43,273 nucleotides of DNA from an uncultured Planctomycetales bacterium (GTDB taxonomy: Bacteria; Omnitrophota; Gorgyraeia; Gygaellales; Profunditerraquicolaceae), in assembly GCA_964456925.1 (NCBI GenBank), contig CAYWCX010000003.1, positions 1 to 43,273 on the forward strand. Direction: 5' to 3'. A model generated the notes under the pieces. The model had not been told where the DNA came from, searched no databases, and worked only from the letters and a program-made list of their open reading frames with translations. The position numbers and the translations under genes were made by a program. Numbering within the stretch: position 1 is the first letter of the stretch; the number at the start of each line of letters is the position of its first letter. Positions 1-43,273 of this stretch are shown piece after piece.

Positions 1-1022
<1,022 letters not shown>

Positions 1023-1050
1023 GCCCTATCCTTATAGGGCGCCTATTTTT
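1023..1050 (+). terminator. Rho-independent terminator candidate after gdhA
   Basis: GCCCTAT (1023-1029) pairs with ATAGGGC (1034-1040) around a CCTT loop. A T-run at 1046-1050 follows, directly after the gdhA stop. Confidence 0.6.
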
Positions 1051-1171
1051 CTAGTACAGGCGCCCTTTGTCTGGATTATCCCCCGGATATTCTAAAAATT
1101 TAATTGCATAACTGCCGCTTAGGCAGTAAAATGGATTATTATAAACTGCGTTCCAATCAGAAGGAGATAAA

Positions 1172-1333
1172 ATGGTAGAAAGGTCTGAATTTAAAGGCAA
1201 GCCGGTGATTATCTTAAGGCGCGATGCCGAGGACAAATTTCCCTTTTCCTTCGGCGTAGGCAAGGCAAGGTTAATATTAGAGAACCTTGAAGAGATAAAG
1301 AAGTTCGTGGAAGAAAACAGCACCACTGCTTAA
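1172..1333 (+). CDS. Small hypothetical protein (53 aa) missing from the 60-aa ORF track; faint PC4/YdbC-like ssDNA-binding flavour
   Basis: ATG 1172 is preceded by AAGGAG (1161-1166) with a 5-nt spacer. The translation is MVERSEFKGKPVIILRRDAEDKFPFSFGVGKARLILENLEEIKKFVEENSTTA, ending at TAA 1331-1333. The competing minus ORF 1051..1326 has no start signal and is low complexity. Confidence 0.6.
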   Translation: MVERSEFKGKPVIILRRDAEDKFPFSFGVGKARLILENLEEIKKFVEENSTTA

Positions 1334-1395
1334 TATCTTTAACGCGCCCGCCAAATCATAGGTAATTGCCACCGTAATTAATCTGCGGAGAAAAA

Positions 1396-2790
1396 ATGCG
1401 TCCGAGCATAAAATTCCTGGGCGGGGTGCGCACCGTTACCGGTTCCAGCCATCTGGTTTCTACCGGGAAATCCCGGGTGCTGCTTGACGCCGGCCTCTTC
1501 CAGGGGCACCGCCAGGAATTCTACGACGTAAATACCACCTTCAGTTACAATCCCCGCAAACTCGATGCCTTAGTCCTCTCACACGCCCATCTCGACCATT
1601 GCGGCAATATCCCGACCCTCTTAAAAATCGGGATGCGCGCTAAGATCTACGCCACTTCCGCGACCAAGGATTTATGCGAACTGATGCTGAGGGATTCCGG
1701 CAAGATTCAGGAAGAGGACGTGGAATATATCAATAAGATTAATAAGCGGCTGGGCCTGCCGTTTTTGCGCAAGCCCCTTTATACCCAGGCTGAGGCGCGC
1801 AAGGCCATCAAGAGATTCCATTCTCTTGCCTACGGCAGGGAGTTCCGTTTAGCCAAGGATATTTTTGTTACCCTCAATGATGCCGGGCACATCCTCGGTT
1901 CGAGTACCATTGTTTTGGATATTAAAAGCGATAGCAGCGGGATTCGTTTAGGTTATGCGGTGGATTTAGGAAGGAAAGACCTGCCTATTATCGAGGACCC
2001 GGTTGTCCCCGAAGGGCTTGATTACCTCGTTTTAGAGAGTACCTACGGCGGCAGGGTGCATCCTCCCATTGAAGAGGCGAAGAGCAAGCTTCGGGAAGTA
2101 GTAATACGCACTGTCAGCCGCCAGGGCAAAATCATTATACCCTCATTTACCCTGGAGCGCGCCCAGGAGGTGGTATATTTCTTAAACGAGCTTTTAAAGG
2201 AGAGAGCCATCCCTGCCATACCTATGTATGTGGACAGCCCCCTGGCTACCGATATCACCGATACCTTCAAGTACCACAGCGCCTATTTTAATCAGGAGGT
2301 CCGCCAGGCCAGTGCCGGCGGCAGGAGCCCTTTTGAATCCATCCACCTTACTTATATCCGCGACCAACAGCAATCCAAGGCGCTCAATCACGACCACCGG
2401 CCGATGATTATTATTGCCGGCTCCGGGATGTGCGAGTCCGGCCGCATCCTGCACCACCTTAAGAATAATATCGAGGATTCCCGCAATACCATCCTGGTAG
2501 TGGGTTATATGGCCAAGAACACCCTCGGCAGAAGGATAGTGGAGAAAGAGCGCTATGTGCGTATCTTCGGGGCGGAATATGAACTTAATGCCGAGGTAGC
2601 GGTGATGAATGCCCTCTCCGGCCATGCCGATAAAACTGAACTGCTGGATTTCGTAAAACGATGCCTTCCTTTAAAACGCATCTTCCTGGTGCACGGCGAC
2701 GAAGACCAAACCCAGAGCCTTGCGGATGCGCTCTCTAGCCAGGGCGTTAATGTGCATATGCCTTTTAAGGACGAAGAGGTCGTCCTTTAA
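1396..2790 (+). CDS. MBL-fold metallo-hydrolase, beta-CASP RNA-processing nuclease family (RNase J / CPSF-like)
   Basis: HAHLDHCG (HxHxDH) zinc motif. The length and the C-terminal LSGHAD and LVHGD motifs are typical of beta-CASP nucleases. Confidence 0.85.
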   Translation: MRPSIKFLGGVRTVTGSSHLVSTGKSRVLLDAGLFQGHRQEFYDVNTTFSYNPRKLDALVLSHAHLDHCGNIPTLLKIGMRAKIYATSATKDLCELMLRDSGKIQEEDVEYINKINKRLGLPFLRKPLYTQAEARKAIKRFHSLAYGREFRLAKDIFVTLNDAGHILGSSTIVLDIKSDSSGIRLGYAVDLGRKDLPIIEDPVVPEGLDYLVLESTYGGRVHPPIEEAKSKLREVVIRTVSRQGKIIIPSFTLERAQEVVYFLNELLKERAIPAIPMYVDSPLATDITDTFKYHSAYFNQEVRQASAGGRSPFESIHLTYIRDQQQSKALNHDHRPMIIIAGSGMCESGRILHHLKNNIEDSRNTILVVGYMAKNTLGRRIVEKERYVRIFGAEYELNAEVAVMNALSGHADKTELLDFVKRCLPLKRIFLVHGDEDQTQSLADALSSQGVNVHMPFKDEEVVL

Positions 2791-2860
2791 GGACGGTTCT
2801 TGAGTCCGCTATAAGGTGTCCCCGTAAGGGGACACCTTTGCTTTGAGTTCAGAACCGTCC
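2791..2860 (+). terminator. Nested long hairpin / terminator after the beta-CASP gene
   Basis: Inner stem AAGGTGTCCCC (2813-2823), loop GTAA, GGGGACACCTT (2828-2838), followed by TTTGCTTT. Outer stem GGACGGTTCT (2791-2800) pairs with AGAACCGTCC (2851-2860). Confidence 0.7.
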
Positions 2861-2917
2861 CTATTGCATAAGACGGCATTATATGATATAGTTATCCAAA
2901 AATAAGGAGGTTTCAAA

Positions 2918-3169
2918 ATGGCAGGAGGTTTTTCCACACCGAAAAAGGATAAGATGATTAAGGTCGGCGGCGGCGAGCTGGTGCAGACCGGCCAGATCTT
3001 AAGCCGCGGCATCAATACCTACCGCGCAGGCGCTAACGTAAAAGGCATTGCCACTCTTCAGGCCCTTTGCGCCGGCAGGGTTTATTTTACCAAAAAGAAG
3101 ACCCCCCGCGGCAGGCCGCGCACCTTTATCAATATCATGCCGCAGAAGAAACAGGCCGTTAAGCCGTAA
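2918..3169 (+). CDS. rpmA: 50S ribosomal protein L27, divergent
   Basis: AAGGAGG RBS upstream. The core GGGELVQTGQILSRG..YRAGANVKG..LQALCAGRVYF aligns by eye with the E. coli L27 segment [44 protein letters not shown]. The N-terminus is shortened and diverged. Confidence 0.75.
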   Translation: MAGGFSTPKKDKMIKVGGGELVQTGQILSRGINTYRAGANVKGIATLQALCAGRVYFTKKKTPRGRPRTFINIMPQKKQAVKP

Positions 3170-3174
3170 TCACA

Positions 3175-4290
3175 ATGGCAGGTGAGTCCAGGGAAGCCCT
3201 ATCAAGCCGCGCAGCACGTTACGCGACCGTCAGGTATATCCTGGCGATTATTGACATAGCGTATCTGGCAGCGCTGCTGGTGATTTTTCTCGCCCTGGGC
3301 GCATCTCTTAAGTTATCCTCGGCAATCTCCCGTATTAACCCGAATAGCGCTATCGTATTTTTGTTGTATCTGGCGGCGCTTTTGGCAATTTACTCCTTAT
3401 TGGAGTTTCCTTTGAATTTCTACCGTTCCTTCGTGGTAGAGCACCGTTTCGGCCTTTCGCGGCAGAAATTTCAAGACTGGTTTCTGGACCAGCTCAAAAG
3501 CGCAGGCATTGCTTATATTATCGCCGCCGTAACCTTCGGGGCTTTTTATTATCTTTTAAGGCGCTATCCTGCTACCTGGTGGGTTATGGCAGCGGCCTTC
3601 TGGCTGTTTTTTAACCTTATCTTGGCAAAGATATTTCCTCTCGTTATCCTGCCGCTATTCTTTAAATACCGCCGCTTAACCGACGAGAACTTAAAGCAAC
3701 GTATCCTGGAATTGGCAAAAAAATTACAGCTTCGGATAGTCGATGTCTTTGAAATAGATTTCAGCAGAAAGACCCATAAGGCCAACGCTGCCCTGGCGGG
3801 CTGGGGCTCAAGCCGCAGGGTGATACTGGCGGATACCCTCAAGGATAAATACACCAACGATGAGATTGCGGTAATCCTGGCGCATGAGTTGTCGCATTAT
3901 AAATTAAGGCACCTTTTTAAAATAGCGGCAATAAATTCCGCAACTACGCTTTTGGCTTTCTATCTGATATTCAGAGGTAGCACTTACCTGACGGCTTTAT
4001 TCGGACTGGGGGCGCTGACGGATATCGCCAGCCTTCCGCTTATTATCCTCTGCCTTGTGCTTTTCGGTATTATCGCCGCGCCCCTGGAGAATTATTTCAG
4101 CCGCCGGATGGAGAGGAACGCCGACAGGTTAGCGCTCAAGACCGTCGGGGATAAAGAGGCCTTTATCGCAACGATGGATAAACTCGCCTCCCAGAACCTC
4201 GCGGACAGGAAGCCGCACCCGGTCATTAAATTTTTCTTTTTCGACCATCCGCCGATTGACGAACGCATTGAGATGGCCAGAAATTTTTAA
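3175..4290 (+). CDS. M48 family (Ste24/HtpX-like) integral-membrane zinc metalloprotease
   Basis: HELSH (HExxH) motif, a downstream ERNAD glutamate motif, several N-terminal hydrophobic helices, and the Ste24-like segment KANAALAGWGSSRRVILADTL. Confidence 0.85.
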   Translation: MAGESREALSSRAARYATVRYILAIIDIAYLAALLVIFLALGASLKLSSAISRINPNSAIVFLLYLAALLAIYSLLEFPLNFYRSFVVEHRFGLSRQKFQDWFLDQLKSAGIAYIIAAVTFGAFYYLLRRYPATWWVMAAAFWLFFNLILAKIFPLVILPLFFKYRRLTDENLKQRILELAKKLQLRIVDVFEIDFSRKTHKANAALAGWGSSRRVILADTLKDKYTNDEIAVILAHELSHYKLRHLFKIAAINSATTLLAFYLIFRGSTYLTALFGLGALTDIASLPLIILCLVLFGIIAAPLENYFSRRMERNADRLALKTVGDKEAFIATMDKLASQNLADRKPHPVIKFFFFDHPPIDERIEMARNF

Positions 4291-4305
4291 TAGGCGAGGG
4301 GCAAG

Positions 4306-4959
4306 ATGGATATACCAAAGAGTAAATCCTTGAAGGGCATTGAGGAAAAGATGCAGGGGCTGGAGAGCGGTTCTTTAAGGTACCAGGTCTTAGAGAGCGC
4401 TAAAAATTTCAAGGCCTCCTGGATCGCGCTGGGCCGGGCATTATATACGGTATATAAGGATAAACTCTATAAGGAATGGGGTTATAACAGTTTTGACGCC
4501 TACGCCGGCCGCGAGATAGGCATCCGCAAACAAACCGCGCTGAAACTGCTGCGTTCCTATTATTTTCTGGAAAAGGAAGAACCCGCTTATCTTAAAGAGG
4601 AGTATGTTACCTCAAGCCCTGCTGTCGCTGTCCCCGGTTATGAAGCCGTCGACCTTTTGCGCCTGGCAAAGAATAAAAAAAGCCTCGACGAGGAAGATTA
4701 CAGCCGCCTCAAAAGAGAAATATTCGAGAAAGGGCGCGACCACCGCGAAATCAGAAAAGACCTTAGCGCGCTGATACGCCAGAGGCAGGAACTGGAACCC
4801 GAAGAGGCCTATCATAAAAAGAAGCTCGGCACCGTAAAAAGATTCTTAGGCACCCTTAAATCCCTGCACCGCGAAATGGAAAGCACCAAGATGGTTTCCG
4901 CCAGCCTTATCAAAGAGACCGCCCAACTCATCAAGAAACTGGAAAGCGAAATAACCTAG
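4306..4959 (+). CDS. Hypothetical protein; possible HTH DNA-binding N-terminal half and charged coiled-coil-like C-terminal half
   Basis: Clean ORF convergent with lpxB. The segment GYNSFDAYAGREIGIRKQTALKLLRSY looks like a helix-turn-helix. No family was recognised by eye. Confidence 0.6.
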   Translation: MDIPKSKSLKGIEEKMQGLESGSLRYQVLESAKNFKASWIALGRALYTVYKDKLYKEWGYNSFDAYAGREIGIRKQTALKLLRSYYFLEKEEPAYLKEEYVTSSPAVAVPGYEAVDLLRLAKNKKSLDEEDYSRLKREIFEKGRDHREIRKDLSALIRQRQELEPEEAYHKKKLGTVKRFLGTLKSLHREMESTKMVSASLIKETAQLIKKLESEIT

Positions 4960-6098
4960 AGGGTTGCGAGGAAATTCAGGATAATCTCGGCAGCACGCTT
5001 GCTGGCTCCTTTTTCTCCGAGGAGGGCGCTGACGCCGAGGAGTTCCCGGTGTAGGCTTTCTGATGCGGCAGGATCCTTTAATACCCTGAGCGCTTCGCGG
5101 GCTATTCTTGCGGGGGTGGCCTGGAACTGGATGAATTCCCGCACTATTCTTTTACCCGCCACGATATTAACCATCGCAATATAAGGCACCCTTACCTGCG
5201 GCAGGTAGAGCAGAAAGTTCAGTAGGCTCATCTTGTAAACCACGGCAAAGGGTTTGGCAAGAATCGCAGTTTCCAGGGTCGCGGTGCCGGAGCATACCAG
5301 ATTGAAGTCCGCGGCATTAAGGCAATCGTAGGTTTCTCCTTCCGCTATCATCGCCTCTAAATTCGCTGCTTTTAGTTTATCCTGATAGATATCCAAATCC
5401 AGTTGCGGGACCTTGGCGATGACGAACTGGACTCGGGGTAACTCCTTTTTGACAATGCGGCCGGTACCGAGCATTACGGGGAGTATTTTTTCCACTTCCT
5501 GGCGGCGCGAGCCGGGCAATAGCGCTACGATAGGCCGGTCGTGTTTGAGATTTAAGGCGTCGCAGAATTCTTTTTTGGAAAACAGCGGTTTTACGATATC
5601 AAGCAGCGGATGCCCCGCAAATTCCGCTGCCACGCCGTAGCGCCGGTAGAGTTCCTTTTCAAAGGCAAAGAGCACTACCATTTTGGAGATATATTTTTGA
5701 ATGGTTTTTATCCTGCCGCGCCGGGAAGCCCAAACCTGCGGGCTGACGTAATAAATTACCGGCAGTTTTTTGTTGATTGATTTGGCAAGCCTTAGGTTAA
5801 AACCCGAAAAATCTACCAGGATTATGGCGTCGGGTTTTTCCAAACTTATTTTTTTCAGGATGAGGTTTTTCAGGGCAATAAAACGGGGAAGTTTTTTTAA
5901 GGCGTCGAAAAACCCCATTACCGCCAGCCCTTTGATATCGTAAAAGATATCGGCGCCTGCCTGCCGCAGGAGGTCTGCGCCTACGGCAGAGATTTTAAGG
6001 AGGGGGTCGCGTTCTTTAAGCGCCCGGGTAAGTCCGGAGGCATTCAATTCTCCGGAGGGCTCTCCGCAGATAATAAAAAGATGTTTTATCCGTGCCAT
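4956..6098 (-). CDS. lpxB: Lipid-A-disaccharide synthase
   Basis: N-terminal IICGEPSGELNASGL and YYVSPQVWASRRGRIK match LpxB signature regions. Length 380 aa. Confidence 0.9.
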   Translation of the reverse strand: MARIKHLFIICGEPSGELNASGLTRALKERDPLLKISAVGADLLRQAGADIFYDIKGLAVMGFFDALKKLPRFIALKNLILKKISLEKPDAIILVDFSGFNLRLAKSINKKLPVIYYVSPQVWASRRGRIKTIQKYISKMVVLFAFEKELYRRYGVAAEFAGHPLLDIVKPLFSKKEFCDALNLKHDRPIVALLPGSRRQEVEKILPVMLGTGRIVKKELPRVQFVIAKVPQLDLDIYQDKLKAANLEAMIAEGETYDCLNAADFNLVCSGTATLETAILAKPFAVVYKMSLLNFLLYLPQVRVPYIAMVNIVAGKRIVREFIQFQATPARIAREALRVLKDPAASESLHRELLGVSALLGEKGASKRAAEIILNFLATL

Positions 6099-7015
6099 AT
6101 CTGACGCTGGATTTTCAAAGCCACTGCCAGGGCCTGGCGCGCTACCTCGCCGGATACCAGGGGAGTTTTGCCGTTGATAACGCAGTCCACGAATGAGGCA
6201 AGTTCTTTTTTGAGGGGCTGCTCTTTTTCGATGGGTAAGGACTCTTTAGTGATGCCGCCGGCCGCTTTATTATAAATAAAGGCCTCTTCGTTTTTGTAAT
6301 CCAGCGAGATGTAAGCGTTTTTTAAAAAGATGCGGATCTTGCGCATCCCTTCCTCCGAGACGCGGCTGGCAGTGAGGTTAGCGACGCAGCCGTTTTTAAA
6401 GGTCAACCTGACATTGGCGATATCTTCCAGAGGAGTAAGTACCGGTATGCCCACGGCATCGATTTTTTTCAGGGGCGAATTCACCAGCCCCAGCACGATA
6501 TCGATATCGTGAATCATCAAGTCCAGGACCACTCCGATGTCCAGGGAGCGGTTGGGGAAGGGGCTTAGGCGATGGCATTCGATGAAGCGCGGGTCTTTGA
6601 TGAGCCTTTGGGTGGCAGCGAACGCCGAGTTAAATCTTTCTACGTGGCCGACCTGCAGGGGGAGCTGGTTCCTTTTGGCCAGCCGGATAAGGTCGTCTGC
6701 TTCTTTAAGATTAGTGGTGAAGGGTTTTTCTACCAGCGTTGCGATACCGCGCCGCAGGAACTCGCGGGAAATCTGGTAATGCAGCTTAGTCGGGGTAACG
6801 ATGCTGACAGCATCAACCTTGCCGAAGAGCTGGCGGTAGTCGGCATAGCCGGCAACGCCGAACTCGCGGGATAACTCCTCCAGCCGCGGTTTGTCAAGGT
6901 CGCAGATGGCGGCAAGAGCGCAGTCTTCAATCTCGCGGTAAAGACGGGCGTGCCTTTCTCCTAAATGCCCGGTGCCGACAACCCCCACCCTTAATTTTTG
7001 CATACTCAAAATCAT
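6086..7015 (-). CDS. Gfo/Idh/MocA family NAD-dependent oxidoreductase; possible UDP-GlcNAc 3-dehydrogenase (GnnA-like) from context
   Basis: N-terminal Rossmann motif VGVVGTGHLGERH and an EKP motif (LVEKPF). It overlaps lpxB by 13 nt, which suggests co-translation. Confidence 0.8.
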   Translation of the reverse strand: MILSMQKLRVGVVGTGHLGERHARLYREIEDCALAAICDLDKPRLEELSREFGVAGYADYRQLFGKVDAVSIVTPTKLHYQISREFLRRGIATLVEKPFTTNLKEADDLIRLAKRNQLPLQVGHVERFNSAFAATQRLIKDPRFIECHRLSPFPNRSLDIGVVLDLMIHDIDIVLGLVNSPLKKIDAVGIPVLTPLEDIANVRLTFKNGCVANLTASRVSEEGMRKIRIFLKNAYISLDYKNEEAFIYNKAAGGITKESLPIEKEQPLKKELASFVDCVINGKTPLVSGEVARQALAVALKIQRQIWHG

Positions 7016-7066
7016 AGCAGACTACTTAACCGCTTGCAACTAAAATCTTATGAATCAATTTCAGGC

Positions 7067-7095
7067 TCGACAAAAGAAGGCCGGTATGGTATTAT
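7067..7095 (+). promoter_or_regulatory. Sigma70-like promoter for msbA, apparently giving a leaderless mRNA
   Basis: -35 TCGACA (7067-7072), 17-nt spacer, -10 TATTAT (7090-7095). The ATG at 7103 lies 7 nt after the -10 and has no Shine-Dalgarno. Confidence 0.5.
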
Positions 7096-7102
7096 ACACC
7101 CT

Positions 7103-8896
7103 ATGCGCGATTACCTGAAGTTATTGCGGTTTGTGAAGCCCTACCTGCCTTTGTTCGGCCTGGCCGGCATCTGCATGGTTTTCTCCGCCTTATTCGACGG
7201 GGTATCCCTGGCAATGATTGTGCCCCTCGCAGATAAGGTGCTCACCAATAAAAGGATTATCATCCCCGCAAAACTGCCGCCCCTGTTAAATAATCTGGTC
7301 GAGACCTTAAATAACACCTCCCCGGCGGTGCTTTTGAACTATCTGGCGATAGGGATCCTGGTTTTATTCGTCCTCAAAGGCCTGCTCACATTTCTCCAGA
7401 GTTACTTTATGTCGGACATCGGGCAGCGGGTGGTGCGGGATATCAAATTGCGTCTCTACGATAAAATCCAGACCCTGTCTCTGGATTATTTTACCCATAA
7501 GCGCGCCGGAGAGCTTATCTCGCGTATTACCAACGACGTCAAACTTGTGGAAAACGCCGTTTCCTACGGTTCTACCGACCTCATCTATCAGGGGCTGCAG
7601 GTGGCGTTATTTACTTTTCTGATTTTTTTCATCCATCCCCGTCTGGCGCTCATCTCGCTGGTGCTGTTGCCGTTAATCAGCCTGCCCATCGTTAAGGTGG
7701 GTAAGGTGTTGAGGAAACTGTCGCACCGCAGCCAGGAGAAGATGGCCGACCTCAATTCGCTTCTCTACGAGACGATCCTGGGGGTGCGTATCGTGCGGGC
7801 TTTCAATATGGAAGATTATGAAATCAAGAAATTTAACACCGTCAACCAGGGGTATTACAAGGTCGCGATGAAGTCCGTTAAGCGCATGCTTTTGCTAAGC
7901 CCGGTCACGGAATTCCTCGGGGCGATTGCCGGAGTATTCGTCTTTTTTTGGGCGGGCCGGGACGTGATTGCCGGAAGGTTATCCTTCGGGATATTCGGGC
8001 TCTTTCTGGGTTCACTCTTGTCGCTGGTGCGGCCTTTTAAGAAGCTCAGTCAGGTCAACGCCCTTAACGAACAGGCAGCAGCTGCCAGTCAGCGTATTTA
8101 CGAAGTCCTGGATACGACTTCAAGCGTCCTGGAGAAACCGCAGGCGCGGGTATTAAGCGGCTTCAAGGAAAACATTATTTTTGATGGTGTGTGGTTTAGT
8201 TATGCCGAACAGGACATTTTGAAAGGGATAAACCTCGAGATTAGAAAAGGGGAAGTCCTGGCTATCGTCGGGCCCAGCGGCGCGGGTAAATCCACCCTGG
8301 TGGACCTCATCCCGCGTTTTTACGACCCTAAAAAAGGCAGTATTCTCATTGATGGGGTGGATATCCGGGATTTCAGTTTAAGTTCGCTGCGCCAACAGAT
8401 CGGCATCGTTACCCAGGAGACCATCCTTTTTAATGACACTATCCGGGCTAACATCGCCTACGGCAAGCCCGATACCCCGATAAAAGATATTGAGGCAGCC
8501 GCGATGCAGGCGCACGCCCATGATTTTATCCAGCACCTGCCGGCGGGTTACGACACCATGATTGGCGACCGCGGGATGAAGCTTTCCGGGGGTGAGCGCC
8601 AGAGGATTGCCATTGCGCGGGCGCTTTTGAAAAATCCGCCCATCCTGATACTGGATGAGGCTACCTCCCAGCTGGATACGGAATCCGAACGCATCGTGCA
8701 GGAGGCGATTGATAAATTGATTCGGGGCCGTACCGTTCTGGTAGTTGCCCACCGGCTTTCTACCATCTGCAACGCCCACAAGATTATCGTGCTGGATAAC
8801 GGCAGCCTCGTGGAGCAGGGTAACCATAAGGAATTGCTGGGGAAAAACGGCCTTTATAGCCGCCTTTATGAGGTTCAGGCTCTAAAAAGAGATTAA
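7103..8896 (+). CDS. msbA: Lipid A / lipid export ABC transporter, fused permease and ATPase (MsbA-like)
   Basis: Six-helix TMD followed by an NBD with Walker A GPSGAGKST, signature LSGGERQR and Walker B ILILDEATS. The start was moved from 6998 to ATG 7103 (MRDYLKLLRFVKPYLP) to remove the overlap with the divergent gene. Confidence 0.88.
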   Translation: MRDYLKLLRFVKPYLPLFGLAGICMVFSALFDGVSLAMIVPLADKVLTNKRIIIPAKLPPLLNNLVETLNNTSPAVLLNYLAIGILVLFVLKGLLTFLQSYFMSDIGQRVVRDIKLRLYDKIQTLSLDYFTHKRAGELISRITNDVKLVENAVSYGSTDLIYQGLQVALFTFLIFFIHPRLALISLVLLPLISLPIVKVGKVLRKLSHRSQEKMADLNSLLYETILGVRIVRAFNMEDYEIKKFNTVNQGYYKVAMKSVKRMLLLSPVTEFLGAIAGVFVFFWAGRDVIAGRLSFGIFGLFLGSLLSLVRPFKKLSQVNALNEQAAAASQRIYEVLDTTSSVLEKPQARVLSGFKENIIFDGVWFSYAEQDILKGINLEIRKGEVLAIVGPSGAGKSTLVDLIPRFYDPKKGSILIDGVDIRDFSLSSLRQQIGIVTQETILFNDTIRANIAYGKPDTPIKDIEAAAMQAHAHDFIQHLPAGYDTMIGDRGMKLSGGERQRIAIARALLKNPPILILDEATSQLDTESERIVQEAIDKLIRGRTVLVVAHRLSTICNAHKIIVLDNGSLVEQGNHKELLGKNGLYSRLYEVQALKRD

Positions 8897-8976
8897 AACC
8901 GGCCAAACAGGTCTTTTCCTGCCTTAAATCTGCAATAAAATGAAGCAAAATAGCCCCATAAAGTTAAAATTATATA

Positions 8977-9004
8977 TTGCATTATAATAGATTTATGGTA
9001 TATT
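8977..9004 (+). promoter_or_regulatory. Sigma70-like promoter candidate upstream of rpsB
   Basis: -35 TTGCAT (8977-8982), 16-nt spacer, -10 TATATT (8999-9004), in an AT-rich intergenic region. Confidence 0.45.
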
Positions 9005-9049
9005 AGGTTTTTATCTCATTTAATTAAGAAAATGAAAGGGGGAGTTTAA

Positions 9050-9916
9050 TTGTCTCTAGAGCTAATCAAACAATTTTTGGAAGCAGGGGTGCATTTCGGC
9101 CACAGGACTTCGCGCTGGAACCCCAAGATGAAGAGGTTTATCTTCGGTAAAAGAAGCGGTATTTATATCATTGATTTAGAGAAGACCGCTGCCGCCTTGG
9201 AGAAAGCTAGGGAATTCTTGCGGGAGATTACCTCCAAGGGCGAACCGGTGTTGTTTGTGGGGACTAAAAAGCAGGCCCAGGATGTAGTTCTCCAGGAGGC
9301 AGGCCGTTGCGGGATGCATTACGTTACCGAGCGCTGGCCAGGGGGGCTGCTGACCAATTTTTCGACCATAAAGAAGAGGATTACGCGCTTGCAGGATATC
9401 GAAAGGATGCGGGAGGACGGCACTTTCGTGAAGTTAACCAAAAAAGAGGTGGCGCGCCTGGAAAAGGAGCTCTTCAAGTTAAAGAAAAATTTCGGCGGTA
9501 TCGTCCATATGGAAGAGATGCCGGGGGCGATATTTATCGTGGATACCAAGAAGGAATCTACGGCGGTAGATGAGGCCAGGCGCCTGGGTATCCCGATCGT
9601 AGGCCTTATCGATACCAACGGCAACCCGGATATTATCGATTATCCCATACCCGGCAATGACGATGCTACCAAATCCGTGCGGCTCATTACCAGTATCATT
9701 GCGGATACGGTTATCGAAGGCAGGAAGAAATTCCTTTCTTATTTGTCGGAGAGCGGGGTAGCGCTTAAGCCCAAGGAGGAGGAAGCGGCGGCAATCTTGC
9801 CGGATGAGGAAGTCAAGATTAAAGAGGTTGAGGAGATCGTGGAAGAAGCAGCGCCCGAAGACGAAGATTCCAAGCGCCCCAGGAAGAGGGCACACCCTAA
9901 ACGCACCACCGCATAA
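9050..9916 (+). CDS. rpsB: 30S ribosomal protein S2 with a charged C-terminal extension
   Basis: TTG start at 9050 with a GGGGGAG RBS at 9038-9044. The translation LEAGVHFGHRTSRWNPKMKRFIFGKRSGIYIIDL is canonical S2. Confidence 0.95.
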   Translation: MSLELIKQFLEAGVHFGHRTSRWNPKMKRFIFGKRSGIYIIDLEKTAAALEKAREFLREITSKGEPVLFVGTKKQAQDVVLQEAGRCGMHYVTERWPGGLLTNFSTIKKRITRLQDIERMREDGTFVKLTKKEVARLEKELFKLKKNFGGIVHMEEMPGAIFIVDTKKESTAVDEARRLGIPIVGLIDTNGNPDIIDYPIPGNDDATKSVRLITSIIADTVIEGRKKFLSYLSESGVALKPKEEEAAAILPDEEVKIKEVEEIVEEAAPEDEDSKRPRKRAHPKRTTA

Positions 9917-9952
9917 TTCAAACCTAAAAGACAGGAAAGGTAAAGGTCGGCA

Positions 9953-10477
9953 ATGGCAATATCGCTGGAACTGATTAAGGAATTAAGAAGCATTACTGCG
10001 GCAAGTATCGCAAATTGCAAGAAGGCCCTGGAGGAGGCCGGCGGAGACATCCAGAAGGCGGTCGCGATTTTACGCAAGCGCGGCCTGGAGATAGTCGCCA
10101 ATAAACAGGGCAGGGCGACCGGGGAAGGCAGGATTGAGGCCTATGTCCACACCGGAAACAAGATCGGGGTTTTATTGGAGGTGAACTGTGAGACGGATTT
10201 TGTCTCCCGCAGCAGCGAATTCGCGCAGTTTACCAAGGACCTCGCGATGCAGATTGCCGCCTCCAGCCCCTCCTATATCAAGAGGGAGGACGTCCCCGCG
10301 GAAATTATCAAAAAAGAACACGATAAGGAATTATTCTATAAAAATAATTGCCTTCTGGAGCAGCCTTTTATTAAAGACACGAATATTACCGTCAAGGATT
10401 ACCTCGGCAGCATCATAGCGAAGTTTAATGAGAACATTACGGTGCGCCGGTTCCTGCGCTACAGGCTGGGAGAATGA
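9953..10477 (+). CDS. tsf: Elongation factor Ts, short form (174 aa)
   Basis: N-terminal UBA-like [39 protein letters not shown]. Canonical position after rpsB. Confidence 0.9.
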
Positions 10478-11199
10478 AACCCAAAGCGGCTTATAAGAGG
10501 ATAGTTCTGAAACTCAGCGGCGAGGCCCTGCAGGGAAAGAAGTCCCACGGCATAGACCAGGCGGTATTGTCGGTTCTTTCCCGGCAGATTAAAGAAATCC
10601 GGTTTCTGGGCGTGGATGTGGCGATTGTTCTGGGCGCGGGTAATATTCTGCGCGGACAGGAAAATATCGATTCCCAGGGGTTAAATCTGGACCGCTCCGT
10701 AGCGGATTATATGGGAATGCTGGCGACGGTAATAAACGGTCTGGCACTGCAGGATGCCCTGGAAAAGAACGGTATGCCTACCCGCGTGATGACCGCCATT
10801 GAGATGGAAAGGATTGCCGAGCCCTATATCCGCAGGCGCGCCATCCGCCACCTGGAAAAAGGCAGGATCCTGATATTTGTGGCAGGCACGGGCAACCCTT
10901 ATTTTACCACCGATACCGCTGCGGCGCTGCGGGCGATGGAGATTAATGCCGGCGCAATACTGAAGGCCACCAAGGTCGACGGTATCTATTCCGCCGACCC
11001 CTTTAAAGTGAAAAACGCCCGGAAGTTTAGCCGGGTAAAATACATCGATGTCGTGAAAAAGGGTTTAAAGGTCATGGATGCCACGGCGGTTACCTTGTGC
11101 ATGGATAAAAAAATTCCCATCATCGTTTTTAATATCAATAGAGAAGGCAATATCAAACGCGTGGTATTGGGGGAAAAGGTCGGGACGATCGTAAATTAG
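10474..11199 (+). CDS. pyrH: UMP kinase
   Basis: [13 protein letters not shown] and GAGNILRG motifs. ATGA start/stop overlap with tsf. Confidence 0.95.
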
Positions 11200-11221
11200 A
11201 TTTTTTGGGGAGGGGACGCAG

Positions 11222-11782
11222 ATGACCGTTAAAGAAGTATTACATGGCAGCGAAGATAAGATGAAGAAGGCCGTGGAATCGGTGACGCGTGAATATTCCG
11301 AGGTCAGGACCGGCAGGGCCAGCCCCAGCCTCGTCGAGGGGTTGCACATCAATTATTACGGCACGATGACCCTGATAAAACAACTGGCCTCCATATCCGT
11401 TCCCGATACGCACCTCATCCTGATACAACCCTGGGATATAAGCGCTATCGCGGAGATCGAAAAAGCAATCATGAAGTCAAGCCTGGGGATTACTCCTTCT
11501 AATGACGGCAGGGTAATCCGGCTTTCAGTGCCGCCTCTGTCTCAGGAGAGGCGTCAGGAGCTGGTGAAGGTGGTGCATAAGATGGCGGAGGACGGCAGGA
11601 TTTCGCTGCGCACCATCAGAAGGGACACCAAGGAAACCCTGGAGAAATTAGAAAAAGACAAGGCCATCTCTGAGGACGATAAGTTCCGCAGCATCGACGA
11701 ATTGCAGAAATTAGTAGACCAGTACATCGCGAAGGTCGAAGAGCTTTTAAAAAATAAAGAAAAAGAGGTTCTGGAATTTTAG
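11222..11782 (+). CDS. frr: Ribosome recycling factor
   Basis: SEVRTGRASPSLVEGLHINYYG and the coiled-coil C-terminal half. Canonical rpsB-tsf-pyrH-frr order. Confidence 0.95.
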   Translation: MTVKEVLHGSEDKMKKAVESVTREYSEVRTGRASPSLVEGLHINYYGTMTLIKQLASISVPDTHLILIQPWDISAIAEIEKAIMKSSLGITPSNDGRVIRLSVPPLSQERRQELVKVVHKMAEDGRISLRTIRRDTKETLEKLEKDKAISEDDKFRSIDELQKLVDQYIAKVEELLKNKEKEVLEF

Positions 11783-11792
11783 TGTAATTTTC

Positions 11793-11865
11793 GGGCCACT
11801 AGCTCATCTGGTAGAGCACCACCCTTTTAAGGTGGGTGTGCCGCGTTCGAGTCGCGGGTGGCTCA
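11793..11865 (+). tRNA. tRNA-Lys (anticodon UUU); CCA not encoded
   Basis: Hand-folded cloverleaf. Acceptor GGGCCAC/GTGGCTC (one G-U pair). D stem GCTC/GAGC. Anticodon stem CCACC/GGTGG with loop CTTTTAA. T stem CCGCG/CGCGG with loop TTCGAGT. Discriminator A. Confidence 0.92.
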
Positions 11866-12002
11866 CGAATTGTCTCCGCGAGGAGAACGCCAAGGGGGCT
11901 GCGGGGGAAAAATTCCCCCGCGCTTTCGGGGTGACAGCGACCCGCCGCAGGCGGGGAGCGCCAGAGGGGCGGGAAGCCCCTATGGCGAGCGCGGATGCGC
12001 GA

Positions 12003-12027
12003 CGCGTTCGAGTCGCGGGTGGCTCAC
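12003..12027 (+). repeat. 25-nt exact direct copy of the tRNA-Lys 3' end (T-arm 3' part plus acceptor 3' strand; original at 11842-11866)
   Basis: CGCGTTCGAGTCGCGGGTGGCTCAC occurs at 11842-11866 and again at 12003-12027. No matching 5' acceptor, D arm or anticodon arm precedes the second copy. Confidence 0.9.
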
Positions 12028-12079
12028 TATTTTTCTCATGCACGTTCCCAAATCCGCAGGTTATTTTAAAGTAAATGAC

Positions 12080-12161
12080 GCGGACGTGGCGGAACTGGTA
12101 TACGCGTATGGCTTAGGACCATATGGGGTAACCCTTGGGGGTCCAAATCCCTCCGTCCGCA
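12080..12161 (+). tRNA. tRNA-Leu (anticodon UAG), type II with a long variable arm and an atypical T-loop
   Basis: Acceptor GCGGACG/CGTCCGC. Anticodon stem TATGG/CCATA with loop CTTAGGA. Variable arm TGGGGTAACCCTT. T stem GGGGG/CCCTC with loop TCCAAAT, which has C where the near-universal U55 is expected. Confidence 0.8.
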
Positions 12162-12197
12162 ATTAAGTTAAAACTAAGACGGCTAGCGATTGTTACA

Positions 12198-12707
12198 ATG
12201 AAAGAGCAAATCTCAATAATGAATCATGCGCGGATACTAAAAAGGCGCCGCAGAGATTTATCTGTAAAAAATTCGGCTAGCGAATTATTTGAGAAATATA
12301 AAAACAATCCCTTATTTCTTTCCGGGGTCGTGCTTTACTGGGCTGAAGGGACCCGTCTTAACAAAAACTATAGGAGATATCAATTAGCTTTTACTAATTC
12401 TGATTCAAAGCTACTGAGTTTTTATTCTAAGTTTTTACAAAGATATTTTAGAGATATAGACAGTAAAGATTGGCGCATAGGATTATTTTTATATCCCGAC
12501 ATAGATAGTAGGCAAGCTATTTCGTATTGGTCGCATATTTTAAGGGTTCCGCGGGAGCAGTTTATTAAGCCTCAAATATTAACAGGCCAAAATATACAGA
12601 ATAAAAAGTTAAAATTTGGAACCTGTTGTCTATATATCAATAGCAAAGACGCCTGCCTGAGAATGCAGACGTGGATAGATGCTATCGGCAGTCAGACGCG
12701 GCGGTAA
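12198..12707 (+). CDS. AT-rich hypothetical protein; putative single-motif LAGLIDADG-type homing-endonuclease-like protein
   Basis: The ORF fills the tRNA-Leu/tRNA-Gly spacer. GVVLYWAEGT resembles the LAGLIDADG variant (xGLYLAEG), and QLAFTNSDSKLLSFYSKFLQRYF and FGTCCLYINS resemble the following beta-strand and helix pattern of that fold. The region is visibly lower in GC than its neighbours. The start is uncertain (ATG 12198 or 12219, no clear SD). The stop TAA 12705-12707 lies inside tRNA-Gly. Confidence 0.6.
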   Translation: MKEQISIMNHARILKRRRRDLSVKNSASELFEKYKNNPLFLSGVVLYWAEGTRLNKNYRRYQLAFTNSDSKLLSFYSKFLQRYFRDIDSKDWRIGLFLYPDIDSRQAISYWSHILRVPREQFIKPQILTGQNIQNKKLKFGTCCLYINSKDACLRMQTWIDAIGSQTRR

Positions 12708-12772
12708 TTCAGCGGTAGAATGCCTGCTTGCCAAGCAGGATGTCACGGGTTCAAGTCCCGTCCGCCGCTCCA
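12698..12772 (+). tRNA. tRNA-Gly (anticodon GCC); CCA encoded
   Basis: Acceptor GCGGCGG/CCGCCGC. D stem ATTC/GAAT. Anticodon stem CCTGC/GCAGG with loop TTGCCAA. T stem ACGGG/CCCGT with loop TTCAAGT. Discriminator T followed by CCA. Confidence 0.93.
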
Positions 12773-12832
12773 GTTTAAAAGGGAACACCGTAGAACAGCA
12801 AACAATCGGAAACAGAAAAGGAGACAACATCT

Positions 12833-13303
12833 ATGAAAATCACGGATTTTTTGTCAGCCAGGGCAATCGTCACTGATTTAAAGTCCAGCGATAAGGAAGG
12901 CGTCATGAGAGAATTAGTCGACGCGCTTATCGCAGCGGGCGAAGTGGAAAAAGATAAACGTCCCAAACTTATTGACGCCTTAATGAACAGGGAATCCCTG
13001 GGTTCTACTGCCATCGGCCAGGGCGTCGCCATACCGCACGCCAAATTCGAATACGTCAAAAGGCTGGTGGCGGCATTCGGGCTTTCCAAGAAAGGCGTGG
13101 ATTTCGATTCCCTGGACGGCGAAATGGTTTATATATTCTTTTTGCTGTTAGCCCCCCAGGATTCTGCCGGTCCGCATCTTAAGGCCCTGGCGCGCATCTC
13201 GCGGCTTTTAAAGGATAAATATTTCCGCGATAATCTTAAGGCTTGCGGCGATGCCGCTGCGGTTATTAAGATAATCAGCCAGGAGGATGAAAAGAAGATC
13301 TGA
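12833..13303 (+). CDS. ptsN: PTS EIIA-Ntr type protein (PtsN-like)
   Basis: AAGGAG RBS. ITDFLSARAIVTDLKSSDKEGVMRELV and RESLGSTAIGQGVAIPHAK contain the phosphorylatable His of the EIIA(Fru/Ntr) family. Confidence 0.88.
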   Translation: MKITDFLSARAIVTDLKSSDKEGVMRELVDALIAAGEVEKDKRPKLIDALMNRESLGSTAIGQGVAIPHAKFEYVKRLVAAFGLSKKGVDFDSLDGEMVYIFFLLLAPQDSAGPHLKALARISRLLKDKYFRDNLKACGDAAAVIKIISQEDEKKI

Positions 13304-14552
13304 TATGAAGGCTACCTTACCGCGCTTCAAAGGTCTTTTTAAATGGTTTTATCCCGGGATGGGGATAAAGCGCTGGATAGGTCTGGGCAGTTTCGGGGTT
13401 ATCCTTATTGTGATCGGCTCCAGCAACCTGCATACCGGGGAATACTGGGTAGTGCGCGCTCTTTATGCGGTAGTATTGACCTGCGGTATCATTATTCTGA
13501 TACTCGCGATAAAAAACCTGATGCGTTCTCTGGTCGCGGTCTTCATGCCTTCGCGCGATGCACAGTTGGTCGATATCCTTTATCAAAGAAGGCAGCTGGG
13601 CCGGGGCCCCAAAGTTGTGGTAGTGGGCGGCGGCACGGGTTTATCCGTGCTTCTGACGGGGCTCAAGGAGTATTCCTCGAATATCAGCGCAATCGTAACG
13701 GTTGCCGATGACGGCGGTTCTTCGGGACGCTTGAGGGAGCAATTCGATATTTTGCCTCCCGGCGACATCCGTAACTGCCTGGTGGCACTCGCGGACGCCC
13801 CGACTTTGATGCGCGACCTGTTTCAATTCCGTTTCGGCGAGGGCTCAGACATGGCGGGCCATAATTTCGGCAACCTTTTTATCACCGTGATGACGCAGCT
13901 GACCGGTGATTTTGAAAAGGCCATCCGCGAGACAAGCAAGGTCCTCGCGCTTAAAGGACAGGTAATACCTTCGACTCTGGATAATGTAGTCCTGGCGGCG
14001 CGCCACGCGGACGGCACGGTTACCGAAGGCGAAAACCAGATCCCCCGCACGCGCAAAGTTATTGAGAAGCTGATGCTGAAGCCCGGTTATCCGGCGGCTA
14101 ATCCCGAGGCGATCAGGGCGATTGGAGAGGCGCAGGTTGTTATCTTCGGGCCGGGTTCGCTTTATACCAGCATCCTGCCCAACCTTTTAATCAAGGATAT
14201 CACCGAGGCGATCGTAGCCTCGGCGGCGATTAAGATATACGTATGTAATATCATGACCCAGCCCGGCGAGACCGAGGGCTATAAGGTGTCTGACCACATC
14301 GGCACCTTTGTCAACCATACGCACCAGCGCATATTTGAATATTGTATCGTGAACAACGGGCCTATCCCGCGCGAGATCCTGCAGCGTTACGAACAGGAAG
14401 GGTCTTACCCCGTGATAAGCGATATAGATAATATTAAAAAGATGGGTTACCGCGCGCTTGAAGATAACATTGTTATGACCGAAAACAATCTGGTGAGGCA
14501 TGACCCGGCAAGACTTGCCAGGATCATTTTCGGTCTTATTGAGGAGGCCTAG
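13287..14552 (+). CDS. yvcK: YvcK / CofD-like gluconeogenesis (cell-shape) factor with an N-terminal membrane extension
   Basis: VVVVGGGTGLSVLLTGLK and VTVADDGGSSGRLR are YvcK hallmark motifs. About 95 N-terminal residues hold two hydrophobic segments. The start is uncertain (ATG 13287 or 13305). Confidence 0.85.
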   Translation: MKRRSDMKATLPRFKGLFKWFYPGMGIKRWIGLGSFGVILIVIGSSNLHTGEYWVVRALYAVVLTCGIIILILAIKNLMRSLVAVFMPSRDAQLVDILYQRRQLGRGPKVVVVGGGTGLSVLLTGLKEYSSNISAIVTVADDGGSSGRLREQFDILPPGDIRNCLVALADAPTLMRDLFQFRFGEGSDMAGHNFGNLFITVMTQLTGDFEKAIRETSKVLALKGQVIPSTLDNVVLAARHADGTVTEGENQIPRTRKVIEKLMLKPGYPAANPEAIRAIGEAQVVIFGPGSLYTSILPNLLIKDITEAIVASAAIKIYVCNIMTQPGETEGYKVSDHIGTFVNHTHQRIFEYCIVNNGPIPREILQRYEQEGSYPVISDIDNIKKMGYRALEDNIVMTENNLVRHDPARLARIIFGLIEEA

Positions 14553-14558
14553 CTTACC

Positions 14559-14822
14559 ATGGCCCTGGTTAAGAAGAAGTTGACCGTCAATAATAAGCAG
14601 GGATTGCACGCCCGCCCCGCAGCGCTTTTCGTGCAGATAGCCAATAAGTTTGATTCGAAGGTTACCGTCAGGCGCGGCAGGGAAGAGGTGAACGGTAAAT
14701 CCATTATGGGGATTTTAATGCTCGGTGCGGAAAAGGGTGCGCATATTATGCTTGAGATCGAAGGTAACGACGCGGAATCGGCGGTGGTGGAGTTGGAAAA
14801 GATTTTAAACGGCGAGGAGTAA
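14559..14822 (+). CDS. ptsH: Phosphocarrier protein HPr
   Basis: NKQGLHARPAALFV (His15 site) and NGKSIMGILML (Ser46 region). Length 87 aa. Confidence 0.93.
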   Translation: MALVKKKLTVNNKQGLHARPAALFVQIANKFDSKVTVRRGREEVNGKSIMGILMLGAEKGAHIMLEIEGNDAESAVVELEKILNGEE

Positions 14823-14830
14823 AATAGACG

Positions 14831-16567
14831 ATGATAAAACTCAAAGGTATAGCCGCGGCCGGCGGAATCGCTATCGGCAAGGCCTTCAGGGTCGGCAAGG
14901 AAGAGTTTAATATCGAGAAGCAGCCGATAGCCGAAAGCGAGATACCGCTGCAGATACAGCTTTTTGAGGAAGCGCTCATTCAGACGCGCCGGGAGATCCT
15001 CGACCTGCAGAAAAGGATTGCCGGCGACCTCGGCCAGGAGGAGGCGGAAATCTTTGAGGCGCACCTTTTGGTCCTCGAAGACCGTGTGCTTATCGAAGAG
15101 GTCATTTCGCGCCTGAAAAAGGAACGGCTATGCGTCGCCTATATCTTTTCGCAGGTTCTCAAAAAATATGTGGATGTTTTTTCCAGGATCGAAGACGAAT
15201 ACCTTAAGGAGCGCATCTCGGATGTAAACGATGTGGGTAAAAGGGTCTTGCGCAATCTCTTGGGTAAGAAGAAAACCATCCTTGAGGATTTAAAGGAAAA
15301 GGTAGTCGTTGTGGCGCACGATCTGTCCCCTTCGGATACCGCTGCCATGCATAAGCGCAATGTTTCGGCATTTGTCACCGATATCGGCGGCAAGACCTCC
15401 CACACCGCGATTATGGCGAAATCCTTAGAGATACCCGCGGTAGTCGGTACCGAAGAGGCGACTGTTAAGATTAAGAGCGGCGATACCCTGATCGTAGACG
15501 GCAGCATGGGCGTTATCATCGTTGACCCCGACCAGGAAACCCTCGATACCTATGCCCAAGAACTGGAGAAATTAAAGGGGGTATCGGCGAGGTTCTGGGC
15601 GGTCAAGGACCTGCCGGCGGTTACGCAGGACGGCAAAAAAATAGAGATCTCCGCTAATATCGAGTTGCCCGATGAGGTGCCGGCAGTGCGCCTGCACGGC
15701 GGCCAGGGGATCGGACTGTACCGCACCGAGTATTTCTATATGAACCGCAAGGACCTGCCTACCGAGGAGGAGCATTACCAGGCCTATAAGTATGTTGCCG
15801 AAGAGATGAAGCCGTATCCGGTAATTATCCGTACCCTGGATTTGGGAGGGGACAAGTTCCTGTCACAGTTTGAGATACCGCGGGAGATGCAGCCTTTCCT
15901 GGGTTGGCGCGCCATCCGTTTCTGCCTGGCGCGGCCGGATGTCTTTAAACTGCAGCTGCGTGCGATATTAAAGGCGTCGGTGCACGGAAAATTGAAACTG
16001 ATGTACCCGATGATTTCGGGTATTGACGAATTGAAACAGGCCAATGTCATCCTGAAGGAAGCCAAAGATGAGTTAAAAAAGAAGGGCGTACCTTTTGACG
16101 ATAATATTGAAGTGGGGGCGATGATTGAAGTCCCTTCGGCAGCGATGACCGCGGATCTCTTGGCCCGCGAAGCGAATTTCTTCAGCATCGGCACCAACGA
16201 CCTCATCCAGTATTCCCTGGCGGTAGACCGCACCAACGAAAAGGTCGCTTACCTGTATGATCCGGCGCACCCCGCAGTCTTAAGGATGATCAAGAATGTT
16301 ATTGATGCCGCGCATAAGGCCGGTGTCTGGGTAGGGATGTGCGGCGAAATGGCGGGCGAGCCGGCATTCGCCCTGATACTTCTGGGCTTAGGCCTCGATG
16401 AATTCAGTGTCCCGCCGCTGCTTATCCCGGAAATAAAATACGTCATCCGTTCCATCAGCGTTAAGGATGCCCAGCGTATCGCCCACAAGGCTATGACGCT
16501 CTCTACCGGCAAGGAAGTAGAAGAATTCAGCCAGGCGAAACTCATAGAGATACTGGCTTCAAAATAA
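14831..16567 (+). CDS. ptsI: Phosphoenolpyruvate-protein phosphotransferase (PTS Enzyme I)
   Basis: GGKTSHTAIMAKSLEIPAVVG (active-site His region), GLYRTEYFYM and SIGTNDLIQY motifs. Length 578 aa. Confidence 0.95.
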   Translation: MIKLKGIAAAGGIAIGKAFRVGKEEFNIEKQPIAESEIPLQIQLFEEALIQTRREILDLQKRIAGDLGQEEAEIFEAHLLVLEDRVLIEEVISRLKKERLCVAYIFSQVLKKYVDVFSRIEDEYLKERISDVNDVGKRVLRNLLGKKKTILEDLKEKVVVVAHDLSPSDTAAMHKRNVSAFVTDIGGKTSHTAIMAKSLEIPAVVGTEEATVKIKSGDTLIVDGSMGVIIVDPDQETLDTYAQELEKLKGVSARFWAVKDLPAVTQDGKKIEISANIELPDEVPAVRLHGGQGIGLYRTEYFYMNRKDLPTEEEHYQAYKYVAEEMKPYPVIIRTLDLGGDKFLSQFEIPREMQPFLGWRAIRFCLARPDVFKLQLRAILKASVHGKLKLMYPMISGIDELKQANVILKEAKDELKKKGVPFDDNIEVGAMIEVPSAAMTADLLAREANFFSIGTNDLIQYSLAVDRTNEKVAYLYDPAHPAVLRMIKNVIDAAHKAGVWVGMCGEMAGEPAFALILLGLGLDEFSVPPLLIPEIKYVIRSISVKDAQRIAHKAMTLSTGKEVEEFSQAKLIEILASK

Positions 16568-16584
16568 TCATAAAGAGGAAGGTC

Positions 16585-17646
16585 ATGAAAAATTTAAGCA
16601 CCGCCATAAAAAAGCTTGATAAGTCCGATATGCTGGGCCTGTTGCTGGATTTTCCCCTGCAATGCCGCGCTGCCCAGGATTTGGCAGCCAAGGCGAACAT
16701 ACTTTTTGCGCAAAGAGATTTTCGCAAGATTGTCTTTGCTGGGCTGGGCGGTTCGGCAATCGGGGCGGATTTAGTGCGCTCCTATCTTTACTTCGAAAGT
16801 AAACTCCCGATACAGGTGGTGCGCGAATATGACCTGCCCGCTTATGTAGATAGCTCAACCCTGGTTTTTATCGTGAGTTATTCCGGCAATACCGAGGAGA
16901 CCTTAAGCGCTTACCATCAGGCCAGAGAGAAGCGCGCCAGCATCATCGCGGTATCTTGCGGCGGCGCCCTAAGGGACAATTGCCGGCGGGATAACGTTAC
17001 CTTTATTGAGATACCCGCAGGCCTGCCTCCGCGCTGTTCCCTGGGGTATTTAAGCATTATACCTTTATGCGTATTGGCGCGGCTGGGTTTAAGCAAAGAT
17101 GTTGCGGTCTCCATCGATAGGACCATAACAGTGCTGGAAGATTTGAAGCGCAACAAGCTTAATCCCGCGATTGGCCTGCGCGACAACGTCGCTAAATATG
17201 TAGCACGCAAACTTTTCAATAAGTTTGCGGTTATCTATTCCGGTTCAATACACTTTGATGTCGTAGCCACGCGTTTCCGCGGCCAGCTCAACGAAAATTC
17301 CAAGTCCCTGGCATCTACCCACGTCTTTCCGGAGATGAACCATAACGAGATTATGGGCTGGGAGCATCCGCAAAAACTGTTCAGGAATTTTCTGGTTATC
17401 ATGCTTCGGGACCGCGGCCTGCACCCGCGGGTTAACCGGAGGATGGATATTACCAGAGAGATTCTCTCAAAAGAGGGCGTCAATGTCGTCGAAATTTATT
17501 CGCAGGGCGAGGGCCTTTTAGCGCGGATGTTCTCGCTCATCTATATCGGAGATTTTGTTTCGCTGTATCTGGCGGTCCTTTACGGGATAGACCCTACTCC
17601 GGTAGAGCGGGTTACTTATTTAAAGAAAAAATTAGCCGAAAGCTAA
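16585..17646 (+). CDS. Bifunctional phosphoglucose/phosphomannose isomerase (SIS domain, PGI/PMI family)
   Basis: GLGGSAIGADL and VSYSGNTEET SIS motifs. The ~350-aa size is typical of the archaeal/bacterial PGI/PMI family. Confidence 0.8.
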   Translation: MKNLSTAIKKLDKSDMLGLLLDFPLQCRAAQDLAAKANILFAQRDFRKIVFAGLGGSAIGADLVRSYLYFESKLPIQVVREYDLPAYVDSSTLVFIVSYSGNTEETLSAYHQAREKRASIIAVSCGGALRDNCRRDNVTFIEIPAGLPPRCSLGYLSIIPLCVLARLGLSKDVAVSIDRTITVLEDLKRNKLNPAIGLRDNVAKYVARKLFNKFAVIYSGSIHFDVVATRFRGQLNENSKSLASTHVFPEMNHNEIMGWEHPQKLFRNFLVIMLRDRGLHPRVNRRMDITREILSKEGVNVVEIYSQGEGLLARMFSLIYIGDFVSLYLAVLYGIDPTPVERVTYLKKKLAES

Positions 17647-17655
17647 AAATAATAG

Positions 17656-18411
17656 ATGAAGGCGCTTATCCTGGCCGCGGGCTATGCTACGCGTTTGTAC
17701 CCTTTAACCAAAGAATATCCCAAGCCGCTCCTTGAGGTTGCCGGCCGGCCGCTCATTGATTACATCCTGGATAAACTCGACAGCATAAATGAGGTTGACG
17801 AAATTATCGTTATCGCCAACAGCAAGTTCGCCGGGAAGTTTAAGAAATGGTCAAAATCGGTAATCTGCAGCAAGCGTATCAGTATTATCGATGACCTGAC
17901 CAGGAGCAATGCCGACCGCCGCGGCGCAATCGGCGATATGTATTTCGCGGTCAATAAAAAACGCCTGAAGAGCGACCTTCTGGTCGTCGGTGGGGATAAT
18001 CTTTTTGACGGAGATTTAAGGGAGTTTGTATCTTTTGCCAGGGATAGCCAACCTTATCCGGCAATCGGTGTCTACGATATCAGGAGCAGGTCGCAGGCGG
18101 TTAAATACGGGGTAGTAAAACTGGATGCCAAAAACAGGATTGCCGATTTTAAAGAGAAGCCGCGCAAGCTGCAGTCAAGCCTGGTGGCGATGTGTCTCTA
18201 CTATTTTCCCCGCCAGAAGCTGGGGCTGATAAAAGAATACCTTAAGTCAAAGGGCAATAAAAAGGATGCTACGGGATTTTATATCGACTGGCTGCGCCGC
18301 AAAAGCAAGGTATACGGTTTTATATTCCGCGGCCGCTGGTACGACATCGGCCAATATAGATTTTATAAAGAGGCGAACAAATATTTTTTAAAGGAAGGGG
18401 AGTCTTTATGA
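17656..18411 (+). CDS. Sugar-phosphate nucleotidyltransferase (NTP_transferase family)
   Basis: N-terminal [26 protein letters not shown], the G-x-G-T-R-L pyrophosphorylase signature. Confidence 0.85.
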
Positions 18412-19577
18412 CGGCACGCAAGCATTTTTTTACTTCGGAATCGGTAGGTGAGGGGCATCCGGACAAGGTCTGCGACCAGATATCCGATGCCGTGCTCGAC
18501 GAGGTCCTGCGGCTTGACCCTTACGGCAGGGTTGCCTGTGAGACTTACGTTACGATGGGGCTTTTGATTGTGGGGGGCGAGATTACCACTACGAGTTATG
18601 TGGACGTGCAGAACCTCACGCGTAATTTATTAAAGGAGATAGGTTACACCCATCCCAAATACGGTTTTGATTACCACACCTGCGCCATTATCAGCATCAT
18701 CCACAGCCAGTCTCCGGATATTTCCCAGGGGGTGGATAAGGGCGGGGCAGGCGACCAGGGTTTTATGATGGGGTATGCCTGCAGGGAAACCCCGGAGTTG
18801 ATGCCTTTGCCGATTATGATGGCGCATAAACTGGTAAAGCGCATTGCGGATGTGCGGCGGCAGGGAGTCTTGAAGTATCTCGGCCCCGACTGTAAATCCC
18901 AGGTAACGGTAGAGTATCACGATTCGCATCCGGTAAGGGTTGATTCCGTAGTCCTTGCCTGTCAGCACACCGACGAGATCCTTGATTCCACCAAGAATAA
19001 GATTACTAAAAAGGCGCGCCAGGAGATGATTGAGGTTATCGCCAGGCCCGTTTTAAAAGGGTACATCGATAAGAATACCAAATACTACGTGAACGAAACC
19101 GGCAAGTTCGTGGTAGGCGGGCCGCAGTCCGATACCGGGATGACCGGCAGGAAAATTGTGGTCGATACTTACGGCGGGGTAGTTGCGACGGGAGGGGGCG
19201 CCTTCTCCGGTAAAGACCCCACCAAGGTGGACCGCTCCGCAGCTTATACGGCCAGATACATTGCCAAGAATGTCGTGGGGGCGGGCCTCGCGGATAAATG
19301 TCTTATCCATCTTGCTTATGTTATCGGTCGGGCTGAGCCGTTGGCGATTATGATAGATACCTTTGGTACGGGCAGGCTTTCGGAGGCCGCATTCGATAAA
19401 CTCATCCGCGCCAACTTCGATCTTACTCCCCGCGGGATGATTAAAGAATTGGACCTCCTGCGTCCTATCTACCGAAAAACCGCCTGCTACGGCCATTTCG
19501 GCAGGACCGAACCGGAATTCAGCTGGGAGAACCTCGACAAAGCGGCGGCATTAAAGAGGCAGGCAAAGAGATTATAG
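18408..19577 (+). CDS. metK: S-adenosylmethionine synthetase
   Basis: [36 protein letters not shown] and [19 protein letters not shown] are canonical MetK motifs. Confidence 0.97.
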
Positions 19578-19580
19578 ATT

Positions 19581-19737
19581 TAGTAACTAGTAATTCAGTA
19601 ACTGGTAATTAAAGGCCGTAAAGCGTAATTCGTAAACCGTAAATGGTAATTTTTAGGAACAAAAGATTACGGATTACGATTTACGGATTACTGATTACAA
19701 AAATTACTAGTTACTCGTTACTAGTTTACTAGTTACT
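19581..19737. repeat. Imperfect palindrome of about 160 nt built from GTAA-containing ~7-nt units (left arm) and their complement TTAC units (right arm)
   Basis: Left arm: TAGTAACTAGTAATTCAGTAACTGGTAATT..CCGTAAAGCGTAATTCGTAAACCGTAAATGGTAAT. Centre: TTTTAGGAACAAAAG. Right arm: ATTACGGATTACGATTTACGGATTACTGATTAC..AATTACTAGTTACTCGTTACTAGTTTACTAGTTACT. It occupies the whole metK-ahcY spacer. Confidence 0.85.
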
Positions 19738-19754
19738 TAACATAAGGAGATTTA

Positions 19755-21011
19755 ATGAGGTATGATATTAAGGATATTAAATTAGCGAAAAAGGGCGGCT
19801 TGAGGATTGAATGGGCCAGGAACAATATGCCGGTCTTAAGGCTGATAGCAGAGCGTTTCCAAAGACAGCGCCCGTTAAGGGGCCTGAAGGTTTCCTGCTG
19901 TTTACACGTTACTACCGAGACCGCGGTGTTGGCCGAGGTGCTAAGAAGAGGCGGGGCCGAGGTGGCGATTTGCGCCTCCAATCCGCTCTCCACCCAGGAT
20001 GACGTGGCCGCTTCTTTGGTCAGGGATGCAAAAATTCCGGTTTTTGCAATTAAAGGCGAAAACACCGCAACTTATTATAAGCATATTAAGGCGACGCTGG
20101 CTTCCCGGCCGGATATCACCATGGATGACGGCGCGGATTTAGTGAGCACCATACACCGCCGCAGTCCCGAAAAGCACCGCAATATCATCGGCGGCACCGA
20201 AGAGACCACTACCGGCGTGATAAGGTTGCGCGCCTTGGCGCGGGAAGGAAAATTACGTTATCCCATTATTGCGGTAAATGACGCCTCCACCAAGCACCTT
20301 TTTGATAACCGCTACGGCACCGGCCAATCCACGGTTGACGGGATTGTGCGCGCCACCAATAAATTACTGGCAGGCGCGAATTTCGTAGTCTGCGGTTACG
20401 GCTGGTGCGGTAAAGGCGTGGCAATGCGCGCTAACGGCATGGGCGCTAAGGTGATTATAGTTGAGGTTTCCCCTTTGCGCGGCCTTGAGGCAGCGATGGA
20501 CGGCTTCCAGGTTATGCCGATTGCCCGGGCAGCTAAAATCGGCGATATCTTTGTTACCACTACCGGCGACACTGCCGTTATCCGTCAAGAGCATTTCAAG
20601 GCAATGAAGGACGGCGCCATCGTCGCCAACTCCGGGCATTTTAATGTCGAGGTCGATATCCCGGCTCTGGCAAAGTTAGCCCGCGCGAAAAAACGCATCC
20701 GGGATTTTGTGGATGAGTATATTTTAAAGGACGGCCGTAAGATTTACGTTTTAGGCGAGGGCAGGCTGATTAACCTCGCGGCTGCCGAAGGTCACCCCGC
20801 ACAGGTGATGGATATGTCCTTCGCCAACCAGGCGTTAAGCGTCGAGTATATCGCCCGCAACCATAAGAAATTAAGCAATGATGTTTATGGCGTCCCGGCG
20901 GAACTGGACCATAAAGTTGCGGATTTGAAATTAAAATCTTTAGGTATTAAAATAGACGTCCTTACGAAGGAACAGAAGAAGTATCTTGCCAGTTGGGAGT
21001 TAGGCACTTGA
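19755..21011 (+). CDS. ahcY: Adenosylhomocysteinase
   Basis: [35 protein letters not shown] and [12 protein letters not shown] motifs. Confidence 0.96.
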
Positions 21012-21970
21012 TAAAGCGCATTGCAGTCCTGACTACCGGCGGTGATGCCCCGGGGATGAACGCGGCCATCCGCGCGGTGGTGCGGCACGCTATCTACAAG
21101 AAGATAGAGGTGTTCGGGGTATTGCGCGGCTGGTGGGGGCTGATTAATGAAGAGATGAGGATGCTGGACCACCGCGCGGTTTCCGGCATCATCAATACCG
21201 GCGGCACGATACTTAAGACTGCCCGCTGCCCGGAGTTCACTACCGCGCAAGGCCAGGAGAGGGCACTTGGTACTATAAAGAAGAATAATATAGACGGGCT
21301 GGTCGTAATCGGCGGTAACGGCAGTTTTGAAGCCGCCCATGACTTCGGCACCAGATATCATATACCCTGCGTCGGCATCCCCGCTTCTATTGATAATGAT
21401 ATCAACGGCATAGATATGACGATAGGGGTGGACACCGCTATTAATACGGCGTTGGCTGCCATTGACAATATCCGCGATACCGCCACCTCGATGGAGCGGA
21501 TTTTTGTGGTGGAGGTGATGGGCAGGGATAGCGGTTTTATCGCCCTTACCGTGGCTTTAGTCGGCGGCTGCGAGGAAGCGATTATCCCGGAGAGAAAGTT
21601 TGACCTGGAGGCGGCCTGTAATGATATCGTCGAAGGCAATATCAAAGGCAAGGTCAGCTGGATTATCGTGGTAGCGGAAGGCGCCGGTCATGCCGAGGAC
21701 ATTGCCAGAAAGATTACCGAGATTACCGGGCTTGAAACCAGAGCAGTGGTATTAGGGCACGTGCAAAGAGGCGGAAGGCCTACTGCGCTTAGCCGCGAGC
21801 TCGCCCTGAAGTTAGGCGAGGCAGCGGTAGATTGCCTTGCCGGCGGCAAGTCCGACCTCGCGGTAGGGCTATGTTGCGGTAAAATCACCACCGTAGATTT
21901 TACCACCGCTATCGCCAAGAAGAAATTTGAAACGGACAAACTCTACAGTTTAATCAAGACCTTGACCTAA
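21008..21970 (+). CDS. pfkA: ATP-dependent 6-phosphofructokinase
   Basis: The preferred start is TTG 21008, giving (M)[24 protein letters not shown]. It overlaps the ahcY stop as TTGA. Downstream motifs are GIPASIDND and MGRDSG. Confidence 0.93.
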
Positions 21971-21984
21971 GGAGGAATATCGCA

Positions 21985-23313
21985 ATGGGGAGAAGGCCGC
22001 TGGATATGGACAAAATAGTTTCCGCGCTGGCGCTAAGCGACGACACCGCAGTTAAGACCAAACTTGCCAAGAAAATCTCAAACATCGCTTATAAAAAAGG
22101 GGTTTATCCCAGCAGTATTCATAACTTTTATATGGCACGGGGTAAGGGCGAATTCAACGGCTTTACCGTCCCGGCGATTAATTTAAGGAGTCTCAGTTAT
22201 GATTTGGCGCGCGCAATCTTTCGGGTCGCCAAAAAGAATAACACCGGCGCCTTTATCTTTGAAATTGCCAAGTCCGAAATGGGTTATACCGCTCAGCCGC
22301 CGGCAGAGTATGCGGCAGTGATTCTGGCTGCCGCGGTTAAAGAAGGCTTTAAGGGAGCGGTTTTCATCCAGGGGGACCATTTCCAGGTCAATCCCAAAAA
22401 ATTCAGCGAAGGCCCCGTTAAAGAAGTCGAAGGACTGAAGTCTTTAATCAGCGAGGCGGTGGAGGCGGGTTTTTACAATATTGATATCGATTCCTCGACT
22501 TTGGTGGATTTATCCAAAAGCGATATCAAAAAGCAGCAGCTTAATAATTACGAGGTCTGCGCCAAGCTTACCCAGTTTATCCGGCAGATTCAGCCCCGCG
22601 GGATTGAAGTTTCGGTGGGCGGTGAAATCGGAGAAGTAGGAAGTAAGAACTCTACGCCCGAAGAGTTGCGCGCATTTATGCAGGGTTATAAAGAAAGGCT
22701 GCGCAAGGGCCGCACCGGCTTGAGCAAGATAAGCGTGCAGACCGGAACCTCCCACGGCGGCGTAGTCCTGCCGGACGGCAGCGTAGCCCAGGTAAAACTG
22801 GACTTCGATACCTTAAAGACGCTCTCAAAGATTGCCCGCGAGGAATTCGGCCTGGCCGGAGCAGTGCAGCACGGCGCCTCAACCCTGCCGCAGGAGGCCT
22901 TCCATAAGTTCCCGGAGGTGGATACTGCCGAGGTGCACCTGGCAACCGAATTCCAGAACATGATCTATGAATCAAAACATTTTCCCGCGGATTTAAGGGT
23001 AAAAATCTACGAGTGGCTTAAAATAAATTGCGCGGCGGAAAGAAAGGAAGGGGAGACCGAAGAGCAGTTTATCTATAAGACCCGCAAAAAGGCCCTCGGC
23101 CCTTTCAAGAAGGATATTATGGGTCTGCCTCAAGGGGTACGGAGCGCCATCGCCGCCGAAATCGAGGAAAAGTTTGACTTCCTTTTTAAGCAGTTGAATA
23201 CTGTTAATAATAAAGAGCTGGTGGATAAGTACGTGGTGTTAAAGCGCGTGATTATCCGTAAGCGCAACGAAACAGCCGGGAACCTCCCGCACGATAGCGA
23301 AGGAGCGGATTGA
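21985..23313 (+). CDS. fba: Class II fructose-bisphosphate (ketose-bisphosphate) aldolase, long form
   Basis: FIQGDHFQ, SVQTGTSHGG and AVQHGASTLP are class II aldolase metal and substrate motifs. Confidence 0.88.
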   Translation: MGRRPLDMDKIVSALALSDDTAVKTKLAKKISNIAYKKGVYPSSIHNFYMARGKGEFNGFTVPAINLRSLSYDLARAIFRVAKKNNTGAFIFEIAKSEMGYTAQPPAEYAAVILAAAVKEGFKGAVFIQGDHFQVNPKKFSEGPVKEVEGLKSLISEAVEAGFYNIDIDSSTLVDLSKSDIKKQQLNNYEVCAKLTQFIRQIQPRGIEVSVGGEIGEVGSKNSTPEELRAFMQGYKERLRKGRTGLSKISVQTGTSHGGVVLPDGSVAQVKLDFDTLKTLSKIAREEFGLAGAVQHGASTLPQEAFHKFPEVDTAEVHLATEFQNMIYESKHFPADLRVKIYEWLKINCAAERKEGETEEQFIYKTRKKALGPFKKDIMGLPQGVRSAIAAEIEEKFDFLFKQLNTVNNKELVDKYVVLKRVIIRKRNETAGNLPHDSEGAD

Positions 23314-23318
23314 TTTTT

Positions 23319-23354
23319 AGTAACTAGTAAACTAGTAACGAGTAACTAGTAATT
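23319..23354. repeat. 36-nt exact inverted copy of 19702-19737, the right arm of the metK-ahcY palindrome
   Basis: AGTAACTAGTAAACTAGTAACGAGTAACTAGTAATT at 23319-23354 is the perfect reverse complement of AATTACTAGTTACTCGTTACTAGTTTACTAGTTACT at 19702-19737. It carries three ACTAGT hexamers. Confidence 0.9.
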
Positions 23355-23374
23355 AAAAACACAGGAGAAAAAAT

Positions 23375-25027
23375 ATGCGTTCAGATAAGATTAAGAAAGG
23401 TCTAGAGCGTGTTCCGCACCGCGCGCTTTTACATGCTACGGGTCTAAGCAGGGACGACTTAGACAGGCCGTTTATCGGCATCGCCACTTCCTTTACGGAT
23501 TTAATACCCGGGCATATCGGTATGCGCGATTTAGAGCGTTTCATTGAGCGGGGAGTCTGTTACGGCGGCGGGGTGCCGTTTTTGTTCGGGGTGCCGGGTA
23601 TCTGCGACGGTATCGCCATGGGGCATCTGGGGATGTGCTATCCCCTTGCCTTAAGAGAAACCGTGGCGGATATCATTGAGACCGTTTGTAACGCCCACCA
23701 GTTAGACGGCGTTGTCTGCCTTACTAACTGCGATAAGATTACTCCCGGGATGCTCATGGGCGCGGCGCGCCTGAATATTCCGACGATAGTAGTTACCGCC
23801 GGGCCGATGTTCTCCGGCCGTTATAAAGAAAGGAAGCTTGCCTTTGTGCATGATACCTATGAGGGGTTATCGCGGGCAAAAAGAGGCGAAATTTCCGACG
23901 AGGAACTGGCCTGCCTGGAGATGGAGGCCTGTCCCGGCGCAGGTTCCTGCCAGGGCCTGTATACCGCTAACACGATGGCTTGTATTACCGAAGCCATGGG
24001 CATGTCCCTTCCCGGCTGCGCGACGGCTATGGCGGCTTCGGCCAGAAAGAGGAGGATTGCCCAGGCCAGCGGCGAGCGCATCGTGAAACTGGTAAGGAAG
24101 AATATCAAGCCCCTGGATATTATTAAGGAAAGGTCTTTAGAAAACGCCATTACCGTGGATATGGCGCTGGGCGGCTCCAGCAATACCGTGCTGCATTTGA
24201 TGGCGATTGCCCATGAAGCGGGAATAAAATTAGACTTGAAGACCTTTGATGGAATCAGCAGGAAGACCCCGCATATTACGAACCTCGAGCCTGCGGGCCC
24301 GCATTTTATGGAAGACTTGGAGCACGCCGGCGGCATACCCGCGGTGTTAAAGAGACTAAGGCCTAAACTGCACAACGTGGTTACTGCCAGCGGCCTGAAA
24401 ATTTTTGATATTGCCGACCGCGCCGCGATTCACGACCAGGAGGTGCTGCGGCCCTTAAACCGCGCTTATCACCAGCAGGGCGGGATTGCGGTTCTCTACG
24501 GCAACCTGGCACCGCAGGGCGCGGTGGTTAAGCAGTCTGCAGTCAGCCCAAAGATGATGAAATTCAGCGGCAAGGCAAGGGTCTTTAACTGCGAGGAAGA
24601 GGCGATGCAGGCAATCCTCAATAACCGCATCCGTCGAGGCGAGGTCATCGTAATCCGTTACGAAGGGCCTGCCGGCGGTCCGGGTATGCGCGAGATGCTT
24701 GCCCCGACTTCGGCAATCGTAGGGATGGGTTTAGCTGAGTCCGTGGCCCTGATTACCGACGGAAGGTTTTCCGGCGGCACCAAGGGTCCCTGCATCGGCC
24801 ATATTTCGCCCGAGGCCTCGGCAGGGGGACCGATTGCTATTTTGAAGGACGGTGATATAATCGATATAGAGATAGCGAAGAGGAAATTGAGCGTGCGGCT
24901 CGGTAGCGAGGAGATCAGCAAGAGGCTGAAACATTTTAAGCCCTTACCGCCCAAGATTAAGACGGGTTATCTGGCGCGTTATTCCAAGTTAGTATCTTCG
25001 GCAGACAAAGGAGCAATATTAAGGTAA
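23375..25027 (+). CDS. ilvD: Dihydroxy-acid dehydratase
   Basis: [28 protein letters not shown] and TDGRFSGGT motifs. Confidence 0.96.
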
Positions 25028-25028
25028 G

Positions 25029-26699
25029 ATGAAAATCAACGGCGCACAGATTCTAATCGAGAGCTTAAAGCGCGAAGGCGTCGAGATAATGTTCGGTTAT
25101 CCCGGAGGCCAGGTGTTGCCGCTTTTCGACAAAATCTACGACAGCGATATCAGGTTTATCCTCACCCGGCACGAACAGGGGGCAGCCCACGCTGCCGACG
25201 GCTATGCCCGCGCAACCGGCAAGCCCGGGGTATGCGTTGCCACATCAGGGCCGGGCGCCACCAATTTGACCACCGGCATCGCGACTGCCTATATGGACTC
25301 CATTCCGATAGTTGCGATTACCGGGCAGGTGAAGACCTCGGTTATCGGCAACGATGCCTTCCAGGAGGCGGATGTCACCGGTATTACCCGACCGATTACC
25401 AAATATAATTACCTCGTGAAGAACGTCAAAGATGTCGCGCGGGTGGTACGCGAGGCAATGCATATTTCTTCAACCGGAAGGCCCGGTCCCGTATTGATTG
25501 ATATCCCAAGCGATGTCCAATTGCAGGAGACCGAATTTATCTGGCCCGAAGAAATAGAAATCCGCGGTTACAAGCCCACTTATTTCGGTCACCCCGGTCA
25601 GATTAAAAAGGCCGCTAAATTGATTTCCAGGGCCAAAAGGCCGATTATCTACGCCGGCGGAGGGGTAATCAGCTCCGGCGCGCATCAGGAACTGCGGGAA
25701 TTAGCAGAGCGGCTGAACATTCCGGTAACCTGGACTTTAATGGGGATCGGCGGCTTCCCGAGCGCCCATCCTTTATCGCTGGGGATGCTGGGGATGCACG
25801 GCACTGCCTATGCCAACTACGCTATCATGGGAGCGGATGTTATTATCGCGGTAGGCGCGCGTTTTGACGACCGCGTCACCGGAAGGCTGGATGTTTTTGC
25901 CAAAGGCGCCAAAATCATTCATATTGATATTGACCCTTCATCCATCAGCAAGAATGTCGGGGTGGAGATTCCGGTAGTAGGCGATGCCAAGAATGTACTC
26001 GGGCAGTTGCTCGAGGAACTTGAAGAGCCCGCCGATATCTCGGAGTGGCTTAAGGCGGTTGAAGACTGGAAGAAAAAACACCCGATGAAATATAAGGAAA
26101 ACGGCAAACTTAAGCCGCAGTATGTCATTGAGCAGATTGAGGCGGCGACCAGGGGCGAAGCCATTATTACTACCGAGGTAGGGCAGAACCAGATGTGGGC
26201 AGCGCAGTGGTATAAATACAGCCATCCGCGCAGCTTTATCTCCAGCGGCGGTTTGGGCACGATGGGTTATGGCTTTCCCGCTGCGATGGGCGCAAAGTTA
26301 GGCTGCCCTGAAAAAACAGTATTTGATATTGCCGGCGACGGCTCCATCCAGATGAACATCCAGGAACTGGCGACCTGCGTCTGCAATAAAATCAACGTAA
26401 AGGTGGCGATATTGAATAACGGCTATCTCGGGATGGTGCGGCAGTGGCAGGAGCTTTTTTACAAGAAACGTTATTCCCACACCTGCCTCTATAATCCGGA
26501 CTTCGTCAAACTCGCGGAGAGTTACGGCGCAGTGGGTTTGCGGGTAACCAAAAAAGAAGAGGTGCGCCCTGCCTTGGACCGCGCCATTACGGCGGATAAC
26601 ACGGTATTTATTGATTTTCAGATTGAGCCGGAAGAAAACGTTTATCCGATGGTCCCGGCGGGCGAAGCCATTAACAATATGATCGACGGATTGGCATAA
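25029..26699 (+). CDS. ilvB: Acetolactate synthase, large (catalytic) subunit
   Basis: TPP enzyme motifs: [30 protein letters not shown] and [12 protein letters not shown]. Confidence 0.95.
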
Positions 26700-27175
26700 T
26701 GAGACACACTATCGCGGCAATAGTAGAAAATAAACCCGGCGTCCTGGCGCGTATCGCGGGGTTGTTCAGCGCCCGCGGTTACAACATCGCCTCCCTGGCG
26801 GTAAGCGAGACCCTTGACCCGACTATCTCCTATTTAACAATGGTGGTGGAGGCAGAGGACGAGAAGATCCTGGAGCAGATAAAAAAACAACTGCACAAGC
26901 TCATTGATGTCATCAAGATTACGGATTTTACCAAAAAGGAGCACGCCGAAAGGGAGCTGGTCCTCGTCAAGGTGAATTGCCCGTCTAAGGACAAGGCCAA
27001 ACTTGAAGGGGTCTTAAGCAAATATCTGGCGTGCCTGATTAAACATAAGGACAACCTTGCCATCATCGGCGCGATGGACGAACAGGAGCGGATTAGGCAG
27101 CTGCTGGAAAGCCTTGCTCAATTCGGGATAAAGGAATTAGTGCGCACCGGTAAGGTTGCCATCAGCCTGGATTAA
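26699..27175 (+). CDS. ilvN: Acetolactate synthase, small (regulatory, ACT domain) subunit
   Basis: VENKPGVLARIAGLFSARGYNIASL. TAATG overlap with ilvB. Confidence 0.93.
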   Translation: MRHTIAAIVENKPGVLARIAGLFSARGYNIASLAVSETLDPTISYLTMVVEAEDEKILEQIKKQLHKLIDVIKITDFTKKEHAERELVLVKVNCPSKDKAKLEGVLSKYLACLIKHKDNLAIIGAMDEQERIRQLLESLAQFGIKELVRTGKVAISLD

Positions 27176-27176
27176 G

Positions 27177-28607
27177 ATGGCTCCTAATCCCAGATTACCT
27201 TCTATAGAGAACGCCCCTTTAAGTTATAAATTTACCGTTTTGTTCATTGTCATGTCGCTTCTGCCCTTTATCGTAATCGCCTACTTTTTTTTATTGTGGC
27301 GTCAGTACGGCGGTATCCCGATATCCGAGGGGACCTTTGTGCTGATTATCTTTCTGGTCGGCTGCGGGGCCCTGGCGGGTTTTTACGGTATGCGCCGCTC
27401 TCTCCTCAAGATTAACGCCCTGGCGCGCCAGGGAAGCCAGCTTTTAAATAAGGATAATCCCTCTGCCGCGCTTAAAGAGTCCCAGGAGAACGAGATTATG
27501 CAGCTTAGCCGCACCTTCCGGGATATTACCAGGAGCCTTGAGGATAATATCAGGCGGCTGGAGGAATCCAAGCACGTCACGCAATATGTCCTTTCGCGCC
27601 TGGCAGCGGGGCTTGCATCCCCGCACAGCATCGACGCCTTTCTCGACCTCATCGTCGAGATTACCGCCAATGCCCTGGGGGCCAAGGCCGGAATACTTAT
27701 GGTGCTGGATGAGGCAAGGCAGGAACTTTACATTAAGAGCGCCTCCGGGATAAAAGAAAAGTTTAAAAATATGCGTTTTGCCGTAGGGGAAGAGGGTCCG
27801 GGATGGGTAGCGCTGCACCGCAAGCCCTTGTTGATTCCTTCGCTGGACGACGGGACCGCCGGCAGCGAAGAGGGAATTTTCGTCCCGCCCCTTTTATGCG
27901 CGCCGATGCTTTACCAGAACCGTCTTATCGGGGTTCTGGCAGTTACGGGTAAATACAGCGGCGGAAGTTTTAGCGAAGACGAGCTGCTGATTATTTCGAA
28001 CCTGGCTTCCCAGACCGCCGTGGCCCTGGAGAACGAACGACTTAATAAGAGCGCCGAAGAGACTTATGTCGGGACCGTTTCGGCTTTGGCAATGGCGGTG
28101 GAAGCGCGCGACCCGCACAGCCGCGGCCATTCCGACCGCGTTTCGCAGTATGCGGTAAAGGCCGCGCAGAAGTTAAATCTCGAGGCGGGAATTATCAACG
28201 ATATCAAAAATGCGGGGGAGCTGCACGATGTGGGCAAGATCGGCATCAGCGACAGCATCCTGAAAAAACCCGGTCCGCTCACTCCCGACGAGTGGCAGAT
28301 AATGTACCGCCACCCCGTTATCGGCGAGGGGATACTCAAACCGGTGCGTTCGCTTTCGCGGCTCTGCGGCATCATCCGGCACCACCACGAGTGTATGGAC
28401 GGCAGCGGTTATCCCGACGGTTTAAAGGGTGAAGATATTCCTATAGGCGCCAGGATTATGGCAGTGGCGGACAGTTTTGATGCCATGACCAGCGACCGGC
28501 CTTACCGCAAGGCCCTGAGCACCGAAGAGGCCAAGCAGGAATTGCTAAAATACGCCGGCAGCCGTTATGACCGCAAGGTCGTGGAGGCCTTTTTAAGCGT
28601 TATTTAA
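27177..28607 (+). CDS. Membrane-anchored GAF and HD-GYP domain protein (putative c-di-GMP phosphodiesterase)
   Basis: N-terminal hydrophobic helices, a central GAF-like region, [13 protein letters not shown] (HD) and [14 protein letters not shown] (GYP). ATG 27177, directly after the ilvN stop, is preferred over TTG 27156. Confidence 0.85.
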
Positions 28608-28629
28608 AATAACAAGGGAGGAGAAGGAA

Positions 28630-29622
<993 letters not shown>

Positions 29623-31128
29623 ATGGAAAAGATAATAATTTTCGATACTACGCTGCGCGACGGAGAGCAGGCGCCCGGGGCGTCAATGAACAGCCTCCAG
29701 AAAATGGAAGTGGCTAATCAACTTGAAAAGCTGGGGGTCGATATTATCGAAGCGGGCTTTCCCGTTGCCTCGCCCGATGATTTTACAGCGGTAAGCACTA
29801 TTGCAAAGAACGCAAAAAGGAGTGCAGTCTGCGCCCTTGCCCGCTGTATTGATAAAGATATCGAACGCGCCGGCAGAGCCGTAAAGAAAGCCAGGAAGCC
29901 GCGCATACATTTATTTTTGGCGACCTCTAAAATACATTTAAAGTATAAATTCAAGAAAGCCGAAGATGAGATAGTGAAGATTGCCAGAGATTCCATCAGG
30001 CAGGCCAGGAAGTTTTGTGCCGATATTGAATTTTCACCGGAGGATGCTACCCGCACCGAGAAAGAGTTTCTGTTCCGCATGGTTGAGATGGCCATTGACG
30101 AGGGCGCACGTACCATAAATATTCCCGATACGGTCGGCTACAGCTACCCGCAGGAAATTTTTTCCCTGATAACCGAGATAAAAAATAACGTTCTGAATAT
30201 AAATAAAGCGGTTATTGCCATTCACTGCCACAATGATTTGGGCTTGGCAACGGCGAATTCCCTTTCTGCGGTCCTTGCCGGAGCGCGCCAGGTGCATTGT
30301 ACGATTAACGGTATCGGCGAACGCGCCGGGAATGCTTCGTTGGAAGAGATAATCATGGCGATGAAGACCCGCCGGGATGTCTTCGGTAATTTTTATAACA
30401 GTATCCGCACTGAAGAGATATACCCGACCTCCCGTTTAGTAAGTAAAGCTACCGGTTTTGTAGTGGCTCCCAATAAGGCGATTGTCGGCAGGAATGCCTT
30501 TGCCCATGAGGCCGGTATCCATCAGGACGCGATATTAAAGAAGAGAATCACTTATGAAATTATGGACCCCCGCGATGTCGGTATTTCCGAGAGCTCCTTG
30601 GTTTTAGGAAAGCATTCCGGCAGACACGCATTAGGCCAGAGGTTGAAGGTTTTAGGCTTCCGCCTGGATGAAAACAGGCTGAATAAGACCTTTCAGCGCT
30701 TTAAAGAACTCGCCGATAAGAAGAAAAATATTTTTGACGATGACCTCATCTCGATAGTAGAGGATGAAATCAAACCGATGAAGCCCGTCTGGAAATTGGA
30801 AAGTTTCGCCATCAATTCCGGCACCAATATCACGCCGAGCGCCGAGGTGGTTTTGCGGCATAAGAATAAAAGGCTTTCTGCCAAATCCGCCGGCGACGGT
30901 CCGGTGGACGCCTGTTTCAAGGCTATTGACAAGATTACCGGCGTCAAAGGAGATCTTCAGGATTATCGTATCGAGGCGGTAACCAAAGGAAAGGACGCCC
31001 TCGGCGAGGTCAGCCTCAAGCTGAAGGCCAAGGGTAAGGTGGTGACCGCCCGCGGCTCCAGTACCGACATCATTGAGTCTTCGGTGCGGGCCTATATTAA
31101 CGCCCTCAATAAGATAGAGAGCCTTTAA
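29623..31128 (+). CDS. leuA: 2-isopropylmalate synthase
   Basis: IFDTTLRDGEQAPG, HCHNDLGLATANSL and a C-terminal LeuA allosteric domain. Confidence 0.94.
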   Translation: MEKIIIFDTTLRDGEQAPGASMNSLQKMEVANQLEKLGVDIIEAGFPVASPDDFTAVSTIAKNAKRSAVCALARCIDKDIERAGRAVKKARKPRIHLFLATSKIHLKYKFKKAEDEIVKIARDSIRQARKFCADIEFSPEDATRTEKEFLFRMVEMAIDEGARTINIPDTVGYSYPQEIFSLITEIKNNVLNINKAVIAIHCHNDLGLATANSLSAVLAGARQVHCTINGIGERAGNASLEEIIMAMKTRRDVFGNFYNSIRTEEIYPTSRLVSKATGFVVAPNKAIVGRNAFAHEAGIHQDAILKKRITYEIMDPRDVGISESSLVLGKHSGRHALGQRLKVLGFRLDENRLNKTFQRFKELADKKKNIFDDDLISIVEDEIKPMKPVWKLESFAINSGTNITPSAEVVLRHKNKRLSAKSAGDGPVDACFKAIDKITGVKGDLQDYRIEAVTKGKDALGEVSLKLKAKGKVVTARGSSTDIIESSVRAYINALNKIESL

Positions 31129-31138
31129 CCCCTAAGCG

Positions 31139-31996
31139 ATGAAAAAAAAATCCCAAACCAAGGTTTACGGGGTTTTAGGTTATCCCGCGAAACACAGTTT
31201 CTCCCCCGCCATGCACAATGCGGCTTTCCGCGCCCTTCGTATCAAGGCGGTCTATAATCTCTTCGAGGTAAGGCCCGTTGAACTGGAAGATTTCATTCTC
31301 TCCTTAAAAGAAAAAAACATCTGCGGACTTAATATCACCATTCCCTATAAAGAAAAAATCCTTGATTACGTCAATGGTTACTGCTCATTGGGGGTTAAGG
31401 CAATCGGCGCCTGTAATACTATCCGGGTAGAGAATGACGGTAAACTAAGCGCATTCAATACGGATTTTCCGGGTTTTAGCCAGCACCTCGCGGAATTAAA
31501 ACTCAGGCCCAAAAAAATCGCGCTCATCGGCGCCGGAGGCGCAGCCAAGGCAGTCTGTTTTGCCCTTGCCAGGAGCAGGGCGCAGGAGATAGCAATTTAT
31601 GATATTGATAGGTTCAGGAGCATTGCCCTGGTGGAGAGGTTCAAGAATAATTTTACATCCACCAACTTTGTTATCGCAGGCAGTATTGAAGAACTCAATA
31701 TTACCGCCAAAGACCTCCTGGTGAATGCCTCGCCGGTGGGAATGAAAACCACCGATCCCTGTTTAATCAGCGCCAGGATGCTGCACCAGGGCCTTTTTGT
31801 TTATGACCTTATCTACAACCCTGCCCGGACCAAACTGTTGGAACTTGCCACTGGCCGCGGCTTGCGTAATTCAAACGGCCTGGGAATGCTTTTGTATCAG
31901 GCGACCCTGTCTTTTAGGCATTGGACTGCGAGAGTTGCCCCCTATGACGTAATGCGCCGCGCCTTGGAAAAGGAGTTAAAAAAATGCCAGCGATAA
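31139..31996 (+). CDS. aroE: Shikimate dehydrogenase
   Basis: GYPAKHSFSPAMHNAAF, NITIPYKE and GAGGAAKAV motifs. Confidence 0.9.
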   Translation: MKKKSQTKVYGVLGYPAKHSFSPAMHNAAFRALRIKAVYNLFEVRPVELEDFILSLKEKNICGLNITIPYKEKILDYVNGYCSLGVKAIGACNTIRVENDGKLSAFNTDFPGFSQHLAELKLRPKKIALIGAGGAAKAVCFALARSRAQEIAIYDIDRFRSIALVERFKNNFTSTNFVIAGSIEELNITAKDLLVNASPVGMKTTDPCLISARMLHQGLFVYDLIYNPARTKLLELATGRGLRNSNGLGMLLYQATLSFRHWTARVAPYDVMRRALEKELKKCQR

Positions 31997-32805
31997 TCAG
32001 CCGGATTTTAGTTTTTGTTTTCGGTTCAATCATCGGAAGCTTCCTGAATGTCTGCATCTACCGCATGCCCCGTCAGGAATCCATACTCTGGCCGCGCTCG
32101 CGCTGCCCGCACTGCCAGAAAAAGATACCCGGTTACGATAACATTCCGTTTTTAAGTTATTTACTCCTGGGGGGCCGTTGCCGTTTCTGTAAGGCCAGGA
32201 TTTCGCTGCGCTATCCGCTGGTGGAACTTTTAACCGCAGCGATGCTGCTGTCGTTTTTTAACCGCTTCGGCCTGACTTACGATTTCTTTGTTTATAGTTT
32301 ATTCGGCTGCGGCCTCGTCGTCGCCACCTTTGTGGATTTTGCCGAGCGCATCATCCCCGACGAGATAAGTATCGGCGGGATAATCCTGGGTTTTATCCTT
32401 AGTTCTATCAGGGGGGTGAGCACCGGCCCCCTGCATTTTGACCCCCGCCCGATGTTCGATTCCTTTATGGGTATTATCGTGGGCGCCGGCATTATTTATA
32501 TCATCAGCTTCTTTTTTGACCTGGTGTATTTTCGGCTGCTGAAAAAACCAGCCATCCAGGGAGAGACTGCCTCGATGGGCGCCGGAGATATCAAATTCCT
32601 GGCGATGATCGGAGCATTCCTCGGCTGGCCGAAGGCGATCTTCGTTTTTTTTACCGCCCCCCTCCTAGGGCTGATTTTCGGATTGCTTAATTTTATCTTC
32701 CGTAAAGACCGGCTTGTCCCCTACGGGCCGTTTCTGGCCCTGGCAGCGCTTATTGCCCTGTTCTGGGCAGATAAAATTATCGCAGTTTTAACGCGGGGCT
32801 TATGA
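31984..32805 (+). CDS. pilD: Prepilin peptidase / N-methyltransferase (A24 family)
   Basis: CPHCQKKIPGYDNIPFLSYLLLGGRCRFCKARISLRYPLVE zinc-ribbon region, GAGDIKF catalytic Asp motif, polytopic membrane profile. Confidence 0.9.
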   Translation: MPAIISRILVFVFGSIIGSFLNVCIYRMPRQESILWPRSRCPHCQKKIPGYDNIPFLSYLLLGGRCRFCKARISLRYPLVELLTAAMLLSFFNRFGLTYDFFVYSLFGCGLVVATFVDFAERIIPDEISIGGIILGFILSSIRGVSTGPLHFDPRPMFDSFMGIIVGAGIIYIISFFFDLVYFRLLKKPAIQGETASMGAGDIKFLAMIGAFLGWPKAIFVFFTAPLLGLIFGLLNFIFRKDRLVPYGPFLALAALIALFWADKIIAVLTRGL

Positions 32806-34613
32806 ATCCGAGCGCTTATCTTCTTAAAACCCTTTCTGCGAGCAAGTGGAATAAAATCGGTTTAAGTAAAAGGGCAGGGGTTTTAGTGCCGTTATTCTCG
32901 GTATTCTCGGAAGAGAGCAGCGGTATCGGCGACCTCAACGACCTTAAACTCCTCGCAGATTGGACGCATGCCGCCGGCGGCTCTATCCTGCAGTTTCTGC
33001 CGCTGAATGAGATGGGGACACTTTGCTGTCCCTACGATGCGCTAAGTTCCTTTGCCCTGGAGCCCGCGTATCTTTCGCTTGTCAAATTAGACCCTCCCCT
33101 CCCGCAATCTTTAATACGGGAAATCAAAAATAATTTTTGCCTTCCGCAGCAGCGGTTAAATTACGCGGTCAAGGATGCGAAGTTAAGGGCGCTCTGGGAG
33201 ATTTTCCGGCAGTCCGGCAGCAGGGAACCGGCGGGGCTAGAGGAATTTATGGAGCGCAACACTTACTGGCTGGAGGATTTTGCCCTTTTTAAGGTCCTGA
33301 AATATTACCAGCAGGGCCGGCCGTGGTACGAGTGGGGGGGCGGATATAAAAACCGCGATGCCGCTCTCTTAGAGAGTTTTAAAAAAGAACATGACAGCGA
33401 AATCCGTTTTCAGATTTGGCTACAGTGGCAGCTCTGGCGCCAGTTTAAGGCAGCCAGGGGATATGTCGCATCCCGAAACGTTCTTCTAAAGGGTGACCTG
33501 CCGGTATTGGTTTCCCGCGACAGCGCCGATGTGTGGGCGCATCCGCATTTCTTCAAATTAGACTTTGCTGCCGGAGCTCCGCCGGATATGTATGCCGCTT
33601 TAGGGCAACGCTGGGGGATGCCGCCTTATAATTGGGAGGCGATTGCCGGCGACAACTACCGTTATCTTAAGGAGAGGCTTAAATTTGCCCAGGAATTTTA
33701 TGATATTTTAAGGATTGACCACGTGGTGGGGTTGTTCCGTATCTGGAGTATCCCTTATGATGAACCGACGGAGAACCAGGGGCTGAATGGTTTTTTTGAC
33801 CCGCGCGAGGAATCCAGGTGGCACGAGCACGGCAAGAAGATATTATCCGTGATGCTTGAGAATACTACAATGCTCTTATGCGCCGAGGATTTAGGGGTTA
33901 TCCCCAAGGCCTGCACCGCAACCCTTAAGGAACTGGGTATTCCCGGCAATGAAGTGCAGCGCTGGGTTAAGGACTGGAAGACCCGGCATGATTTTTTGCC
34001 TCCCGAAGAATACCGCATGCTTTCAGTGGCGGTGTTATCCACTCACGACACCACCAATTGGCCGGCCTGGTGGGAAAATGAGGCAGGCACGGTTGATGAA
34101 GGCCTTTTCAAGCGAAGATGCGCCGAACGCGGCATAGATTACCGTCTCGTAAAGGATAAACTTTTTGACCCCGTTCGTTCCCGTCACCGGAGATTGCGCT
34201 GGCGGGAGGATGTTGATAGCGTCGATAAATTGATAAATATCCTGGGTAAGAAGCAAAAGGAGCTGCTGGATTTTATCGAGTTTTACGAGAATAGTTACCG
34301 CGAGAAAGAAAAATTATGGCATCGCCTTAATCTCGGCGGTTTGATGCGCGAGAACTCTGACGCCGAAATCCTGCGCGCGGTCCTGAAGTTTACGCTGGCA
34401 TCAAATGCCGTATTCTGCATCCAGCATATCATGGATATCCTGCTTTTAGGCGGTTCGCTCAGCGGGGATCCCTACCAATACCGCATCAATACCCCCGGCA
34501 CTGCAGGTCCCGATAACTGGTCCTGGGTGATGCCGTTTTCGCTCGAGGAGTTACTGCGCCACAGGATTACCGGGGAATTAAAAAGGCTGACAAATGCTTC
34601 GGGGAGAATATAA
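32802..34613 (+). CDS. malQ: 4-alpha-glucanotransferase (amylomaltase, GH77), long form
   Basis: SGIGDLNDL, LRIDHVVGL, CAEDLG and STHDT are GH77 catalytic-region motifs. Confidence 0.9.
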   Translation: MNPSAYLLKTLSASKWNKIGLSKRAGVLVPLFSVFSEESSGIGDLNDLKLLADWTHAAGGSILQFLPLNEMGTLCCPYDALSSFALEPAYLSLVKLDPPLPQSLIREIKNNFCLPQQRLNYAVKDAKLRALWEIFRQSGSREPAGLEEFMERNTYWLEDFALFKVLKYYQQGRPWYEWGGGYKNRDAALLESFKKEHDSEIRFQIWLQWQLWRQFKAARGYVASRNVLLKGDLPVLVSRDSADVWAHPHFFKLDFAAGAPPDMYAALGQRWGMPPYNWEAIAGDNYRYLKERLKFAQEFYDILRIDHVVGLFRIWSIPYDEPTENQGLNGFFDPREESRWHEHGKKILSVMLENTTMLLCAEDLGVIPKACTATLKELGIPGNEVQRWVKDWKTRHDFLPPEEYRMLSVAVLSTHDTTNWPAWWENEAGTVDEGLFKRRCAERGIDYRLVKDKLFDPVRSRHRRLRWREDVDSVDKLINILGKKQKELLDFIEFYENSYREKEKLWHRLNLGGLMRENSDAEILRAVLKFTLASNAVFCIQHIMDILLLGGSLSGDPYQYRINTPGTAGPDNWSWVMPFSLEELLRHRITGELKRLTNASGRI

Positions 34614-34614
34614 G

Positions 34615-35274
34615 ATGAAATTGCATCCGCAGGCGGTAATCTTTGATATGGACGGGGTGATTGTAGATTCAATGCCTTACCATTTCATCGCCTGGCATGA
34701 AGCGCTGCGGCCCTACGGCGCGCGGGTGAGCTGTTTTGATGTTTTTACCAAGGAAGGGGAGCGCTGGGAGAGGTCGCTTGAGGATTTCCTGAGGCGCGCC
34801 GGGATAACGCCTACACCCAGGATTCTCAATAAGATATTTTTAGAACGCAAGAGGATTTTCAAGCGTTATTTTAAGCGTTTTATCTTTAAGGGTGCCGGAG
34901 AATTCTTACGTTGTTTGAAAAAAAGGGGTTATTCTTTAGGGGTAGTAACGGGGACGCCGTTAGAGGAATTAAATAAAATACTTCCCCGCAGTATCAGAGA
35001 GTTATTCGAGGTGGTGGTTACCGGAGACAGCGTTAAAAAAGGCAAACCCCATCCTGAACCGTATCTTAAAGCTGCTTCTGTTTTAGGGCTTCGGCCAAAG
35101 CAATGCCTGGTAGTAGAGAATGCGCCTTTCGGCATCGCATCCGCCAAGAAGGCCGGGATGTTCTGCATTGCCATTACCACCAGCCTGCCGAGAGACTACC
35201 TTAAGCAAGCCGATATCATTGTCGATAGATTAGAAGATATCACAGGCATTATCGAAAAAAGTTGTAAGATATAA
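34615..35274 (+). CDS. HAD-superfamily hydrolase (beta-phosphoglucomutase-like subfamily IA)
   Basis: AVIFDMDGVIVDS (DxDG motif I), VVTGT (motif II) and KGKPHPEPY (motif III). ATG 34615 with a GGGGAG RBS is preferred over 34594. Confidence 0.88.
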   Translation: MKLHPQAVIFDMDGVIVDSMPYHFIAWHEALRPYGARVSCFDVFTKEGERWERSLEDFLRRAGITPTPRILNKIFLERKRIFKRYFKRFIFKGAGEFLRCLKKRGYSLGVVTGTPLEELNKILPRSIRELFEVVVTGDSVKKGKPHPEPYLKAASVLGLRPKQCLVVENAPFGIASAKKAGMFCIAITTSLPRDYLKQADIIVDRLEDITGIIEKSCKI

Positions 35275-35333
35275 TTTTACGGTTTTGCTTCGCGCACTGG
35301 ATTTTTACGCCGTGCGGAGCTTTAATGAACCTG

Positions 35334-35361
35334 CCGATTTTCTCGCTTGAAGTCGGTTTTT
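35334..35361 (+). terminator. Rho-independent terminator candidate for the ilv..HAD operon
   Basis: CCGATTT (35334-35340) pairs with AAGTCGG (35350-35356), including one G-U pair, and is followed by TTTTT (35357-35361). Confidence 0.5.
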
Positions 35362-35594
35362 AACGCCAATGGTCTTTCGCATTTCGGTGGCTGCTGAACT
35401 CACGATTTTTGCTCTGGCAAAAATCGTTCAAACAGCATCGCCATCCCGAGATTGTCAGCCTTGCGGCTGACCTCGGGATTCCCTTAATGCTCAAGCTCCA
35501 TTGGCTAAAACCTCCATTCGCTCGAAATATCGCCAGGTTCATTTGAAGTTGTTTGAACGGTTTAGTTTGATTCCGAGCAATATATATAATAAAG

Positions 35595-35776
35595 ATTTTA
35601 TGGCTTTTGCTGGAGCGTGCATAAGAAATTTTTTGGTTACAACTTCTAATTTGAGTCGGCGAGGGATTACGACGAGCCGTAGTGCGCCTGCCCCGCGATA
35701 GCCTACTGACGGAGGCAAGGAGTAAACCGAAGCCGACAGCAAAAAATTTCAGCACGCGGAAGCAAAGCCATAAAAT
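35595..35776 (+). other. 182-nt long-hairpin element; candidate structured ncRNA (6S-like size and shape) or MITE; strand not established
   Basis: 35595-35634 pairs with 35741-35776 in four blocks: 13 bp (35595-35607 / 35764-35776), 3 bp (35609-35611 / 35761-35763), 6 bp (35615-35620 / 35752-35757) and 10 bp (GAAATTTTTT 35625-35634 / AAAAAATTTC 35741-35750). A 20-nt by 3-nt asymmetric loop follows, then GTCGGC/GCCGAC (35655-35660 / 35732-35737) closes a GC-rich apical domain. A TATAAT box at 35585-35590 lies just upstream. No credible ORF is present. Confidence 0.4.
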
Positions 35777-35824
35777 AACGGTAATATTAGACGAAAAGAT
35801 CTGTAGATTCATTAGAAGGATAGA

Positions 35825-36544
35825 ATGAAGGATTTGACGGGGGCGGGATTTTATATTTCGAAAAGCGTCGGCAAGGCGATCAGCGACTATAATATGCTCT
35901 CCGACGGGGATAAGATTGCGGTGGCAGTATCAGGAGGCAAGGATAGTCTGACATTGCTTAATATTCTGAATACCCGTCGTCAGTTTGTGCCTATAAAGTA
36001 TGAATTGTTAGCCGTACATATTGATTTAGGTTATCCCTGTCAGCATCCCAGGATACTGGCGCAATACTTCCAGAAAATAGGAGTAGATTACCATATCGAG
36101 AAAGTGGATATTTTGCAGGGTAAGACACGTAAAGATATCAGTTGTTTCTGGTGTTCCTGGAATCGCAGAAAGGCGTTATTCGGAGTCGCTGACCGTTTTG
36201 GATGCACTAAGGTTGCTTTGGGTCACCACAAGGATGATATTGTCGAGACTATACTTTTGAATTTATTCTTTCATGGCGAAATTTCTGCGATGTCGCCCAA
36301 GCAGGAACTTTTTAAGGGCAAGATTATCATTGTCCGCCCGCTAGCATATGTGGATGAAAGCATGATTGTCAGGTATGCAAAGGCCGCGGGGTTCCCGCAT
36401 GAAAAATGCTCTTGTCCTAACTCTTTAACCTCCAAACGGACCCAAATCACCAGTATCATTAAAGATCTGGAAAAGGTTTGTCCTGAGATAAGGACAAACA
36501 TATTCAGAAGTGTCAAGCGCATCAAGAGCGAGTATCTGCTTTAA
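35825..36544 (+). CDS. ttcA: TtcA-family PP-loop ATPase (tRNA 2-thiocytidine biosynthesis-like)
   Basis: VAVSGGKDSLTLL PP-loop, CFWCSW and CSCPNS cysteine motifs, GHHKDDIVETILLNLFFHG. Confidence 0.85.
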   Translation: MKDLTGAGFYISKSVGKAISDYNMLSDGDKIAVAVSGGKDSLTLLNILNTRRQFVPIKYELLAVHIDLGYPCQHPRILAQYFQKIGVDYHIEKVDILQGKTRKDISCFWCSWNRRKALFGVADRFGCTKVALGHHKDDIVETILLNLFFHGEISAMSPKQELFKGKIIIVRPLAYVDESMIVRYAKAAGFPHEKCSCPNSLTSKRTQITSIIKDLEKVCPEIRTNIFRSVKRIKSEYLL

Positions 36545-36589
36545 AAAATACGGGGCAGTGGTATACTAGAGAGTAAGTAGGGAGTAGAT

Positions 36590-37519
36590 ATGGTTTGGAT
36601 AATCGGGGTATTGTTTTTATTCCTGGGGCTTATCATTGTTATCTTGGTGCTTCGGATTTCATCGGACGTTAACCGCCGCCTTAGCGAAGTAAACCAGTCC
36701 CTGCAGGACGCCAATAAGATTATCGGCCAGAACTTAGGCAGCACTGCCGGCATCTTCGGCAATATCCAGGAACGCCTCGGAGGGCTGCAGAAGACCAACG
36801 AGCAGATTTACGAGGTAGCCAAGAATATCTCCAGCCTCCAGGAATTGCTGCGCGCACCGAAGTTTCGCGGCGAGGTTGGCGAAACGCTATTGGAGAACCT
36901 CCTGAATCAGGTTTTGCCCCGCGATTATTACCAGATGCAATACCGTTTCCGCTCCTCGGATACGGTGGATGCGGTTATCCGGCTGGGAGGGCAACTTGTG
37001 CCCATTGACGCAAAGTTCAGCCTGGAGAATTTCCAGAAGATGCTCGATACACCCGACGAGAAAGATAAAGAGGGTTGCCGTCGGAGATTCATTCAGGACG
37101 TAAAATCCCGCATTGATGAAATTGCCTCCAAGTATATTCTGCCCGAGGAACACACCTATGATTTTGCCTTGATGTACATCCCGGCTGAAAACGTCTATTA
37201 CGAGACTATCATCAAGGAAGATCTCCTGGGTTACTGTCTGGCTAAAAAGGTAATCCCGGTTTCTCCGCACACCTTTTACGCCTATTTGCAGGTTATCTGC
37301 CTGGGGTTGCGCGGCCTCAAAATTGAGGAGAACGCCAAGAATATCTTGAAGAGCTTAAGCACCATTTGCGGCGATATCACTAAATTCAGGGAGGATTTCG
37401 ATACGTTGGGCGCGCACCTTAGCAACGCTGGCCGTAAATACGAGGATTCCCGCAGGAAGATTGAACGCTTAGCCGAACGGCTGGATAATATCCAGGGTGA
37501 TGAGCCCGCGCCGAAATAG
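36590..37519 (+). CDS. rmuC: DNA recombination protein RmuC (short form with N-terminal TM helix)
   Basis: LRAPKFRGEVGETLLENLL, DAVIRLGGQLVPIDAKF and ALMYIPAENVYYE match the RmuC core. Confidence 0.85.
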   Translation: MVWIIGVLFLFLGLIIVILVLRISSDVNRRLSEVNQSLQDANKIIGQNLGSTAGIFGNIQERLGGLQKTNEQIYEVAKNISSLQELLRAPKFRGEVGETLLENLLNQVLPRDYYQMQYRFRSSDTVDAVIRLGGQLVPIDAKFSLENFQKMLDTPDEKDKEGCRRRFIQDVKSRIDEIASKYILPEEHTYDFALMYIPAENVYYETIIKEDLLGYCLAKKVIPVSPHTFYAYLQVICLGLRGLKIEENAKNILKSLSTICGDITKFREDFDTLGAHLSNAGRKYEDSRRKIERLAERLDNIQGDEPAPK

Positions 37520-37552
37520 AACCCGCAAAAAGTCCGCGTTAGATTTATATTT

Positions 37553-38269
37553 ATGCCCGACTCGATCTTTACTAAACCCGGTTTAGTTTGTTCTTTTAGC
37601 AGGCGGCCTTTTAATATGTCTTTGCGCCACGGCGATACCAGCGATGCCCTGAATAACCGCCGGGTATTTCTTGAAGGACTGGGTGTTGATTACCGCAATT
37701 TGGTCTGCGCCGAGCAGGTCCATGGCAACAAGGCGAGGTACGTCAGTAATAACGATAAGGGGAAAGGTGCATTATCCTGGGATAATGTTTTGCGTCAGAC
37801 CGACGGGCTCATTACCGATAAGGCGGGAGTGCCGCTGGCAGTATTCACTGCGGATTGCCTTTCGGTATTCCTTTATGACCCTAAGCAGAAAGTTATCGGG
37901 CTAGTGCATGCCGGCTGGAGAGGGACAAAGGCAGGCGTCCTTGCCGCTGCTTTAGTGTTAATGCGGGAAAAATTTAACAGCCGCTCTGAAGATTTATCCG
38001 TCGGGTTTGGCCCGGTCATCAGAAGCTGCTGCTATGAGGTAGGAGAAGATTTTAAGGAACTCTTTGATTACGGCTTAAAGCGTATAAATAACTACCTTCA
38101 TCTGGATTTAGCAGCGCTGAACAAAAGGCAACTCCTGGAGGCAGGGGTTAAGGAAGACAGCATTTACGATTCCGGCATTTGTACCTCTTGCAGTAGCAAA
38201 GATTTTTTTTCCTTCCGCCGGGAAGGCAATTCCTGCGGCAGGATGATGTCGGTGATAATGCTTAAATAA
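37553..38269 (+). CDS. pgeF: Peptidoglycan editing factor PgeF / YfiH (laccase-domain, DUF152) family
   Basis: EQVHGN, AVFTADCLSVFLYD, VHAGWRGT and CTSCS..FFSFRR motifs. Confidence 0.88.
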   Translation: MPDSIFTKPGLVCSFSRRPFNMSLRHGDTSDALNNRRVFLEGLGVDYRNLVCAEQVHGNKARYVSNNDKGKGALSWDNVLRQTDGLITDKAGVPLAVFTADCLSVFLYDPKQKVIGLVHAGWRGTKAGVLAAALVLMREKFNSRSEDLSVGFGPVIRSCCYEVGEDFKELFDYGLKRINNYLHLDLAALNKRQLLEAGVKEDSIYDSGICTSCSSKDFFSFRREGNSCGRMMSVIMLK

Positions 38270-38278
38270 TAAGACCTT

Positions 38279-38527
38279 ATGCCCAGCTACGATTTACAAT
38301 TCGTCTTAAGCGCTTATAATCTGAATAGCGATGTCCTCAAAGATACTATTAGCGGGTTCGGAGAAGGGCTTGAGGTAGTTGAGTTGGGTCGAGACAGCGT
38401 ATCTTGCTACTGCGATTTCGAAGTGCATATTTCTACCCGTGACCCCACCCTTATTTTTGACAGTTGTTCGGCAATTGGCAGGATTAAATCCGTCAGGATT
38501 GACGAGAAAAAAGACGGGGTTATTTAA
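38279..38527 (+). CDS. Small hypothetical protein (82 aa)
   Basis: Compact ORF tightly spaced between pgeF and the flavodoxin gene. No family was recognised by eye. Confidence 0.5.
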   Translation: MPSYDLQFVLSAYNLNSDVLKDTISGFGEGLEVVELGRDSVSCYCDFEVHISTRDPTLIFDSCSAIGRIKSVRIDEKKDGVI

Positions 38528-38541
38528 AGAAAGGAGCAGCG

Positions 38542-39018
38542 ATGGGCAGGATACTGGTGGTGTATTATTCCCGTAGCGGTAATACCAAGAGGATGGCTGA
38601 GCTCATTGCCGAGGGCGTCAAGAAAGAAGGAACGGAAGCGGACCTCAAGGATGTTAAGGACATCAAGCCGCAGGATCTTTTAAAATACGAAGGTATTGTG
38701 GTGGGTTCTCCCACTTATTACGGCAGCATGGCTTCGCCGATTAAAGAACTCTTTGATGAATCCGTGGCTTTCCACGCCAGCCTTGAAGGTAAGGTTGGCG
38801 CGGCATTTTCCTCCAGCGCCAATGTTGGAGGGGGCAACGAGACCGCTATCCTCGATATTTTAAACGCGATGCTCATCCACGGAATGATTATCCAGGGCGA
38901 TCCCAAGGGCGACCATTACGGCCCGGTAGCAATAGGTGCTCCCGACAACCGCAGCAGCGCAGAGTGTCTGCGGTTGGGTTCGCGGGTAGCTAAATTAGTC
39001 AGGAAATTATTCGGTTAA
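38542..39018 (+). CDS. Flavodoxin-like fold protein (NAD(P)H-dependent FMN oxidoreductase / flavodoxin family)
   Basis: GGAG RBS. ILVVYYSRSGNTKRMAE FMN phosphate-binding loop and GSPTYYG motif. Confidence 0.85.
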   Translation: MGRILVVYYSRSGNTKRMAELIAEGVKKEGTEADLKDVKDIKPQDLLKYEGIVVGSPTYYGSMASPIKELFDESVAFHASLEGKVGAAFSSSANVGGGNETAILDILNAMLIHGMIIQGDPKGDHYGPVAIGAPDNRSSAECLRLGSRVAKLVRKLFG

Positions 39019-39025
39019 TAGCGAT

Positions 39026-39337
39026 ATGTTTATCCTAGTTTTTATTACCGCTTCCAATAAAGCCGAAGCCGCTGATATTGCGCGAGCACTCCTTAAGAAT
39101 AAATTAGCGGCTTGCGTAAATATCGTCGAAAAAATAGAATCACTGTTCTGGTGGAAGGGAAAAATCGATAAAGCAGGAGAATGTCTACTCCTGGTGAAGA
39201 CCAAGAAGGCGAAATTCTCCCCTCTCATTAAGCTGGTAAAATCACGGCACAGCTATGAGGTGCCGGAGATTATAGCCCTGCCGATAATAACCGGGGAAAA
39301 ATCATATCTTAACTGGATAAATGAATCTCTCAGGTAA
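39026..39337 (+). CDS. cutA: Divalent-cation tolerance protein CutA
   Basis: The ~100-aa size, KLAACVNI, the SLFWWKGKI segment and SYEVPEIIALPI are typical CutA1 segments. Confidence 0.88.
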   Translation: MFILVFITASNKAEAADIARALLKNKLAACVNIVEKIESLFWWKGKIDKAGECLLLVKTKKAKFSPLIKLVKSRHSYEVPEIIALPIITGEKSYLNWINESLR

Positions 39338-39992
39338 CCACTTGGATTTTCTGATAGCTTTTTTAGGGGGTGTAGGCGTGAGCCTTAGTCCCTGCGTTTA
39401 CCCGCTTATCCCGGTAAGCATCGGCGTTATCGGAGTGCGGGCAGGAGAATCGAGGTTCCAGGGTTTTATCTTGAGTCTGGTCTATACTAGCGGCATTGCC
39501 CTCGTATATTCCTTGCTGGGGCTGGTTGCGGTTTTAAGCGGGAGGATGTTCGGCATAATAAGCGCGCACCCCCTTACCTATATAATAGTTGGGTTGGTTA
39601 TCATGCTTTTTGGCATCTCGATGTTGGACCTCGTCGAGATTCCTTCTTTTAACCTCGTCAGGCCGCCGTTTTTTAAGAAGCGGGAATATCTTTCGAGTTT
39701 CTTTTTGGGCTTAAGCTCAGGGTTCGTAATCAGCCCCTGTATCAGCCCGGTTTTAGGTTCGATTTTAATTTATCTGGCAACCAAGAAAAGCATTCTCTAC
39801 GGGGTAATGCTTTTGGTGAGCTTCTCCTACGGCATGGGCCTGATTTTAATCCTCGCCGGCACCTCAAGCGGCTTGCTGGCAGCCCTGCCTAAATCCGGGA
39901 ACTGGCTGGCCTATGTTAAAAGGATAAGCGCAGCGATTATTATTGCGATGGGGCTCTATTTTTTATTTAGCGGGATAAGAAGGTTAATCTGA
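39321..39992 (+). CDS. ccdA: Cytochrome c biogenesis / thiol-disulfide electron transporter CcdA (DsbD membrane core)
   Basis: Six hydrophobic helices with the two conserved Cys motifs, SPCVYPLIP and SPCISPVLG. Confidence 0.88.
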   Translation: MNLSGNHLDFLIAFLGGVGVSLSPCVYPLIPVSIGVIGVRAGESRFQGFILSLVYTSGIALVYSLLGLVAVLSGRMFGIISAHPLTYIIVGLVIMLFGISMLDLVEIPSFNLVRPPFFKKREYLSSFFLGLSSGFVISPCISPVLGSILIYLATKKSILYGVMLLVSFSYGMGLILILAGTSSGLLAALPKSGNWLAYVKRISAAIIIAMGLYFLFSGIRRLI

Positions 39993-40471
39993 TGAAGAAA
40001 GTCATCGGGATTTTATTAATAGCAATAGCGCTTACGCTTGGTTTGGCGCCGGGCGGCTTTAGCGAAACCGAAATAATGGCTCCGGAATTCAGTCTGAAAG
40101 ATACCGCTGGCAATCCGGTAAGTCTTAGCGACTATAAAGGCAAGCAGGGGGCGCTGCTTTTCTTTTGGACTACCTGGTGCCCTTTCTGCAGGGAGCAACT
40201 CAAATTTATTAATGATAAATATGCCGGGCTCACCCGCAAAGGCTTAGTAGTATTGGGTATAAACGTCGGAGAGCCGGCAGCGCGGGTCGTGCGTTTCTTA
40301 AAAAACTATTCCTTAAAATACAAGGTGCTGCTGGACGAATACGGCGAGGCCGCTATTAAATACCGCCTTGTGGGCGTACCGACCTATGTGCTGGTTGATA
40401 AACAGGGCAATATCGTCTATCAGTATTATTATTTCCCGACCGAAGAGGAACAGCAGGAGGCGCTGAAATAA
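39992..40471 (+). CDS. Secreted thioredoxin-fold thiol:disulfide oxidoreductase (TlpA/ResA-like)
   Basis: Signal peptide MKKVIGILLIAIALTLGLA, WTTWCPFC CxxC active site and VGVPTYVL cis-Pro region. ATGA overlap with ccdA. Confidence 0.88.
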   Translation: MKKVIGILLIAIALTLGLAPGGFSETEIMAPEFSLKDTAGNPVSLSDYKGKQGALLFFWTTWCPFCREQLKFINDKYAGLTRKGLVVLGINVGEPAARVVRFLKNYSLKYKVLLDEYGEAAIKYRLVGVPTYVLVDKQGNIVYQYYYFPTEEEQQEALK

Positions 40472-40476
40472 TTCTT

Positions 40477-41832
40477 ATGCCGGATAAAGCGCTGCTTTTG
40501 GATTTATACGAGTTGACCATGGCCGAGGCATACTTTTCCTATAAGCCCGCTACTATGGCGACCTTTGACCTTTTTGTGCGGCAGCTGCCTGTGAACCGCA
40601 TGTATCTGGTGGCTTGCGGCCTTGAGGATATCTTAAGTTATATTAAAAACCTGAAGTTTAACCGCGAAGACCTGCGTTATCTTAAAAGCCGTAAAATATT
40701 CTCTTCGGCTTTCCTGGCTTATCTGGCAAAGTTTAGGTTCTGCGGTGATATCTGGGCAATGCCTGAAGGTACTATATTTTTTCCTCAGGAGCCGGTGATT
40801 CGGGTCACCGCCCCTATCATCGAGGCCCAGATTATCGAGAGTTTTCTCTTGAATACCATCAATCTCCAAAGTATGATTGCCAGCAAGGCCGCGCGGGTGA
40901 TTTCTGCTGCCGGCGGCAGGGAGGTTTTTGATTTTTCCCTACGCCGCACCCACGGCGCTGACGCCGGCTTGAAGGTAGCGCGCGCTTCCTATATCGCGGG
41001 GTTTTCAGGCACTGCTACCGTAGAAGCGGGTAAACTGTACGGCATACCGGTAGTCGGCACCATGGCGCACTCCTTTGTGATGTCTTTCAAGCGGGAGCTC
41101 GACAGCTTCCTTGCGTACAGCCGCATCTTTCCGGAAAGGACAGTGCTTCTGGTGGACACCTACGATGTTAAAAAAGGCATCTCTAACTCTATTGCCGCGG
41201 GGTTATACCTTAAAGAAAAAGGATACCGTCTTGCCGGTATCCGTCTGGATAGCGGAGATATTGTGTTCTGGTCCAGATTAGCCCGTAAGATGCTTGATGC
41301 CGCGGGCCTTGAATACGTAAAAATTTTTGCCAGCGGCAATCTTGACGAGTTTAAGATTAGCGGACTATTACGCAAAGGCGCCAAGGTAGATAGCTTCGGG
41401 GTCGGCACTAATATGGGCACCAGCATCGATGCGCCCTGCCTGGACGTCATCTATAAGATTAGCGAAGTAAGCGACGATTCGGGTAACTTTTTCCCGACGA
41501 TGAAGCTTAGCCGGGGCAAGGTGACTTATCCGGGAAGAAAACAGGTCTTTCGCATCCGGGACAAATTAGGCAGGTATGTTAAAGATATCTTGGCCTTAGA
41601 AAAAGAAAACATCAGTGGCGAGCCGCTTTTGAAAAAGGTAGCGGCAGGGGGAAGAATAATTTATAAGAATCCGCCTTTAGATAAGATAAGAAAGAAGGTA
41701 AGAGAGGAACTCGCGCGTTTTTCTGCGGCATTAAGCGCGGTTTATCCTAAATACCGCTATCCGCTGTTCATCAGCAGGGGGCTTGAGGTTACAAGACTTG
41801 CTTTGGCAAAACAGTTAAGCAAAAGGCAATAG
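40477..41832 (+). CDS. pncB: Nicotinate phosphoribosyltransferase
   Basis: LLDLYELTMA N-terminus, GTMAHSFVM, LVDTYD and GIRLDSGD motifs. Confidence 0.9.
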   Translation: MPDKALLLDLYELTMAEAYFSYKPATMATFDLFVRQLPVNRMYLVACGLEDILSYIKNLKFNREDLRYLKSRKIFSSAFLAYLAKFRFCGDIWAMPEGTIFFPQEPVIRVTAPIIEAQIIESFLLNTINLQSMIASKAARVISAAGGREVFDFSLRRTHGADAGLKVARASYIAGFSGTATVEAGKLYGIPVVGTMAHSFVMSFKRELDSFLAYSRIFPERTVLLVDTYDVKKGISNSIAAGLYLKEKGYRLAGIRLDSGDIVFWSRLARKMLDAAGLEYVKIFASGNLDEFKISGLLRKGAKVDSFGVGTNMGTSIDAPCLDVIYKISEVSDDSGNFFPTMKLSRGKVTYPGRKQVFRIRDKLGRYVKDILALEKENISGEPLLKKVAAGGRIIYKNPPLDKIRKKVREELARFSAALSAVYPKYRYPLFISRGLEVTRLALAKQLSKRQ

Positions 41833-41834
41833 CG

Positions 41835-42461
41835 ATGGAAGAAGATATTAAGAAACTCCTGGCGGCATGGCAGAGAAGGAATATTCAGGGACTCTACTGT
41901 CAGAATAAAGAAGAAGCCTTGGAGGAGATTTTAAAGATTATCCCGCTTTCTGCCAGCGTAGGCATCAGCGGCTCTCAAACCCTCGATGCACTTGGGATGG
42001 TAAAAAGCCTGGAGGCGCGCGGTAACACGGTATTTAACCAGTATAAATCCGGCATCAGCCGCGAAGAAAGCCTGGAATTGCGCCGCCGGGGTACGCAGGC
42101 GGATTATTATCTGGCAAGCGCAAATGCCATATCTCAAAAAGGAGAGTTGGTATTTTTCAGCGGTTACGGTAACCGCACTGCCGGCGTCTCTTACGCCAAG
42201 AACCTAATCGTAGTCGCAGGCATAAATAAACTCACCCCTGACCTTAGCCAGGCGTTAAAACGGGCGCGCGAATACGCCACACCCTTAAATTGCAAGCGCC
42301 TGAACTGGCAGACCCCTTGTGTTAAAGACGGCATCTGCCGGGAATCCATTTGTTTTAGCCCGGAGTATCGCAGGATGTGCTGTCAGGTTCTGGTTATTGA
42401 GGCAGAGACAGCGCCGGGAAGGACGCGGGTTATCCTCGTAGGAGAAAACCTGGGTTTTTAA
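41835..42461 (+). CDS. LUD-domain (DUF162, LutC-like) protein
   Basis: The size and an N-terminal profile (segments EEALEEILKIIP and SVGISGSQTLDALG) resemble LUD-domain proteins. There is also a C-terminal Cys-rich segment. Recognised by eye only. Confidence 0.6.
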   Translation: MEEDIKKLLAAWQRRNIQGLYCQNKEEALEEILKIIPLSASVGISGSQTLDALGMVKSLEARGNTVFNQYKSGISREESLELRRRGTQADYYLASANAISQKGELVFFSGYGNRTAGVSYAKNLIVVAGINKLTPDLSQALKRAREYATPLNCKRLNWQTPCVKDGICRESICFSPEYRRMCCQVLVIEAETAPGRTRVILVGENLGF

Positions 42462-42468
42462 AGTGGAG

Positions 42469-43273
42469 ATGAAGGGAACCGCTACATTAATAAGAGGTTT
42501 AGCTACCGGCATCGGAAGCCTTCCTTATCTGGATGCGGACAGGGCACTGGATCTTATTTTTAAATACTGCCTCGAGATTCCTTTTTGGCCGCAGCTGCCC
42601 CGGCGCGATATCCGCGAAGGGATGACCATGCAGTTCAGCGAGGGGTTACCCTGCCTGAAGGCCACCCGTAGCGGCCTGGTATTTGATTCCCAGAACCGCG
42701 AGAAGGAATTAGAGGATTTTTACAGCCGCATCATCGCAGATGACATAGAGTCTTTTAGTATCAGCCCGGATTTTGCCGCGGGTTTTGCGCGTTTTATTTC
42801 CCGCCTGGAAAATTCGGATTTAAAGGACGTTGAATTTTTAAAATGTCACGTTAGCGGCCCTTTTACCTTTGCCGCTAGTATCAAAGACGACAAGGGTGTG
42901 GTTTTCCTGCACGATGAAGTTATGATGCAGGCGATACTAAAGGGCTTGATTATGAAGGCCCTCTGGCAGATTAAGGCCCTGGAGCGTTTCGGCAAAAAAA
43001 TCATTCTCTTTGTGGATGAGCCGTATCTGGGTTGTTTCGGCTCTGCCTACACCCCGGTCAACCGCGAGGATGTAGTAAGGGGCTTGAAAGAAATGGGGAG
43101 CGCTGTTAAGTCCGAGCGGGTTCTGGTCGGCGTGCATTGCTGCGGCAATACTGATTGGTCAATCTTTACCGACGCCGGGATGGATATCGTCAGTTTCGAC
43201 GCATTTAATTTTCTGGAACGCCTCATTCTTTACGCGCCGGACATCGGGCAATTCCTGGAAAGAGGAGGTATCC
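42469..43273 (+). CDS. MetE-C-terminal / URO-D-like methyltransferase-fold protein, 3'-truncated by the window edge
   Basis: Frame 1 is open from ATG 42469 to the window end, and is absent from the ORF track because it has no stop. LFVDEPYLG and VGVHCCGNTDW resemble cobalamin-independent methionine-synthase-like / uroporphyrinogen-decarboxylase-fold proteins. Confidence 0.55.
   Translation, partial: MKGTATLIRGLATGIGSLPYLDADRALDLIFKYCLEIPFWPQLPRRDIREGMTMQFSEGLPCLKATRSGLVFDSQNREKELEDFYSRIIADDIESFSISPDFAAGFARFISRLENSDLKDVEFLKCHVSGPFTFAASIKDDKGVVFLHDEVMMQAILKGLIMKALWQIKALERFGKKIILFVDEPYLGCFGSAYTPVNREDVVRGLKEMGSAVKSERVLVGVHCCGNTDWSIFTDAGMDIVSFDAFNFLERLILYAPDIGQFLERGGI

Follow-up and report, generated by a model that had tools for sequence, protein, structure and literature searches.

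In the window, the 43,273-nucleotide stretch of Omnitrophota DNA that was analyzed, a gap of 550 bases separates the gene for a HAD-family hydrolase (34594-35274, plus strand) from a downstream PP-loop/TtcA-like gene (35825-36544, same strand). A sequence-only reading of the gap had described it as ORF-free and as by far the longest non-coding stretch present. The latter is doubtful because a 536-nt spacer at 12162-12697, between tRNA-Leu and tRNA-Gly, also lacks a supported ORF (the sole one there is without a Pfam match). The former does not hold, as a minus-strand ORF of 150 amino acids, with an ATG start, runs from 35360 to 35812 and spans both of the elements, A and B, described below. 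That this ORF is a real gene, with the structure being incidental, is barely credible. An ATG-started frame does exist, but its translation is of low complexity and rich in Arg and Ser, and the homologues differ through indels of lengths not divisible by three and through compensatory changes at paired positions. Since no Pfam family is matched and the open frame is lost in 11 homologous loci with B and A, it is taken to be a chance ORF, the missing frame conservation refuting its candidacy as a gene.

Members of two multi-copy families of structured elements, both specific to Omnitrophota, make up the gap as a mosaic, together with a relic arm. Several of the features discerned from the letters alone are present: a motif of about 18-25 nt occurs three times, at 35274-35291, 35595-35607 and, inverted, 35759-35776 (inverted-repeat pairs I3 and I7), and the upstream half has a perfect 11-bp hairpin at 35402-35427 and another hairpin at 35444-35478. 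The proposal that the whole represents either a structured non-coding RNA or a MITE survives in part. There is a non-random structured element without an Rfam match and with many dispersed copies, but neither a unique non-coding RNA nor a classical MITE.

Element A: an interrupted rod

Element A occupies 35595-35777 on the plus strand and is an interrupted rod of about 182 nt, as judged by its fold, its score with a covariance model and covariation. The closure suggested earlier, in which the second and third copies of the motif plus GAAATTTTTT/AAAAAATTTC bring together the ends of a rod of this size, is substantiated, and the fold is superior to that of shuffled sequence. For 35590-35785 the MFE is -70.6 kcal/mol on the plus strand, versus -48.0 +/- 3.9 for 200 shuffles (z = -5.7), with 0 shuffles as low; for the minus strand z = -4.8. 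From the outside inwards, the outer stem P1 (35595-35613 with 35758-35776) is followed by P2a (GCGTGC, 35615-35620, with GCACGC, 35752-35757) and P2b (GAAATTTTTTG, 35625-35635, with CAAAAAATTTC, 35740-35750), and then by a 5' bulge (35637-35654), which is 18 nt in the window copy and corresponds to the asymmetric loop noted before. The GTCGGC/GCCGAC stem, now P3 (35655-35660 with 35732-35737), is where it had been placed, and beyond it are a core with GG/CC and UUAC/GUAA and a lineage-specific tip at about 35670-35720. In the tip, the MFE structure of the single sequence differs from the family consensus with its GG/CC, UUAC/GUAA and G-A-rich loops, so that the pseudoknot suggested for this part gains no support.

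In that consensus, P1 is of ~18 bp, starts with AUUUU, ends with AAAAU and is variable in between. A purine-rich 3x3 junction lies between it and P2a (GCGUGC/GCACGC), which is succeeded by a 4x1 loop (AUWA/A), P2b (GAAAUUUUUUG/CAAAAAAUUUC), a conserved G-G mismatch and a C-G pair. The 5'-side linker that comes next is 4 nt in 20 of the 30 aligned copies (the short form) and 17-21 nt in the other 10, with zero unpaired bases opposite it on the 3' strand in these 30; the conserved bulges of the family are asymmetric. P3 has the consensus GUSNRC, and GG/CC and UUAC/GUAA with G-A-rich internal loops follow. The tip is common to the copies of one genome and different between genomes. Overall size ranges from 165 to 290 nt across copies, the arms that pair are of ~40 nt and there is no conserved ORF.

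The paired fraction of cells is 96.8% over 92 distinct sequences and 33-46% in slid controls. The covariation sought in relatives is present. Double changes are found in 21 of 39 pairs (8 of the 8 modelled in P1 and 3 of 6 in P3), and the covariation score is 0.273 as against 0.091 when shuffled, the observed values being reached by 0 of 500 shuffles. The window copy has compensatory variants of its own, namely P3 as GUCGGC/GCCGAC and a U-A in place of a C-G pair adjoining P2b. Family A has near-invariant inner arms, covarying P1 and P3, and a lineage-specific tip. Family membership and fold of the elements are assigned with high confidence.

Distribution and relatives

A scan of GTDB species representatives with a 19-mer common to the copies in the window and in locus L004 yielded 49 matching stretches. 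Real elements are present in 36, all but one of these in MAGs or SAGs of Candidatus Omnitrophota, and the remaining stretches are chance matches within coding sequence of unrelated bacteria. Use of the 5' arm on JGI metagenomes gave at least 119 loci, the 3' arm being exactly conserved in 87 of 98 among the matches listed. The family has at least about 150 copies from Omnitrophota MAGs, SAGs and metagenomes, and a covariance model built on 30 copies has at least about 150 matches, at 100-174 bits. For the copy in the window this model gives 145 bits (E = 7e-33) on the plus strand and 25.7 bits on the minus strand. Individual genomes have copies on up to 6 contigs (six in both SPRUCE_286 and DeMMO4_14), and no A copies were found in the viral contigs scanned. 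This distribution suggests an Omnitrophota genome as the origin of the window itself.

That no Rfam family would be matched had been anticipated, and 35100-36000 is without a match on either strand at E <= 10. With Rfam 15 at the gathering score, the window and 18 related loci gave none for A, B or other modules, the matches elsewhere being to tRNAs and one DUF3800-V RNA only. A likeness to 6S RNA (RF00013) had been pointed out, and a divergent 6S RNA, an open-promoter mimic that would sequester RNA polymerase, does have in common with A its length of ~180 nt and a rod closed by 5'/3' pairing, with a one-sided bulge in the window copy. However, RF00013 is among the families without a match, A is present in at least 5-6 copies per genome as against one, rarely two, 6S genes, and where the bulge is longer than the prevalent 4 nt it is on the 5' strand only. 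Being very improbable for these reasons, a 6S identity is ruled out for the family by copy number together with the lack of a conserved two-sided central bubble.

All the A copies are intergenic. Genomes with 70-78% identity in the flanking proteins have kept them at orthologous positions, and 9 loci (8 groups at 90% identity) belong to a single synteny group adjacent to uvrC. Almost every copy is closest, with 82-95% identity, to a paralogue from its own genome; copies of other genomes, the one at the orthologous position included, are at most 77% identical to it. Given that the nearest relatives are same-genome paralogues, family A evolves in concert.

Homogeneity that is greater within than between genomes is also in favor of a different explanation, namely that A is selfish non-autonomous mobile DNA (REPIN-, ERIC- or Correia-like), mobilized in trans by an enzyme with its gene elsewhere, via a folded single-strand intermediate, and with its structure selected for mobilization as opposed to a role as RNA. 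The copies are multiple and dispersed in intergenic DNA whatever the gene orientation, contigs often break inside them (L004, L013, L017, L094, L133 and L145), and in 23 of 103 pairs with orthologous flanks A is missing from the site. Inverted elements are found at the same site in diverged genomes, and modules are nested or in mosaics, as with E. coli BIMEs. Relic or solo arms, internal deletions and shortened modules (L044, L045, L120 and window 35274-35310) look like decaying repeats more than essential genes.

What decides against giving this explanation more than a minority share of belief, though a substantial one, is partly the absence of the expected accompaniments. Target-site duplication was not found, the best flanking direct repeats of 120 A copies equalling the shuffled-partner control. 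Within ~1 Mb of flanking DNA there is no partner gene: clustering of 1,021 neighboring ORFs revealed no transposase, RAYT or reverse transcriptase, the clusters reflecting housekeeping synteny only (e.g. UvrC, HypE-like, RuvB, Tmk, QueH, MurJ, XerD, RmuC and FolD), and no RAYT (Y1 HUH) gene was seen among the genes beside ~150 A copies. In the search for cargo-bearing or autonomous versions, the 5' arms that had no exact 3' arm nearby all belonged to ordinary variants or to copies with an internal deletion. The copies number only about 5-10 per genome and, at 82-95% identity, give no indication of a recent burst. Their outermost ends are the least conserved, the invariant part being internal and with asymmetric bulges. 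The sole recent event that was resolved is a replacement within a shared frame and not an insertion, and the flanking non-coding DNA has 5'/3' polarity (both dealt with below).

Some of the same results bear on the MITE that had been put forward as an equal possibility. Terminal inverted repeats (the ~40-nt arms), small size (165-290 nt), no coding capacity and many dispersed copies are all features of A, but the copies are not near-identical, direct repeats do not exceed the control and the outer 18 bp (P1) vary, with compensatory changes in 8/8 modelled pairs. A classical MITE was rejected on the grounds of no target-site duplication, no autonomous partner among the recovered copies and the neighboring ORFs, and terminal sequence that is not conserved.

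A is inverted in 5 of 40 orthologous-flank pairs, all with flank identity of 70-85% and 0 from near-identical flanks. Examples of opposite orientation at orthologous sites are L019 versus L027, and L009 and L036 versus L035. Together with the spacing of the conserved inverted arms, ~110-130 bp apart, and the conservation of the ATTTT/AAAAT termini, these inversions are the case for a module acting at the DNA level, either an invertible segment or paired outward promoters (each terminus is TAAAAT when read outward, and an A/T tract occupies the UP-element position). Such a module is quite improbable. With near-identical flanks the inverted pairs are lacking, all being from diverged genomes, there is no enrichment of gene starts beside either end, and the covariation of P1 and P3, as well as the G-U asymmetry to be considered now, would serve nothing in duplex DNA.

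Strand, polarity and expression signals of element A

Covariation alone suits folded single-stranded DNA equally well as RNA. At fixed columns of the model alignment there are 77 G-U/U-G versus 24 A-C/C-A cells, with 53 versus 10 in P1 alone, these cells being non-independent events. An arm-versus-arm DNA alignment, in which both kinds of transition are weighted alike, gives 69 G-U versus 22 A-C. (G-U counts derived from MFE folds alone are method-dependent, and the fixed-column and unbiased arm alignments were used instead.) The excess of G-U over A-C, about 3:1, points to the plus strand as the folded strand of A. MFE is lower for the plus strand in 94% of 89 copies, with a mean difference of 8.6 kcal/mol, and the non-coding gap beside A is longer at the 5' end, with a median of 129 nt, than at the 3' end, with 37 nt (n = 95, p = 2e-9). 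Taken together, the surplus of G-U, the lower folding energy of the plus strand and this 5'/3' polarity favor a plus-strand transcript of A that would have its own upstream region.

The TATAAT box remarked on previously is present at 35585-35590 on the plus strand, 4 nt upstream of A, and is a candidate -10 element. It fits a family-wide ~3-fold enrichment of -10-like hexamers 4-14 nt upstream of P1 (37/124 copies). A strict scan of 35100-36000 for a two-hexamer sigma-70 promoter and an intrinsic terminator gave zero sites, a fixed-position promoter logo upstream of P1 showed weak A/T enrichment only and no T-run terminator was found after the A stem in the family. Orientation of A with respect to flanking genes is random (opposite to both in 43 cases and the same as both in 36). 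Many copies are antisense in operon-like spacers, 5-35 nt from genes, and so have little room for a promoter of their own. For copies antisense to both neighbors the G-U excess is 17:11, and for those co-oriented with them it is 14:2; the weaker antisense excess suggests that read-through mRNAs matter too. Complementarity of the variable 5' bulge to local flanks is no better than in mismatched controls.

The highest G-U excess being in co-oriented copies is in keeping with A acting in cis as an mRNA hairpin, whether terminator, insulator or stabilizer in the manner of REP or ERIC, without an independent transcript. Proximity of its 3' end to the adjacent stop or start codon (8-65 nt) and the ability of a near-palindrome to fold on either strand are likewise in accord with this. 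A simple hairpin, however, would need neither a G-G mismatch nor conserved bulges nor sequence that is near-invariant, the plus-strand fold is favored overall despite random orientation, and a T-run is absent after the stem. A role limited to cis is unlikely, if less so than a DNA-level one.

Element B and the relic arm

The upstream half of the gap, treated in the sequence-only reading as further hairpins, is a separate conserved element. Element B (35324-35547) is an irregular long stem of ~225 nt with a bifurcated cap, i.e. Y-shaped, and its identification is from homologues and covariation. The closing stem pairs 35324-35341 with 35526-35543, and the hairpins at 35402-35427 and 35444-35478 are its two arms. 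The window copy has an nhmmer match of 221 bits (E = 5e-66), and homologues 75-91% identical to 35324-35547 are present in at least 18 other loci. In the RNAalifold structure the pairing AAUGAAYCUGYCG/CGCCAGRUUCAUU closes a long irregular stem, whose cap is a bifurcation. With 14 sequences 96.4% of cells are paired, compensatory changes are found in 30 of 56 pairs and the covariation score is 0.294 versus 0.093 shuffled.

Thirteen of the 18 full B copies have the 5' end of an A at a distance of 3-50 nt. The minus strand of B is the better-folding one in 14 of 14 copies (alifold -52.9 versus -42.6), which makes it probable that B and A are read divergently; this call of the minus strand as the probable one rests mainly on folding energy. 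The terminal ~42-nt module of B is also found alone beside the 5' end of A, in either orientation (28 cases). Downstream of A in the window, 35792-35814 (plus strand) is the complement of the left end of B (35323-35345), the two constituting inverted repeat I1 (23 nt, 78% complementary), and may be an outer 'frame' strand around B plus A. The same frame arrangement, more perfect, is in L161 and L097.

The first copy of the three-fold motif, whose nature had gone unrecognized, is the degenerate 3' arm of an inverted A. This relic extends over 35274-35310 on the minus strand, with the 3' strand of P1 plus a degenerate 3' arm, GCGTAAAAATCCAGTGCGC GAAGCAAAACCGTAAAAT, and was identified by alignment with the intact arms of L004, L045 and L021. 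Divergent pairs of A, minus followed by plus, are found in seven other loci (L059, L083, L089, L100, L061, L171 and L173).

Replacement of modules at shared sites

Contigs with an identical TtcA-like protein differ in the spacer under consideration (the window and L001-L005). The element of the window is also that of L001 and L003; in L002 and L005 the spacer is unrelated and 276 nt long, and in L004 the element is divergent and differently placed. Another case is the comparison of L111 with L096, where the flanks are 92-99% identical and the same outer B stem is present (~37 nt of it to the left and ~33 nt to the right). Within this common stem L096 has the B core and L111 an A element, in an orientation such that A(+) corresponds to B(-). 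Replacement of B by A within an outer stem explains the arrangements of a B-end module plus A, and also the window segment 35792-35814 with its complementarity to the left end of B. Other outer helices enclose A or other cores (L002, L004, L007, L024-L026, L044 and L059), as exemplified by GCGGGUGG.../...CACCCGC and by GAGACGCUUUCCUC..GGGACAGUGUCUU with its complement. Gene conversion via the repeated frames and invariant arms would be the simplest mechanism.

Comparison with known repeats and RNAs

ERIC/IRU of Enterobacteria and Correia (NEMIS) of Neisseria are intergenic imperfect palindromes that are thought to act as RNA hairpins once transcribed. Like A and B, they are whole-element hairpins of 100-200 nt, multi-copy, strictly intergenic and without coding capacity, are highly conserved over a large clade and have optional internal insertions at fixed points. 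In contrast to them, the Omnitrophota elements are without TA or other target duplication and have far fewer copies per genome, the ends of A vary by compensatory change with its internal segment being almost invariant, and there is a strand-asymmetric G-U excess together with exchange of cassettes inside shared frames. REP, BIME and REPIN sequences, with REPINs being mobilized by RAYT transposases, are comparable in that they, too, form mosaics of hairpin modules whose orientation alternates, persist for long at orthologous sites, are homogeneous within a genome and have no target duplication. They differ in being palindromes of 20-35 nt, the units here being of 180-225 nt and having a three-way junction as well as complex internal loops; no RAYT-like gene was seen beside any A copy and a conserved GTAG-type cleavage motif was not found.

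A different sort of parallel is with Qrr, LhrC and Yfr2, which are paralogous sRNA families evolving in concert, and with the processing stems that flank 16S and 23S rRNA. The former resemble A and B in that a genome has several similar copies, unlinked and homogenized with one another, and the latter in having shared outer helices around different cores. However, A and B are much longer, almost fully double-stranded and without an obvious seed region or fixed promoter and terminator, and relic and truncated copies are common. ERIC/Correia-type palindromes and REP/BIME/REPIN mosaics are the closest analogues. Relative to them, A and B are larger and more intricate, with invariant cores, few copies, strand asymmetry and frame-bounded replacement.

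Proposed explanation

The best reading, and one for which the chances are judged to be even, is that these elements make up a new family of structured RNAs that recombine and are present in multiple copies. Most likely, A would be transcribed from the plus strand to yield an interrupted rod of ~180 nt. Its near-invariant core (P2a, P2b, the G-G mismatch, P3, GG/CC, UUAC/GUAA and the bulges) may be a docking platform for protein or RNA, with P1 needing only to pair and the tip being specific to the lineage. B would likewise give a structured RNA, a divergent reading from its minus strand being probable. Copies would spread without cut-and-paste transposition, and would be gained, lost, homogenized and exchanged by recombination between the invariant arms or between the outer 'frame' stems. 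Cassette exchange of this type would explain the spacer differences among strains with an identical TtcA-like protein. The mechanism and function so proposed are held with about the same, middling confidence.

A bolder and more tentative version, not thought likely but still worth entertaining, is that A and B are the cores of an undescribed modular Omnitrophota RNA system. Interchangeable cassettes would reside in shared frame stems, possibly processing stems, would be expressed from multiple loci per genome as scaffolds for some partner and would be shuffled between loci by recombination.

Significance

The Omnitrophota have not been cultivated; most are ultra-small, and their genomes are compact. 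In the main genomic survey of the phylum, RNA annotation was by Rfam alone (PMC10066038), and a search of the literature for Omnitrophota non-coding RNAs or repeats found nothing relevant beyond that survey. The presence in each genome of several 180-225-nt elements with near-invariant double-stranded cores, strong covariation and no catalogued relatives points to either an unrecognized RNA-protein system or a new recombining structured repeat. From a practical perspective, the family is usable as a phylum marker for Omnitrophota, and it is a cause of contig breaks in their assemblies. The swap of A for B in an identical outer stem, between near-identical genomes, is a concrete case of exchange of non-coding cassettes and, if the modular cassette system is real, there would be both a new class of functional RNA and a new mode of RNA-gene turnover.

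A different allele of the spacer

Another allele of the HAD-ttcA spacer is carried by L002, a related locus from a strain with an identical TtcA, where the same spacer lies at positions 270-540. There it consists of a nested hairpin that differs from the window's (L005, L004 and L059 are also listed), with an outer stem in which GAGACGCTTTCCTC..GGGACAGTGTCTT pairs with AAGACACTGTCC..GAGGAAAGCGTCTC and, within that, an inner stem, GGTGGGTGGCTTGGACTGG.../...GCGCACCCGC, surrounding an unrelated core. In L004 and L059, copies of A, the interrupted-rod element, are likewise followed by the outer arm from the right-hand side of this hairpin. The bodies of the HAD and ttcA genes are 94-100% identical between the window and L002. 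Divergence between the two sets in some 40 nt short of the HAD stop codon (window 35235-35274) and stops 5 nt before the ttcA ATG (window 35815-35824). Since its onset is inside the end of the HAD gene, the exchanged segment takes in the HAD C-terminus.

Other structured or non-coding stretches in the window

An inverted repeat at 19579-19740, with 33-nt arms of GTAACTAGTAA-like units, occupies the gap preceding the gene at 19755, and 32-43-nt segments of it have 86-97% identity to five Omnitrophota loci (L137, L086, L105, L130 and L060). Another gene ends at 2790, and its stop codon is where a hairpin with 36-nt arms, 72% complementary, and a 4-nt loop begins (2788-2863). This hairpin may serve as a terminator or be one more structured module. 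A four-tRNA cluster (Lys, Ser, Leu, Gly; 11793-12772) follows the gene for ribosome recycling factor, and one of its spacers, 12162-12697, is, at 536 nt, as long as the HAD-ttcA gap. It is without a match to A, to the Y-shaped element B or to any locus fetched for comparison, and its sole ORF, a 190-aa frame, has no Pfam match. The 272-nt gap at 38270-38541 may hold a small gene, present or in decay; it has 86% identity to a stretch with a called 86-residue gene in the related loci L001-L003.

Surroundings of A and B copies in other genomes

Only one genome with a genuine A copy, L006 (CAZJFL010000004.1), is not labelled Omnitrophota, being a MAG under the label 'uncultured Planctomycetales'. 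As the gene flanking A in it has 78% identity to its counterpart in the Omnitrophota MAG L040, it may have been mislabelled or misbinned. A DUF3800-V RNA (RF02964, 72.9 bits) is present at 5895-5994 (-) of L042, from Omnitrophica WOR_2 bacterium RBG_13_41_10, some 4 kb from an A copy. Several A or B copies are directly adjoined by tRNA genes (L067:~8730-8810; L114/L119, downstream of A; L045:5425-5498).

One more module recurs beside A or beside other cores, and it may face either way: TTTAGCGGGTGGCTTGGACTGG, whose partner is (G)ACCCGCTAAA. It is found upstream or downstream of A in L007, L024, L025, L026, L044, L128, L139, L171 and others, and of 132 upstream regions about 25 contain it. With no match in Rfam, it may be a third family or, alternatively, a common outer stem.
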